Assembly: GCF_006345805.1 (NCBI RefSeq)
Contig: NC_042998.1
Location: 183,024,001 to 183,088,000, forward strand
Direction of reading: 5' to 3'
Length of the DNA: 64,000 nucleotides
Origin: Octopus sinensis
Lineage: Eukaryota
Below are positions 1 through 64,000 of this stretch, in pieces (positions within the stretch are counted from its first letter, which is position 1; each line of letters starts with the position of its first letter). The position numbers and the translations under genes are program-made. The notes below the pieces were generated by a model. That model saw nothing but the letters and a program-made list of their open reading frames with translations. It ran no database searches and had not been told where the DNA came from.

Positions 1-584
1 GTGATATTAATTTAATCTAACTGCCAGAGAGAATCTCAGTTCATGCCATGTCTAAAATTAACAGGATTTAAATATAGAATAACCAACCGTACTCAATAGC
101 TATATCGAGATAGGGGGAAGGGCAGATTTACTGAAGTAGAAGTGAGAAATTGATAATTTACTGAAATATTGTTTACCTAGCAATAATTGTACAGGTATTC
201 CAGTGAGTTGGTTTTCAAGCATCACAAAATACCTGAACCGAATTAGTAGAAATATTCTACCCTAAGCACACGATAATGTAAACAAATCTTCATTTGCACA
301 GACTTACATGCACACACACCTACACATACATACATAAAAAAAATCATCATCATTATTATCAGTTTACAAACATTTTTCCATGCTTACATGGATTGGACTA
401 AACAAACTCATTGTGTGTTTGTGTATAAATATGTATACACACACAAAGGTTGGCTAAAAGGTTCACAGGCTGACCAAGAAACTCTCATGGAATGTAACCA
501 AATGAGTACAATTCTATATTTAAGAGATGAGGAATTATGTACATTATTTACATTTGACAGATATTTCTCCTCATCTTGTTTGTA

Positions 585-1517
585 GCTTTCCATGCTAGCA
601 TGGGTTAGACGATTTGACTGAGGTCTGGCGAACCAGATGGCTGCACCAGACTCCAATCTGATTTGGCAGAGTTTCTACAGCTGGATTCCCTTCCTAACGC
701 CAACCACTCCGAGAGTGTAGTGGGTGCTTTTACATGCCACCAACACAAGTGCTAGTCAGGCGGTACTGGCAACGGCCATGATCAAATGCTGCTTTTTATG
801 TGTCACCTGCACAGGAGCCAGTCCAGCGGCACTGGCAATGGCCTCACTCGAATGTTTTTTCACATGCCTCCAGTACAAGTGCTAATAAGGCAATGTAGGT
901 AACGATCACACTCGAATGGTGCTTTTTACATGCCACCGGCATGGAGGCCAGCTTGTTGCTCTGGCAACGATCACGCTCGTATGGTACTCTTAGCGCTCCA
1001 CTAGCACGGATGCCAGTCATTGAATTTGATTTTGATTTTGATTTCACTTGCCTCAATAGGTCTTCGCAAGCAGAGTTTAGTGTCCAATGAAGAAAAGGTA
1101 CGCATAAGTGGGCTTGTTGCACCTGTCATAGGCCATGAGGTTATGGTCTCACTTGGGCTTGCTGAGTTTTCTCAAGCACAGCATATTTCCAAAGGTCCCA
1201 GTCACTAGTCATTGCCTCGGTGGGGCCCAGTGTTCGAAGCTTCACCACCTCATCCCAGGTCTTCCTGGGTCTACCTCTTCCACACATTCCCTCAACCGCA
1301 AGGGTGTGGCACTTTTCTACACAGCTATCCACATCCATTCTCACCACATGGCCATACCAGCACAATCGTCTCTCTTGCACACCACATCTGATGCTTCTTA
1401 AGCTCAACTTTTCTCTCAAGGGACTAACACTTTGTCGAGTATGCACACTGACATTACACATCCATCGGAGCATACTGGCTTCATTCCTTACACATCCATT
1501 GGAGCACACTGGCTTCA
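585..1517 (-). mobile_element. 5'-truncated RTE-clade LINE (ORF C-terminus + repetitive 3' UTR)
   Basis: RRLCWYGHVVRMD...GRGRPRKTWDEVVK, followed by a 3' UTR with tandem ggtgcttttacrtgccacc units. Confidence 0.85.
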
Positions 1518-1624
1518 TTATTGTTATTGTTCAGGTCACTGCTTGGAGTTTGATTCAAGGCAGCGACCTGAATAATAATAATAATAATAATAATAACAAT
1601 AATAATAATAATAAACAACATCAA

Positions 1625-1765
1625 AAAATACCTTAGGAATGAGAACCCAGGTTCGAAATTTCCCCAAGACACCTGATGAAGGCTGGAGGGTGTATCACCC
1701 GAAACGTGTTAACAACAAACAAGATAAGGACAAATATCCGTCAAATGTAAATAATATAAATAATT
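1625..1765 (+). mobile_element. Penelope-like element terminal fragment with degenerate hammerhead motif
   Basis: ACAC-CTGATGA-A-GGCTG..CACCC-GAAAC-GTGT at 1669-1709. Same family as 14638-14815. The PLE assignment rests on the known hammerhead/PLE association. Confidence 0.6.
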
Positions 1766-1769
1766 AACC

Positions 1770-1990
1770 AAATATGGTTTATTTTTCAACATAGTCCCCC
1801 TTGTAGTCCACACACCTCTTCCATTGGAGCTACAGTGCTTGTATCCCATTGGAGAAGCTTTCATCCTGTTGGTCAACAGAATAGTCATCAACACCAGATG
1901 TGACATCAACATAACTGCTATACTGGTCCCTAACCAAGTGTTTTTTCATGTTGGGGAACAGATAGTAGTCAGGTGGGGTCAGATCAGGAG
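1770..1990 (-). mobile_element. Mariner transposase C-terminal fragment
   Basis: Minus-strand SPDLTPPDYYLFPNMKKHL corresponds to the YSPDLAPSDYxLF motif. Confidence 0.75.
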
Positions 1991-2469
1991 ATTTATATAT
2001 ATATATGCATCCATACATGTGCACATGTATGAATGTGTCCCTTTCTTCTCTGAACTCCCAACCCTATTAGAGTCATAGTATTTCTATTTTGACTGTGGTG
2101 TTACTGTTATTTTTAAACCTAGCAGTACCTGTCTCTTTCCAGGTCCCCCTCTCTGTCTTTCTCATATATATATATAGATAGATAGACAGAGAGTCAGATA
2201 GATCGTCCATCTCTCCATCCCTCCCCAAAGGAAATAAATTCAGAATTTAAGTTCAAGGAAACTCCAAGTCAAGATCTCACAGTCAGCTTGGAAGAATGTT
2301 ATTATTCTGCTCTACTTAACTCTATTGAGTAATCTTTTCCCCTTTGAATTGTTATTCAAATTTTACCTCTATTTTTATTATGAACATTATTTCTACTTTT
2401 TTGTTCTATTATAACATACAAACTCAGCTCTGAATCATGTTATTCCACACTACCTAACAATTCTGGGTA

Positions 2470-3548
2470 CCGTAAAAACCCATGTAATTTATGCACATTT
2501 TTTCACAAAACTAAAAATAAACTTTAGTGGGTGCGTAAACTACATGAGTAGATCATTTCCAGAATTTATTTTGAAATTTTTTTTTGTTAAGAAAAGATGT
2601 ACAAAACATAAAATTTTGTAACGGAAGTTGACTCATTTAATGTCAGAATAGAGATTTTTACAGAAAAAAATAATGGCTGAAGTACACATAATGAAGTTGA
2701 CTTTTATTTATGCTGGACAGTTTAATGCTTACTTTTTCTGTATAAATTTGCTAAAACCATTAAATGGTTAACTAGTTTCTGAAATCTGATGTTCATGCTA
2801 GTAAACACAATCCGGTTCATATTTTACATCACTTAGAGTTTCTACCTATCGCAATGGAGCACATATTTAATTTCTCTGTCACAGTAAACAATTCATAAGT
2901 TCTGCTCATACTGACAACATGGTAATGACAAATTTTTAAGTTTGCTTGACACTTTATAAGTGTGAAAGGGATTAAAATTTCGATACTCCGTATCAAAGGT
3001 TCCGACAAGAAAAGGCAGAAAAGAATTCTGTTTACATGATCAGTTTGATCGGTTACCTTCCTCAGTCGGTTGAGTAAAGTGTCATCCAAGCTGATGTTTA
3101 TTGGTAATTAAACTTAATTTGCAATACCTGTTCTTACTTATCAGCTTTGTTTTTGTTGGTAATTCTTATCAACAGCTTTTCCTGTGATTGTGATTTGAGT
3201 AGACATACAGCAGTATGCTAAAAATCGAATATAATCTCTTGTGGGCAAGAAATGTAAAATAAAGTTTATGATAAACAACACAAACACTTTTAATTTAATA
3301 GCTTTCAATATGATACCTGTTAAGCAGAAATTATTTTTATTTAATGAAAATTTAATAAAATCTAATCATAAGTAAGTGAAGTTGTTCTAAGTACAACAAA
3401 ACTGAAAACCTTTTTCCCCTGGCTATACTGGCAATTCAGAAAACTTTTAGGTGCAAATTTTACATGAGTAGAAGCGTTTTTTAACATTTTATCCAGAAAA
3501 TCACCTGCGTAAATTACACAGGTGTGCAAATTACATGAGTTTTTATGG
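2470..3548. mobile_element. Non-autonomous Tc1/mariner-pogo superfamily DNA transposon (CCGTA-type TIRs)
   Basis: TA|ccgtaaaaacccatgtaattt ... aaattacatgagtttttatgg|TA inverted termini, with repeated subterminal gtgc(g)taaa(t/c)tacatgagt motifs. No recognisable transposase. Confidence 0.7.
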
Positions 3549-3609
3549 TAATTATTTTTGTTATATGTAGTTGCAATTCAGACAGTAAGAATCTACTATT
3601 ATCTATATA

Positions 3610-4851
3610 TTGGGTCATCCTATAAATAATGTGGTTTTTTCAAATGCATGAACTAAAAGTTGGAGGGTAAACTACCTGCATCAACTTGCTATAAAAGCAG
3701 GTAGTAATTTTACCTTGTATTTATTCCTAATGCAAGTTTTGAAGAGTGCAGTTCAATTTCAAGTTATTTTTTTCAAAGCTATAATGAAAGTGAGAAAGGA
3801 GCATTTTCAGCATGTTTTGCTTTTTGAGTTGCAACGGAAAGTGTGAGGCATATTAATGCACTATATGAGGATTGGACAATAAGTGTAAGCCAGTGTCAAA
3901 AGTAGTTCCAGAAATTCTGAGCTGGAAACTACAGCCTAGAAGACGAGCCTCATCCTGGAAGATCTGTAGAGCTTGACAATGACATCCTGCAAACCCTAGT
4001 GGAATAAAATCCCATTGTAACTATTGAAAATCTAGCAGAAAAACTTGGATTTGGTCATTCAACCATTCATTGTTACCTACATGCCATTGGAAGAGTCAGC
4101 AAATTGGGTCAATGGGTTCCTCACAAACTTTCTGAGTCTAATTGCACAAAGAGTGAATGTGTGCTCTTCTTTGCTGTCAAATCTCATGAATGGACCTTTT
4201 TTGGTCTGAATAGTGACTGGTGATGAGAAATGGGTTCTCTATAAAAATGTCAAGCACTGGAGACAGTGGGTAGGGAAAGGAGAAACACCAGTACCCCAGG
4301 CTAAAGAAGGTGTTGCTATCTGTTTGGTGGGATATGAAAAGTTTAATCCACTTTGAACTTTTAAACCCAAACCAAACGATAACAAAGGAGATCTACTGCA
4401 AGAGCTTGAGCAGCTCAAGTCAGTGCTAGAAGTAAAACAACCATCTTTGGTTTCAAGACAAAAGGTATTCTTCCATTTGGATAATGCTCAACCACATGCA
4501 ACGAGGATGACATTCCAAAGGCTGAAGCAGTTTGATTGAGAAACGATGTCCTACCCAGCATATTTGCCGGACATTGCCCCATCCATTTATCATTTATTCT
4601 GCTGTCTTCAAAATCATTTGGACAGAAAAAATATGAATTCTGTAGATGAGGTCAGAACAGTACTGGAGAAGTGTTTTTCGCCATGGACAAGTGAATTTTG
4701 GAAGAGAGGCCTTACAAGTCTGGCAGATAGATGGAAGAACATTGTAGAAAATGAAGGAGAGTATATTTTAGATTAAATAAGAACTTTGTTTATCTTAACT
4801 TTGAAAAATAAAAGAAGTATAAAAAACCACATTATTTATGGGAGGACCTAA
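3610..4851 (+). mobile_element. Full-length inactive mariner (DD34D) transposon
   Basis: TA TSDs (3608-3609, 4852-4853) and ~31-bp TIRs with 3 mismatches. Transposase motifs WVPHKL (4113), VTGDEKW, HLDNA and YLPDIAPSIYHLF, with stops and frameshifts; the third catalytic Asp is lost. Confidence 0.92.
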
Positions 4852-5783
4852 TAGTTATATATACATATATGTATGTTTACCAAATTTCAATGATAAAATT
4901 TGAGATTCTTGAACTATATCTGGAATTTCCTATTTGTCATTTCTTTATGACATTTTTCAGCACTGAGTAAACTAGTTTCATTTTCCCCATGCTTACACTA
5001 ACCCTGCTCTAGTTCTACCTTTGTAGTATTTGTTTTCTGCTTCTCATTTTTTCTCCATATAAACTTTCAACTTGTTGTACTGTGTTGTGTGTGTATGAAT
5101 GGGTGCATGCATGTATACCTGTGTATTAAGGGGTGTGTCTGCATGCTTGACTCAGTTTTCCTATATTTCATTGTATGAAATGGTTATGCCTACTTACAAA
5201 GGTGATCACCTTTTGCTTGTTCTAAAATGCTGCCAAGCCTCCTGAAATAAATATGTCTGCTGTCTTCTCATTATTCAGTTTTTGTAACACACAGGGAGGG
5301 AGCCTTGATATCCTGTGAACAGAACATCTCTTCAATGTTTACACAACCTATCTGACTATGAGATTCCTACATCTAAATACTTATATAACCCTATACATTT
5401 TCTATATCTATATCTGAAAGCTTATGTGTACACATGATTAAAATTCTGTGTGTGTTTGTGTGCATGTGTGTATGCATTAATATGTTAGTGTTTGTGCACG
5501 TATGTGTTTATGAATGTGTGTGCTTTTGTGTAGGGGTGTGTGTATGTATGTATGTATCTTCTCCCCTTCTTCCTCGCTCTCTTGTGTGACCCTGCTGTCC
5601 GGTCATGATAGATCACTAGCCACTACACCTTTTTCTATTTTCTCTCCCTGTTTATTTCTGTGTTCCTTTCTGTCGAAGAGTGTACGCTCAAAATGTAAAA
5701 CACTTTCTCACCTCCCAAGTGTGAAACTAATAGATCTGTTTGTTGTTGACACACCTATCTTTGTCCTCTTTTTTTTTACTCTC

Positions 5784-5822
<39 letters not shown>

Positions 5823-6061
5823 TGAACAATTGCTGAGTAAATGTTGCCTTAGATGTGTGTTTTATATATATGCATCTGTGTGTATATGTGTCTGTAGATG
5901 CACTTACATATAGAATGAAGTACACCCTATCTTTACAAGGATAACCAGCTTTGAAATAAGTCCTGGGGTCGATTTTCTCGACTAAAGGTGGTGCTCCAGC
6001 ATGGCCACAGTCAAATAACTGAAACAAGTAAAAGAGTAAAAGAGTAAAAGAGTACACATAT

Positions 6062-6124
<63 letters not shown>

Positions 6125-6132
<8 letters not shown>

Positions 6133-6442
6133 CGAGACAAAACCACTATTTTGCAAAACAAACAAGGAAAGACTTAATCAATACATAAAACTTCATAAAT
6201 TAAAACAGATTAGGAGATCGAAAATCCACCTGACGAATGTCATTGAAGACATGAAACGATTGTAGTGGCGGTTTATTTCTTTATATTAAAAATTTTTATG
6301 TATTGATTAAGTCTTTCCTTGTTTGTTTTGCAAAATAGTGGTTTTGTCTCGAATTATATTATATAATATTTTACTATAAAATTGGATTTAATCCTAAATC
6401 TGATTTTTCCCTGTAAATTTGGATTTATTCCCTAATATTTAT

Positions 6443-6445
<3 letters not shown>
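6125..6445. mobile_element. Hairpin (inverted-repeat) element, Penelope-like
   Basis: Perfect 66-bp inverted repeat (6125-6190 / 6294-6359) around a hammerhead motif. The 3' tail (aaattggatttaatcct...ccctaat) is shared with 9240-9300. Confidence 0.7.
6226..6268 (+). ncRNA. Minimal type I hammerhead ribozyme motif
   Basis: CCAC-CTGACGA-ATGTC(attgaa)GACAT-GAAA-C(gatt)G-TA^-GTGG. All conserved core nucleotides and stems I/II/III are present; predicted cut after GUA at 6264. Confidence 0.8.
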
Positions 6446-6477
<32 letters not shown>

Positions 6478-6944
6478 GTGATTTTTTCGTCTATATTGTA
6501 AAATAGTTATAGAAATCCCATTGCTCAGGCTAGATTGTAGTGTTCAGTAAATATTTTTGAGCAACAAAATAGGAGTATGTTCAAATGCATTTAGTATTAC
6601 CATATGCAAGATAAACCATAGAACACATAACATGAGGGGATAAGGTTGGTGCACCAAGTGTATTCAAGAATCAGTGAAACAGAAACAATTGTAATTACTG
6701 TAAAAGACAGTCTGTGAATCAATAATTGTGATTGAAGACTGAAGAGCTACTCTCAGATAATCAGAAAAAACATGTTTTTTTAATTTTTTATAGCCTTTTT
6801 TTTTCTACTATTAGCCAACAAAAAAATTCCCTTTGTGGCTGCTCAACTTGCTTGAAATAACAGCTAAAATCTCCCTCAAATCACCCCTTATGAACTCAAA
6901 AGAAATAGGAGAGATATTTTGACAGTGTAGACACTCATCATCAT

Positions 6945-7390
6945 CATCATCATCGTTTAACATCTGCTTTCCGTGCTAGCATGGGTTGGATGATTTGACT
7001 GAGGACTGGCGAACCAGATGGCTGCACCAGGCTCCAATCTTGATCTGGCAGAGTTTCTACGGCTGGATGCCCTTCCTAATGCCAACCACTCTGAGAGTGT
7101 AGTGGGTGCTTTTACGTGCCACCGGCACAAGGGCCAGTCAGGCAGTACTGGCAATGGCCATGCTCAGATGGTGTTTTTTACATGCCACCTGCACAGGAGC
7201 CAGTTCCAGCGGCACTGATAATGACCTTGCTCAAATGTTTTTTCACATGCCAGTAATGTGACGCTGGTAACAATCACACTCGAATGGTGCTTTTTACGTG
7301 CCACCGGCACAGAAGTCAGTTAGACGCTCTGGCAATGATCACACTCGGATGGTGCTCTTAGCACTCCACTAGCATGGATCCAGTCATCAA
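6945..7390 (-). mobile_element. RTE 3'-end copy
   Basis: (CAT)n tail and the same 3' UTR as 585-1010. Confidence 0.8.
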
Positions 7391-7958
7391 ATTGGAATGC
7401 CTCTAATCATGGATTTGTACAATCAACACTAACCCAGAGCAAAGCAACAACAACAGCAGTTTTTCTTGAATGTACACTTGAGTGAGTGCCACATTTTTAG
7501 GTTCTTAGTGGTGGCTTCAAAGAACTGTATAAGGAAAAGATGTAGGGATCAAATAGAACATTACTATTGTTACTTAGTAAAAATATATATATTACCAACA
7601 GTGCCAGAACAGACACTAGTGTCACTATTAGCCAGTTAACTTGTTAAAAATATGTATTAATGACAGAGGCAGTATTAATGCCAAGAGATAATATCTATCA
7701 AAACTTATTAGAAAATGGCATTTTGGTGCAAAATTCACTGACAAAACCAAGTAAGTCGAAATCATGTGATCATGGCACTGAAGGTAGTTGGGCTTCATCT
7801 CCCCACTAACAATATAAACAAGAGTGCATTTTGCACCAAAAAGCCAATGTGGGAATTTTTCTCGTTGTCACTTAGTAGCCCTGCTATTTCTATTTTTTCT
7901 TTTGCTTACATTTTCATTTCTCTTCACATTTTCATTTTTCTTCTTTATTTTTCTACAG

Positions 7959-8069
7959 ACATATTGTAGTGTGTGGCCATATTACATATGACTCGGTCTC
8001 AAACTTCTTAAAAGATTTCTTACACAAAGACAGAGAAGACGTGGATGTAGAGATTATTTTTATTGATAC
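7959..8069 (+). CDS. slo: Slo1/BK channel exon, start of RCK1: [36 protein letters not shown](T)
   Basis: Polypyrimidine tract + ctacag acceptor and AC|gtaagt donor. Translation is nearly identical to the known Slo1 RCK1 start [25 protein letters not shown]. Phase 2-2, 111 nt. Confidence 0.97.
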
Positions 8070-8892
8070 GTAAGTAACTTAATTTTCCTCTTTATATATC
8101 TGTATGTATGTTTGTGTATAATAGTATGTATAACTAATGTAAACATTAGAGATACTCAATGTATGTGTTTGTAATTGATTTATTGTATACTCAATGTGTA
8201 TATTTTTGTTTGTTTGAATATAGCAAAAATGACCAGGTGGTTAAGGTATGGAACTACCAGATCATAAATCATAAATCTTGCTTCCGTACAAATTTAACCT
8301 CCTGCACTTGCATTCACATACATGCTTGAATAAACCAAAACAATATGAAACCAATTATTAATTTTTTTACACAAAATATAATCAAGTAGAAGTCACCTAA
8401 TTAAGCTGAACAAAGCTAATGATACAAACTCGAAAATATGCATCATCATCATTTTACATTCATTCTTCATGTCAGTGTGAGTAGGACAGTTTGACAGAAT
8501 TCAGCACCAAATTTTGCTCCAATGCCTCATTTTTTTTTCTCTAGCAGCAGAAATCTTAGCAAAATGAGACATTGAAACAACATATAGTCTTCTGACCCAC
8601 TGAATCCTGTTGAGCCATACTATCCATGCCAGCATGGAAAACAAATGTAAAATGATGATGATAAGGGAGAATTATGATTGATTAATTGATGCATGTATAT
8701 CTATCTATCTATATAAATATGTGTGTATTGTCAGTTGCAGCTGTCTGTCTTAGGTCAAAGTTAACTGTTCTGTTCAGAAATCATCTCAAACAGGCTGTGT
8801 GGCAAGTCTTCCACTATAGCCTCTGGTCAACCAAAGCTTTGTGAGTGAATTTGGTTGACGGAAACTAAAAGAAGCTCATCATGTATATATAT

Positions 8893-9002
8893 ATATAAAT
8901 TAAATTACAGATAAAACCACTATTAGGCAACTCAAACAGTGATAGACATAAACCAATACATAAATAACATAAAATATAAATATAATTAATATAATATATA
9001 TA

Positions 9003-9072
<70 letters not shown>

Positions 9073-9300
9073 TTAAATTTTAAATTTTAATTTTTAAATT
9101 CTAAATTTTATATTTTATATATATATATTATATTAATTATATTTATATTTTATGTTATTTATGTATTCGTTTATGTCTATCACTGTTTGAGTTGCCTAAT
9201 AGTGGTTTTATCTCTAATTTAATTTATATTTATACTGTGAAATTTGATTTAATCCTGGATCTAATTTTTCCCTGTAAGTTTGGATATACTCCCTAATGTT
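8893..9300. mobile_element. Hairpin element related to 6125-6445; centre replaced by AT-rich/(TA)n sequence
   Basis: About 105-bp inverted arms containing ataaaaccactatt and the same 3' tail as 6378-6445. Confidence 0.65.
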
Positions 9301-9725
9301 ATTATATATATATATATATATATATCAGTGTGTGTCTTTGGTTGTCCTCCACCACTGCTTCACAGCTGTTGGTTTGTTTATATCACCATAATTTAGTGGC
9401 TCAACAAAGGAGACCAATATAATAGGTACCTGGCTTAAAAAAAAATACTGCAGTCAATTCATTCAGTTAATTCTTTGAGGTAGTACCCCAGCATGGCCAT
9501 AACCTAATGACTGAAACAAGTAAAAGATAATAGATGATAATTACTTTATGTTAATGAAGCATTCATAAGATGGTGTAACTAAATATCTTATAAACAAACT
9601 CGAGTTTTTCGTCTTAGACATATACTATGTGTTACACTCAAAACCGAATTTAATGACAAAGGATACAATTAAAATACATGAAAGGAAATACACCGAGTTC
9701 TAACTACTAGTTATTTGTCACGAAA

Positions 9726-9924
9726 GGCAGCGAGCTGGCAGAAACGTTAGCATGCCGGGCGAAATGCTTAGCGGTATTTTGTCTGCCGCTACGTTCTGAG
9801 TTCAAATTCCGCCGAGTTTGACTTTGCCTTTCATCCTTTCGGGGTCGATGTAATCGACTTAATCCGTTTGTCTGTCCTTGTTTGTCCCGTCTGTGTTTAG
9901 CCCCTTGTGGGTAGTAAAGAAATA
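9726..9924 (+). mobile_element. tRNA-derived SINE with Nin-type core (family A), internally deleted
   Basis: ggcagcgagctggcagaaacgttag head and gactttgcctttcatcctttcggggtcgat core. 11-bp TSD tatttgtcacg (9712-9722 / 9925-9935). Confidence 0.85.
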
Positions 9925-11124
9925 TATTTGTCACGCAATTTACGCTTTAAATTACTCCGGATACATACATACATACATTGTATATATCAATGTGTGTGTG
10001 TAAGTACATGTGTGGGTACACACACATATACATTAATTAACATTAATTTCATTTTGTCTTAATGATAAGTCTTGATATCGATTTCTTGATTAATCTAAAT
10101 ATATATTTTTCTAAATATCGATTTCCTAATTAATAGGACATTGTGTTTAGAGTGCAAAGTTTTAAAAGTTATTATGTTCATGCATTTTTAAAATATATTA
10201 GCAATAAAAATGAAATGATAAACAATAGTTTGAACCAAGATTTGACATTGGGTTATCTAAACATTTTTGAATTTACTTCTTTTCAATATCACTCACTAAA
10301 TTTTGTCTTTTACCATTATCTGTAGTTCAAACTTCACCTATTCTATATTACTGTGCTGCCCTGTTTAAATCAAATTCTGCAATTTTTTTCATAACTTAGT
10401 AACTTACATTTAAAAGGATAACCAACTCTAATATTAATGTATCTGGGTTTTTCTTTTTCTTTTTTATTTTATGCTATTTTTCTAGAGACTTGTAAACAGC
10501 TTGTTTATGCAAGTGTAGCCAGACACCAGTAGGTTTCGGGGGTCATCAGGTGAGAATGGACACTGTTTCAAAGCCTTCAACAAGACTTTACAGTACACTG
10601 GCTGCCTCATAGATGTGAGGGCCCTTCTTCTGGATTGATTGGTATTTAACCATCAACATTCAATCTTAAGTCCTTCATGTCAGGATCATAAGCTCCGTTC
10701 AAATTGTGGAGTTATACAGGATTGGCTTGCAGAGGAGAGCCATTGTTCATAAACTTTACTGACCCTCTCAGGCATGTTAACCAGTAAGGTTGAGGTTCAG
10801 TTGGAATATACGCCTTTTGAAGAGAGATGTAAGCAGAGAGGGAGTTTCAGGGAGATGCAGTTCTGTGGATAAAAGAATAATGTATAACAAAAGGTTTGGG
10901 GCAAAGCATAAGAAGAATAACGAAGGGAAGGGGGATGTGTTTTAGCTGGAGTTGTGTTGGAGTTTTACATGAGTTTCTAGTTTAGAGAGAGAGAGAAAGA
11001 TGTTATTGTAACCTCAGTGCAAGAATTAGAGGTAGTAGTTGTAAGATCTCAGTGAGAGACTCTTTGATAATAAGCCAGGTGACCTTTTCTATATGTGAGG
11101 CAGTTGCATGTTATCTTCAGTAAT

Positions 11125-11470
11125 TCATCATCATCATCATTTAACGTCCATTTTCCATGCTTGCATGAGTTGAACAGTTCAACTGGGGACTAGTGAGCCA
11201 GGAGGCCACACCAGGCTCCAATCTGATCTGGCAATGTTTCTACAGCTGGATGCCCTTCCTAATGCCAACCACTCCAAGAGTATAGTGGGTGCTTTTTACG
11301 TGCCACCGGCATGGGAGCCAGTTAGGCAACACTGGCATCAGCCATGTTTGGATGGTGCTTTTTACATGTCACCAGCACAGGAACCAGTCAGGGCAGGGGA
11401 GCTGGCATCAACCATGTTTGGATGGTGCTTTTTATGTGCCACCGGTATGGGGAGCCAGTCAGGCGGCACT
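11125..11470 (-). mobile_element. RTE 3'-end copy
   Basis: (CAT)n tail, ggatgcccttcctaatgccaacc motif and internal tandem units. Confidence 0.8.
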
Positions 11471-11898
11471 GACAACAATCCATTCATATATGCCTCGATA
11501 TTTAAGTTTGGAGAACGATTCCATCCACACTATCATTGAGAAGTGGATATTACACCAGTTTTAATATAGAATCATTAAACTAAGAGACAGGTAAACTTTG
11601 AATAGAGAGAGCATGTCAATACTGAGGTTTCTAATGATGAGGAAAGGACTTTGACAAATTAATTGATTGACTGCCCAAACAATTAATCAAGCAATTGATT
11701 AGTTAATTGGTTAAATGTTAATCAATTGTTTAATAAGAAAAAAAAGTGAAATAGAACCAGTGCATGTGTTTATTATTAGCATAAAGACCCTCCCAAGATA
11801 CAAGATATTAAACCACTTTTAAAAAATAAATCTATTTTATTTTTTCATGTGATAATTATGTTACAGAAAATTTGTATTTCCCTATTTTCATTTTCCAG

Positions 11899-12004
11899 GC
11901 AACTCCCTGATTTAGAACTTGAAGGGTTGCTTAAGAGGCATTTTACACAAGTAGAATTTTTCCAAGGCACGGTTATGGATGCCAATGATTTAGAAAGAGT
12001 AAAG
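11899..12004 (+). CDS. slo: Slo1 exon: [35 protein letters not shown]
   Basis: ttttccag acceptor and AAG|gtaagt donor. AC|G joins in frame with the previous exon. Matches the Slo1 [21 protein letters not shown] motif. Confidence 0.97.
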
Positions 12005-12226
12005 GTAAGTAATATAAGAAACCAGACAAATTTCAGTATTATTGGTTTGCGTGTAGACAACTTTAATATTTAGATTGAACATTGTTGTCAACTTTTGCTT
12101 TGTGTTATCATACTTCACTAATGAAATGTTATGTCTGAACTGGCCAAGTTGTGCTACCTTACAAATGTGTGTGTGTGCTTTATTATATATCTGTATATAT
12201 ACACACACATATATATATATATATAT

Positions 12227-12258
<32 letters not shown>

Positions 12259-12269
12259 ATATATATACA

Positions 12270-12540
12270 CCAGAGTAAGCACATAAATGTGAAACAAGGT
12301 GGAAAAAAGAGTACTCAAATACCAGAGGTAGAGTAATATGCTTTATTTAAAAGCAGCAGAAATATAACAAAAGCTGTTACTCAGAGTTTCACGTTCCCAT
12401 TTGTCGGACAGTTTTGTTAAAATAGAACAGAAATAACAATTTTATTGTTAAAATTGTTATTTCAACAAAACTGTCTGATGAATGGGAACGTGAAACTCTG
12501 AGTAACAGCTTTTGTTATATTTCTGCTGCTTTTAAATAAA

Positions 12541-12545
<5 letters not shown>
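12270..12545. mobile_element. Hairpin element of a second Penelope-like family, with a hammerhead in each arm
   Basis: 77-bp inverted arms (12342-12418 / 12464-12540) plus an inner perfect 15-bp stem (12430-12444 / 12449-12463). Confidence 0.7.
12464..12516 (+). ncRNA. Minimal type I hammerhead ribozyme motif
   Basis: aacaaaaCTGT-CTGATGA-ATG(ggaa)CGT-GAAA-CT(ctg)AG-TA^-ACAG c ttttgtt. Canonical core with an 11-bp bulged stem I; predicted cut after 12504. Confidence 0.75.
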
Positions 12546-12574
<29 letters not shown>

Positions 12575-12578
<4 letters not shown>

Positions 12579-14637
12579 TCATCATCATCACCGTCACCCT
12601 TTAACATCCGTCTTCCATACTGGCATGGTTTGGATGGTTTGACCAGAGCTGACAAGCCGGAGAGCAGCAACAGGTTCCAATCTGATTTGGCTTGGTTTTT
12701 ATGACTGTATGCCCTTCCTAACACCAACCACTTTACAGTATGTGCTGGGTGATTTTAACATGACACCAGCACAGGCGCTTTTGCATGGCACTGGTGTGAA
12801 TGTTTTTTACATAGCACTGGCATAGGACCCTTATAAGTCAATCCTCTTCACCAGGGGATGCAGCTTTAACACTTCTGCTGTGGAGGACAGGTCTTCTCAA
12901 GTAGAGCAAGGCTCCAAGAATCTCAGTCTTTTGCCATTTCATTTGAAAGTTCAGCTGGGTCTCCTTCTTCCATGAGTTTCATTTACTTTGAGAGATCAGC
13001 ACTTTATGGAATTGTCAGCATCCATCCATATCATATGACCAAACAAGTGCATCTAATTCTTCTTATGCCTAACTTCTCACTCAATATACTCTGTCAAACA
13101 TGTACACTTACATTACACATCCAGCAGAGCATAAGAGCCTCATTCCTCTCTAGCCTTCACATCTACTCTGCATTCAAGGCCAACATCTCACTACCATGTA
13201 GAATGGCTATATAATCATCATCATCATCATCATCAACTTCATAATCTTTTAATGTCCATTTTCCATGCTGGTATTTGTTGGACAGTTTGACTGAAAACTG
13301 GTAAGCTAGGGAACTGCACCAGATTCCAGTCTGATTCGGCATGGTTTCTATGGCTGAAAGCCCTTCTTAATGCCAACCATTCCAAGAGGGTATATATGCC
13401 ATCTGCACAGGTGCCAGTTATGTAACACTACCATCAATCACGACTACAATTTCACTTGACTTGAGAGGCCTTCTGTAGCACAGTATATCGCCAAAGGTCT
13501 CAGTAACTTGTCACTGCCTCTGTGAGGTATAATGTTCAAACGGTGCTTTTTACATGCAACTGTCACCGGTGCCAGTTATGTGACACCAGCATCAGTCATG
13601 GCTTTGATTTCACTTGGCTTGATGAGTCTTCTCACACATTGCATATTGCCCAACGTTCGAAGGGTGCTTTTTATGTGTCAGTTACATGACTCTAGCATCA
13701 GCTACAACTAAGATTTCGCTTGCCTTGACATCATTCAATGTTTGAAGGGTGCCTTTTACATGCCAGTTATGCAATATTGGCATTGACCATGACTGTGATT
13801 TCACTTGGCTGGATAAGTCTTCTCAAGCACAGCATATCACCAGAGGTCTCAGTCACTTGTCATTGCCTCCGTGAGGCCCAACATTCAAAGATCATGCTTC
13901 ACCACCTCATCTCATGTCTTCCTGGGTCTACCTCTTCCACAGGTTCCCTCTACCATTAGAGTTTGGCACTTTTTTACACAGCTGTCCTCATCCATACGCA
14001 TCCACACAGACATCCAGTGAAGCCTACTAGCTTCATTTCTTTGAAGTTTATGCATGTCCTTGGTGGTCATAGCCCATGCTTCACTGCAGTGTAGCATGGC
14101 TATTTGCACAGGCATCATACAATCTGTCACTCTCAGAGAGAGGCCCTTTGTTACCAACAGAGGTAGGAGTTCTCTGAACTTTGCCCAGCCTATTCTTATT
14201 CTGGCAGCTGCACTCTTGAAGTATCTACCCCTGCTACTGACTTGGTCACCTAATAAATGGAAGCTATCAACTACTTCTAGTTTTCCCTCCTGGCAGTTAA
14301 TGGCAGTTCCCTCTTGTACATTTTTAGTGTTAATTGTATTTGCGCACCTTCCACACACAAAAGCTATTTTTCCTGTTAACCTTCTGATATTGCTGCCCCT
14401 CTTATGCATCCATAGCTTACATTGGGTACATTTTATGGAGTTTTTGTACCTATGCCTTTTCTACAGATTGAGTAAGGCCATCTATTTGAGGGGATTTGTG
14501 ATTTGTCTGCTCTCCTACTTACTAAGACTTTGGTTTCTGCTAGATTAAATCTAAGGTCTTTTGATCCTAGACTTTGCTTCCACATCTGAAATTTCTTCTC
14601 TAGTCCTGTTAATGATTCAGCTATAAAAATGACATAG
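12575..14637 (-). mobile_element. Two consecutive RTE fragments; the second runs from the 3' end into the RT domain with a Cys-rich insert
   Basis: (CAT)n tails at ~12577 and ~13217. Minus-strand CGRC..EVVDSFHLLGDQV..ARIRIGWAKFRELLPLL and IAESLTGLEKKFQMWKQSL..FNLAETKVLV. Confidence 0.85.
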
Positions 14638-14815
14638 AAAAATACCTTAGGAATGAGAACACAGGTTCGAAATTTCCCCAAGACACCTGAAGAAGGCTGG
14701 AGGGTGTATCAGCTGAAACATTGTGTTAACAACAAATGAGATGAGGACAAATATCCATCAATTGTAAATAATGTAAATAATGTACATAATTCCTCATCTC
14801 TTAAATATAGAACTA
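14638..14815 (+). mobile_element. Penelope-like element terminal fragment with degenerate hammerhead motif
   Basis: ACAC-CTGAAGA-A-GGCTG(gagggtgtat)CAGCT-GAAAC-AT-T-GTGT at 14683-14726. Collinear with 1625-1765. Confidence 0.6.
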
Positions 14816-16097
14816 CAATTGGAAATGTTGATAGCAGAAAACTGATGCAATGGAACAACATATATCAGGCTTGGAATTTTTCCTGAATAAATATTCACTA
14901 AGTTGGAGGAGTAGAATTGAAGTGAAGTTTCATACTCCACATGTATTGAGTTCTCTCTTTCCTTTCCCAGCTATTTTGATAATGAATCAACAAATAAAGA
15001 ACGATTGTCAGTGGGAAACTTTCACCAATCTTTAACAAATCTAAACTGTTAAATATTTGCTTACTGTTAAGCAGAGGTTTATAGACCATCACTGTAAATC
15101 ACAACCTGAAGCCCATCTATTAATTGCTTCTACACCATTATTTTTTGATAATCACAACACATCACATTAGTGATAATGAATATCATTGTATTTTCCTATT
15201 TAAAAAAATAAGGAAACAAATATTTGTTATTCTCAATTGATATAAATGGCTCAGTACAAGTTTTTAACCTTCATTAACTATTGGTTTTTGTCTTGGAAAA
15301 TAATTGAAATTTTTTTTTTAAATCAATATGAGTTATAGGTTCTTATAAATCTTTATTTTAATGATTCGAAATGGACATTTTTTTGTTAAAGAAAATCTCT
15401 GTCAAAATTTTTTATCTGCAGAGCAAAATAATGAATGGCGATAGTAATTTATTTGTCTACAATTTCTCTTCATCGAGACTTAGATGTCAACTCAGATTCA
15501 TTTATGCACATATTTATCCATGAGCTTACTGATTCACAGATGACGTTTTAGAGGAATACTAAAACAAGATGTATAAAATACTTTAACAGGGTTAAACCAT
15601 TTAGTTTTAACATTTGTTTCTTATGCTAGCATAGCTTAGACAGGAGGAAATCAAGGCAGGATATTTATGGCCACTTGCCTTTCCTGTCACAAACCTTCAA
15701 GTAAGGAATTTTTAATATTCCAGAGAAATTTGTAAGTGCACAACTAGTGAATGATTTGTTGATCAGAAATGTCAACAAACACCAAAAGAGTTACCAAACT
15801 TCTAGATGGGTCAGGGAACAACATCTTGCTTGTTCTGTTTTCATTTCTGCTTGGTTTCTATAGTTGGGTGCTTTTCCTATTATTAACTTTTACGGAGCAT
15901 ATAGGATGTATTTTATCATAGTACCAGCAATAGTGTACCCAGTCAGTTAAAAGAATCTTCATCATTCAATGTTGTTTCTGTTCATTCAGGACAATGTAAC
16001 TGATAGGGTGAGTAGAAGAGAGGGTGATTGCACAAGGTGAACTAAAATGGGTGGGAGAAAGGAGAGAAAATATGGGGAAAAAAGCGATCGGAGTGAT

Positions 16098-16405
16098 CAT
16101 CATCATCATCGTTTAATGTCCGTTCTCCATGCTAGCATGGGTTGGACAGTTTGACCGGGGATCTGGGAAGTCAGAAGGCTGCACCAAGCTCCAGTCTGAT
16201 CTAGCAGTGTTTCTACAGCTGGATGCCCAACCACTCCGTGGGTGTAGTGGGTGCTTTTTACGTGCCACCGGCACAGGTGCCAGGCGAGGCTGACAACGGT
16301 CACAATCGGATTGGTGCTTTTTACATGCCACCGGCACGGAAGCCAGTCTAGGCGGTGCTGGCATCAGCCACGTTCGGATGGTGCTTTTTACATGCCACCG
16401 GCACA
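16098..16405 (-). mobile_element. RTE 3'-end copy
   Basis: (CAT)n gtttaatgtccgttctccatgctagcatggg plus tandem units. Confidence 0.8.
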
Positions 16406-19400
16406 GTATGAGAAAAGAGGAAAAGATAGTAAACACTTCTAGGTGGAGTAATGGAAGAGGAATAATAATGAGAGAGAAATTATATATATCAGAGGGTGAT
16501 GGCTGTGAGAAAGAGACATGAATGGCAACTATCTGTCTGCTGGTAAAAGAGTGTAATATATGTCAGTTGCGAAAACCTTTGAGGAGAGGGAGTAATGGCC
16601 AACAATACAGGAGTTTAAATAGATACTTTGTAACTTTGTGATGGGAATGAGAGAGAGAGAGGCACAGAGATTATGAGAGGGGTTGGATTAAGTATGGACA
16701 ATCTAAAGTTATTTATCATTCCATGGCAGCATTATACAGTGCATAGGAGAGAGGACAAATGATAGAAAGACAAGAGAGAGATGGGGGTGTAATACACACA
16801 CACAAAATGGGTAATTGAAAGCTTTGTTCTGAATATATTTTGTAAGAGGAGTGAAGTGGCAAAAGATATAAAGATAAAATGTAAAATTGAAACTGTTGCA
16901 ATTGAACAAAATGAAATAAAATGATGTATTGGAAAGATACAGAAAATGAGAAGGAAAGATGATGTTTGTTGAGGAAACATTGCAGAAGAAGATTTAAAGA
17001 GAAACAATTTAGAGGAGGTTGGTAATCTTATCAATGATGATGACAATCATTTGGAAATGCGAGGACTATGTAAATGCACTATGCATAATGTGGACAAGAG
17101 ATGAAGGGGAAATAGGGAACTGTGATACTTTTTGATTCCATGGTGATGGTTGTTGTGGTGGTGATTGGTGTAGTGATTGTTATTGTAAATGTTTCACCTT
17201 GTGTCAACACTGATTAAGCAAACCTAGGCTCAAAGACAGTACAGTGTGATGAGAATGGGAGACAGAGCTGGTGTTTCTAGCAGGTTAAACAACTATGTAG
17301 AGGCTTGCTTATTGATTCATGGTGATTATTGTAAATAGAGGTGCTGGTGGTGCTTCTGATGCTGGTGGTGTTGGTTGCTGCTGTACTGCGTTTTTTTCTT
17401 GTTACTTTATACTTATTTAACAAAGTTTCGTTCTATTTGAAACTGATAGGCTTGGAATCTATTAGAAACAGGAATTGCAGAGAAATTCTATCTTATGTAT
17501 GAAATTATGTTTGATGGAATAATGTAGTGAGATAGAAGTTTGGATGAGAAATGCAGCTCTTGGTTGACACAGTAATACAATGAGACTGAAATAGTTCAAG
17601 ACATTTCTTCATCTTCTTCTGGCAAAGAATTTGTTTGAATAACTAAACGAATCTTGTAGCTATTGAATATCTTCTTGCTGCCTCCTGTTCACAGATGGGA
17701 CAATGGAATTAGTTTCCTCTTTTTCATTTGCTATCTTTATTAGTTCTTATTTTTCATCTTCTTTTTTTTATTATTTTGCTTCTTTCTTTCCTTTTTCTTC
17801 TTTTTTTCATTTCTGTAATCTTTTCTTATTCTTTCTCTTTTTTGTTTTCTTAACTTTTTTTCTTGCCATTCTTTGTCTCATCTATAGGATCATTTACTCC
17901 AACAACTTAGTGTTTCTTATTTTATCAATTACATAGTACCTAAAGTTGCCATTTCCAATATTACCATATTAAAACTACACAAAAAGTATTCACAAACATT
18001 GGTTTAGAAAAATTATATAAGACTATATGAATGTAATTCAATCCATTCTGGAACATATGCACATACAAAGAACGGCTAACACAAGAAAAACAAGGCTAAT
18101 GATGGAAAATTTCCATAACTCACTCGAATATTAATACTCTCCTTTCTCTCCATATCTCCAATGTCTAGAATGTTGACCTAACCATAAAACACAAAACTTG
18201 ATCCTTCATAGTATCAGGTTAGATGTCATCTCTTCTAATTCTCTGTTGTAACAGATCATAAAGTTTTCATTTCTTTCTGTTGCCATTAATATCAGTTCTT
18301 TGCTAAAGAAATGGATAACAATTAATTTGAAATACATCTGGCATCCTGCTGTAGCTCATTTTTTTTTCCTATAAAATATTCATAATTAATCTTTTATCTT
18401 TCATTTACTTGTTTCAATCATCAGACTGTGGCCATGCTAGGGCACCACCTTGAAGGATTTTAGCTGAACGAATTAACTCCAATACTTTTTGGGGTTTTTT
18501 TCCATTAAAGTCTGGTACTTATTCTATCAGTTTCATTTGCCGAACTGCTAAATTATGGGCACAGAAACACACCAATGCCGGTTGTTAAGTGGTGTCAGAG
18601 GACAAACACAGATTCAAAGACACACACACACTCACACACACCACACACATATGTTCCATCACTCCTTTTCAGCCATATCCAATGACTGCCTCACTCAACT
18701 GTTGACTGGATTCCTTTTTTACTAGAACATGCAGCACAGAGTTTTGTCAGTGTACAGGTTGTGGTCTCAAAGCGATGAAAATATTTTGACAAATTAAATT
18801 TAAATGTTGAAGTGAATCTAACAGTTTTTGTGTGTTTCTTAATAGGTTTATAAACACCTTCCACACTGCAATTGTTTTTCTTCCAGCACACGATCTCAGA
18901 TCAAGTCACTCACTATTAAAGTACATCTCCGTAAACACAACAGCATTATCTGGAAAAAAATTAAACAAACTAAAAAAGAAATTGTCTTCCTTAATTGATA
19001 CCTACTTTATTGACTCGTCAAATTAATGAAGTATGTTGGGTTTTATCTTAGGTGTTCAACAAACATTTAAAGTACTTGTCTATTTCCATCTCATAATAAT
19101 TATTATGTTAAAACACTGGTAATTTTAATAGTTATGGTACCTGTTGGCGCTCTTTTCTGTCTTTCTTTGATGTTTCCTATAAAAGATATTATCTGGAGAA
19201 GCCTTCAAGCATCAACATACCTTAAGCTGTTATTTGTAGCTGGAAACTGTTCATAATTAGTAGAAAGTTATTGCGATAAAAGAAAAATGTGTTCTGTCAC
19301 GTGCTACGAAAAATATATATGTAAAGTGTGTGTGTGTGTGTGTGCGCTCTATCTTGGAATATTTGCTAATGATAGAAAGAACAATCTTACCTTTTTGATT

Positions 19401-20897
19401 AGTTCTGTGGAATTTAAGTAATTCTTATTCTTTCTGTTTATTTTGCTTTCTGTTTGTTTTTGTTTTTTTCCTCTATAAATCATTGTAAGAAAATTTTGGT
19501 AAACATAAATAAAAAAAAATGAAAAAAAAAAAAAAGAAAAGAAGATATTAAACAGCATTCTTGATTTTTACCAATTTTCCTGAGATATCTATGTTACCTA
19601 ATCCAGCTTCCTATAAATTAATCATTCCTGAGAACAGGGGAGCCAAAGTGGTGTGGGAATGAACTACTGACATTTCCAAATTACAGCTTAAGTTTAATTA
19701 ACACCTACATACCTGGTATCTATAACAATGTTGCATTTTTTCTTCTCGTTTTCCGGTGCATGTCAAACCCTCTGGGTCTGTTTTTCTTTGATTCATTTCT
19801 TTCATTTGATCCTTTACTAATCATTCTTCAACAGTTTGCTTTTTTTTACAACTTTTTTCTGTTTTTACCTTTTGTTTTCTCTTTCTTGAATCAACCATTT
19901 CCTTATTTGAAAAATGGCTCCAGAAATGTTATATGCCTGTTTTACATAACACTTGTCTTAGAGAAAGCTGCTGCTCTGGCAAATACTCCAATGTAACCAA
20001 AAACCTCTAGTATTCAAAGCATTTAAAGAAAATAACATTAGCTTTGATTTAATATCAGCAATTTTAACAAAATCAGCATCATCATCATTATCATTATTTC
20101 TATTCTGCTGTTCTTCCCTACTTCCACCTACTTTTTTTATATAGCCAGTCATTTCTTACTCTCCCCTACCTTCCACTATTTCCTACAGCCACCCGTCAAC
20201 CCTACCCATTCATTACAGCTGTCACCTACTCTTCCCTATCTTTCCATCATTTCCCACCATTCCATGCTGCTATGGGTTGGATATGTTTGCATGTCACCAA
20301 CATTCTAATCTGTAATGTTCAATAGCACAAGATCTCATTGTACAACCACTTTCTATATATTTATCTGTTACATGTCCCTTCCAGTACTACCATTGGCCAC
20401 TTTTTAACCTATCATTGTCCATTTGCATCATATGTCCATACCATTACAGTAATTTCTTCTACTCACATTAGCTAATGCCTTTAATATCTAGCTATTTTGC
20501 CAACCTATATTCTATTCCTAATGTAATTAACTATCATTCACCCATCTGAACATGTTCACCTTAATTCTCTTCATCTTCTACATACATTCAGCATTCACTG
20601 GCATGTTTCATTCACTACCTTCTCATTACTGAATGAGGTAAAACAAGTTAACAAGAGAACCTCTAGAAATAATAGCTAAATCTCTCTCCAATCATTTTCT
20701 ACCATCTTAAGCAAAAAAGATCATATTAAATGATGTAGTTTCAAATACCGCTAAAAACATGGGATGCTATGGCTGGAACGCCTTGATCATATATTTACCC
20801 TGGGGCTAAACAGCAATAGAAGTCATACTCTTTTGAAGTCTTCCCCTAGTTTCTTGCTCCAGCTACTATATTACCACAAAGGCATTTATGTATTTTA

Positions 20898-21112
20898 GGT
20901 GACAAGCTGGCAGAATCATTAGCATGCCAGGCAAAGTACTTAGTGGTATTTCATCCTTCTTTACATTTCTGTGTTCAAATTCTGCCGGGGTTGACTTTGC
21001 CTTTCATCCTTTCGGGGTTGATAAAATAAGTACCACTTGAGCACTGGGGTCAATGTAATTAACTTACCCCCTCCCCTAAAATTGCAGTCCTTGTGCCTAA
21101 ATTTGAAACCAA
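20898..21112 (+). mobile_element. SINE family A, older copy
   Basis: Same head and core as 9726. Confidence 0.75.
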
Positions 21113-21769
21113 TATACTTATGTATTTTAACATGTCTCTAGCCTAACGCTCCACTTATTAGCTTTTCACTGAACAGACATTTTCTGAAAGAACACTCTTC
21201 ACATTATTTGAAGGGCATAAAAACACACTTAGAAGCAGCTGTAGTAGAAAGTAGTTAAAACAAACTTGATATTACATGGCTGGCATGATATTGGTTCACT
21301 GATTTTTATTTTTTTTTGTTTTTGTTAGAATATCTTTACCAGCATCAGCATCATCACCATTATCATCATCACCACTAATTCCACTGCCACTAATCTAATG
21401 TCTTGTTTTTGTTGTTTTGCTCCAAGTCAGCTCTGTTCAAGATCTATGATCAAATGTGTTACAGTCTTTTTTTCTTCTTTTTTCCAATATACAGTTTAAC
21501 TGGGACTACATTACCCTTTTTTTTTAAGATGATAGAGTGTTCTTTGGGGAAGATTTGCTTTCTATTTCTAGCAGAGTAATTTATCACATAGTTGGTCCCT
21601 CATTTAATCAACTAATATCTATGTTCCTGTGTTTGGTAGAGGGCTTCAAATTGATTTTGTATTGCATTTAAAAGTAAAAGTAAACTAATCCGTCATCTTT
21701 TTCAACATTAAATATTCCAGTTGTTCAATCAACTCATTAAATTATAAATTTTTTGTCTTTCTAATTTTG

Positions 21770-21972
21770 TTTCTAATTTTGGCACAAGGACAGCAGTTTG
21801 GAGGGGGAAAGGCAAGCTGAGTACATCAACTCCAGTACTTCACTGGTATTTATTTTATTTATCCCCAAAAGGATGAAAGACAAAAATCTAACTCAGTGGA
21901 ATTTGAACTCAGAACATAATGAATCATACTGCAATGCATTTCCTCCATGCTAACAATTCTGCCAGCTCACTG
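21770..21972 (-). mobile_element. SINE family A, diverged copy
   Basis: aaaggatgaaagacaaaa..gaatttgaactcagaac..ctgccagctc. Confidence 0.7.
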
Positions 21973-23349
21973 CCTTATTACATTATACCACATTAATTAT
22001 ATGGTATTATTATAATGCAAATGATTGAGTATTCCATAAGTACATGAATCCTTAAAGAAATCTTCATACAGGATCAACATACTATAGTGCATGGCTAGGT
22101 TGGCCCTTTGAATTACAAAAACAATCAATCTGATTGGCTTCTGCCGGTTTCTATCTACCCATTTTCTTTTACAAGGCTTGGGTTGATCCAAGGTTATGGT
22201 AAAAGACACTTGCCCAAAATGGAACCTCAGAATTGCAAAGCAAGCTTCTTAGCCAATCACTTGTACCTATAGCCATTTGGAATCTATTAACAAACTATGT
22301 TGCATTTATCTGAATACATACACTTGCACTCTATTATTCTCACCTTCTTGACGAATTATTCCTGTAAATTTCTTTATATGTACATACAAGGTGAAGTAAC
22401 AAGTAGTTGTGTACATCAGCAAACTATTGCTACAAAATTAATATTCCGCTTTCTTACACACACACACACATGCACACACTCTTTTACACTTCTATTACAC
22501 ATTTCCATTACAAGTTTTCTGTTTGAGTGTTTGTTGTATGAAAAATACATAAAAACATACACACATGCATTCATTTGTATATGTAATTAAAACAATCATG
22601 TGTCTCTGTCATATTTTCATTTCCTTTCTCTCTCCCCCATATCCATCCATCCATCCATCCAAAGTAGCTAAAAATGTTTTTGTCATCTACTTAGAAATAT
22701 AAGCTCATGCATCCTAATGTTCCATGAAATCACTATTTTTCTCTTTTATGCTCTGTTCTTCATTTCCGCTCTCTCTCAGACCACCCAAATATGATTCCTA
22801 ACTTCACTACAACATAAAATATCAATTTTTAATTCATTATTCTACTTTATACACACTCTCTTTTTCCTTGCCTCTCTTGGACAATACTCTAAAATATCAC
22901 CACATTATCATTGTTAGCCCACAGACCCATCTTCAGTAAAAACATTTTAGCCATACACATCTCATGTATTTTTTTATTTTTACCTGATGTAAAATAACTT
23001 GGACTATGGAAGATTTTAAGACTACAGAAATGATTTGAGGGAAATTGGTTGAAATTTTTTATTTGGTTAGCCAACCTTGAGGAGGTACCCCATTGGCTTG
23101 TCACAAAGGTAAAACTGCAGGGGTTTCAATTATAAATAACTAGTCGGTAATTTGGCATATAAATTATTCCTCACAGTGAGTAGTAAAAGAGTATAGTGCC
23201 AAAGTTTGTAAGAAACCACTTATTAGTAATTCTGTTGTTTGTCTTTCAGTGACAGACAGACAAATAACAGTGTTAAAGTGTCAGTGTGTTTTTACTGTTA
23301 ACACATTTATTACATTTTTACTCTTCAATGTTCTTGGTTTCTATTTCAG

Positions 23350-23502
23350 ATTCAGCAGGCAGATGCATGTTTGGTGCTAGCAAATAAATACTGTGATGAT
23401 CCTGACCAAGAAGATGCTGCAAACATCATGAGAGTAATCTCAATCAAGAATTATCATTCAGAGATTAAAGTTATTGTCCAGCTGTTGCAGTATCACAACA
23501 AG
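23350..23502 (+). CDS. slo: Slo1 exon: [51 protein letters not shown]
   Basis: tatttcag acceptor and AAG|gtaatc donor. 51 codons, phase 0-0, matching the Slo1 ADACLxLANKYC..[15 protein letters not shown]..QYHNK exon. Confidence 0.98.
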
Positions 23503-23820
23503 GTAATCCATCTTCCAATCATGCATATCAATCATCATTACTATTGCCATCTTCATCATCGTTGTCATCATCATCATCATCATCATCATCATATATCATT
23601 CTCTACTGGGATGGGTTGGATAGGTTGTCATGGTCTGAATAAGTTGTTGGTCAAGTATAATTATGGCTTTGCTTTGGGCCTCAACTTCTGTTGAAGCTAT
23701 AGTGGATTGGTCATGACATACAACATTTCTTGAGAATTTAAAACTTAGCAGAGCCCATCCCTCTCCAACCAATTTCTTCAAGAAAGTGAGACAGGCACAC
23801 AAAAAGAAAAAGGACTGGTA

Positions 23821-24053
23821 TATTTCTTTATTGCTCACAAGGGGCTAAACATAGAGGGGACAAACAAGGACAGACAAAGGGATTAAGTCGATTAGATCGA
23901 CCCCAGTGCGTAACTGGTACTTTATTTATTGACCCCGAAAGGATGAAAGACAAAGTCGACCTCGGCGGAATTTGAACTCAGAAAGTAATTGCAGACAAAA
24001 TACCGCTAAGCATTTCACTCGGTGCGCTAACGTTTCTGCCAGCTCACCACCTT
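23821..24053 (-). mobile_element. SINE family A
   Basis: Full-length reverse copy, followed by a more diverged partial copy to ~24195. Confidence 0.85.
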
Positions 24054-24977
24054 TAAGACAAAGGACTGATAGTTACCAACCCTGAAAGGATGAACAACAA
24101 AGTTGTCTACAGTAGTATTTGAACTCAGAGCACAGAGAGTTAGAACAAATCCTGCTAGGCAATCTATTGAACTTTCTGTTGACTCTGCCAGCTTATTTTT
24201 GTTTTCTAAGTGCAATGCCTTAATTACTCATGTACCTACCAGCCTTTAATGAGTGTTTTTAATTTATATTTCTGACTTTCAGAAGCGAAAGCTCAATAAG
24301 TTTTCATAGGTGTTAAATTTGGAACCATGAAACTTTGTTTGACTAAAATGATTGGTCCCTCTTTTGCTTTAACCCTTGTCACATCGATGTAACATCACCA
24401 ATCTTAGTCTTTTCTGTCGTTATTGCCACAGGAAGTGCTCTGATGGACTTTCTCTCGTAATTCCAGATCACTTTGTGCCATCTTGCCTGGCTCAAAATTT
24501 ACACCATCTTCATTCACATGTTACTGTGCTTCCACAAATAAGGAAGATTTTTTTACTCTTGAAGCTTTTTCCTCAAACTTCTTAACTTTGGAACTTTTTT
24601 CCATCTCATTGTTTTCCTCCTTCTTATGATATGATCTCTTTCAAATCTAAAGTAAATTTATTACTTTTGTCTTAATTTCTCCTTCTTCACAGTCCCTTAT
24701 ACTAAGTGGCTTCTCTATTTGGAACTTTCTGAAGAAAAAAGAAAAGAATTTCTATTGAAATTGGCATTTCCAAATATTTATCTCTGTGCACCTATAAGAA
24801 AGAGTTGGAGATAGTACTGCTAAGTTCATGGGATGCCAGATTGCCAGTCACAGTATCCATGAGGCCAACGTCTCATCATCAGATTACAATACATAAACAA
24901 AGGCACTGTTTTGTTGTTTTTTTTCCGAGTGGTGTCAATACAAAAAAAAAGGCACTGAGGCACTTTAAGACAAATAA

Positions 24978-25015
<38 letters not shown>

Positions 25016-25018
25016 CTT

Positions 25019-25052
<34 letters not shown>

Positions 25053-25394
25053 ACACACACACACACCACACACACACACACACATTCTAGCTATCAATTT
25101 CAATTACAAGGCATTGGCTAGCTCAAGACTTATCATAGAAGATGCCAAAATACTGCTGAGTGAGATTGAATCTGAAATAAGTTCTTGTGAAATGAACTTC
25201 TTAACCACACAACACGCACCTAATTTGAATTTTATACACATCTTCTTGACAACCTTTCACAATTTGTTCACATAAGAATTGTTACCTTCCCTGCTATATG
25301 TAATTGTTTCTTAAGGATTTTGTGGGGGTGGAGTTAAATTTTCCAAATACTTTTACCTGAATATCATTCTAATTTGTTTTTATATTTTCTACAG

Positions 25395-25550
25395 GCTTAC
25401 CTGTTAAACATTCCCAGCTGGGATTGGAAACGTGGCGATGATGCCGTGTGTATTGCTGAGTTAAAGCTTGGATTTATCGCTCAAAGTTGTTTGGCTCCTG
25501 GCTTCTCGACACTAATGGCTAATTTATTCACAATGAGGTCTTACAAGCCA
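25395..25550 (+). CDS. slo: Slo1 exon: [52 protein letters not shown]
   Basis: ttctacag acceptor and CCA|gtaagt donor. 52 codons, phase 0-0, with the hallmark Slo1 [15 protein letters not shown]. Confidence 0.98.
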
Positions 25551-28500
25551 GTAAGTAGTTCACCTAATGATCCCAGTTTCTTTTAATTATTCGTAAAATT
25601 ATTTTGTGTTTCGCCTCAGGGCTACTTTTTCTCTTTTACTTTACTCTGCAGTTTCTTACACACACAGAAGCATACACATAAATGTGTTGAAGGAAAGTGG
25701 TTCTGGACTGTTATTCTTAACAAGCCACTACCAAAGAAACAGATGATACAGTTGTGCCACTTGGAAATAAAGATTATAACAAGACAAAATAACAATGAAG
25801 TACTGTATCTCCAGGTTCTTCCACTGCATCGTTTGAGAGCAATGTTTAAAATAATAGACAAGCACAGGACTGAGATCTCCAAGCTAGAAAGAAAGGAAGG
25901 AATCAAACTGAAATTTGATATCTGATTCCATATACTTGAAGATGTTCTTTTCGCAAATCTATATCTTAGATTGTGTACACTCCATACTAAATTTAGTATG
26001 ACTAAATTAATGTGGAATCTTTCCTTTGCAGGACTGCATCATTCTGGAACCTAATACTCATAGTCATATGTTGCCAGTAATCTCTTCTAATGCAATGAAC
26101 TAACCCAGCTAACCTTATAATACTATCTAACACCCTACACATCTTCCCTCCTAGAGAAATAAACAAACTTTGTAACTAGAAAAAAAAAAAAGAAAGAATG
26201 AAACAATCGAAGAGAAGAAGGAAAGGTTATCAGGAAGCAATTTTTTTTTTTTTTTTTTATTAAATTACTAAAACTTTTCTATTTGTTATAAAAATAAACT
26301 TTATCATAAAAACCAAATTCCTGAAAAGCTTCTGTCAGAAGCTGTTTACCTTACTTAGATCCGAATGTGAAGAAATCAGGTGAAACTGAAGGTGTGTGGC
26401 ATAAATTTAGATTAAGAGATGGCTAAAAAACCTATCTGTAACAAACCTATTCTCCTAACTATTTCAGTTTTTGTTTATTATTTGTATTTGTAAGGAATGG
26501 GTGTACTTTGTTTGGTTTTGTTTTTTGTTGTTTTTTTGTGTGTTTTTGTTTGTTTTGTTTTGTTTGTTTTTTGCACTGGAAACTTGTAAGCTAGAATTGC
26601 AGAATATTTGATGAATAGTGATGGAAAAATCACTCAAACAGAAACTGTTCTGTGAAATGTAATAGTAAAAAGAATTAAGGAAAAGAAAAAAAAATGTTTA
26701 TGAGTGTGTTTTGTATGCATAATTAAGGAAAGCACAATAAAAAAAATAGCGTTGGTTAATAGACTTTTCAGTTGTGAATATAATCGTTCATATATTAATA
26801 GAATTCTTCTTCCAACCGAACAAGTTGTGCGCATGTGTAAGTGTATGCATGTGTGTCTGGAGAAAGAGAGAAAGAATATGTTACATAAGAAGCAATCATT
26901 GAAATAGATTTAAAAACATTATTCCTAAGCAATTATTATTTAAGGTAAAAAAAATAAAATATTTGGAAAGAAAATAATCTTTTGAAATGCTTAGAAAGCT
27001 GTCTATGAACTATATATTTACATCAACAAAATTTTTAGTGTAATTTTTAATCTCTTTCATAGATATTAAGCTTGAGTTTTCTCTTTTTTAAAAGAAAGGT
27101 GATTGGGTCTTTGAAACATTCCTGTCTTTACCAGAGCTGTAGATGAAATGAAGCATTTCCAGTTGAGAATTGAAACTGAATTTGTTGAAAACTTTCCCCA
27201 TAGGGTAATATTTGTCATTTAGATTTGTAAGGAACTGGAATAGGATTATGTGACAGTCATGCTTTTATCAAAAGCAAAATAAACAAAGGCTAAAATAGAC
27301 ATAAGCAAGCAATTCAGACTGGATCACAGATTAGGCTTATCAGGAACTTAACCTCTTGTCATACAGTACTTACCACATTATAATTGAATAGATGAACGGT
27401 TGACAAGTTTAGTTAATGATCATTTGGTTTGTTATGTGTCCAAACTCAGTAACAGCCTTTTTGTTATTGTATTTTTGTTGTTGCTTCAATACTTTATCAT
27501 CATTGTATGATTGCAATGAAGAAAAATCTAGTCTGCCTGTCTTGCACTAGAATTATGATGAAATTTCAAATTAGCTGGTGAAAAAATTAATTTTAAAAAT
27601 CTATTTTTAGCAATAAGATTCCATTGATTAGTTAAAGACTATTTACAATTATTTTTTTATTTTTACTATTACTACTACTACTATTATTATTATTATTATT
27701 AAGGCAACGAGCTGGCAGAATCGTTAACATACAGGGCAAAATTCCAAATTTCTATAAAATGCAACTAAAACAAAATAGGCACAGGTATAGCTGTATAGGT
27801 CCTGGCATAGCTGTGTGGTTAAGAAACTTGCTTTGCAACCACATGGTTTAGGGTTCAGTCCCATCATGCAGCTTCTAGCTGGTAAGCAGAAACTGGGTGG
27901 AGGCTTGTTGTGTGTTTGTGTGTGTGTGTGTGTGTCTTTGTGTTTATGTTTGTCCTCTGCCACCTCTTGACAACCAATTTTAGTTTGTTTATATCCCTGT
28001 TATATAGTGGTTCAGCAAAGGAAACCAATAGAATAAGTACCAGACTTATAATAGAGTACTAGAGTCAATTTGTTTGACTTAACCCTTCAAGGCAGTGCCC
28101 CAGTATGGTCACTGTTCAATGACTAAAACAAGTGAAAGGTAAAAAGATGATATCAGTTGTGAGTTCTTTTCTTTACTTGCTTATTCTGAAAGAATTGGAA
28201 TTTTGCGAAAATTCCAATTCCAGCCTTATTATGTTAGAATAGTAAGTAACATCTCATTTAAGTAGCTGTATGAACAGTCAGCTATGTGTACACTAAAATC
28301 TTATTCAGCAACACTAAACCATTATTAGCACTATTGTCTCACTGAAAACTTGGTCTTTGAATCTGTTTGTGTCACATGCTTGAAAACAATGTTGTTTGAT
28401 TCTTCCTCTAAGCCTTTCTTTAATCTGCAGGATAAAAATTAAAATTTATAGTTTACTTTTGTACATCAGAATATGTTGAAGCTGCATGGTCTAGTGGTTA

Positions 28501-28822
28501 GAATGTTGCATTTGTGATTGCAAGATCGTGGTTTCAATTCCAGGACTAGGTGGTGTATTGTGTTCTTGAGCAGAACACTTCATTTCGCATTGCTCCAGTT
28601 CACTCAGCTGTAAATGAATAACTCTATGACAGACTGGTGTCTTGTTCAGGGAATATTATGCTTTTGGTATCTTATATACCATGGCAAAACCAGGTAATCA
28701 ACCCTTTGAATCCTAGGACTCAAAACAGTACTTATTTACTTCACTTATAAGGAAATTAGAATGAAAGGTTTTAACTGTCTTAATTAATGTTCATTGAATA
28801 AAACATCTGAAAATTTATTATC

Positions 28823-29055
28823 TGTTTCTTTATTACCCACAAGGGGCTAAACATAGAGGGGACAAACAAGTACAGACAAACGGATTAAGTCGATTACATC
28901 AACCCCAGTGCATAACTGGTACTTTATTTATCGACCCCAAAAGGATGAAAGGCAAGGTTGACCTTGGTGGAATTTGAACTCAGAACGTAATGGCAGACGA
29001 AATGCGGTTACGCATTTCGCCCGGCGTGCTAACGGTTCTGCCAGCTCACCACCTT
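28823..29055 (-). mobile_element. SINE family A with 22-bp TSD
   Basis: aaac(a/g)tctgaaaatttattatc at 28801-28822 and 29056-29077. Confidence 0.88.
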
Positions 29056-29369
29056 AAACGTCTGAAAATTTATTATCATCATAAAAACTTTTTCTGTACT
29101 GGCATAATGAAACCTTATTAAAACAGATTTCCTACGACCAGATGCTCTTCCTGTCACCAACCCTTACTAGTTTTTTAAGTAACATATTTTTCATTCCAGC
29201 AAGAGTATACTGAGCTACAGAGCCTTTGTGCACTGGAGAAAGTAAACAACATAACTGTCTTTCAGGTGTTACACTGTTAAGTGATCACACACTGAGTTAT
29301 TTATGCATACACACACATACAAGTGTTTGTTTATAACAAAATCATTTGTTCTCTCTCTCTCTTTTTCAG

Positions 29370-29482
29370 TCTCCTGATATGGCACAATGGCAGAATGATT
29401 ACATGAGAGGTACTGCAATGGAAATGTACACAGAATATCTGTCCAGTTCATTTAGTGGGATGACATTTCCAGAAGCAGCAGA
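29370..29482 (+). CDS. slo: Slo1 exon: [37 protein letters not shown](E)
   Basis: (ct)n ctttttcag acceptor and GA|gtattt donor. EMYTE motif present. Phase 0-2. Confidence 0.96.
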
Positions 29483-30955
29483 GTATTTATAAATATTTTC
29501 TTTTGTTTTTTTGTCTTTATTTATTTATTTTGCTATCACATTATGTATGTTAGTTATTTATCAAATAACATTGGCAACAAGTGATACTGTGAAGTAATGG
29601 TGAGAGGTAGTGGTGGTGATGGAGAGATCAAGTGAAAAGATATGTACAGGTGATAGTGATAATAGCAGGAGGCCTCAGCAACACAATAAAATTTACCTGA
29701 ATAAATGACTACCAAAAATATTTTTAGTGGGCCTACATATGTTACTGCCAAAGTGTTGAAATTATAGTGATATCTGCTTGGCAACTAATGATGGGAATGT
29801 ATATTTGATATGCTTGTCTGTGAATTTTTTTATGTCTTGAGGTTTATATTCTGAGTTGTCCTTCATTCTCATAAAGTTGGACAAGTTTGTAGATTCATGG
29901 TTTATGGTGATTGCTTATATTGATATTGGTTGATTTACTTCATAGATAATCTTATTTGGCTTGTATAATACTTAGATAATGGTTTCTAGTTTTGGGAGGT
30001 TCTGTGGCATATACAATGTGTGCCTTAATAAAAATCATATATAGGTACAGATGGAAGTGGAGCTGGAAAGAGAAATAAATATGGTGATAGTTAGGTGTCT
30101 GAGTGTGCTCTTGAGGTGCAACAAGATGACAAGTATGAGGGCAGGTGATTGGCAGGAGTGAGTAGGTAAAGCTTAAAAGAGTCTGGTGGTGTGTGTGGGG
30201 AGGGAGTTAGAGATAGGAGAAAAGATGAATGTAGTAAATCTTGACCAAGGGTGGAGGGGTGGCCAATGATATGAGTTGTGGGGAAGATCATAAGAATGAG
30301 GTAGTATTGAACTACTAACTACATAACCAGGTGTTCAAATCTTAATGAAGTTGTTTTAGTCTGATCTATTATTTTATAAATTTGTGTGAAAAAAAATTTG
30401 CTGTAAAAGAAATTCCAGACAGAAGTTGTTATTAAGTGAAAGGATTGGTTAAAGTGTGTTATAGGGAATCTGGTAGGTAAACCAGATTAGATATGAAGAT
30501 AGATAGGCATTTACCTGCATATAAAGCCTGGAGGGAGTGGATGTAGATAGCATTTCAGAAGAGCAGAGGCTATTGTTATAGTGATAGAAGATAAAAAGAA
30601 TAAAGCTGATGCTGATGTAATCATTGTACTCCAAGTCCTCCTTTTGCTAACCGCTGGTTATATTACTCACTAAAATTAAAATGAGTCATCATCACCATCA
30701 TCATCATTATCATCATTGTCTTTATTTTAACATCTACTTTTCCATACTTGCATGGGTCGGATGGAACTTGTAGAGGCAGAGTTTTCGTCAGCTGGGCTGG
30801 ATACCCTTCTTGCCACCAATCCTTACCTGTTTCCAAGCAAGGTAATATTTCCCTATGACCAGACATGTTTTCACAGAAGATTGAAAACAAAGGATATGGC
30901 TTGCATGGTGGTGACACTCATTTACAACTATCAAACTATGTCAATGCAAGGCAAC

Positions 30956-31004
<49 letters not shown>

Positions 31005-32121
31005 GATACACACACACACACACACACACACAGATACACACATGCACAGATACACACACACACAGATATGCACACATATACACACACTCATATACCTACA
31101 TATATGTGTGTGTATAAAAGTAAAAACTTACTGTGGTATACATATAACTATATATACAGGTTAGGTTTGGTGATGCAAGCAGATAAATAGAACTCAAAAC
31201 ATGTATATATATATATATACATATTTTTTATTGATATTTACCAGAAGCAATGGAGTGACTCAAGGAGCAAGTTTCATGCATTGGCATTTATCAAATACAC
31301 AAAACTCTCGGCCCTTGAGTCACTTTGGTCAGCCTGGAGTTATATTAACAGACACTTACTTAAGGTACCATGCAGTGGGACTGAACTCAGAATCATGTGA
31401 TTGAGAAACAAACTTCTTACTACACTACCACGCCTGTGTCCACAGGACGTAAAGTTTTCATCACAGATGATGGAAAATATTTGCTTAAAAATTACTATAA
31501 CAAACTTATTTCTTTTCTTTGAAGTACATCCACACATCATTTATATGCCATAATTTTACTTTTCTCAATCAGTAATATTTACAGTAACCATTTCATTATT
31601 GAAAAATCTGCCTAAAAATATCAGTTATGGTATTATGATGGTGTCATAATTGTTAGCTATTAATTTCATTGTTAATTATAAATTATCTAAGCTTCATCAA
31701 ATGTAGGCTATTTACAAGTACCATCTGCAACATCCTGTTCCAGAACAATTGTACAATTTGTTTCATAAATCATTTTTTTTCTATGTATTTTATCTTTATA
31801 GTGTTCACTTTATTCATTATAAGTTGATATATATATATATATATATATATATGTAATTACTGTAGGTTCGTTATGATGTAAGTTTAGGTAAGCTAGATGA
31901 AAACTAGTTAAAACTTCCTCTTCATGATGATGTTTGCAGTTATTGTTAGCAAGTACAATGAGACTAGATCTAGAACTCACTTGGTAATTAAAACCAAATT
32001 GCAAATTAATTGATAAAGCTAAAAGATTATATGGCTGGATATGCATCCTTCCTTTGTTCAGCAGCATTTTCATTTCAACTCAACCAAATTAAAGTGAACA
32101 CATTTCTGTTTTGTTATTATC

Positions 32122-32155
<34 letters not shown>

Positions 32156-33025
32156 ATATCATCATCATCATCTTCATCATAGTTCGGCTTCTGGAATAAT
32201 AATTCTTTCAAACAATTCATATTTACTGAAACAGGGAAATATACAAAAAGTTTGAGCAAGTGTCTTCCCTGGTCAACCAATGCCTTGTAAGTGAATTTGG
32301 TAAATGGAAACTGTGTGGAATCCCATCATATGTATCATCATCATCATCATCATCGTCATTATTTAATGCCATGTTCCAAGATGGCATGGGTTGAACAGTT
32401 TGACAGGACCCAATGGGTTCTAGGACCGCATTGTATTTCAAAATCTGTTTTGGCATGGCTTCTACTCTTCCTTACTCCGACCACTTTACATCATGTTCCA
32501 GGTGCTTTTGTCATGCCACCTCTACTGAGGTTGTCATGCAACTTGCAAGACTATGAACTCTGAGGGAGGAGGGGGAAATCAGATTAGGCTCAGGGATGAG
32601 AGGTTAGAGTATGAGAAAAGGGAGCTAGGCAGAACAAGTTCTTGTGGAAGAGCTGTAATATGTGTGTCTGTGCTTGTGTCTGTGTTTTACCCCTGCCACT
32701 GCTTAACAACTTGTGTTGGTTTGGTTACATCCCAGTAAATTAACAGTTTAACAAAGGAGACCAATATAATAAGACTGGGATTGATTTATTAGACTAAACC
32801 CTTCAAGATGGTGTTTCAGATTCAATGCAGTCCAGTGACTGAAACAATTAGAAGATAAGATAGATTACAAAACTAGAAAGAGAAAATAGGCTTCAAATAT
32901 TCTGTACTCAAGAACATGGAAGTAGTTTGTCGACCAGCTTACACTTGGATACTTTAACAATAAGAACAAACATTCAGTAATTTAGTATCTCTAATTTATA
33001 CCCAAAGATATATTACACAGATTTA

Positions 33026-33205
33026 GGGACGAAGTTTGCATACTATGCAAACCTCATCCTTATCTCTTTGTAATGAAGTTTGCATGCTATGCAAACCTCA
33101 TCCTTATCTCTTTGTAACGAAGTTTGCATGCTATGCAAACCTCATCCTTATCTATTTGTAACGAAGTTTGCATGCTGTGCAAACCTCGTTCCTATCTCTT
33201 TGTAA
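33026..33205. repeat. 4 x 44-bp tandem repeat with internal palindrome
   Basis: Units start at 33030, 33074, 33118 and 33162, each containing GTTTGCAT-N3-(A/G)TGCAAAC. Confidence 0.9.
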
Positions 33206-35229
33206 TATATCAAAATTTGTTAATGTTAATTCATTCTTCATGTTCCTCTTCTGTGCATTGGGAGGCCATATAAAATTCAATGTCAAATTTTTTAATTTTA
33301 TGTTTTTTCAATGACATATTTAATAGTTTCATAGATATTGATTTCAGGTTAAATTATAAATAAGGTAACTGAATTAGAAGAAAAAGAATTTCAACATAAA
33401 AGAATGAAAAAATTTTTTGAAAATAAAATCAACTGGTTGTTAACTGCTTAAGGGATTTCTAATATTGTGAACTTCTATTTGTTTTTTTACAAGTGTGGTA
33501 AAAACTACCTTTCATAGTTCTTAAAACTTTTGACTTTGGTTTATTCCAAAAAATTTGGAAATCTTTTTCAGAGTATCTACAAATCATGTCAGAAAATATT
33601 TTAGTGGCTAGATGAAAATCATTTTGGGGTCAAATTCTATCAGTTGAGGAAATAAATCTTCTAATTTTTACTTCCAGCTCTAAGCTGTTGAATTGTCTGA
33701 ATTTTATATATCTGAGTGAAGAAAGTATTTTCTGTTGTATTTGCTTAGATTTCCTTTCTTAGTACACTTCTAACCTGGTACACACTTAGTACATTTAACC
33801 AGTATCTTTTCACTTTGGCAAGCTGTCATTTTCCCATTATATAACTGAAGAGTTTGCCAGTTTTTAGCCTTGCAAATAAAGCTCTGATATATGATAATTA
33901 CAACAACATAAATGGATTGTAATAATTTTCATTTCTGTTATGAATTAAAAATACTTATAGAATGAAGGCATCCTGATTACCATTATTATAATCAGTTTTA
34001 TATTATATTCCATTTTACTGTAATGGCATAAAATAGTTATAGCCACTCTTTTTCCACATGTATTTATCCTTCAGTTATGTTTTCTGTATTACTTAACTCC
34101 TTTAACTTGATACTCTCAAGCTCTGTTATTATTTAGCTCAACTTTTCCACTTCTCTCTTCTCATGACAATGGTTATTTCTCTGGCATTCGCTCATTAATA
34201 TTTATCATACCATTCATTTACAGAACAAATTACTGCCAAAAAGTGACAATCTTTCACTTCACATTATACAACTAGTATATCAACTCATTCTAATTCTCGC
34301 TAACCTTTGAAAACTTTTATGCTTCATTGCTACAAACAATACTCTTGTGTAAAGAGTAGCATATAACATATATATCATAGTATTGGTTTTTCCATCATCA
34401 AAGACAACAGTTTCTCAATATTTCTTTTAGCTACATCTAATTGTTATGGTATTATTTTACTAAACTTCAGCTTAAAGAAAAATGGCATAAATAATAATAG
34501 AGTATATTTGCAAATGTCAGTTCTTTATACCCAGATTCTGACCCTTTCTTAAATGCTTAAATTTAGTAAAATATTTTTACTAAATATTTAGTCAGTAAAT
34601 ATTTTTACTGTCAGTAAAATATTTTTGTTAAACTGCTAGAAAATTTCCAAAATCTGCAAAATATATTCTTTAAAATAAAGGCATGAGCATAGCTGTATGG
34701 TTAAGAAGCTTCTTTTTGCAACCATGTGGTTTTGGGTTCAGTCCCACTGCACAGTACCTTGAACAAATGTCTTCTACTATAGCCCAGGGCTAACCAATAT
34801 ATTGTGAGTGAATTTGGTTGACAAAAATCTGTTTTGTGTATGTGTCTGTGTATGCACGTGAGTGTGTGTGTGTGTACACATGTGTGTTTGTTTTTGTATT
34901 TGTGTTTGTCCCACCACCACCATTTGACGACCAGTTGGTTTGTTTATGTCCCTGTAAATTAGTGATTTAGCAAAAGGGACTGAAAGAATAAGTACAAGAT
35001 TTGAAAAGAGTACTGATATCGATTTGTCCAACTTAACTCTTCGAGGCTATCCCTTGCATGGCTGTAGCGCAATGAGTGAAACAAGTAAAAGAAAAATATA
35101 TGACTTTGTATTATCATTTTTACCATAAGAGATCGAGATGGGTGCTGACCATTGAAGTTAAACTCCTGAGAGCATATACTGTTTTGTGTAGATGTCTTGC
35201 AAACAACTTGCACATGCAAGTTCTACCAG

Positions 35230-35730
35230 TCAAAAGCTCTGTATACCGGAAGCCAGCAAGTGTATGGGGTCATCAGGAGAGAATGCGTGCTGTTTTGGGG
35301 CCTACCTCTCGACGGCATCAATGCACACCGCCCCTCCCCCCCTCACTGATACGAGGCCTCACTTGCTAGATCAGCAGGTTATCAAATTAAGCTCAATATC
35401 CTTCTAGCCATCGCTCATCATCTCTTTTTATCCAAATCCAGTGGCTGGCCTTCTCCACTGTAGATTGGATATCGGTCATGGTAGTATTGACTTTATGATG
35501 AGTTAGGCCTAGCAATAACAACAGTCGTCTCACACTGTGTCCAACGAACCCAAATAAATCTTTTCCTATATCATATATTGAGCTTGATAATTTACCCAGT
35601 TTCTCCACTGTAGAGCCTGTCATTTTATAAAGAGCCCGACAAACCTTGTTTTCAAACTCTTTATATTTCCCTTTCTCATTAGCAGCAGGCCACAAAACCC
35701 TCAGTTTCCTCGGAGTATTTTTTGCTGAAA
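35230..35730 (-). mobile_element. Internally deleted Hero-like (R2 superfamily) non-LTR retrotransposon
   Basis: RKLRVLWPAANEKGKYKEFENKV..GSTVEKLGKLSSSIYDIGKDLFG (Hero-like N-terminal region) is fused to LGL..STVEKASHWIWIKRDDERW (Hero-like C-terminus). Family assigned from recalled motifs. Confidence 0.6.
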
Positions 35731-36511
35731 GTACATTTAATTTATAAGCTCTCCTCTCAAAAAGTTATTTGGGAATGTTTAGAAGGTTATTTCCTTAATA
35801 GAACATGATTAAGGAAATCACTTGTGTATATCTGAGAGTAAAATAGATAATAGATTCTGACTCTAGCACTCATATTAACTATCATAGCTATTCATTTTCT
35901 AAATGTCAAATTTAATCAACTGATATCTGAAGTCTTAAATCTTTCAAAATAACGAAAGATAAGTAGTAAATAAACTGCTGCAGTAAATTTATAATCTTTT
36001 ATGAGAAACTTTACTTTGAAAGACATTTTATGTAGTATGAATAGTAGATTGGAGTCACACTAGTTGTGAAAATAAGACCTTCCAAATTTATTTTTAATGT
36101 CTCAAAATAACACTGATAGTGCATCTACAAATTCATTATCCAATGTGTCCTTCCTTATTTAAAGATGTTAGACTATAATATGAAAAAGATTTGGGTGTTA
36201 TTTTTGGTAGGTTGAATAACCATGTAGTGGTGTCATCACCTAACATTAATAAAAACAGTGATTGTTCATAACTATTTTCCTCACCTTTCAGATTTCAACA
36301 GTGCAGTCAGTAGAACAGTAATTGGCAAGGTCAAGAAAATTACCTTTCTTGGGAAAGGGATATAGTGCTGCATGTTTCCAAAGTTTAGGATAAGCCCTTA
36401 TAAAGAGAAAAAAATAATAAAGCTTTGCAAAAGCTATCCCTGCTGCCCACAGTTTGAAGGTAACAGAAGGGATACTATTAGAACTGATTGCCTCATTGGT
36501 CTGAAGGAATT

Positions 36512-36551
<40 letters not shown>

Positions 36552-36639
36552 CACACACACACACATATGTGTGTGTATAGATATATATATATATATATGC
36601 ATACATATAGGTGTGTGTATGTGTGTATATACATGTAGG

Positions 36640-36860
36640 TATGTAAAAAGCACCTTTGCCAGACCATGTGAAAACACCCATACTAGTTCATGTAAAAAGC
36701 ACCCAGCACACTGTAAAACAGTTGGCATTAGGAAGGGCATCCAACTATAGAAATCCAGCCAAATCAGACTGGAACCTGGTACAGCTCTCTAGCTTGCCAG
36801 CTCTGATCTAGCCGTCCAACTCATGCCCACATGGAAAACGGATATTAAATGATGATAATA
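36640..36860 (+). mobile_element. RTE 3'-end copy, opposite orientation
   Basis: gttggcattaggaagggcatcc ... atggaaaacggatattaaatgatgat. Confidence 0.7.
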
Positions 36861-37854
36861 TATATAATATGTATGTATATAAGTGTTTACCTTTCATTCA
36901 CTCATGTAAATCAGCAAAAGATATAAACATCAGTAAGAAAATTACAAAAACCAGTACCCTTCAAATGAAGCTCTTTGCAATATTTGTTCATCTCTTGTCA
37001 CCCTTTTCGTCAGGTGTACATAACTAATGACACTATCGTTCACTAAATAACCACTCCACTCTCATTACTAACCTTTTGAAAAAGTATGAATATCACAACA
37101 TAGCATTTACATCTCTCTCCTAAACTGAGGTATCACGCTTAAGAACCAGTTCTATATGGTAAGAAGCAACTTCATAGGATTATATATAGCACAGCTACCT
37201 ACTACTAAACTTGTTGAATTTCAGTTTTTAGATATTTCTGTATGTATGGAAGATAGCTAGAGATGGCATACTATCATATAACAGGCTGTCGGTTTCCTTC
37301 TTAAATTATTGTGTATACATATATATATATGTCTGAAAATTATCTGCATCTTTTTATTTATTTATTATTTTTTTCTATTTCCTTTGGCCAACTCAGCTCA
37401 AAATAGATGTTAATCTTATTTCATAGCTGAATGGTTAGTAGTAAGTAACAAAACCATCCAGTTGAAAAATACAAATTCAAAAAAAAAAAAAATGCATTTT
37501 CTGCAACACATTAAATGCAAATATTAAAATATGCAAAATCCTTCTTACCCTAGTTAAGATAGTTTATTTATTTCTTTTTAGAAAAAAAAGGGATGTAAAA
37601 ACTTTTTTTTTTCATTTCAGGAATGAAAACATCATTATTTTGTGCAATATTTAGAAAACCAATATTCTTCACTTTGTTTATACATATATACACATATACA
37701 TGCATCCATACATACAAACACACATACACACATTCTTTTATTCTTTTAAGTGTTCAGCCCAAAGGCTATGGCCATGCTGGGGCACTGCTAGTGTTATCAC
37801 TTTTTCAATGGCTATTCTTATGCGATTGACTTTTGGAGAAGGAGGGAGTTCCAT

Positions 37855-37945
37855 ATTGCTGCTCTCTTTTCAGTTTCTTGCTGTGATGTAGGTTCATCTG
37901 GTGCCTTGGACACCAGGAGGTCAATTTGTTTCTTGAAAGCATCTA
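37855..37945 (-). mobile_element. Short CR1-like 3' fragment
   Basis: VDAFKKQIDLLVSKAPDEPT..NSLL resembles the CR1 ORF2 terminus at 59690-59830. Confidence 0.5.
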
Positions 37946-38410
37946 CCCTATCTATATATGTATGTATGCATGTATGTATGTACACATACACACACACACA
38001 CACATGTGTTTTGTGCAGAAGTAATGAAAATAGAAACAGAAGGAAATGTCTAATGTTTCAAGTATACACTCTTCTTCTGACAGATAGGATAGAGATGGAA
38101 AAGAAAGGAAAAGAAAAATTTGAAACATAGATACACACGTGTAACCAGCCATCATGGCATGGTGAAAAAGTAGAAGTAGTTGAGTGGTCGCTTTAGGTGT
38201 GAGTGTCAAGGGCTACAATTGTGACCTGACATGTATGTGTATGTGCTTATTTGCTAGTTTATTTGTGTGTGTGTGTGTGTGTGCTTCGTTTGTGTGTGTA
38301 TGAGGCTGTTGTGTGCATTTATACTGGCTAAACATGTTTATGTGAAAACAGGGGACATTAATGTGTGTTGGGGGTTAGGAAGTGTAGATGTGTCTTCATT
38401 TTCTGGCTAC

Positions 38411-38446
<36 letters not shown>

Positions 38447-38901
38447 CATATGCGTGGCATGTGAAATTAATTGAAGTATGTGTGCTAGTGTATGTGTATG
38501 TTTTTAAGTGTATATGTGGCTGCAATGTGTATGCGTACTCTGTTTAAATGTGTTTGTGTGGATGATGTTGGGTATTTTGTTTATAAGAGGGGTGTGGGTA
38601 TGTAAGGAATTTTGAATATAGGGACTGTGGGAAAGCATGAGGTGGGTAGTGTGTATATAAAGTGGTAAAAAATGTGAAATTAAACAAACAAGGGATTGAA
38701 AATTAAAACTGTTGGGGATCAAAGTTCAAAAAGAAAAGACTAATTCCTGCTCCGGATGGAGACAGGAGCCCAGGAGGCCTCTATACAGTACCAGCTTGAG
38801 CACACAGATGTTGAAAGGAATGCAAGCCAAGTGAAGTGGAGCAAGACTGGAGTTTCATTCCAGAGTCTTATATCTTATATATATATATATATATTATATA
38901 T

Positions 38902-38934
<33 letters not shown>

Positions 38935-38959
38935 CCTCTAAGTGTTCAGCAAACATATC

Positions 38960-39357
38960 TCTTTTACTCTTTTACTTTTACTTGTTTCAGTCATTTGACT
39001 GCGCCCATGCTGGAGCACCGCCTTTAGTCAAGCAAATCGACCCCGGGACTTATTCTTTGTAAGCCCAGTACTTATTCTATCGGTCTCTTTTGCCGAACCG
39101 CTAAGTGATGGGGACGTAAACACACCAGCATCGGTTGTCAAGCAATGCTAGGGGGACAAACACAGACACACAAACATACACACAAATACATATATATATA
39201 TACATATATACGACAGGCTTCTTTCAGTTTCCGTCTACCAAATCCACTCACAAGGCATTGGTCAGAAGACACTTGCCCAAGGTGCCACGCAGTGGGACTG
39301 AACCCGAAACCATGTGGTTAGTAAACAAGCTACTTACCACACAGCCACTCCTGCGCC
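38960..39357 (-). mobile_element. tRNA-derived SINE family C with internal (CA)/(TA) tract
   Basis: acttgtttcagtcatttgactgc..catgctggagcaccgcc..gcagtgggactgaaccc..cacacagccactcctgcgcc. Related copies lie at ~5940-6050, 8750-8880/9325-9530, 18405-18650, 27780-28145, 31270-31440 and 34680-35095. Confidence 0.8.
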
Positions 39358-39379
39358 ATGTATATCATCATCATGCTGA

Positions 39380-39760
39380 CATGATCAGGACAGCTTGACA
39401 TGATTCAAAATGCTAGAGGACAACTTTGAGCTCTAATATCTGTTTTAGCATGGCTTCTGTGGCTGGATGCCCTTCCCACTGCCAACCACTTTACAGAGTA
39501 TACTGGGTGGTATTTTTTTTCATGACACCAGCATCTGTGAGGTTACCAAATAACTTGTAAGACATAGAAAAGATCCCTTGTCTGAGTGGGGTAGTAGTTG
39601 AGAGGGAGGCAGCTTTATATCAGGTGTTGAAAGGCTATGATAGAGGGACAGGCATAGGAGAGACACAGCTACACCACAATATATACAGGTGGAGGGAAGT
39701 AGCTTGAAGGAAGACAAAAATGGTTGTGATGAGGTGTCATAAAGTATCAGTGGCATGATG
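39380..39760 (-). mobile_element. Diverged RTE 3'-end copy
   Basis: ggctggatgcccttcccactgccaaccactttacagag motif. Confidence 0.6.
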
Positions 39761-39841
39761 AACTGTATTCAGTCCACATTGTAAGACATACACAACACCA
39801 AAGTCAGACGCTCTCTGTTACTGTGTGTGCAAGATGACATA

Positions 39842-40077
39842 TTTTTTTCTTTATTGCCCACAAGGGGCTAAACATAGAGGGGACAAACAAGGACAGATAA
39901 ATGGATTAAGTCAATTACATCGACCCCAGTGCGAAACTGGTACTTTATTTATCAACCCCGAAAGGATGAAAGGCAAAGTCGACCTTGGCGGAATTTGAAC
40001 TCAGAACATAACGACAGACGAAATACCGCTAAGCATTTCGCCCAGCGCACTAACATGTCTGCCAGCTTGCCGCCTTG
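39842..40077 (-). mobile_element. SINE family A with 17-bp TSD
   Basis: gtgtgcaagatgacata at 39825-39841 and 40078-40094. Confidence 0.88.
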
Positions 40078-40240
40078 GTGTGCAAGATGACATAGTCCAT
40101 GACAATATCTCCAACCTATTTCAGCTTACAAAAATGGACAAAAGAACTAGAAATTAGACCGTTTTTTTTTTAACCATGTAATAAAAAAAAATAATGTATA
40201 TATTTGTCTATATTCTTTTATACTATGTTTTATTTTATAG

Positions 40241-40399
40241 GTTATGTTTCACGAAACTGAAACTCTTGTTGTTAGCTATTGAAGCACGTCTTGGTGATAG
40301 CAGAGAAAGTTCTCTAGCAATTAACCCAGGACCCAAAATCAAAATAGAAAGAGCAACTCAAGGATTCTTCATTGCAGAATCTGCTGAAGAAGTTAAAAG
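40241..40399 (+). CDS. slo: Slo1 exon: [52 protein letters not shown](R)
   Basis: ttttatag acceptor and AG|gtattt donor. LCFxKLKLLLxAIE ... INPG ... GFFIA motifs present. Phase 2-2. Confidence 0.97.
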
Positions 40400-40868
40400 G
40401 TATTTTCTTTTGCAGTATTCGTATATGTATGTCTCTAATAATCCTCATCTATATAATCATCTTCCATAAACAATCCTCATGTGTCACTCATTACACTGCA
40501 ACATCACACTTTTTACATATAATCTTTTGCATGAAGAAAAATTTCCCAGCCATTACCAGCAGAATTAACAGTTCCCATCCTATATTTAAACATCATCGTC
40601 CTTCTCAACAGCATCCCATCACTTATTACATTTCCTTGTCATTTCATTTGTGAGTTCCAGCTTCCTGAGTTCAACCTTCATCAAGTTTGCCCTTGTCTTC
40701 CTCTTCTATTGAATCCTTCCACATGAATCTCCTGGCACTTTTTCACCCACTTGTCATGATCCATATGCATTATATCTCCATATGAATATAGCTGTTACTC
40801 TTGCAGACTACAGTTGATTCCTCTTATACCCAATTTTTCTCTCGGATTATCTATGCCTTGTCATTTAT

Positions 40869-41289
40869 TATTTCTTTACTGCCCACAAGGGGCTACACAC
40901 AGAGGGGACAAACAAGGACAGACAAATGGATTAAGTCAATTACATCGACCCCAGTGTGCAACTGGTACTTAATATATCGACCCCCGAAAGGATGAAAGGC
41001 AAAGTCAACCTCAGCGGAATTTGAACTCAGAACGTAGCAGCAGACGAAATACCTATTTCTTTACTACCTACCAAGAACTAAACACAAAGAGGACAAACAA
41101 GGACAGACAAACGGATTAAGTCGATTACATCGACCCCAGTGTGCAACTGGTACTTAATTTATCGACCCCCAAAAGGATGAAAGGCAAAGTCGACTTCAGC
41201 GGAATTTGAACTCAGAACATAGCAGCAGACAAAATACTGCTAAGCATTTCGCCCGGCGTGCTAACGTTTCTGCTAGGTTGCCGCCTTCA
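40869..41289 (-). mobile_element. SINE family A head-to-tail dimer within a single TSD
   Basis: Full unit plus a 5'-truncated unit. TSD atgccttgtcatttat at 40853-40868 and 41290-41305. Confidence 0.85.
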
Positions 41290-41305
41290 ATGCCTTGTCA
41301 TTTAT

Positions 41306-42330
41306 GCACAGTAATTATACATATCGAGCATATCACCTCATTTCTTTACAGCCATTGCACATATTTTGCATTCACTACCATGCAATGTCACAGTGTATAC
41401 ACAGACATCATACAATCTACCCTTCACCCAGAAAACAAATCCTATTTTTGTTAGCAGAAGTAATAGCTCCCTGGATGTATTCCAATCTATTCTAATTCTG
41501 GCCACTATGCTTTCAGAACACCCTCCCCAACTGCTGATTAGATCACTTATGTAACAGAAGCCATCAATTACTTCTATAGAGCCTTCTGTGCACTGCAAGG
41601 AATTTATTTTACTGATGTGCTAAGGCCTCTCTACTTCTGTACTTCTACCACAAGCAAAGTCTCTATTCTCTGTCAACCTGTCTTTGATTCCACTACACTT
41701 CTTACACACCCACAGATCACATATTTCTATCCCTACTTCAGGTATTTTCAGAATACTACATTAACCAACTGCTTTTTCAGACTTCATATGCTTAGTAGCC
41801 AATTTGACCACATAGCTATCTATCTCAGTAGCTTCCCTCTACAAATTTTCCATTTTAAACAATCTCTCATAGTGAGTCTATCAGATTCTCTCTCTTCTCA
41901 TCACTCAAGGAAACTGCACCACTATTATTTTGGGCACACTTTTCCCCTGTGATATTTTGGTTTGCTTTGACATTCTGCCTTGTAATTTGGAACACATCAT
42001 GCCTCTAATCCTCCCAGCACTAAACACCAGCAAACCTTCTTTTTCAGCTACTCTCCATGCTATATACACTTGTTATCTAGCTTCTCTTCTAGTAAAATGG
42101 TATTCCTCTTTGGTCCCCAATTTCTTTCAGCCTTGACTTTTAGCATTTAAGGTTCTATTTACAGTGGTATTCCACTAGCATGCTACTTTTTGTTTTGCTG
42201 ATGCTTTGCTCCAACCAGAGATCTGGTCAGTAACTTTCAGCAAATTATCCCACTTGTCCTCCAAGTTATAAGTCTCTATCATGTCCTTTTTGTCATACAT
42301 ATCATCTAGGGTCTATGACCCTATGCAGGG
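41306..42330 (-). mobile_element. Degraded RTE reverse-transcriptase region
   Basis: EVIDGFCYISDLISSWGGCSESIVARIRIDWNTSRELLLLL, collinear with 13912-14409. Confidence 0.8.
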
Positions 42331-42568
42331 ACTCCATAACTATTAGGAACTAAGGAGAAAAATATTTTCAGACTGGTGACTGGCCCATGTGCTGGCCAGC
42401 ATGAACTCTATTGAAGGTACCCAAGGGCCAAGTAATAATGTTAAAGTGGATGATGGATTAAGATTCTCACCTGAGAAGGAGCAGTCCTTCTGGTGGGGTT
42501 CCTCCCAGTTTCCATCTACCAAACTTCCCTCCCAAGGCCTTGTTTGATCAAAGACTATGGTAGAAGGC

Positions 42569-42898
42569 GCGAGGGCGCGTGGCTTAGTGGTTAGGGCATT
42601 CGGCTCATGATCGTAAGGTTGTGAGTTCGATTCCCAGCGACGCGTTGTATCCCTGAGCAAGACACTTTATTTCACGTTGCTCCAGTCCACTCAGCTGGCA
42701 AAAATGAGTTGTACTTGTATTTCAAAGGGTCAGCCTTGTCACTCTCTGTGTCACGCTGATTTTCCCCGAGAACTACGTTAAGGGTACACGTGTCTGTGGA
42801 ATGCTCAGCCATTTGCACGTTAATTTCACGAGCAAGCTGTTCCGTTGATTGTATCAGCTGGGACCCTCGTCGTCGTAACCGGCGGAGTCTTTTTTTTT
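42569..42898 (+). mobile_element. Young tRNA-headed SINE with Meta-like core (family B) and poly-T tail
   Basis: A box TGGCTTAGTGG, B box GTTCGATTCC and ctgagcaagacactttatttcacgttgctccag core. 13-bp TSD tatggtagaaggc (42556-42568 / 42899-42911); CpG-rich. Confidence 0.85.
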
Positions 42899-43164
42899 TA
42901 TGGTAGAAGGCATATGCCTATGATGTCAATCAAGAGTCAACTGTATATCCATGAGCTTCAAAGTAAATTATTAACCACACAGCCATGCATATATCCATCT
43001 AGTTCCAATTTATTATTCTCTGCTATACCAATTAAAATATTTTTTCCAACCTGTCACCCATGAAATTTTCATTTCCATTTCATAATTTAGAAAATCTTGA
43101 ATTTTAATTCAGGTTTCTTTCATTTTAGTATATTTATATATATTTTTTATTGTTGATATTATAG

Positions 43165-43241
43165 GGCTTTCTATTATTGCAAGACTTGCCATGGAGTTGT
43201 GACAGATGTTCGAGCAATTAAAAAATGTCGATGTCGACCAG
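43165..43241 (+). CDS. slo: Slo1 exon with heme-binding CxxCH: [25 protein letters not shown]
   Basis: attatag acceptor and G|gtaggg donor. Homologous to [24 protein letters not shown]. Phase 2-1, 77 nt. Confidence 0.95.
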
Positions 43242-43861
43242 GTAGGGATGTTGTTTTAATTTGCATGTGTCATTATTAATTTCAACATTGTACTAGAAAT
43301 GAAGAGACAAGTTTGTAAGCTGAAAGGAATTTGAAGTATCGTTAATTGTTGTGAATCATAAAGTACATGGTGAAGAATATACAAATGTACAATATTTTAT
43401 TTTGATTTCTTTGTTTTGAGGTTTGGTATATAAATATATATAAGACATACTTCAGTATAATATATTTTTCATATTCTTTGTCATTAATGTGTTTATCTAC
43501 TGTAGACCTCCCACAAGGAGAATATTTTTAAAACACTCAAGTCTCAACTATAAAAATGTTTCAGTTAATCATTATTTAAAATCCACTTCCATTTTTGTAA
43601 TTAATATAAAACGCAATAGTGGTATGTCATCAACCATACTGCATTAGACCTTGATCAAAATAAACTCTCAATGTTTTGATTTAGAGAAAGAGAGGAAATT
43701 ATTAAGTAGTGATATTCCTATTCCCATTCACATGTTATGCAGTTAAATAACCAGACTTCTTGAAAGATATTTCATTTACCATAAAATATGTTTAACAGTC
43801 ACACTTAGGACTACATCTCCAGTTATAACACCATATAATTTCTGAGTATTGTAATTGAATA

Positions 43862-44145
43862 GGCCCATGGCTCGATGGTTAGAGCATCAGGCTCACAATC
43901 ATGAGGCTGTGAGTTCAAATCCTGGACCGGGGTGTGTGTTGTGTTCTTGAGCAAGACACTTTATTTCATGGTGCTCCAGTTTACTCAGCTGTAGAAATGA
44001 GTTGCAACATCATTGGTGCCAAACTGTATTGACCTTTGCCTTGGATAACATTGGTGACATGGAGAGGGGAGTCTGGTATGCATGGATGATTGCTGGTCTT
44101 TCATAAACAAACAACCTTGCCCAAACTTGTGCCTCAGAGGGGAAC
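43862..44145 (+). mobile_element. tRNA-headed SINE family B (alternative 3' tail)
   Basis: Collinear with 50655-50985. Confidence 0.8.
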
Positions 44146-47142
44146 TTTGTATGTGTAATCCTATAGTCATTCATAATCAAAGGGGTCTTTACCCATTTTT
44201 ATTACAACTGAAGTGCACACATTTAAAAATAATTAATGCTTTATTTAAACACATTGTCTCCATTAAAGAATGTTACAATGTCACTTGTTAAACTTTAAAA
44301 AGAATAAACTCCTGTACATTTGGTGGATTCAATACTTTATAGAATCCAAATAGTAGAACAATGTAACTGTTTAAGAATCAATGCAACCAAATTTTTTTCT
44401 GATATAATACAAAGCAATTGTAAAATAATTTCCATCTTTTTGGCCATTTTATTCACTATTTAAATACCCTTGTCTTGACACATGTGACTAAGTTCTTAAA
44501 TATTGTTGTTAATCTGAATCTATAAGCTGTCATCATCTCTTTCACCCCAATTTATTGTTCTTGACCAGTACAATCTGGATTGCAATGGAATACATTATTT
44601 TTTATTTATTTTTGACCCTATTTAAAAAGAAGTCTTGAAAATGTATTAGTAGTGAGAATTATTTGTTTTGTTTTGTTTTTAACTTTTTATGATATCTATC
44701 AATATTCTTTCATTTCTTTTGTAATATCATCTCTGCAGCAACACCATCCAATACTGTATGGCACTATTTTCACTTTAGGTTATAAGAACTGTCTGAGCAA
44801 GTTATGCCACTTCTTCTCAAACTTCATACATTTCAAACAGTACCGTTTTCTTCAATGTTTTCATAAATTTCTCTCATATAATACCACTTCTTTAAGTAAA
44901 CATTAAATTTTCACTAAATATCTCATTCATTTTCACTGAAGCAAAACATACTTTTCTTTTTTTTTTTTTCTTTTGTTACCAAAATTCAGTATTTCCAAAC
45001 CTTTCATGTGAAATTATCTGCATACAATATGATAATGATAAGAAATGCCTCCACTCAATTTTTTCAGTAGAAAATCATGTAAATTTTACAGTATAAACTC
45101 AGACATGTTTTAATAAAATACATAATAAGTTAAGTAAATATTTTAAGTTTATAAAAACACTTTCATATGCTGAACAACTAGAATAAAGAATTTTTTGTGT
45201 TATGCTTATTGATTCCATGTGTTTTATCTAATATTAAGAAAAATCTCTTTCCTTTCTTTCTCAAATATTAACAATTTTTATTTGTTGCTAATATGAAAAA
45301 TTCTACCATCAAAAACAGCAGCTATTTTAGTTCATCTTCTCACCTAATGCTAACTTATTCTATGGTGTAATAATGGCAGCAGAATACAAAAAGCTTACAA
45401 ATAGAAAGAATTATTCTTAGTGAAAAATATATTGTACTAACAATGAGACTGAAATCTTTCAACTGCATTATCTAGAAATGAATTGTATAAGCCATATCAA
45501 TGAAAAACCCTAAATATTGAGAGAAAGCAAGAAGCATTTAAATGTTTATCTTCATTAATCATATGACAGATAAGAAGCTCGTGTTATCAAATTAAAACAA
45601 AAATTAGAGATAATTCAACATGAAATTGTCTATATATTTGGAACTAGTTTGCTATTTATTATAGATAGTCTAGTTGAATAAACAGATAACTAGTCTTCTG
45701 CCAATGAGTAAACCTTTTACATGGTTGCTTATTCTGCTAGAAATAGTAACCAAATTGCCAAACATCATTTTCTAGCCTGAAAAAAAAGAAGAGCATATTG
45801 GACAATGTTGGATAATGTAGACTTAGATAGACTGGTTACTACTGGAACATATTTGGCCATAGGTTTGTTTTAGTCTGTGATCACCTAGAGCTAGACAACA
45901 ACAAAAAATGACCAGTCATTAATAAGTATATACAGGGACAGAAAATATTTCAGTTCTAGCCTGCTGCTGAATTTATATCAAGCACAAATATCCACTACCC
46001 TGGAATATGACTCAAATATATGAATGATGCTCTTTACCATATACACACATATCAGCCAATGAACAGACTCTCTATGTGATCACTCAACATGCTTGAAATG
46101 GCAGTTAGATATTATTCAAATCACACCCTGATGACCTACAGAATATAAAGACAATAATGTCATCTTAGATGCCTTGAAACAGTTGGATTGGTCATGGCTT
46201 GCGTGCCTTTGGTCATGGCTTGAGTGCCTTTGATCACAGGTCTGCTTAATTGGGGTGACATGGAACTAAACAATAATATACACATTCTAGATTGCATACT
46301 TCTCTACAAGAAAGCTATTTTATAGATAAGACTTCACTCATGAGTGCTCTACAACATCTAACTCCATTATCATTCTTCTGCCATTGCAATGCAAAAGTTT
46401 CTACTCTGCATATGCAGTACCCTTAGCTTGACCATCAGAACAGAATGACTAGTCCTTTGACTTCATCTAACTATCTCCAACCATCATCACAGAAGAGCAT
46501 TGTTGATACTCAGACTAAGAATTAGAAACATACAAATATATGTCTGCGCATGTGTGTGTGTGTGTATACACACCCTCACACCTATAGATAAATATCTATG
46601 TACATATATATTCATATATAGATACATATAAATAGCACAGTATTCACTTGATAGTAATTATAGAAGACAAAGTAAATTAATCATAATGTGTATATCATTG
46701 TGACATTGACTAGCTATGTCATAAAATTTAACAACCAGAATAACAGGCAAATCAATAATACACCATAAACTTCTATGTATAACCCTTCATCATATTTTAT
46801 TGCTGCTAGCTATTCATTGCAAATCTATCTCTTCTCAGATTCTTCTCATACTGTTTCCATTATAACATAATAAAAAAAAATATTCTTTTACTTACAGCAT
46901 GCTTTTTTTATTTTTAACATTTCATTTATTCAAATGGTGTTTTAAATATTTCATAGATCCATCAAATTTTCATTAATTCATATTTATATATATATATATA
47001 TTTATATTTTCCTATTAATATAGTATAACTTAATTTCCTGATTCTATTAACCAACTGAAGTCCCAGACTTGAACAATTATGGAGTATTGATTAAGATAAC
47101 CATACTTATTATTGTTTTCAAATTTCTTTTTCCCTCTCACAG

Positions 47143-47178
47143 TTGCATTATTCCGAAAAGGAGCATCCGCAGTTCTAG
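47143..47178 (+). CDS. slo: Slo1 36-nt linker exon: (V)ALFRKGASAVL(x)
   Basis: Strong tract tttctttttccctctcacag and CTAG|gtagag donor. Symmetric phase 1-1. The peptide resembles the insect Slo segment LATFRKGVRAVQ that follows KKCKCK (recalled homology). Confidence 0.8.
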   Translation: MHYSEKEHPQF

Positions 47179-47244
47179 GTAGAGTGTAATATTATCTTAT
47201 CTGTCACTGTTAGCAATCAACTCAGTCAAACTATTTCTCTTAGT

Positions 47245-47750
47245 GCTAACAACAGACTCTGTTGGGTCATACTTGTTAATGATAGTAAACAGTCTTCATT
47301 GGGTCGTTGCATCTAATGGTAACAACAGATTCTTTTGCACCATCCCATCAAAAATGTAATTATAGATTCTGTTGGGCCATTCCACATAATGGTAACAACA
47401 GATTCTTTTGGGTCATCCTATCTCAAAAATGTAATAACAGACTCTGTTGGGTCATTCTACCTAATGGTAACAACAGACTCTATAGAGTTATACTCCTGAA
47501 TGATAACTTGGGCCTCTATTCAGCCATTTCAACTGGTGGGAACAATAGACTCTGTTGAACCATTTCCAATGCTCAGAACTGACACTGTGCAGCTGTTTCA
47601 TCTAATGATAGCTTCAGTCAGTGTTGAGCGATTTCATATAATGGTAACAACAGGTTTTGTTTGGCCATTCCTCCTAATGGTTAAAAAACAGCCTCTGTTG
47701 GACCAATCTTCTTCTCATTAGCATTAACAGAATCTGTTCAACTACTTTCT
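47245..47750. repeat. Degenerate ~36-40-bp minisatellite (about 13-14 units)
   Basis: Recurrent aatggtaacaacagactctgttgggtcat with progressive decay. Confidence 0.8.
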
Positions 47751-48299
47751 TTCTCTTTAGCTGCTTCTTTTCTTAACTAAAATAATGACTTCGGATATTT
47801 TAATTTGGGAAAACTCTTTTATTTTATCTATTTGTTGCTTTCAGTATGATTCATTTATTGGATTATTGGCACATATATCGATTTTAAGAATACCTAAGCT
47901 GGCGTCTACTCATTTATATTCCTGATAAGGACTCATTTTCTTATGGCATTTTTTTCATGATTCATATAAAAATACTAATACACAACTACAGAAATTTTAA
48001 CTATTTTTTTGCTTTCATTTTAAACTTATCCATCCATAGATAACTTATTATGAGGAATTCAGTTCTATAAATCTTTGAAGAACAATCTCAGTTTTTCTCT
48101 AAGATGTGCCAGTAAAACTTGTAAATGACTTTAGTATTTCTTATATGTCACAAAGTCTGGTCCATTGATATTTGTCGCTGCTGTGCATTATGTATTTCTT
48201 ATTGTACTTTTGTTTCTTTTCTAAAGGTGAACTTTTTTATTCGCTTTCGGTATTTTCATTTCTGTTATTTGTCTTGTCGTTCCATAATTAAGTGTATAT

Positions 48300-48560
48300 G
48301 CGAACATATAAATACAAACATATACATACATACACACACATACACACACATAAATACATACACACACATATAAATATACATAAATACATACACACACACA
48401 TGCATACACACATACATACATACATACACACTCACATACATACACACTCACATACATACACACATACATACATACATACATGCATACTACACACATACAT
48501 ACATACATACACATGCACATACATACATACATGCATGCATGCATGCATACACACATACAG

Positions 48561-48602
<42 letters not shown>

Positions 48603-48635
48603 ACACACATACATATATACATACATACATACAAT
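48300..48635. repeat. Compound (CATA)n/(CA)n/(CATG)n microsatellite
   Basis: Direct reading. It explains the low-complexity MYVC/THTH ORFs in the track. Confidence 0.95.
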
Positions 48636-49476
48636 GTATGTAATTAGGCCTTTCTGCACTATTCAGAGTTTCATGTAATAGATATTTCATCATAAGATGT
48701 GTATAATGTGAAACTCCAAGTAGCAGTGCAAAAGGCACCAATCAACTACATTAAATAATTCTATAGTACTGAGTACTCTTTCTCTCATTCATGACTGTAT
48801 GTATATATATATATTGAATAGCCTGTTTGTATTCTCATTCACAGTGATATTGTATAAGAACATCTTTGTGTGTAAAGACACTGATATGTACACTTGTATT
48901 TATAAAAAGAAATCATTCTATATGAATACTATGCACCTTTGACATTCTGCATCATATGTATGTCTCTTCATAGTAACTTGAATTTGTTTGTTTTTGGGGG
49001 GTTTTTTTTCATTGTTTACTTGAATTTTTTTTATATATTTATCTTTCATTTATTGTCCCAACTCTTCCCAAAATGTTCTTGTCTTTTTGGGAGTTTCTTC
49101 TCCAAACTTCATGAAAATACCTTACTCTATTTGCATTTAAATCTCATCAAAAACAACTTTATCTTTCATCCTTTAAGGAAGATTGATAAATTAAGTAGCA
49201 GGCAAATACTGAGGTTGACTCAATAGGAAACACCTTTCCCCAAATGTATGGCTGTGGTTGCCTGTTTAAGAAATTATTCCAATGAACAGAATATGTGGGA
49301 CAGGGGAAAAAATGCTTTCCAGTATTTATTCTGGTTCTCTAACTTCTAATTCCAAATTCCATACCAGTCACCTTTGCCTTTTATTCTTCTGAGGTTGATA
49401 GAATAAAATACTAGTCATATGTTAAGATCTATGTTATCAATTGTTCCTCCTTATTATTATTGTTATTATTATTAGA

Positions 49477-49955
49477 TCCCCAGCATTGAAGCCATGCTAC
49501 TGAAGTCCCACCTCCGATGGGCAGGGCATGTCTCCAGAATGGAGAACCATCGCCTTCCTAAGATTGCCCTGTTTGGCGAACTCTCCACCGGCCACACTGA
49601 GTGAGAGGAGCTCCAAGGAAGCGCTACAAAGACTGCCTCAAGAAGTCTCTAACAGTATGTCATATTAACCACCAATGCTGGTCAGACCTGGCTGCAGACC
49701 GTGATGTCTGGCGCCACATGATCTTCAACGCAGTCAGCAAGTTTGAGGAACAAAGAAGAGATGCACTTAAGGACAAGAGATGCAGGAGGAAGGCACGGGC
49801 CGTCTCTGACACCACACCGGATGTTACCTTCGTCTGTGGACACTGCTCACAGACCTGCCTTTCCCATATCGGACTTGTCAGTCATGAGCGTGCATGCACA
49901 TGACGTGGACAGCCTTCCTGATCTTCGTTCATGAAGCGAGCCATGATGATGATGA
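49477..49955 (+). mobile_element. RTE-BovB-like LINE 3' end with C-terminal C2H2 finger
   Basis: SIEAMLLKSHLRWAGHVSRMENHRLPKIALFGEL..RGAPRKRYKDCLK..FVCGHCSQTCLSHIGLVSHERAC, ending in a (GAT)n tail. Confidence 0.85.
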
Positions 49956-49974
49956 GTAGTAGTAGTAATAATAA

Positions 49975-50390
49975 TAATAAGGCAGAATCATTAGCACACC
50001 AGGCAAAATGCTTAGTGGTATTTTGTTCATCTTTAGGTTCTGAGTTCAAGGTCAACTTTGCCTTTCATCCTTTCAAGGTTGATAAATCAAGTATCACTCA
50101 AGTACTGAAGTCAGTGGAATCAACTTACCCTCTTCCTACAAATTTCAGGCTTTGTGCCTATAGTAGAAAGGATTATTATTTTTCTTTTTAAAGAGCTGAA
50201 GGATTGGTAGAATCATTAGAGCTTTGGACAAAATGCCTTGGGGTAATTAGTTCCTGATCTTTACATTCTGAGTTCAAATCCTGCTACAGTCAATTTTGCC
50301 TTTCAGAGTCAATAAATCAGAATGCCAATGAAGTATCGAGGTTGATGTAATTGACTATTTCCCTCACCTCTAATTTGATGTTTTTTGCCT
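49975..50390 (+). mobile_element. Two diverged SINE family A copies
   Basis: ggcagaatcattagc..ttctgagttcaa..ttttgcctttca twice; a third diverged copy lies at ~51036-51225. Confidence 0.65.
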
Positions 50391-50654
50391 TTGGAAGAAA
50401 TCATTTTAATTATTACTATTAGAGCAGTGAGTTAGCTGAAGCATTTGTGTCAGAAACAGTGCAACACAATATTTCTTCCTACTCTTATGTTCCGAGTTCA
50501 ATCTCTTCTGAAGTCAGTTTTACCTTTCCTCCTTTTGGGTTTGATAAAATAAAGTATCAGCCAAGTTCTGGGTTTGGTGGTATCAGCCAAATCCCTACTT
50601 CTGAAATTGCTGGCCTTATGCCAAAATTTGAAACCATTAATTATTATTATTGTG

Positions 50655-50985
50655 AAGGCGCATGGCTCAGTGGTTAGAGCGTCGAACTTACAACCGTCAG
50701 GTTGTGAGTTCGAATCCCAGACCGAGCTGCATGTTGTGTTCTTGAGCAAGACACTTTATTTCACGTTGCTCCAGTTTACTCAGCTGTAGAAATGAGTTGC
50801 GATGTCAATGGTGCCAAGCTGTATCAGCCTTTGCCTTTCTCTTGGATAACATCGGTGGCATGGAGAGGGGAGGCTGGTATGCATGGGCAACTGTTGGCCT
50901 TCCATAAACAACCTTGCCCGGACTTGCGCCGGGAGGGTAACTTTCTAGGTGCAATCCCACGGTCATTCATGACCGAAGGGGTCTC
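50655..50985 (+). mobile_element. tRNA-headed SINE family B (alternative 3' tail)
   Basis: A/B boxes and the same core as 42569, with a different tail shared with 43862-44140. A further partial copy is at 28485-28640. Confidence 0.8.
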
Positions 50986-51602
50986 CACAATTATTATTAT
51001 TGTTGTTTTTATTATTATTATTATCATTATTATTAAGGCAGAAGCTGGCAGAATTGTTAGTGCATAGAACAAAATATTTAGCCGTAATTTGTCTGTCTTA
51101 CATCCTGAGTTCAAACTCTGCCAAAGTTTCAGGGTTGATTAAATGAGTATCAGCTGAGCACTGAAATCAATGTTATCAGCTAGTTCCTCCACCAAAATCT
51201 CAGGCCTTGTCACTATAATACAAAGGATTTTATTATTACATTTTCCAGTTTTTTTGTTTTTTTTTGTAACTATTTAATATATTGTTACTTTTTCCCTACA
51301 CATAAGGTAAGTAATGTTTCATTTATAATTAACCTTTGATTTTGTTTATTGATCATTGCATTAATTTATTCTTTGCTAAAATTAAATATATGCAAAATAG
51401 GTCCCTATACATGCTTTTTTGATTTTTTTTTTTTCAGTACATATTTTAAATATCAACGTTTATTTCTACAGGCTGTTACTACTTTAGCTATGAAAAATAT
51501 TCTTTTTCACTGTTTATTATTCATACAGTTGTTTTTGTTCCCCTTTCTTTCTTTCTGTCTCTCAAAATTTTTGAGATAATCCATCTTTATTTCTTTTTAC
51601 AG

Positions 51603-51608
51603 CATCGG
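51603..51608 (+). CDS. slo: Candidate 6-nt Slo1 microexon CATCGG (adds two residues, Ala-Ser with the upstream G)
   Basis: ctttatttctttttacag|CATCGG|gtaaga. Strong acceptor and donor 6 nt apart, frame-preserving in phase 1. No transcript evidence available. Confidence 0.55.
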
Positions 51609-52429
51609 GTAAGAAAATACAGCACTTTGTAACTATTATGGTTAGATGGCAGTAATATGCCACACACATCTTGTGCTTTATTTAATGCATTTAAATCACT
51701 GTGGTTATTGTTGTTGTGGTTTCAACCATTGTATCTTTTGATTTTTAATAGTTAGTGAAAATATGCCAGTAGTTGAATGGTATAATAGCCCTTTGTTTGC
51801 ATGAATTGGATTTACCCTTTAGTTTTGTGTATGTGTGTGTGTGTGTGTGTATGCGGATATATATGTTTATATATTTGAGTTTTTTTCTCAGTTTATGTTT
51901 TATGGCTTTTGTAAGTTGAATAAATGATATCATCACAGTTTATATTAGATATAACAAACCTATGCCAGACACTGTACACACACTAACCCAAAGGTATATT
52001 CAGCACTTTTATGCTTTGTTCCACAAAATATAGAAGATAGATACTCACCGTATTTAGTCTTGTGTATGCTGTACCCTATACTTTGCATGGAAAAGCTGAT
52101 GCAAATTTTTTATAATCTTAATTCTGCATGGAAGATGAGACTATAAGGGCTAGGGAGCTTTCCAAAATTGTATTACATGTGTACTGTTCTTAGTAGAATT
52201 AAACAATTAAATTTTGAACACATTGATTTAGGAATAACCACATCATGCATAATACATAACCAAAAATTATATTATGATATCAAAGAAAACCATTAAAGCA
52301 AATTTAATAAGTCATCAATTAATGTTCAAGGTTAAGCTCAATTATGAAATTATCAATCAATAACAAAATATTATTAATTACAACTTAAAGAAATCAATGT
52401 TAAAATCAATTTAGAAGTCAGTTAAATGT

Positions 52430-52785
52430 TTCCTCATCACTGATGCTAAAAACGACCTCCTATTTCTTGTTGTATCAAATGTTTGTCTGCATCCTATGAT
52501 GTTGTTAATTCATCCATCTTCTTGTTTTTGGTTGTGTTGGTCATTAACTCACAAATGGTAATCTTCAGAAGCCCTCTTTTTTCAAGAAGCTCTAAATTAC
52601 TATCTCATTTGGAATATCATCCCATGCATTCTTCACCCAGTATTTTATAAGAGACACACTTGATTTCTTGAAGTTGCCATTTTTGGTCAGTTTCTTTTAG
52701 TATGAAGACATTTAAGTCATCTACATCTGACACATTCTATCCTTCAATAACTTATTCAGCACCACATCCTTCAGATGACAGTGAG
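52430..52785 (-). mobile_element. Degraded pogo/Tigger-like DDE transposase C-terminus
   Basis: Minus-strand fragments LKDVVLNKLLKDRM (QPLDVxxNKPFKD-like) and GNFKKSSVSLIKYWVKNAWDDIPNEIVI. Confidence 0.7.
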
Positions 52786-52989
52786 GCAATCCAAGGTTGT
52801 GGTAGAAGACATTTATCCGAGGTGTTGCACAGTAGATGAAGCCTCAGACCACACGAGTGTGAGATGAACTTAGCATTTGGCAATGCTTGTAACATTACAT
52901 ATATGTCTATACTTAGCTAAGCACTTACACATTCACACATACATATACACACATATGCATTCATACATATACACACAGGCCATTCTTGA

Positions 52990-53570
52990 TATGTAGAAAA
53001 GGTGTAGGTAGAAACTCCATAAGAAACTCCAGTGCAAGCAATGGATACATAAGAGGTGCAGTAATATCAGAGGAAGGTTAACAGGGAAAATTGTCTTTGT
53101 GTGTGACAGATGCACAGGTATAATAAACACTAGAAATATACAGAAAATAGATTCTATCAGATGCCAAGTGGGATATCTAGATGATGATAGCTTTCATTAT
53201 CTAGATGACCAAGTCAGCAGCGGAGGTAGATGCCCTGAGAGTGTAGCTGCTAGAATAAGAATAGGTTGGGCAAAGTTCAGAGAGCTTCTACCTTTGTTAA
53301 TAACAAAGGTCCTCTCCTCAGAGTAAAAGACAGATTGTATGATGCCTGTGTGTAAACAGCCATGCTACAAGGCAGTGAAACATGGACTGTGACTGCAGGA
53401 GACATGTGAAAGCTTGAAAGAAATGAATCTAATATGCTCTTCTAGATGTGGAATGGTAGTGTGCATGTATGACAGAGTGTAAGCATCTTAAGAGAAAAAT
53501 TGATTATAAGGGACATCAGTTATGATATGTAAGAGAGATGACTGTGCTGGTATAGTCATGTGATGTGTAT
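52990..53570 (+). mobile_element. Degraded RTE fragment
   Basis: CDRCTG..DSFHYLDDQVSSGGRCPESVAARIRIGWAKFRELLPLL. Confidence 0.8.
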
Positions 53571-55394
53571 TTACTTCGTTATATTGTTTAGTACATCAAA
53601 AGAATTGACATTGTTAATCAATTCAAGTGTTACTTTTTCATTAACTTAATTTCTTTTGATTAAAGTGCTCTGGTTAATTATTATAGAATAATAGAAATTT
53701 AGCTTTAATTAACAGAGATCCAACTAATTATTCTGAGGAAAATATCTTAAGGAAAAACACAGAGAATAGTGAAGATCTCTGCAAAACTTTGGAGGAAAGG
53801 GAAGGCAAAAGGAGAGGAAAGAAAGCAGAGGGGGGGGGGGTAATTGATATATAGAGATAGCCATGATCACGGCAATCATAACCTATAAATGCTTAAATAG
53901 AAAGAAAATTGGGTAAATCTAATGGAGAAAGTAAGCAACACTGTTGGAAGGAAGAAGGTGTTGACATAAACAAATAAATGTGTATACTAGACTAATGGAA
54001 GTAGTTTAGGCTATAATCAATCTCAACATAAAGGATATAAGTTTATGTCAGTTAAATATTGAAATTTAGAGATATCATTTATTTAGCTGTTTTGAAGTTA
54101 TCAGTCAAAAGGCTAGAATTAATGGTTGAAAGATAGAAACAATATTCCTAAACTGAAAACCATGAATCCCAATGTTTCTCATTGTCACATTATTATTGAA
54201 TATAAAATAAGTCAATTGAAATCATATAGGCTATGTAGATAGGTCAGATCACTTGTGATAATTTAAATTTATGAGGAGTATCAAGGAAATGTTAAAAATT
54301 TATAAGAATTGCAAAGACCATATATTTTACAAGTGTTGAAAGAATTTAAAGAATTATAAAGAATTATAAAAGCCATAACTAGAGAGGGTGCAGTAAATAT
54401 TGTAAAGATACCACCTAAGGATAAGAGCAAATAATAAAATTATCTAATTATAATATATATAAAATGACAATCGTTGATATATGCCATTAGAACTAAAGGT
54501 ACACAAACGTAGCTTAAATATGATCAGTTATTAGTATTAAGCTATGCTAGGCTATTTAATTATAATCAATGACTCTTATCATTAGTAATTAAGGTCTGTA
54601 TTGTAGGTTATAGATATGTATCTAGACTCAGAGAACACTTTATAGAATTGGTTTAAAGTATAAGAAAGTTCTATGGATAGAATGTAAGCATTTGATCCTT
54701 AATTCATCTGATCTATTAACAGTTTAAGATTTCTAACAGTTCCTAACAGCAAAGATTGTAATCATATCTATCACTTACATAAGTCTTAGCATGTCTAACA
54801 ACATTTCACGTTAGAGGGTCCTCAATATTTTAGTCCTTTAACTCCCAGACTTTCACAGAGAGCAATATTGTTTCCACTTTATCTCTCCTTGCAAATGTGT
54901 GTTATATATCTTGATTTAAAATTAGAGGAAGTGGATCCTACATAAGTGAAAATATATGGATTAGTTTTACCATTGCATTTATATACAAGGTTTTAATCAG
55001 GTATTTATTTCCTAGAATTTCTTCTAAAAATTGCATAATCTAGTTAATGTCAGGATGGAAATATTGTGGGTTACATAACTTATACCACTATGCAGTACAC
55101 AGCCATTATCAGTAGAGTGTGCAGTAGCCACTCCATCAACACTTACATTACCATGATTTGTACTGTTGCTTTGTATATATGCACATATACACAAAAATAT
55201 ATGTATGCATACATCATATCAAAACCAAGTAATATAAGTGAAACTCCATTGGGTTTGACAATAAATATTTACGAGACCTATTGAGTCAAGTACATCAACA
55301 TCAAAATAAAAATCAAATGGAAATTGTAGTTGTGATACCCATGCTGGTGGCACTTAAAAAGGAAAATCCGAACGTGGTTAATGCCAGCACCGCC

Positions 55395-55657
55395 TTGACT
55401 GGCATGCGTGCTGGTGGCATGTAAAAGGCACCAACCGATTGTGGCCGTTGTCAGCCTCCTCTGGCCCCTGTGCCGGTGGCACGTAAAAAGCACCCATTAC
55501 ACTCACAGAATGGTTGGTATTAGGAAGGGCATCCAGCTGTAGAAACACTGCCAGATTAGACTAGAGCCTGGTGCAGCCTCCAGGCTTCCCAGACCCCGGT
55601 TGAACCGTCCAACCCATGCTAGCATGGAAATTAGATGTTAAACGATGATGATGATGA
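55395..55657 (+). mobile_element. RTE 3'-end copy
   Basis: Reverse orientation of the 6945 family, ending in ccatgctagcatggaaa...(GAT)n. Confidence 0.8.
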
Positions 55658-58600
55658 ATTGTTCAATCAACTGAACTTACCAAAGTACTCAATATGCACC
55701 CATACACGGAACATAGTATATAATTTTGTATCTAGGAATTTGGACACCACAATCTTCATGAGACTTTTGAAGTAGATCCATATATAAAAGATAAGTTTGC
55801 TTTTCCTACAAACCATAAAACCATGGTATAGGAAAAACCAAATGCACTAAATATATATACATATGTATGTGCATACACTTGTATGTACAAGCACATGCAA
55901 TAATTATGGCTAGCCTATTTGTTTCAAAAATAATAAAACTTGTCTTTGTGTTCCCATAATTAATGTAATAATTATAAATTATATAAGCTTTAATTACATG
56001 GTTTGGTGTTTCATTTGTAGATTAGTTTAGAAATACATTATTAACATTCTAGATTGCAAATTTTGGTACTGATGTTGTTTAGTTGGTTTTATTTGTCATA
56101 GATTTTTAATACCAAAATACCCTATGGAATATTCAACAATGTGGGAATATATATTCCCATAGTGAACCTTGTTCACTATGAAAGAAGAGAAAATCATGGA
56201 ATTAAATACTATGAGGTTTGTGGAACAATTGTATCAGCAAAAATAAAGAAAGGTGCAATGAGATCTCTGGTAGATTGACTGAAAGCTGAATTTTAAGTGT
56301 AACACATAAGGCAGAATGGCTTAGAATATCAGAAATCATGACTTTAGCCAGAAATTTTTCAAATGGCACATAGATGTTGTTGGCAGAATTAGTGATAGTA
56401 TAATTACTAGGAGGTTGGAATTAAGGATTTTATAGTGACTATGATGTAGATAGGAGATAATTTTATAGAAGTGATATTGCAAAAAAATAAAGATATATTT
56501 TTACCATGCAAAAACCAGATTATGTAGCTAATGTTAAGAAGTGTTATCCTGTAATTTTAGCAAAACATGAGCAATGAAAGAGAAATTGAACTTTGTCTGT
56601 AAGATGGTTATTGCTAATTTAATATTAAAGACTATACAAGTATTCAAGAAAGCATTAAGGAACATATAACAAAAGAATATTGAACATGCTAGGTAAAAAG
56701 TGCCATGAGTTTGTGATGACAGGTTCTTATGTTAAAGATAAATTAAGGAATTCCTAGGAAGAATTAGTTCAGAATTCACAATATTTAGCTTCACAATTGG
56801 AGAGGGAATGACACATCATCATCATCATCATCGTTGAACCGTCCAAGAACCAATATAGGTGGAAGAGAGGAGCAAGTGTGTGATAGTAAAAGTAACATCT
56901 TTCCTTCACTGCATTTACCCACTGTCCTTTACCCTCTGCTTCATTTTCCTTCCACTGCCCTCTCCCCACAGCTTCACCTCCTCCAACATCTCTTCCAATC
57001 ATTCTTCCTCTGGTCTACCCTCACAACTCCCACATCTCTCCTTTGATTACTTTCTCAAGATTCCTGTCTACTTTAATTCATTTCTCCTTTTTTTCCAACT
57101 TTCTGTCCATACTAATTTTTTTATGATGTTGGATAACCCTAAATCCCCACACACATCCCACTCATTCACCTTTCAACTCTAACCTCCCATTTTTTCTCAA
57201 CCCCTGTTCCTACTCCCTTTTTTTCCCCTGTTCCTTATCAACTCCTTCCCATCTTTTCATCTTATAATCTCTCATTCCTCTACATAAAATCATTGCTAAC
57301 TCTTAATTGTATGGGCCATTTTCCATCCTTAGCCTTGTAAGTTACAAGACAATTTTCAGTAGGCAAATTTCATAAGAAAAAAAAGACACCCATTACAGTC
57401 TAAAAAGTGGTTATCATCAGGAAATGCATCCACCCATAGAAATTATGCCAGCATAAACATCGGTACATGACACAGTCCTCCAGTTCATCAGATCCACTCA
57501 AACTCTCCAAACCATACCAGCATGAAAGCCAGATGTTAAATGTTGCTGATGTATGTAGTTGGAATGTTAATAGCTGTAACCTGTATGACATAGTGGCTGC
57601 ATGGATGACAGGGTGAAAACTATCCTATAGTCTGAGTCAAAAGAACCTGGACATTCCTTCATAGCATCAGTGTTCCTCATCACTTTTGTGTGTAGAAGAC
57701 AACAGCAGCTGGAGTGTTCATCAATTGTATGCAATGTGTTTACATTACTGATTCAGTATGTTTGTTTTTTTTGTTAACCCATCTCAGATAAGTTACAACA
57801 GTGTTTATGTTAGTCAACATAAACTATGTAGGATGATAACAGGTTTGTTAGCTATATTAACAAACATCAATTCTACAAATCATTTAACATGTGCGATAAG
57901 TTGTTTTAGTAACACATGTTTTTAAAAAAACTGACCCCAATACAGCTGTTCATATTTCATATCTAAGTAATATTAAATGGCTTTATGTATTATTAGCATG
58001 ACTGCAAGATTGTAAGTGGAGACATGTGTGAACAATATGCTTAAATTCAAGAGATTGGTAAGCCTAATAACAGAATAGCTTCTAGTTATACTAATTGAAT
58101 ATAAAATTACAAAGAAGAGTTTTTAACAAGAGAAACAAGTGGCTGCCTTTCTGATTGGTTGACTAGACTAATGTGGTAATTTATAGGAGCAATTGTCTAT
58201 TTAGTAGAGATATGACAAAATTTGCAGCATAGTAGTTGAATAGTAAGATAAAGCTTGGAGTTAAGTTAAAACTTTTATTTGAAACTGAGATCACATACAA
58301 CTCATATTGCTCTCTTTACATATTCGTCTCTTCCCATTCTATTAATTTGAAGGAATAGCTAACTAGATTTCTTAATAGCATTAAAGGTGTGAAATAATTT
58401 CAGTCTTGCTATAACTTTAGTTCAAAATAATCTCTTGCTAACAATACAAACTCAGTTTCTTATGTAGATATTTTACTTTTAAAAATACTGTGTTCCCTAT
58501 CAATACATATATTAACATAAGTAACTAAAGTATTGGACTACTGACTTGTTTGTTATATTTTCTACCTCAGATATTTCAATGTCTTCCACTAGCATTTTTT

Positions 58601-59422
58601 TTTAAATTCTGAAAGCTTTGCTTCATCTAACTCCAGAAATAAATAACAGAGCTTATGACAATGTTATTTATCATACACAAAAGATATTTATGTGCTAAGA
58701 AATTAAAACTACCAAAACAGTTTCTACACCTTTTTAGCAACTGGAAACATCATGTCACTTCATGCTACTCTGTAGATAATTTTGATTGAATCATATACTT
58801 ATGTGGGGGGGGGGGTCTTTAATTGTAAAAATGTCATGATAGAATTCAGTACATAATAAACTTTGTCCTGACTAAAAAGAAATTATGAGTGTAATAGAGA
58901 ATTATGGGTTATTTTTGAAGGCAACACAATCATATCTAGCTGGTGGATTGATACTGAATATTCACTTTAAGAAGAATTCTCTTTAAAATAATCAATATGC
59001 CAACATTCAGATGTGTTGTAGGTTAGGGCCATATTAACCTGATCAAGCAACCCTATGATCAATGTGTGTGTTTTAGTTTTCTGGAGATTTAATGCAAACA
59101 GAATACCCTTATATGCAACAATGTTATTATAATTTTAAAAATTCTAACCATTTATAACAACATATTCTAGTTAAAAATTACTATAGAAAGACAAATAAAT
59201 ACTAAATTCTTAACGAAGCTATAAGTTTCTAAATCTAATAACAAGCTTGTTGACCATACACATGTATAAGCATATGGCCAACATGCATCATATATGACTT
59301 GGAAGCTTACAGTTTGGAATTTAGGATTACATAAGTGATTAGCAGTAATTTGTCACTTTCTATCAATGTAGTAATAACAATATATTAGCATGTGTTTGTC
59401 TCTGTGTATGTGTATATATATA

Positions 59423-59475
<53 letters not shown>

Positions 59476-59527
59476 TATGTATGTATATATGTGTCTATAT
59501 ATATATATATGCATATGTATGTATATA

Positions 59528-59568
<41 letters not shown>

Positions 59569-59624
59569 GTAAATGTGTATATATATATATATATCATCAT
59601 CATCATCATCATTTAACTAGAAAG

Positions 59625-60321
59625 GTTTTGGCCAGTATTGACCCAGGCCATGTCTAACATAATAGCACCACATGGCGATGTCTTTCAATTCAGGATTTGG
59701 GCACCGAGGCCCATTCGAGCAGAGAGTTATTGTTTGCAGAGACATATCCAGGTGTGGGTGGTTTGTCCAGGGCTGCTTGAAGGAATTTGTCCAAAGACTT
59801 CTTGAATTTTGTGTGGTCAGTTTCTGTTTTGATATGTCCTGGTGTAATGCTGAAGAGAGCGGGGCCAATTGAGGTGAAATAATTGTGCTGTATTGTTGTT
59901 ATGAGATGCGATTTAGATTTTTGTTGTGGATGGATGGCATGGGGTCCAAGTCTTGGGTGTATTTTGAAGGTGATGCCAACATCATTTGGACAGTGCTGAT
60001 GGAATATTTTCCACATCATACAGATAATGTAGCGTTCACAGCGTCATTGGAGTGAATACAGTTTCAGCTTTTCTAGTCGACCCCAGTAGTCAAGGTCTGA
60101 CATGCCATCTATCTTTTTCATGATTGACCTTTAGGGAGCTTCAATTTTCATATTTTGTTTCGTGTAGGGAAACCACAGTAGACAGCAGTATTCAAGGTGG
60201 GGTCGGGCAAAAGTGGAGAAGAGAAAGATAGTGGTGTGGGAATCTCTTGACTGGAAGGTTCTGAGAATCCAGGAACACATTCTGCAGGCCAATATATATA
60301 TATATATATATACATATGTAA

Positions 60322-60375
<54 letters not shown>

Positions 60376-60565
60376 AAATGTTTATATATATATATATAGA
60401 GAGAGAGAGAGGTTATGTGAGGTAATGGTGTCAATAAGACCCAAAGGTGTCAGGTAAGACTTATAGTTAAGCTCCAGGTTCGGTGATTATGCGAATGAAG
60501 AGTCCAACGTAGGTCATATATCAGCATGTGTATATATAAAAAGATTTCCAGGCCCCACCCAGATG
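59625..60565 (-). mobile_element. CR1-clade LINE 3' fragment, interrupted by microsatellite
   Basis: Minus strand: DLRWTLH; WILRTFQSRD; RPHLEYCCLLW; LDYWGRLEKLKLYSLQ; FKKSLDKFLQ..DKPPTPGYVSANNNSLLEW. Confidence 0.85.
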
Positions 60566-61305
60566 AACTTATCCAAAGTCAACTCAACAATTATTTTTAA
60601 AATTTTATTTCAGTTGTAATCTACCACTAAATGCATAATCCATATTTAAACAATGGTTATACTCAAAGAAATTCCATTAATGTACTAAGTTTGAATCTAG
60701 TGTCTCGTGAAATTTTTCATTTTAGAATTCAAGAATTCTCTTCCAAATAACTATTGTGTCTGCTTCTAGATTTGTTCCTCTTTAGGCCCTGCTTGGCCCT
60801 GATCAGATACACTTCTGGTTAAATTTGTTCCATTTTGAAAGGTTGGGTATAACATGTCTAGGACTATATTATTTACTGTGACCTTTTTGTTATGATATTT
60901 GAGCTTAAGTGATTCAAATAAAATTGAATGTGGGTCTCATCATTTAATAGTAGAAGCCACAAACATCAATAAATTTGTAAAAGAAGCCTTGTTCAGCATG
61001 CAAGGAACTTCAAAGACTAAGGTTTTAACAAAATAATGGTATTAGTAACAAATATGAAAATATTAAAATTTTAGACAGAAATTATTAAAAATTGGAGAAA
61101 ATTAATCTTTGGTTTAACATGTGATAAATATTAATAAAATCCAGATAAAATAAAAACCATGTGCTTCAGAGAGGAATTATATTCAATATGAAGAAAACCA
61201 TGTATTATCTACCTCCTGTTTTTATCATGTGTAATTTTTTTATGCCTCTGCTTTGAAGGTATGTTATGTTCTCAACTAAACTTCCTTGTTACTTTTTCCC
61301 TTCAG

Positions 61306-61350
61306 CATTACAAAGAAGGTCTGAATTGACACACACAGACAACCAAATAG
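61306..61350 (+). CDS. slo: Candidate 45-nt Slo1 linker exon: (A)LQRRSELTHTDNQI(x)
   Basis: Branch-like actaaac, tract cttccttgttactttttcccttcag and ATAG|gtattc donor. Open in phase 1-1, 15 codons. Confidence 0.65.
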
Positions 61351-61541
61351 GTATTCAAATAGATTTATCACTGCCACTACACATCTCAATCCTTCTCTCT
61401 CTCTCTTCTATGTCTCTTTCTCTCTCCCACTGTGTGTAATTTCACTCTCTTTGCCTCACTTCTGCTTTTCTGGCCTTCACTTGCTCAACTTCACTGTATA
61501 TGTATATTTCGAGGACATTTACAGAGACCTACACATGTGGG

Positions 61542-61572
<31 letters not shown>

Positions 61573-62134
61573 CACATGCATATACTTTTATTTATACACT
61601 ATATATTCATGAATTTTATATATGTATATATAATATGTATGTATGCATATTTTGTGTCTATGCATATATATATATATATATATATACTTCAAAAGTCGTA
61701 CCTCAGCAAGGCTCCAGTTGAATTACTAAAACTGGCAAAAATTAAATGAAATAATATTGCTAACATTAGTCACTCCAACAGAGTACTGAATACAGTTTGT
61801 TATGGAAGTATTCCTAGTCAGCAAAAATATGTATCTATGGGAATCAGGATATGAATCTTTTGTCACTGGTTTCATATCATCCATTTATTCTCACAAACAT
61901 TTGTCAAGCTTTCACTGAAGTTTACAGTGGCCACATTAAGTATTGATGGATGGCAGAGTTTCACATATGTAATACGAGGATTTGAGTACTACTTCTTCTG
62001 CAGTTGTCTCACTAGGAAGATGGTATTCTTGGTACCTTTTCGCAGCACAAAGCCAAACTAAATTCATTTAGCTATCAATCAGGTTATAATTCTTCAAATT
62101 TCATAATCTGTTTCATCAATTTGATCATATTATA

Positions 62135-62317
62135 TATATATAAAACTTAGAAAAAAAAACACCTTTTATCAATTCAAAATGAACAATTAAATTACACCAA
62201 CTAGAAAATTACATATAATAGAAATATATATATATATAATAATAATAATAATAATTTGAGGGAATATTATTTCTAAATTGAATTTTTCCCCGTCAGTTAG
62301 GAATAATATTCCCTCAA

Positions 62318-62333
<16 letters not shown>
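62135..62333. repeat. Short hairpin element, probably related to the 6125/8893 family
   Basis: aataataatttgagggaatattatt is exactly inverted at ~62302-62326. Upstream aaaacaccttttatcaattcaaaatga resembles the aaaaccactatt arm motif. Confidence 0.5.
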
Positions 62334-62334
<1 letters not shown>

Positions 62335-62368
<34 letters not shown>

Positions 62369-62435
62369 GCATGCATGCATACATACATACATACATACAT
62401 ACATACATACATACATACATACATACATACATACA

Positions 62436-62465
<30 letters not shown>
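62335..62465. repeat. (TA)n-(CATG)-(CATA)n microsatellite
   Basis: Direct reading. Many other (TA)n, (CA)n, (CAT)n and (AAT)n tracts occur throughout the window (e.g. 5786-5820, 6056-6128, 30960-31030, 59415-59610). Confidence 0.95.
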
Positions 62466-62468
<3 letters not shown>

Positions 62469-63959
62469 TATACTTGATAAGCTTATTGTATATAGTGTTC
62501 AGGTGCACTACAACTTGTCATAAAAGAGGAGACAGAAAACAGCAATAAGTAAAGAAATCAGCAATAATAGCTTAAAGCAGATGCAGAGCCCACAGAATAA
62601 AACACCTAAACACAGAATTGTAAATGGTAGCATGGAATTTTTGAAGAATGTAGTATCTTGACAGCTAACAACTAATGTAAATAGCTTATTCTATTTTGAA
62701 CATAACAAAAAATGTTTCCAAAAGTCATGGGTGCTGTGTTAATTTTTTGATGTATCAAACATGTTCCCAAGTAATAAAGATGCTGGATCATAAAAGGTGA
62801 CCAAGGTTGTTGTTGGAAAGATAGTGGATAATGTTATGGGGTTTTTTGCCAAGTCACTTACTAAACATTGAAGCTTTAGTGTGTCAGTGCCCAGAGAAGC
62901 AAAGGTCCAAGAATTTGAGAATTTTTCTTTGATAATTTAACTGATTTTCTCAATACAGATCAGGACAATGGCAAAAGAATTAAGTAAAGATGAGTTTTTT
63001 TTTAAGTATCAAAATTAACCCTTTCCAAGCAATGCAAACTTGTCTGATTTTTGGAATTTTATACATGTATATATATAATATATACATGTGTGTGTACATA
63101 TATATGTATACACACACACACACACACAAATATATTAATATATATACATACACAAACATAACCACACACTGTATCAAATTTCATGTATGTATATAGATAG
63201 GAGAGAAACGGTTATCCCTCTATAAGTCAAGGTTTTTCTTTTTAAATTCTAGTTTGTATTGTGTATTGTCCAAAAATGTTGATCGCCTGATCTTGTTGGA
63301 CTTATCTCCCTTAATTATTGCTGTTTAGATCTTAAACATCTCCAGAGACAGATAGTGTCTCTCATAACAAGGATAATCTTAATTAATTGAAGTTTTTCAA
63401 CTCTTTATATTACACATCATGAGACTCTATCATACGTATGCAAATAAGTTGTCAAGCAAATATACATACATTTTGTGTAAATGTTTTTTAGCACATATTC
63501 ATGTAATCACATAAACAAATTTGATATCACAGCATTATCTTTCTCAAAGACTTTCTCCATTCTTTTCTCTTGCCACCCCAACTATATTCTTCCATCTCTT
63601 AATATATTCTAGATACTTGCTTATTCTGTTGTTTCTCATTGTTTCTTGGCAAGACAACTTTTGCATTTCCATCAGTGTTCATCTGGGGATTTGGTTATAT
63701 TGCTTGGTGATTCCTTTCTTTCTTTTTAAGCTATTTTATAGAAAACCTCAATGCTTAAGTAATATCTAATGTATTCCTAATCTTTTGCACATTTTCAGCT
63801 TTCAATTGACTTCTGGAAAAAATATTTGCTTGGTGCTTTCTGGCTTTATCTTATCTCTCTTCACTCCTCTCACCACATTCTCTCTTCCTCATTCTCTCAT
63901 TCTCCATCTGCTTAAACATTTTTGTGAGTTGACTTTTGTATATATATACATATATAAAG

Positions 63960-64000
<41 letters not shown>

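What the first reader, a model, noticed from the sequence alone, without database searches (positions are those of the whole stretch)
51585..51620. Candidate 6-nt microexon in the BK channel RCK1-RCK2 linker
ctttatttctttttacag|CATCGG|gtaaga has strong splice signals only 6 nt apart and is in the correct phase, converting ..VL-A-LQ.. to ..VL-A-S-A-LQ.. and adding a Ser. It is embedded in ~350 nt of non-repetitive U-rich sequence with several further acceptor-like tracts. TGCATG (Rbfox) motifs lie downstream at 51798, 52084 and 52125. With the 36- and 45-nt exons it would give up to 8 in-frame linker combinations. Gene predictors and standard aligners usually miss such exons. Neural microexon programs are established in bilaterians; use here is inferred.
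Basis: partly seen in the sequence, partly recalled or inferred. Interest (0 to 1): 0.75.

Follow-up and report, generated by a model that had tools for sequence, protein, structure and literature searches.

The report
Six-base exon in octopus BK channel
The six bases CATCGG at 51603-51608 are very probably a real, alternatively used mini-exon of the octopus BK potassium-channel gene: it adds alanine-serine to a flexible linker, cuttlefish use one too, and public octopus gene models already contain the insert, so the guess is confirmed but the exon is not new.

Summary
The sequence is as described: ...tctttatttctttttacag|CATCGG|gtaaga, exon 51603-51608, on the sense strand of an octopus BK (Slo1/KCNMA1) gene. 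It lies in the 14-kb intron between the 36-nt (47143-47178) and 45-nt (61306-61350) linker exons.

- **Chance:** a splice-site pair this strong and 3-30 nt apart is expected 0.1-0.23 times per strand of the window. At exactly 6 nt it is expected about 0.005 times.
- **Octopus gene models:** two Octopus sinensis RefSeq isoforms carry exactly the predicted Ala-Ser insert. X7 reads CRCRP-AS-VLSS and X4 reads AVL-AS-VLSS.
- **Cuttlefish RNA:** a Sepia esculenta RNA-seq contig has a 6-nt insert, CCTCAG, at the same junction. Same-species contigs that keep the flanking introns show it touches neither neighbouring exon, so it is a separate microexon.
- **Conservation:** octopus and cuttlefish versions differ only at two synonymous positions.
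- **Specificity:** only 1.8% of AG-N6-GT sites in the window could encode Ala-Ser.

Every observed AS isoform skips the 45-nt exon. There is no Rbfox enrichment, no SRRM4-type cis code, and no tissue data.

I could not map an octopus transcript onto these coordinates directly. Confidence that it is a real microexon is about 0.9. It is a new member of a known kind.

The parts
43165..43241 (+). Linker-proximal coding exon (R)[25 protein letters not shown], ending with one base (G) of a split codon. In isoform X7 its donor joins directly to the AS insert.
   Evidence: tblastn; sequence; exon map and translation; 100% match to Octopus BK proteins
47143..47178 (+). 36-nt cassette exon VALFRKGASAVL, phase 1-1. 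Homologous to LAMFKKGAAAVL in other molluscs and LATFRKGVRAIQL in insects.
   Evidence: present or absent among octopus isoforms
51575..51581 (+). Putative branch-point sequence GAUAAUC, with the branch A about 23 nt upstream of the AG. Inferred from consensus only.
   Evidence: sequence; inference from the yUnAy/URAY consensus; not tested
51584..51602 (+). Polypyrimidine tract and acceptor tctttatttctttttacAG. No AG lies between 51576 and 51600.
   Evidence: PWM 10.3 bits, among the 40 best acceptors on the strand
51603..51608 (+). 6-nt cassette microexon CATCGG. Read as G|CA TCG G|NN it inserts Ala-Ser and restores the following split codon.
   Evidence: the AS insert in O. sinensis X4 and X7; a separate 6-nt Ala-Ser exon, CCTCAG, at the same junction in Sepia esculenta
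51609..51614 (+). Donor site CGG|GTAAGA, 7 of 9 matches to CAG|GTAAGT.
   Evidence: PWM 10.0 bits, among the 13 best donors on the strand
51798..51803 (+). Nearest downstream TGCATG, 190 nt past the donor. A possible Rbfox site, not distinguishable from chance.
   Evidence: 0.64 TGCATG per kb on this strand
61306..61350 (+). 45-nt cassette exon (A)LQRRSELTHTDNQI, phase 1-1. Never seen together with the AS insert.

Best explanation
Window 51603-51608 (CATCGG) is a genuine, alternatively included 6-nt cassette exon of the octopus BK (Slo1/KCNMA1-type) channel gene. The window's coding sequence matches O. sinensis and O. vulgaris proteins.

How it works. Every linker exon here is phase 1-1, ending in G. 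Splicing in CATCGG therefore reads G|CA TCG G|NN. That inserts Ala-Ser and rebuilds the next codon unchanged. The result is a two-residue lengthening of the disordered RCK1-RCK2 linker with one new serine.

Observed products. Exon 43165-43241 + AS + next linker exon (O. sinensis X7). The 36-nt exon + AS + next linker exon (O. sinensis X4 and cuttlefish RNA). Forms without AS also exist.

Recognition. Recognition of so small an exon presumably rests on its unusually strong acceptor and donor. This is inferred.

What is shown:
- the signals, the phase and their rarity;
- the AS isoforms;
- that the cuttlefish insert is a stand-alone exon;
- that the two species differ only at synonymous positions.

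What is inferred:
- that the octopus AS comes from this exact locus;
- that the insert is functional. One possibility is that it adds a phosphorylatable serine: in the 36-skipped context the sequence becomes R-C-R-P-A-S-V, which fits the R-x-R-x-x-S consensus of basophilic AGC kinases.
For: (1) Signals and statistics. The pair is the best microexon-like pair in the intron. The expectation is about 0.005 for 6-nt spacing and 0.1-0.23 for 3-30 nt.

(2) Octopus isoforms. P0361 (XP_036356400.1, X7) equals the X1 backbone with the 36+45 region replaced by CRCRP-AS-VLSS. My constructed '36 + AS' isoform turned out to exist as XP_029654892.1, X4.

(3) Specificity. Only 4 of 220 AG-N6-GT sites on the strand encode Ala-Ser in this phase. 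The candidate is the only one between exon 43165-43241 and the window end that yields A-S-V.

(4) Cuttlefish.
- L002 reads ...GTATTAG|CCTCAG|TTCTCTC.
- L004 is 100% identical to L002 over 2075 nt. It shows the intron after the 36-nt exon starting gtatag.
- L003 is 100% identical over 1274 nt. It shows the intron before the next exon ending ...attctttcag.
- The 6-mer is therefore a separate exon.

(5) Conservation. CATCGG and CCTCAG differ only at the third positions of the Ala and Ser codons.

(6) Context. The same intron holds cassette exons in other molluscs, for example the oyster 18-nt GFGNKL.
Against: - No octopus transcript or exon table could be aligned to the window. The gene spans 331 kb and no DNA was returned.
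- The exon following the insert lies beyond the window. An alternative acceptor there, or another 6-nt exon in the unseen part of the intron, is not formally excluded in octopus.
- The O. bimaculoides (X2-X7), Argonauta hians and S. pharaonis isoforms I read lack the insert.
- A more distant mollusc (L001) has no comparable site in the homologous 2.2-kb intron.
- No functional or tissue data exist.
- The kinase-motif reading is pattern matching only.
Confidence: 0.9

Rival explanations
1. The site is a chance decoy. The Ala-Ser of octopus isoforms X4 and X7 then comes from elsewhere: an alternative acceptor 6 nt upstream of the next linker exon (ag|CNTCAG|TT would also read A-S-V), or another 6-nt exon in the part of the intron beyond the window.
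For: - Six-base acceptor shifts are easier for annotation pipelines to detect than 6-nt internal exons (general knowledge).
- The next exon and its acceptor are outside the window, so this cannot be inspected in octopus.
- Both observed octopus AS forms place AS directly before that exon.
Against: - In cuttlefish the equivalent explanation is excluded at nucleotide level by same-species contigs. The acceptor region is ...attctttcag, not ...agCCTCAG. The donor region after the 36-nt exon is gtatag.
- A decoy would have to combine three things by coincidence: top-ranked splice signals at 6-nt spacing (expected about 0.005 per strand), the correct phase, and the Ala-Ser coding seen in 1.8% of AG-N6-GT sites.
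Confidence: 0.06
2. The exon is real and belongs to the bilaterian neural microexon programme. On this reading it is included in neurons through the SRRM3/4 (eMIC) factor with help from Rbfox bound at downstream UGCAUG.
For: - It is the right size, frame-preserving, in an excitability gene, and has a long U-rich acceptor tract.
- One TGCATG lies 190 nt downstream and two more within 520 nt.
- A CU-rich tract sits about 40-60 nt upstream.
Against: - No TGC occurs in the 40 nt before the acceptor, and none is visible in the about 77 nt before it in the sequence.
- The nearest upstream AG is only 27 nt away, so the AG-exclusion zone is short.
- Both features are hallmarks of eMIC-dependent exons in flies and mammals (PMC8797185), and both are unmet.
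- TGCATG density is ordinary: about 0.19 are expected in 300 nt, and 2.6% of 530-nt windows hold three or more.
- The only RNA source identified is whole juvenile cuttlefish (PMC9538352), which says nothing about tissue.
Confidence: 0.3
3. The exon is spliced in, but as tolerated low-level noise in a disordered linker with no selected function.
For: - The linker is highly variable in length and sequence across phyla.
- The insert is two small residues.
- It is absent from the isoforms I read for three cephalopod species.
Against: - The Ala-Ser coding is retained between octopus and cuttlefish, with changes only at synonymous positions.
- The splice signals are near-consensus.
- It was abundant enough to be assembled from one RNA-seq run and to enter two RefSeq models.
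Confidence: 0.12

Closest known systems
Vertebrate KCNMA1 splice site 2 (STREX site): the 3-residue IYF mini-exon in the RCK1-RCK2 linker
   Same: Same gene family and same protein region, downstream of the CKxCH...KKCxC motif and upstream of DSTGMFHW. Both are tiny frame-preserving cassettes that combine with larger neighbouring cassettes (PMC3840924).
   Different: The sequence is different (IYF versus AS), and there is no evidence of exon homology. [quoted passage not shown]
Vertebrate KCNMA1 splice site 1: the 4-residue SRKR exon
   Same: A very small alternative exon in the BK cytosolic domain. Its effect runs through phosphorylation of a nearby serine, which is a precedent for a tiny exon acting as a phospho-switch (PMC3840924).
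   Different: It lies near the end of RCK1, not in the linker, and it adds basic residues rather than the serine itself.
Cassette exons after the FKKG exon in other molluscs, e.g. oyster GFGNKL (18 nt) and the Elysia 17-residue insert
   Same: They occupy the same intron, immediately after the LAxFKKGxxAV(L/I) exon, in RefSeq isoform sets (P0306 versus P0298; P0276 versus P0254).
   Different: The lengths and sequences differ. The one non-cephalopod mollusc intron I could read (L001) has no 6-nt counterpart. The AS exon therefore looks cephalopod-specific as far as I could test.
SRRM3/4 (eMIC)-dependent neural microexons of bilaterians
   Same: Size class (3-27 nt), frame preservation, and location in a neuronal excitability gene.
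   Different: The defining cis code (UGC next to the acceptor, long AG-exclusion zone) is absent here. Tissue specificity is unknown.

Membership tests
Alternatively spliced cassette microexon (3-27 nt) | An internal segment of 3-27 nt flanked by AG and GT, with usable splice signals | tested here: met
   The segment is 6 nt. The acceptor scores 10.3 bits and the donor 10.0 bits, both in the top tier of the strand.
Alternatively spliced cassette microexon (3-27 nt) | Preserves the reading frame without a stop | tested here: met
   The introns are phase 1-1. G|CA TCG G| reads Ala-Ser.
Alternatively spliced cassette microexon (3-27 nt) | Present in some mature mRNAs and absent from others | tested here: met
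   O. sinensis X4 and X7 carry AS, while X9, X13, X1 and others lack it. In Sepia esculenta, L002 has the insert and P0380 and P0243 do not.
Alternatively spliced cassette microexon (3-27 nt) | A separate exon, not an alternative donor or acceptor of a neighbouring exon | tested here: met
   Shown in cuttlefish: L004 (donor side) and L003 (acceptor side) are not contiguous with CCTCAG. In octopus the donors of exons 43165-43241 and 47143-47178 are followed by gtaggg and gtagag, which excludes donor shifts. The acceptor side could not be read.
Alternatively spliced cassette microexon (3-27 nt) | Transcript-to-genome alignment places the insert at these coordinates | not testable with these tools
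   No DNA was returned for the 331-kb O. sinensis gene, and no octopus RNA contig was retrievable. The placement rests on the coincidence argument.
BK channel RCK1-RCK2 linker splice hot spot | Lies between the CKxCH...KKC(R/K)C(R/K) motif that ends RCK1 and the DSTGMFHW motif that starts RCK2 | tested here: met
   The exon map and the protein alignments show this position.
eMIC (SRRM3/4)-dependent neural microexon | UGC motif close to the 3' splice site | tested here: not met
   No TGC occurs from -40 to -3, and none is visible in the roughly 77 nt upstream.
eMIC (SRRM3/4)-dependent neural microexon | Long AG-exclusion zone and UCUC-rich polypyrimidine tract | tested here: not met
   The nearest upstream AG is at 51574-51575, 27 nt away. 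The proximal tract is U-rich, and the CU repeats lie upstream of that AG. Criteria are from PMC8797185.
eMIC (SRRM3/4)-dependent neural microexon | Neuron-specific inclusion that depends on the factor | not testable with these tools
   No tissue-resolved RNA data were available.
Rbfox-enhanced exon | (U)GCAUG within about 300 nt downstream, enriched or conserved | tested here: inconclusive
   One site lies at +190, where about 0.19 are expected by chance. Conservation could not be tested.
Recursive splice site / RS-exon | A 5' splice site is regenerated at the junction (AG|GTAAGT) | tested here: not met
   The acceptor is followed by CATCGG, so no GT is recreated after joining to ...CAG or ...TAG.

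The most novel reading that the evidence does not exclude
The AS exon is a cephalopod-wide, eMIC-independent regulatory microexon, retained since octopuses and cuttlefish diverged. On this reading it is spliced mutually exclusively with the neighbouring 45-nt exon. In the 36-skipped context it creates an R-x-R-x-x-S phospho-acceptor (RCRPAS-V), making BK gating switchable by a basophilic kinase. That would be an invertebrate parallel to STREX/SRKR-type phospho-regulation.
Probability: 0.15. Interest if true: 0.55.

Novelty: new member of a known kind. Interest (0 to 1): 0.4.

Why it matters
Three points make this worth recording.
- A reader working from raw sequence alone picked out a real 6-nt exon. 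That is a useful calibration for such scans.
- BK channel diversity in cephalopods is generated in the same linker hot spot as in vertebrates, insects and nematodes. Here it includes a two-residue cassette kept between octopus and cuttlefish.
- The practical value is in annotation. The insert is modelled in O. sinensis (X4, X7). It is missing from the isoforms I read for O. bimaculoides, Argonauta hians and Sepia pharaonis.

If the serine turns out to be a regulated phospho-site, it would be a compact handle on BK regulation in cephalopod neurons. Otherwise this is an ordinary alternative microexon.

Tried and rejected
- **First two protein searches.** They showed no cephalopod proteins. The longest listed hits were about 1.75 times the query length in both searches, which suggested a length limit. 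Repeating the 318-aa in-window CDS three times brought up the full-length Octopus, Argonauta and Sepia proteins.
- **Exact look-ups of window ORFs.** Nothing was on record.
- **Metagenome scan for the spliced junction with 0-12 nt inserted.** No match.
- **Representative-library search with the 30-aa next-exon peptide.** No hits, so no genomic ORF covering the octopus acceptor was found.
- **Genomic DNA for the O. sinensis, Argonauta and S. pharaonis genes.** The genes span 246-331 kb, and no DNA was returned.
- **Distant mollusc locus L001.** The exons are conserved but the introns cannot be aligned, and there is no 6-nt candidate.
- **Alternative donor or acceptor origin of the insert.** Rejected for cuttlefish. 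Rejected for the octopus donors.
- **Recursive splicing.** Rejected, because no regenerated GT forms.
- **A longer exon sharing the acceptor or donor.** Rejected. The frame is open for only 11 codons upstream, and there is no usable in-frame donor downstream before the stop at 51653.
- **Local RNA structure.** Not significant, z = -1.0.
- **Constructed isoforms with AS before or after the 45-nt exon (X2 backbone), and an O. vulgaris AS form.** None is in the collection. This is uninformative about real usage.
- **Literature.** No paper was found describing this exon or cephalopod BK splicing.

Full report
**What is in the window.** The + strand carries part of a BK (Slo1/KCNMA1-type) channel gene. 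A tblastn probe located RCK1 through the start of the RCK1-RCK2 linker. I set the exon borders by eye; all have AG/GT:
- 7959-8069
- 11899-12004
- 23350-23502
- 25395-25550
- 29370-29482
- 40241-40399
- 43165-43241
- 47143-47178 (36 nt)
- 61306-61350 (45 nt)

Together these give 318 residues. That peptide is 100% identical to Octopus BK proteins. The 45-nt exon reads SELTHTDNQI, as in O. sinensis, whereas O. bimaculoides has SELVHTDNQI. The window therefore matches O. sinensis, or possibly O. vulgaris, whose 45-nt exon I did not see.

**The observation.** One search shows tctttatttctttttacag|CATCGG|gtaaga, with the 6-mer at 51603-51608. The three linker exons are all phase 1-1, so the 6-mer reads G|CA TCG G|, which is Ala-Ser.

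A generic PWM gives 10.3 bits for the acceptor and 10.0 bits for the donor. The + strand has 40 acceptors and 13 donors at least as good. Pairs 3-30 nt apart are expected 0.11-0.23 times per strand, or 0.115 in Markov-3 simulations. At exactly 6 nt the expectation is 0.005. Two pairs are seen on the sense strand and none on the antisense strand.

The candidate is the best microexon-like pair in the 14-kb intron. The region 51240-51760 is unique within the window and 51% T upstream of the exon. The 840 nt before that region are repeat-derived.

**Transcript-level evidence in octopus.** The protein search tool appeared to list only hits up to about 1.75 times the query length. Tripling the query exposed the full-length cephalopod proteins, and their cluster members were then listed.
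- O. sinensis isoform X7 (XP_036356400.1) reads ...KKCRCRP-AS-VLSSVTN..., while X9 reads ...CRCRPVLSSVTN....
- X7 equals the X1 backbone with only that change.
- I predicted a second form, the 36-nt exon followed by AS. The constructed 1177-residue sequence exists as XP_029654892.1, isoform X4.

The insert is exactly what CATCGG encodes when spliced between a G-ending exon and the TT-starting next exon.

**Could AS come from elsewhere?** The exon after the insert (VLSSVTNMPNKK...) lies beyond the window. No genomic DNA could be obtained for the 246-331-kb cephalopod genes. An acceptor shift of 6 nt (ag|CNTCAG|TT) would also read A-S-V, so I tested this in cuttlefish.
- L002, a Logan RNA contig from SRR20545808 (Sepia esculenta juveniles, PMC9538352), reads ...GCAGTATTAG|CCTCAG|TTCTCTCTTCTG....
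- L004 is 100% identical to L002 over 2075 nt. It runs through the donor of the 36-nt exon into gtatagtacc.
- L003 is 100% identical to L002 over the first 1274 nt of the downstream exons. It retains the upstream intron, which ends ...taatctattctttcag.

CCTCAG is contiguous with neither neighbour, so in cuttlefish the insert is a stand-alone 6-nt exon.

In octopus, donor shifts are excluded because the two donors are followed by gtaggg and gtagag.

The coincidence needed for the window site to be a decoy is severe. Only 4 of 220 AG-N6-GT sites on the strand encode Ala-Ser in this phase. Only the candidate, between exon 43165-43241 and the window end, gives A-S-V. That comes on top of the 0.005 expectation for the splice signals. 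I put the decoy reading at about 6%.

**Conservation.** Octopus CATCGG and cuttlefish CCTCAG differ at two positions. Both are third codon positions (GCA/GCC for Ala, TCG/TCA for Ser). From my own knowledge, these lineages split roughly 250-300 million years ago, so retention of the dipeptide suggests purifying selection.

The insert is not in the isoforms I read for O. bimaculoides (X2-X7), Argonauta hians (one) or S. pharaonis (three). That says only that those models lack it.

A more distant mollusc contig (L001) has the 36-nt and 45/51-nt exon homologues 2.2 kb apart, with no comparable 6-nt site. Its introns do not align to the window.

Other molluscs place different cassettes in the same intron, for example oyster GFGNKL (18 nt) and a 17-residue Elysia insert. 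In nematodes and insects the FRKG exon is followed directly by a few extra residues in the same protein. This junction is a long-standing site of length variation.

The specific VL-A-S-A-LQ product was not found. All three documented AS forms skip the 45-nt exon. Constructs with AS before or after the 45-nt exon (36-nt exon skipped, X2 backbone) are not in the collection. Isoform numbering appears to follow decreasing length, which leaves no room for such forms on the X1 backbone either.

Five of the eight combinations are documented: none, 36, 36+45, AS, and 36+AS. Whether AS and the 45-nt exon are mutually exclusive or simply under-sampled is open.

**Regulation.**
- TGCATG occurs 41 times on the strand, and three within 530 nt is seen in 2.6% of windows.
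- No TGC lies in the 40 nt before the acceptor, and none is visible in the about 77 nt before it.
- The AG-exclusion zone is only about 26 nt.
- The eMIC/SRRM4 code described for flies and mammals (PMC8797185) is therefore not met.
- Local RNA structure is unremarkable.
- Tissue specificity could not be tested.

**Mechanism.**
- Shown: a phase-neutral 6-nt cassette that adds Ala-Ser to the linker.
- Inferred: its strong splice sites compensate for the tiny exon size.
- Speculative: in the 36-skipped context the insert creates R-C-R-P-A-S-V. This fits the R-x-R-x-x-S motif of basophilic AGC kinases (motif recalled from my own knowledge, not tested). It would parallel the phosphorylation-linked effects of the vertebrate SRKR and STREX exons (PMC3840924).

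**Comparison and verdict.** The closest known relative is the vertebrate site-2 IYF mini-exon in the same linker. The class is the ordinary alternative microexon. The insert is already present in two O. sinensis RefSeq models, and I found no paper describing it.
- The regulatory inferences are not supported.
- Novelty is modest.

Noticed in passing
window 15990-16007 (+): A second strong acceptor/donor pair, 18 nt apart: tgttgtttctgttcattcag|GACAATGTAACTGATAGG|gtgagt, scoring 10.9 and 10.9 bits. It lies in the phase-0 intron between exons 11899-12004 and 23350-23502. Only the required frame is open (DNVTDR). Inclusion would give ERVK-DNVTDR-IQQADAC inside RCK1. None of the cephalopod isoforms I read, and none of 62 homologues, has an insert there.
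   Followed up: partly
window 61306-61350: The 45-nt exon encodes ...SELTHTDNQI here and in O. sinensis, but ...SELVHTDNQI in O. bimaculoides and ...SELAGTDNRI in Sepia pharaonis. The exon is conserved but evolves fast. Thr to Val needs two base changes, so it is a genomic difference and not A-to-I editing.
   Followed up: partly
proteins P0306 vs P0298, P0276 vs P0254, P0287, P0257: Other molluscs have their own cassette exons in the intron right after the FKKG exon: oyster GFGNKL (18 nt), an Elysia 17-residue insert, and longer Mytilus and Argopecten inserts. This intron is a recurrent birthplace of small linker exons.
   Followed up: partly
window 51290-51314 (+): The sequence ttactttttccctacacataag|gtaagtaatg juxtaposes an acceptor-like tract with a perfect AAG|GTAAGT donor about 295 nt upstream of the microexon. 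It resembles a recursive-splice or decoy site, although the A at -3 of the acceptor is unfavourable. I did not score or pursue it.
   Followed up: no
window 50400-51240; also 43847-44204, 42571-42711, 28477-28617: A dispersed repeat family at about 70-80% identity ends about 360 nt upstream of the microexon. Retroelement ORF fragments (GRGRPRKTWDEVV-type) lie at 1141-1518(-) and 13912-14409(-).
   Followed up: partly
L004 2400-2420 (Sepia esculenta intron after the 36-nt exon): A TGCATG lies about 70 nt into the cuttlefish intron downstream of the 36-nt exon (ttctgtttgcatgatt). The octopus 36-nt exon has none within 600 nt. I did not evaluate this further.
   Followed up: no
P0380 vs P0383 (cuttlefish RNA contigs): One cuttlefish contig reads YHNKAHLLNIPSW where all the others read [14 protein letters not shown] Tyr/His difference is not an A-to-G change. 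It may be a polymorphism, an assembly error or an alternative exon.
   Followed up: no
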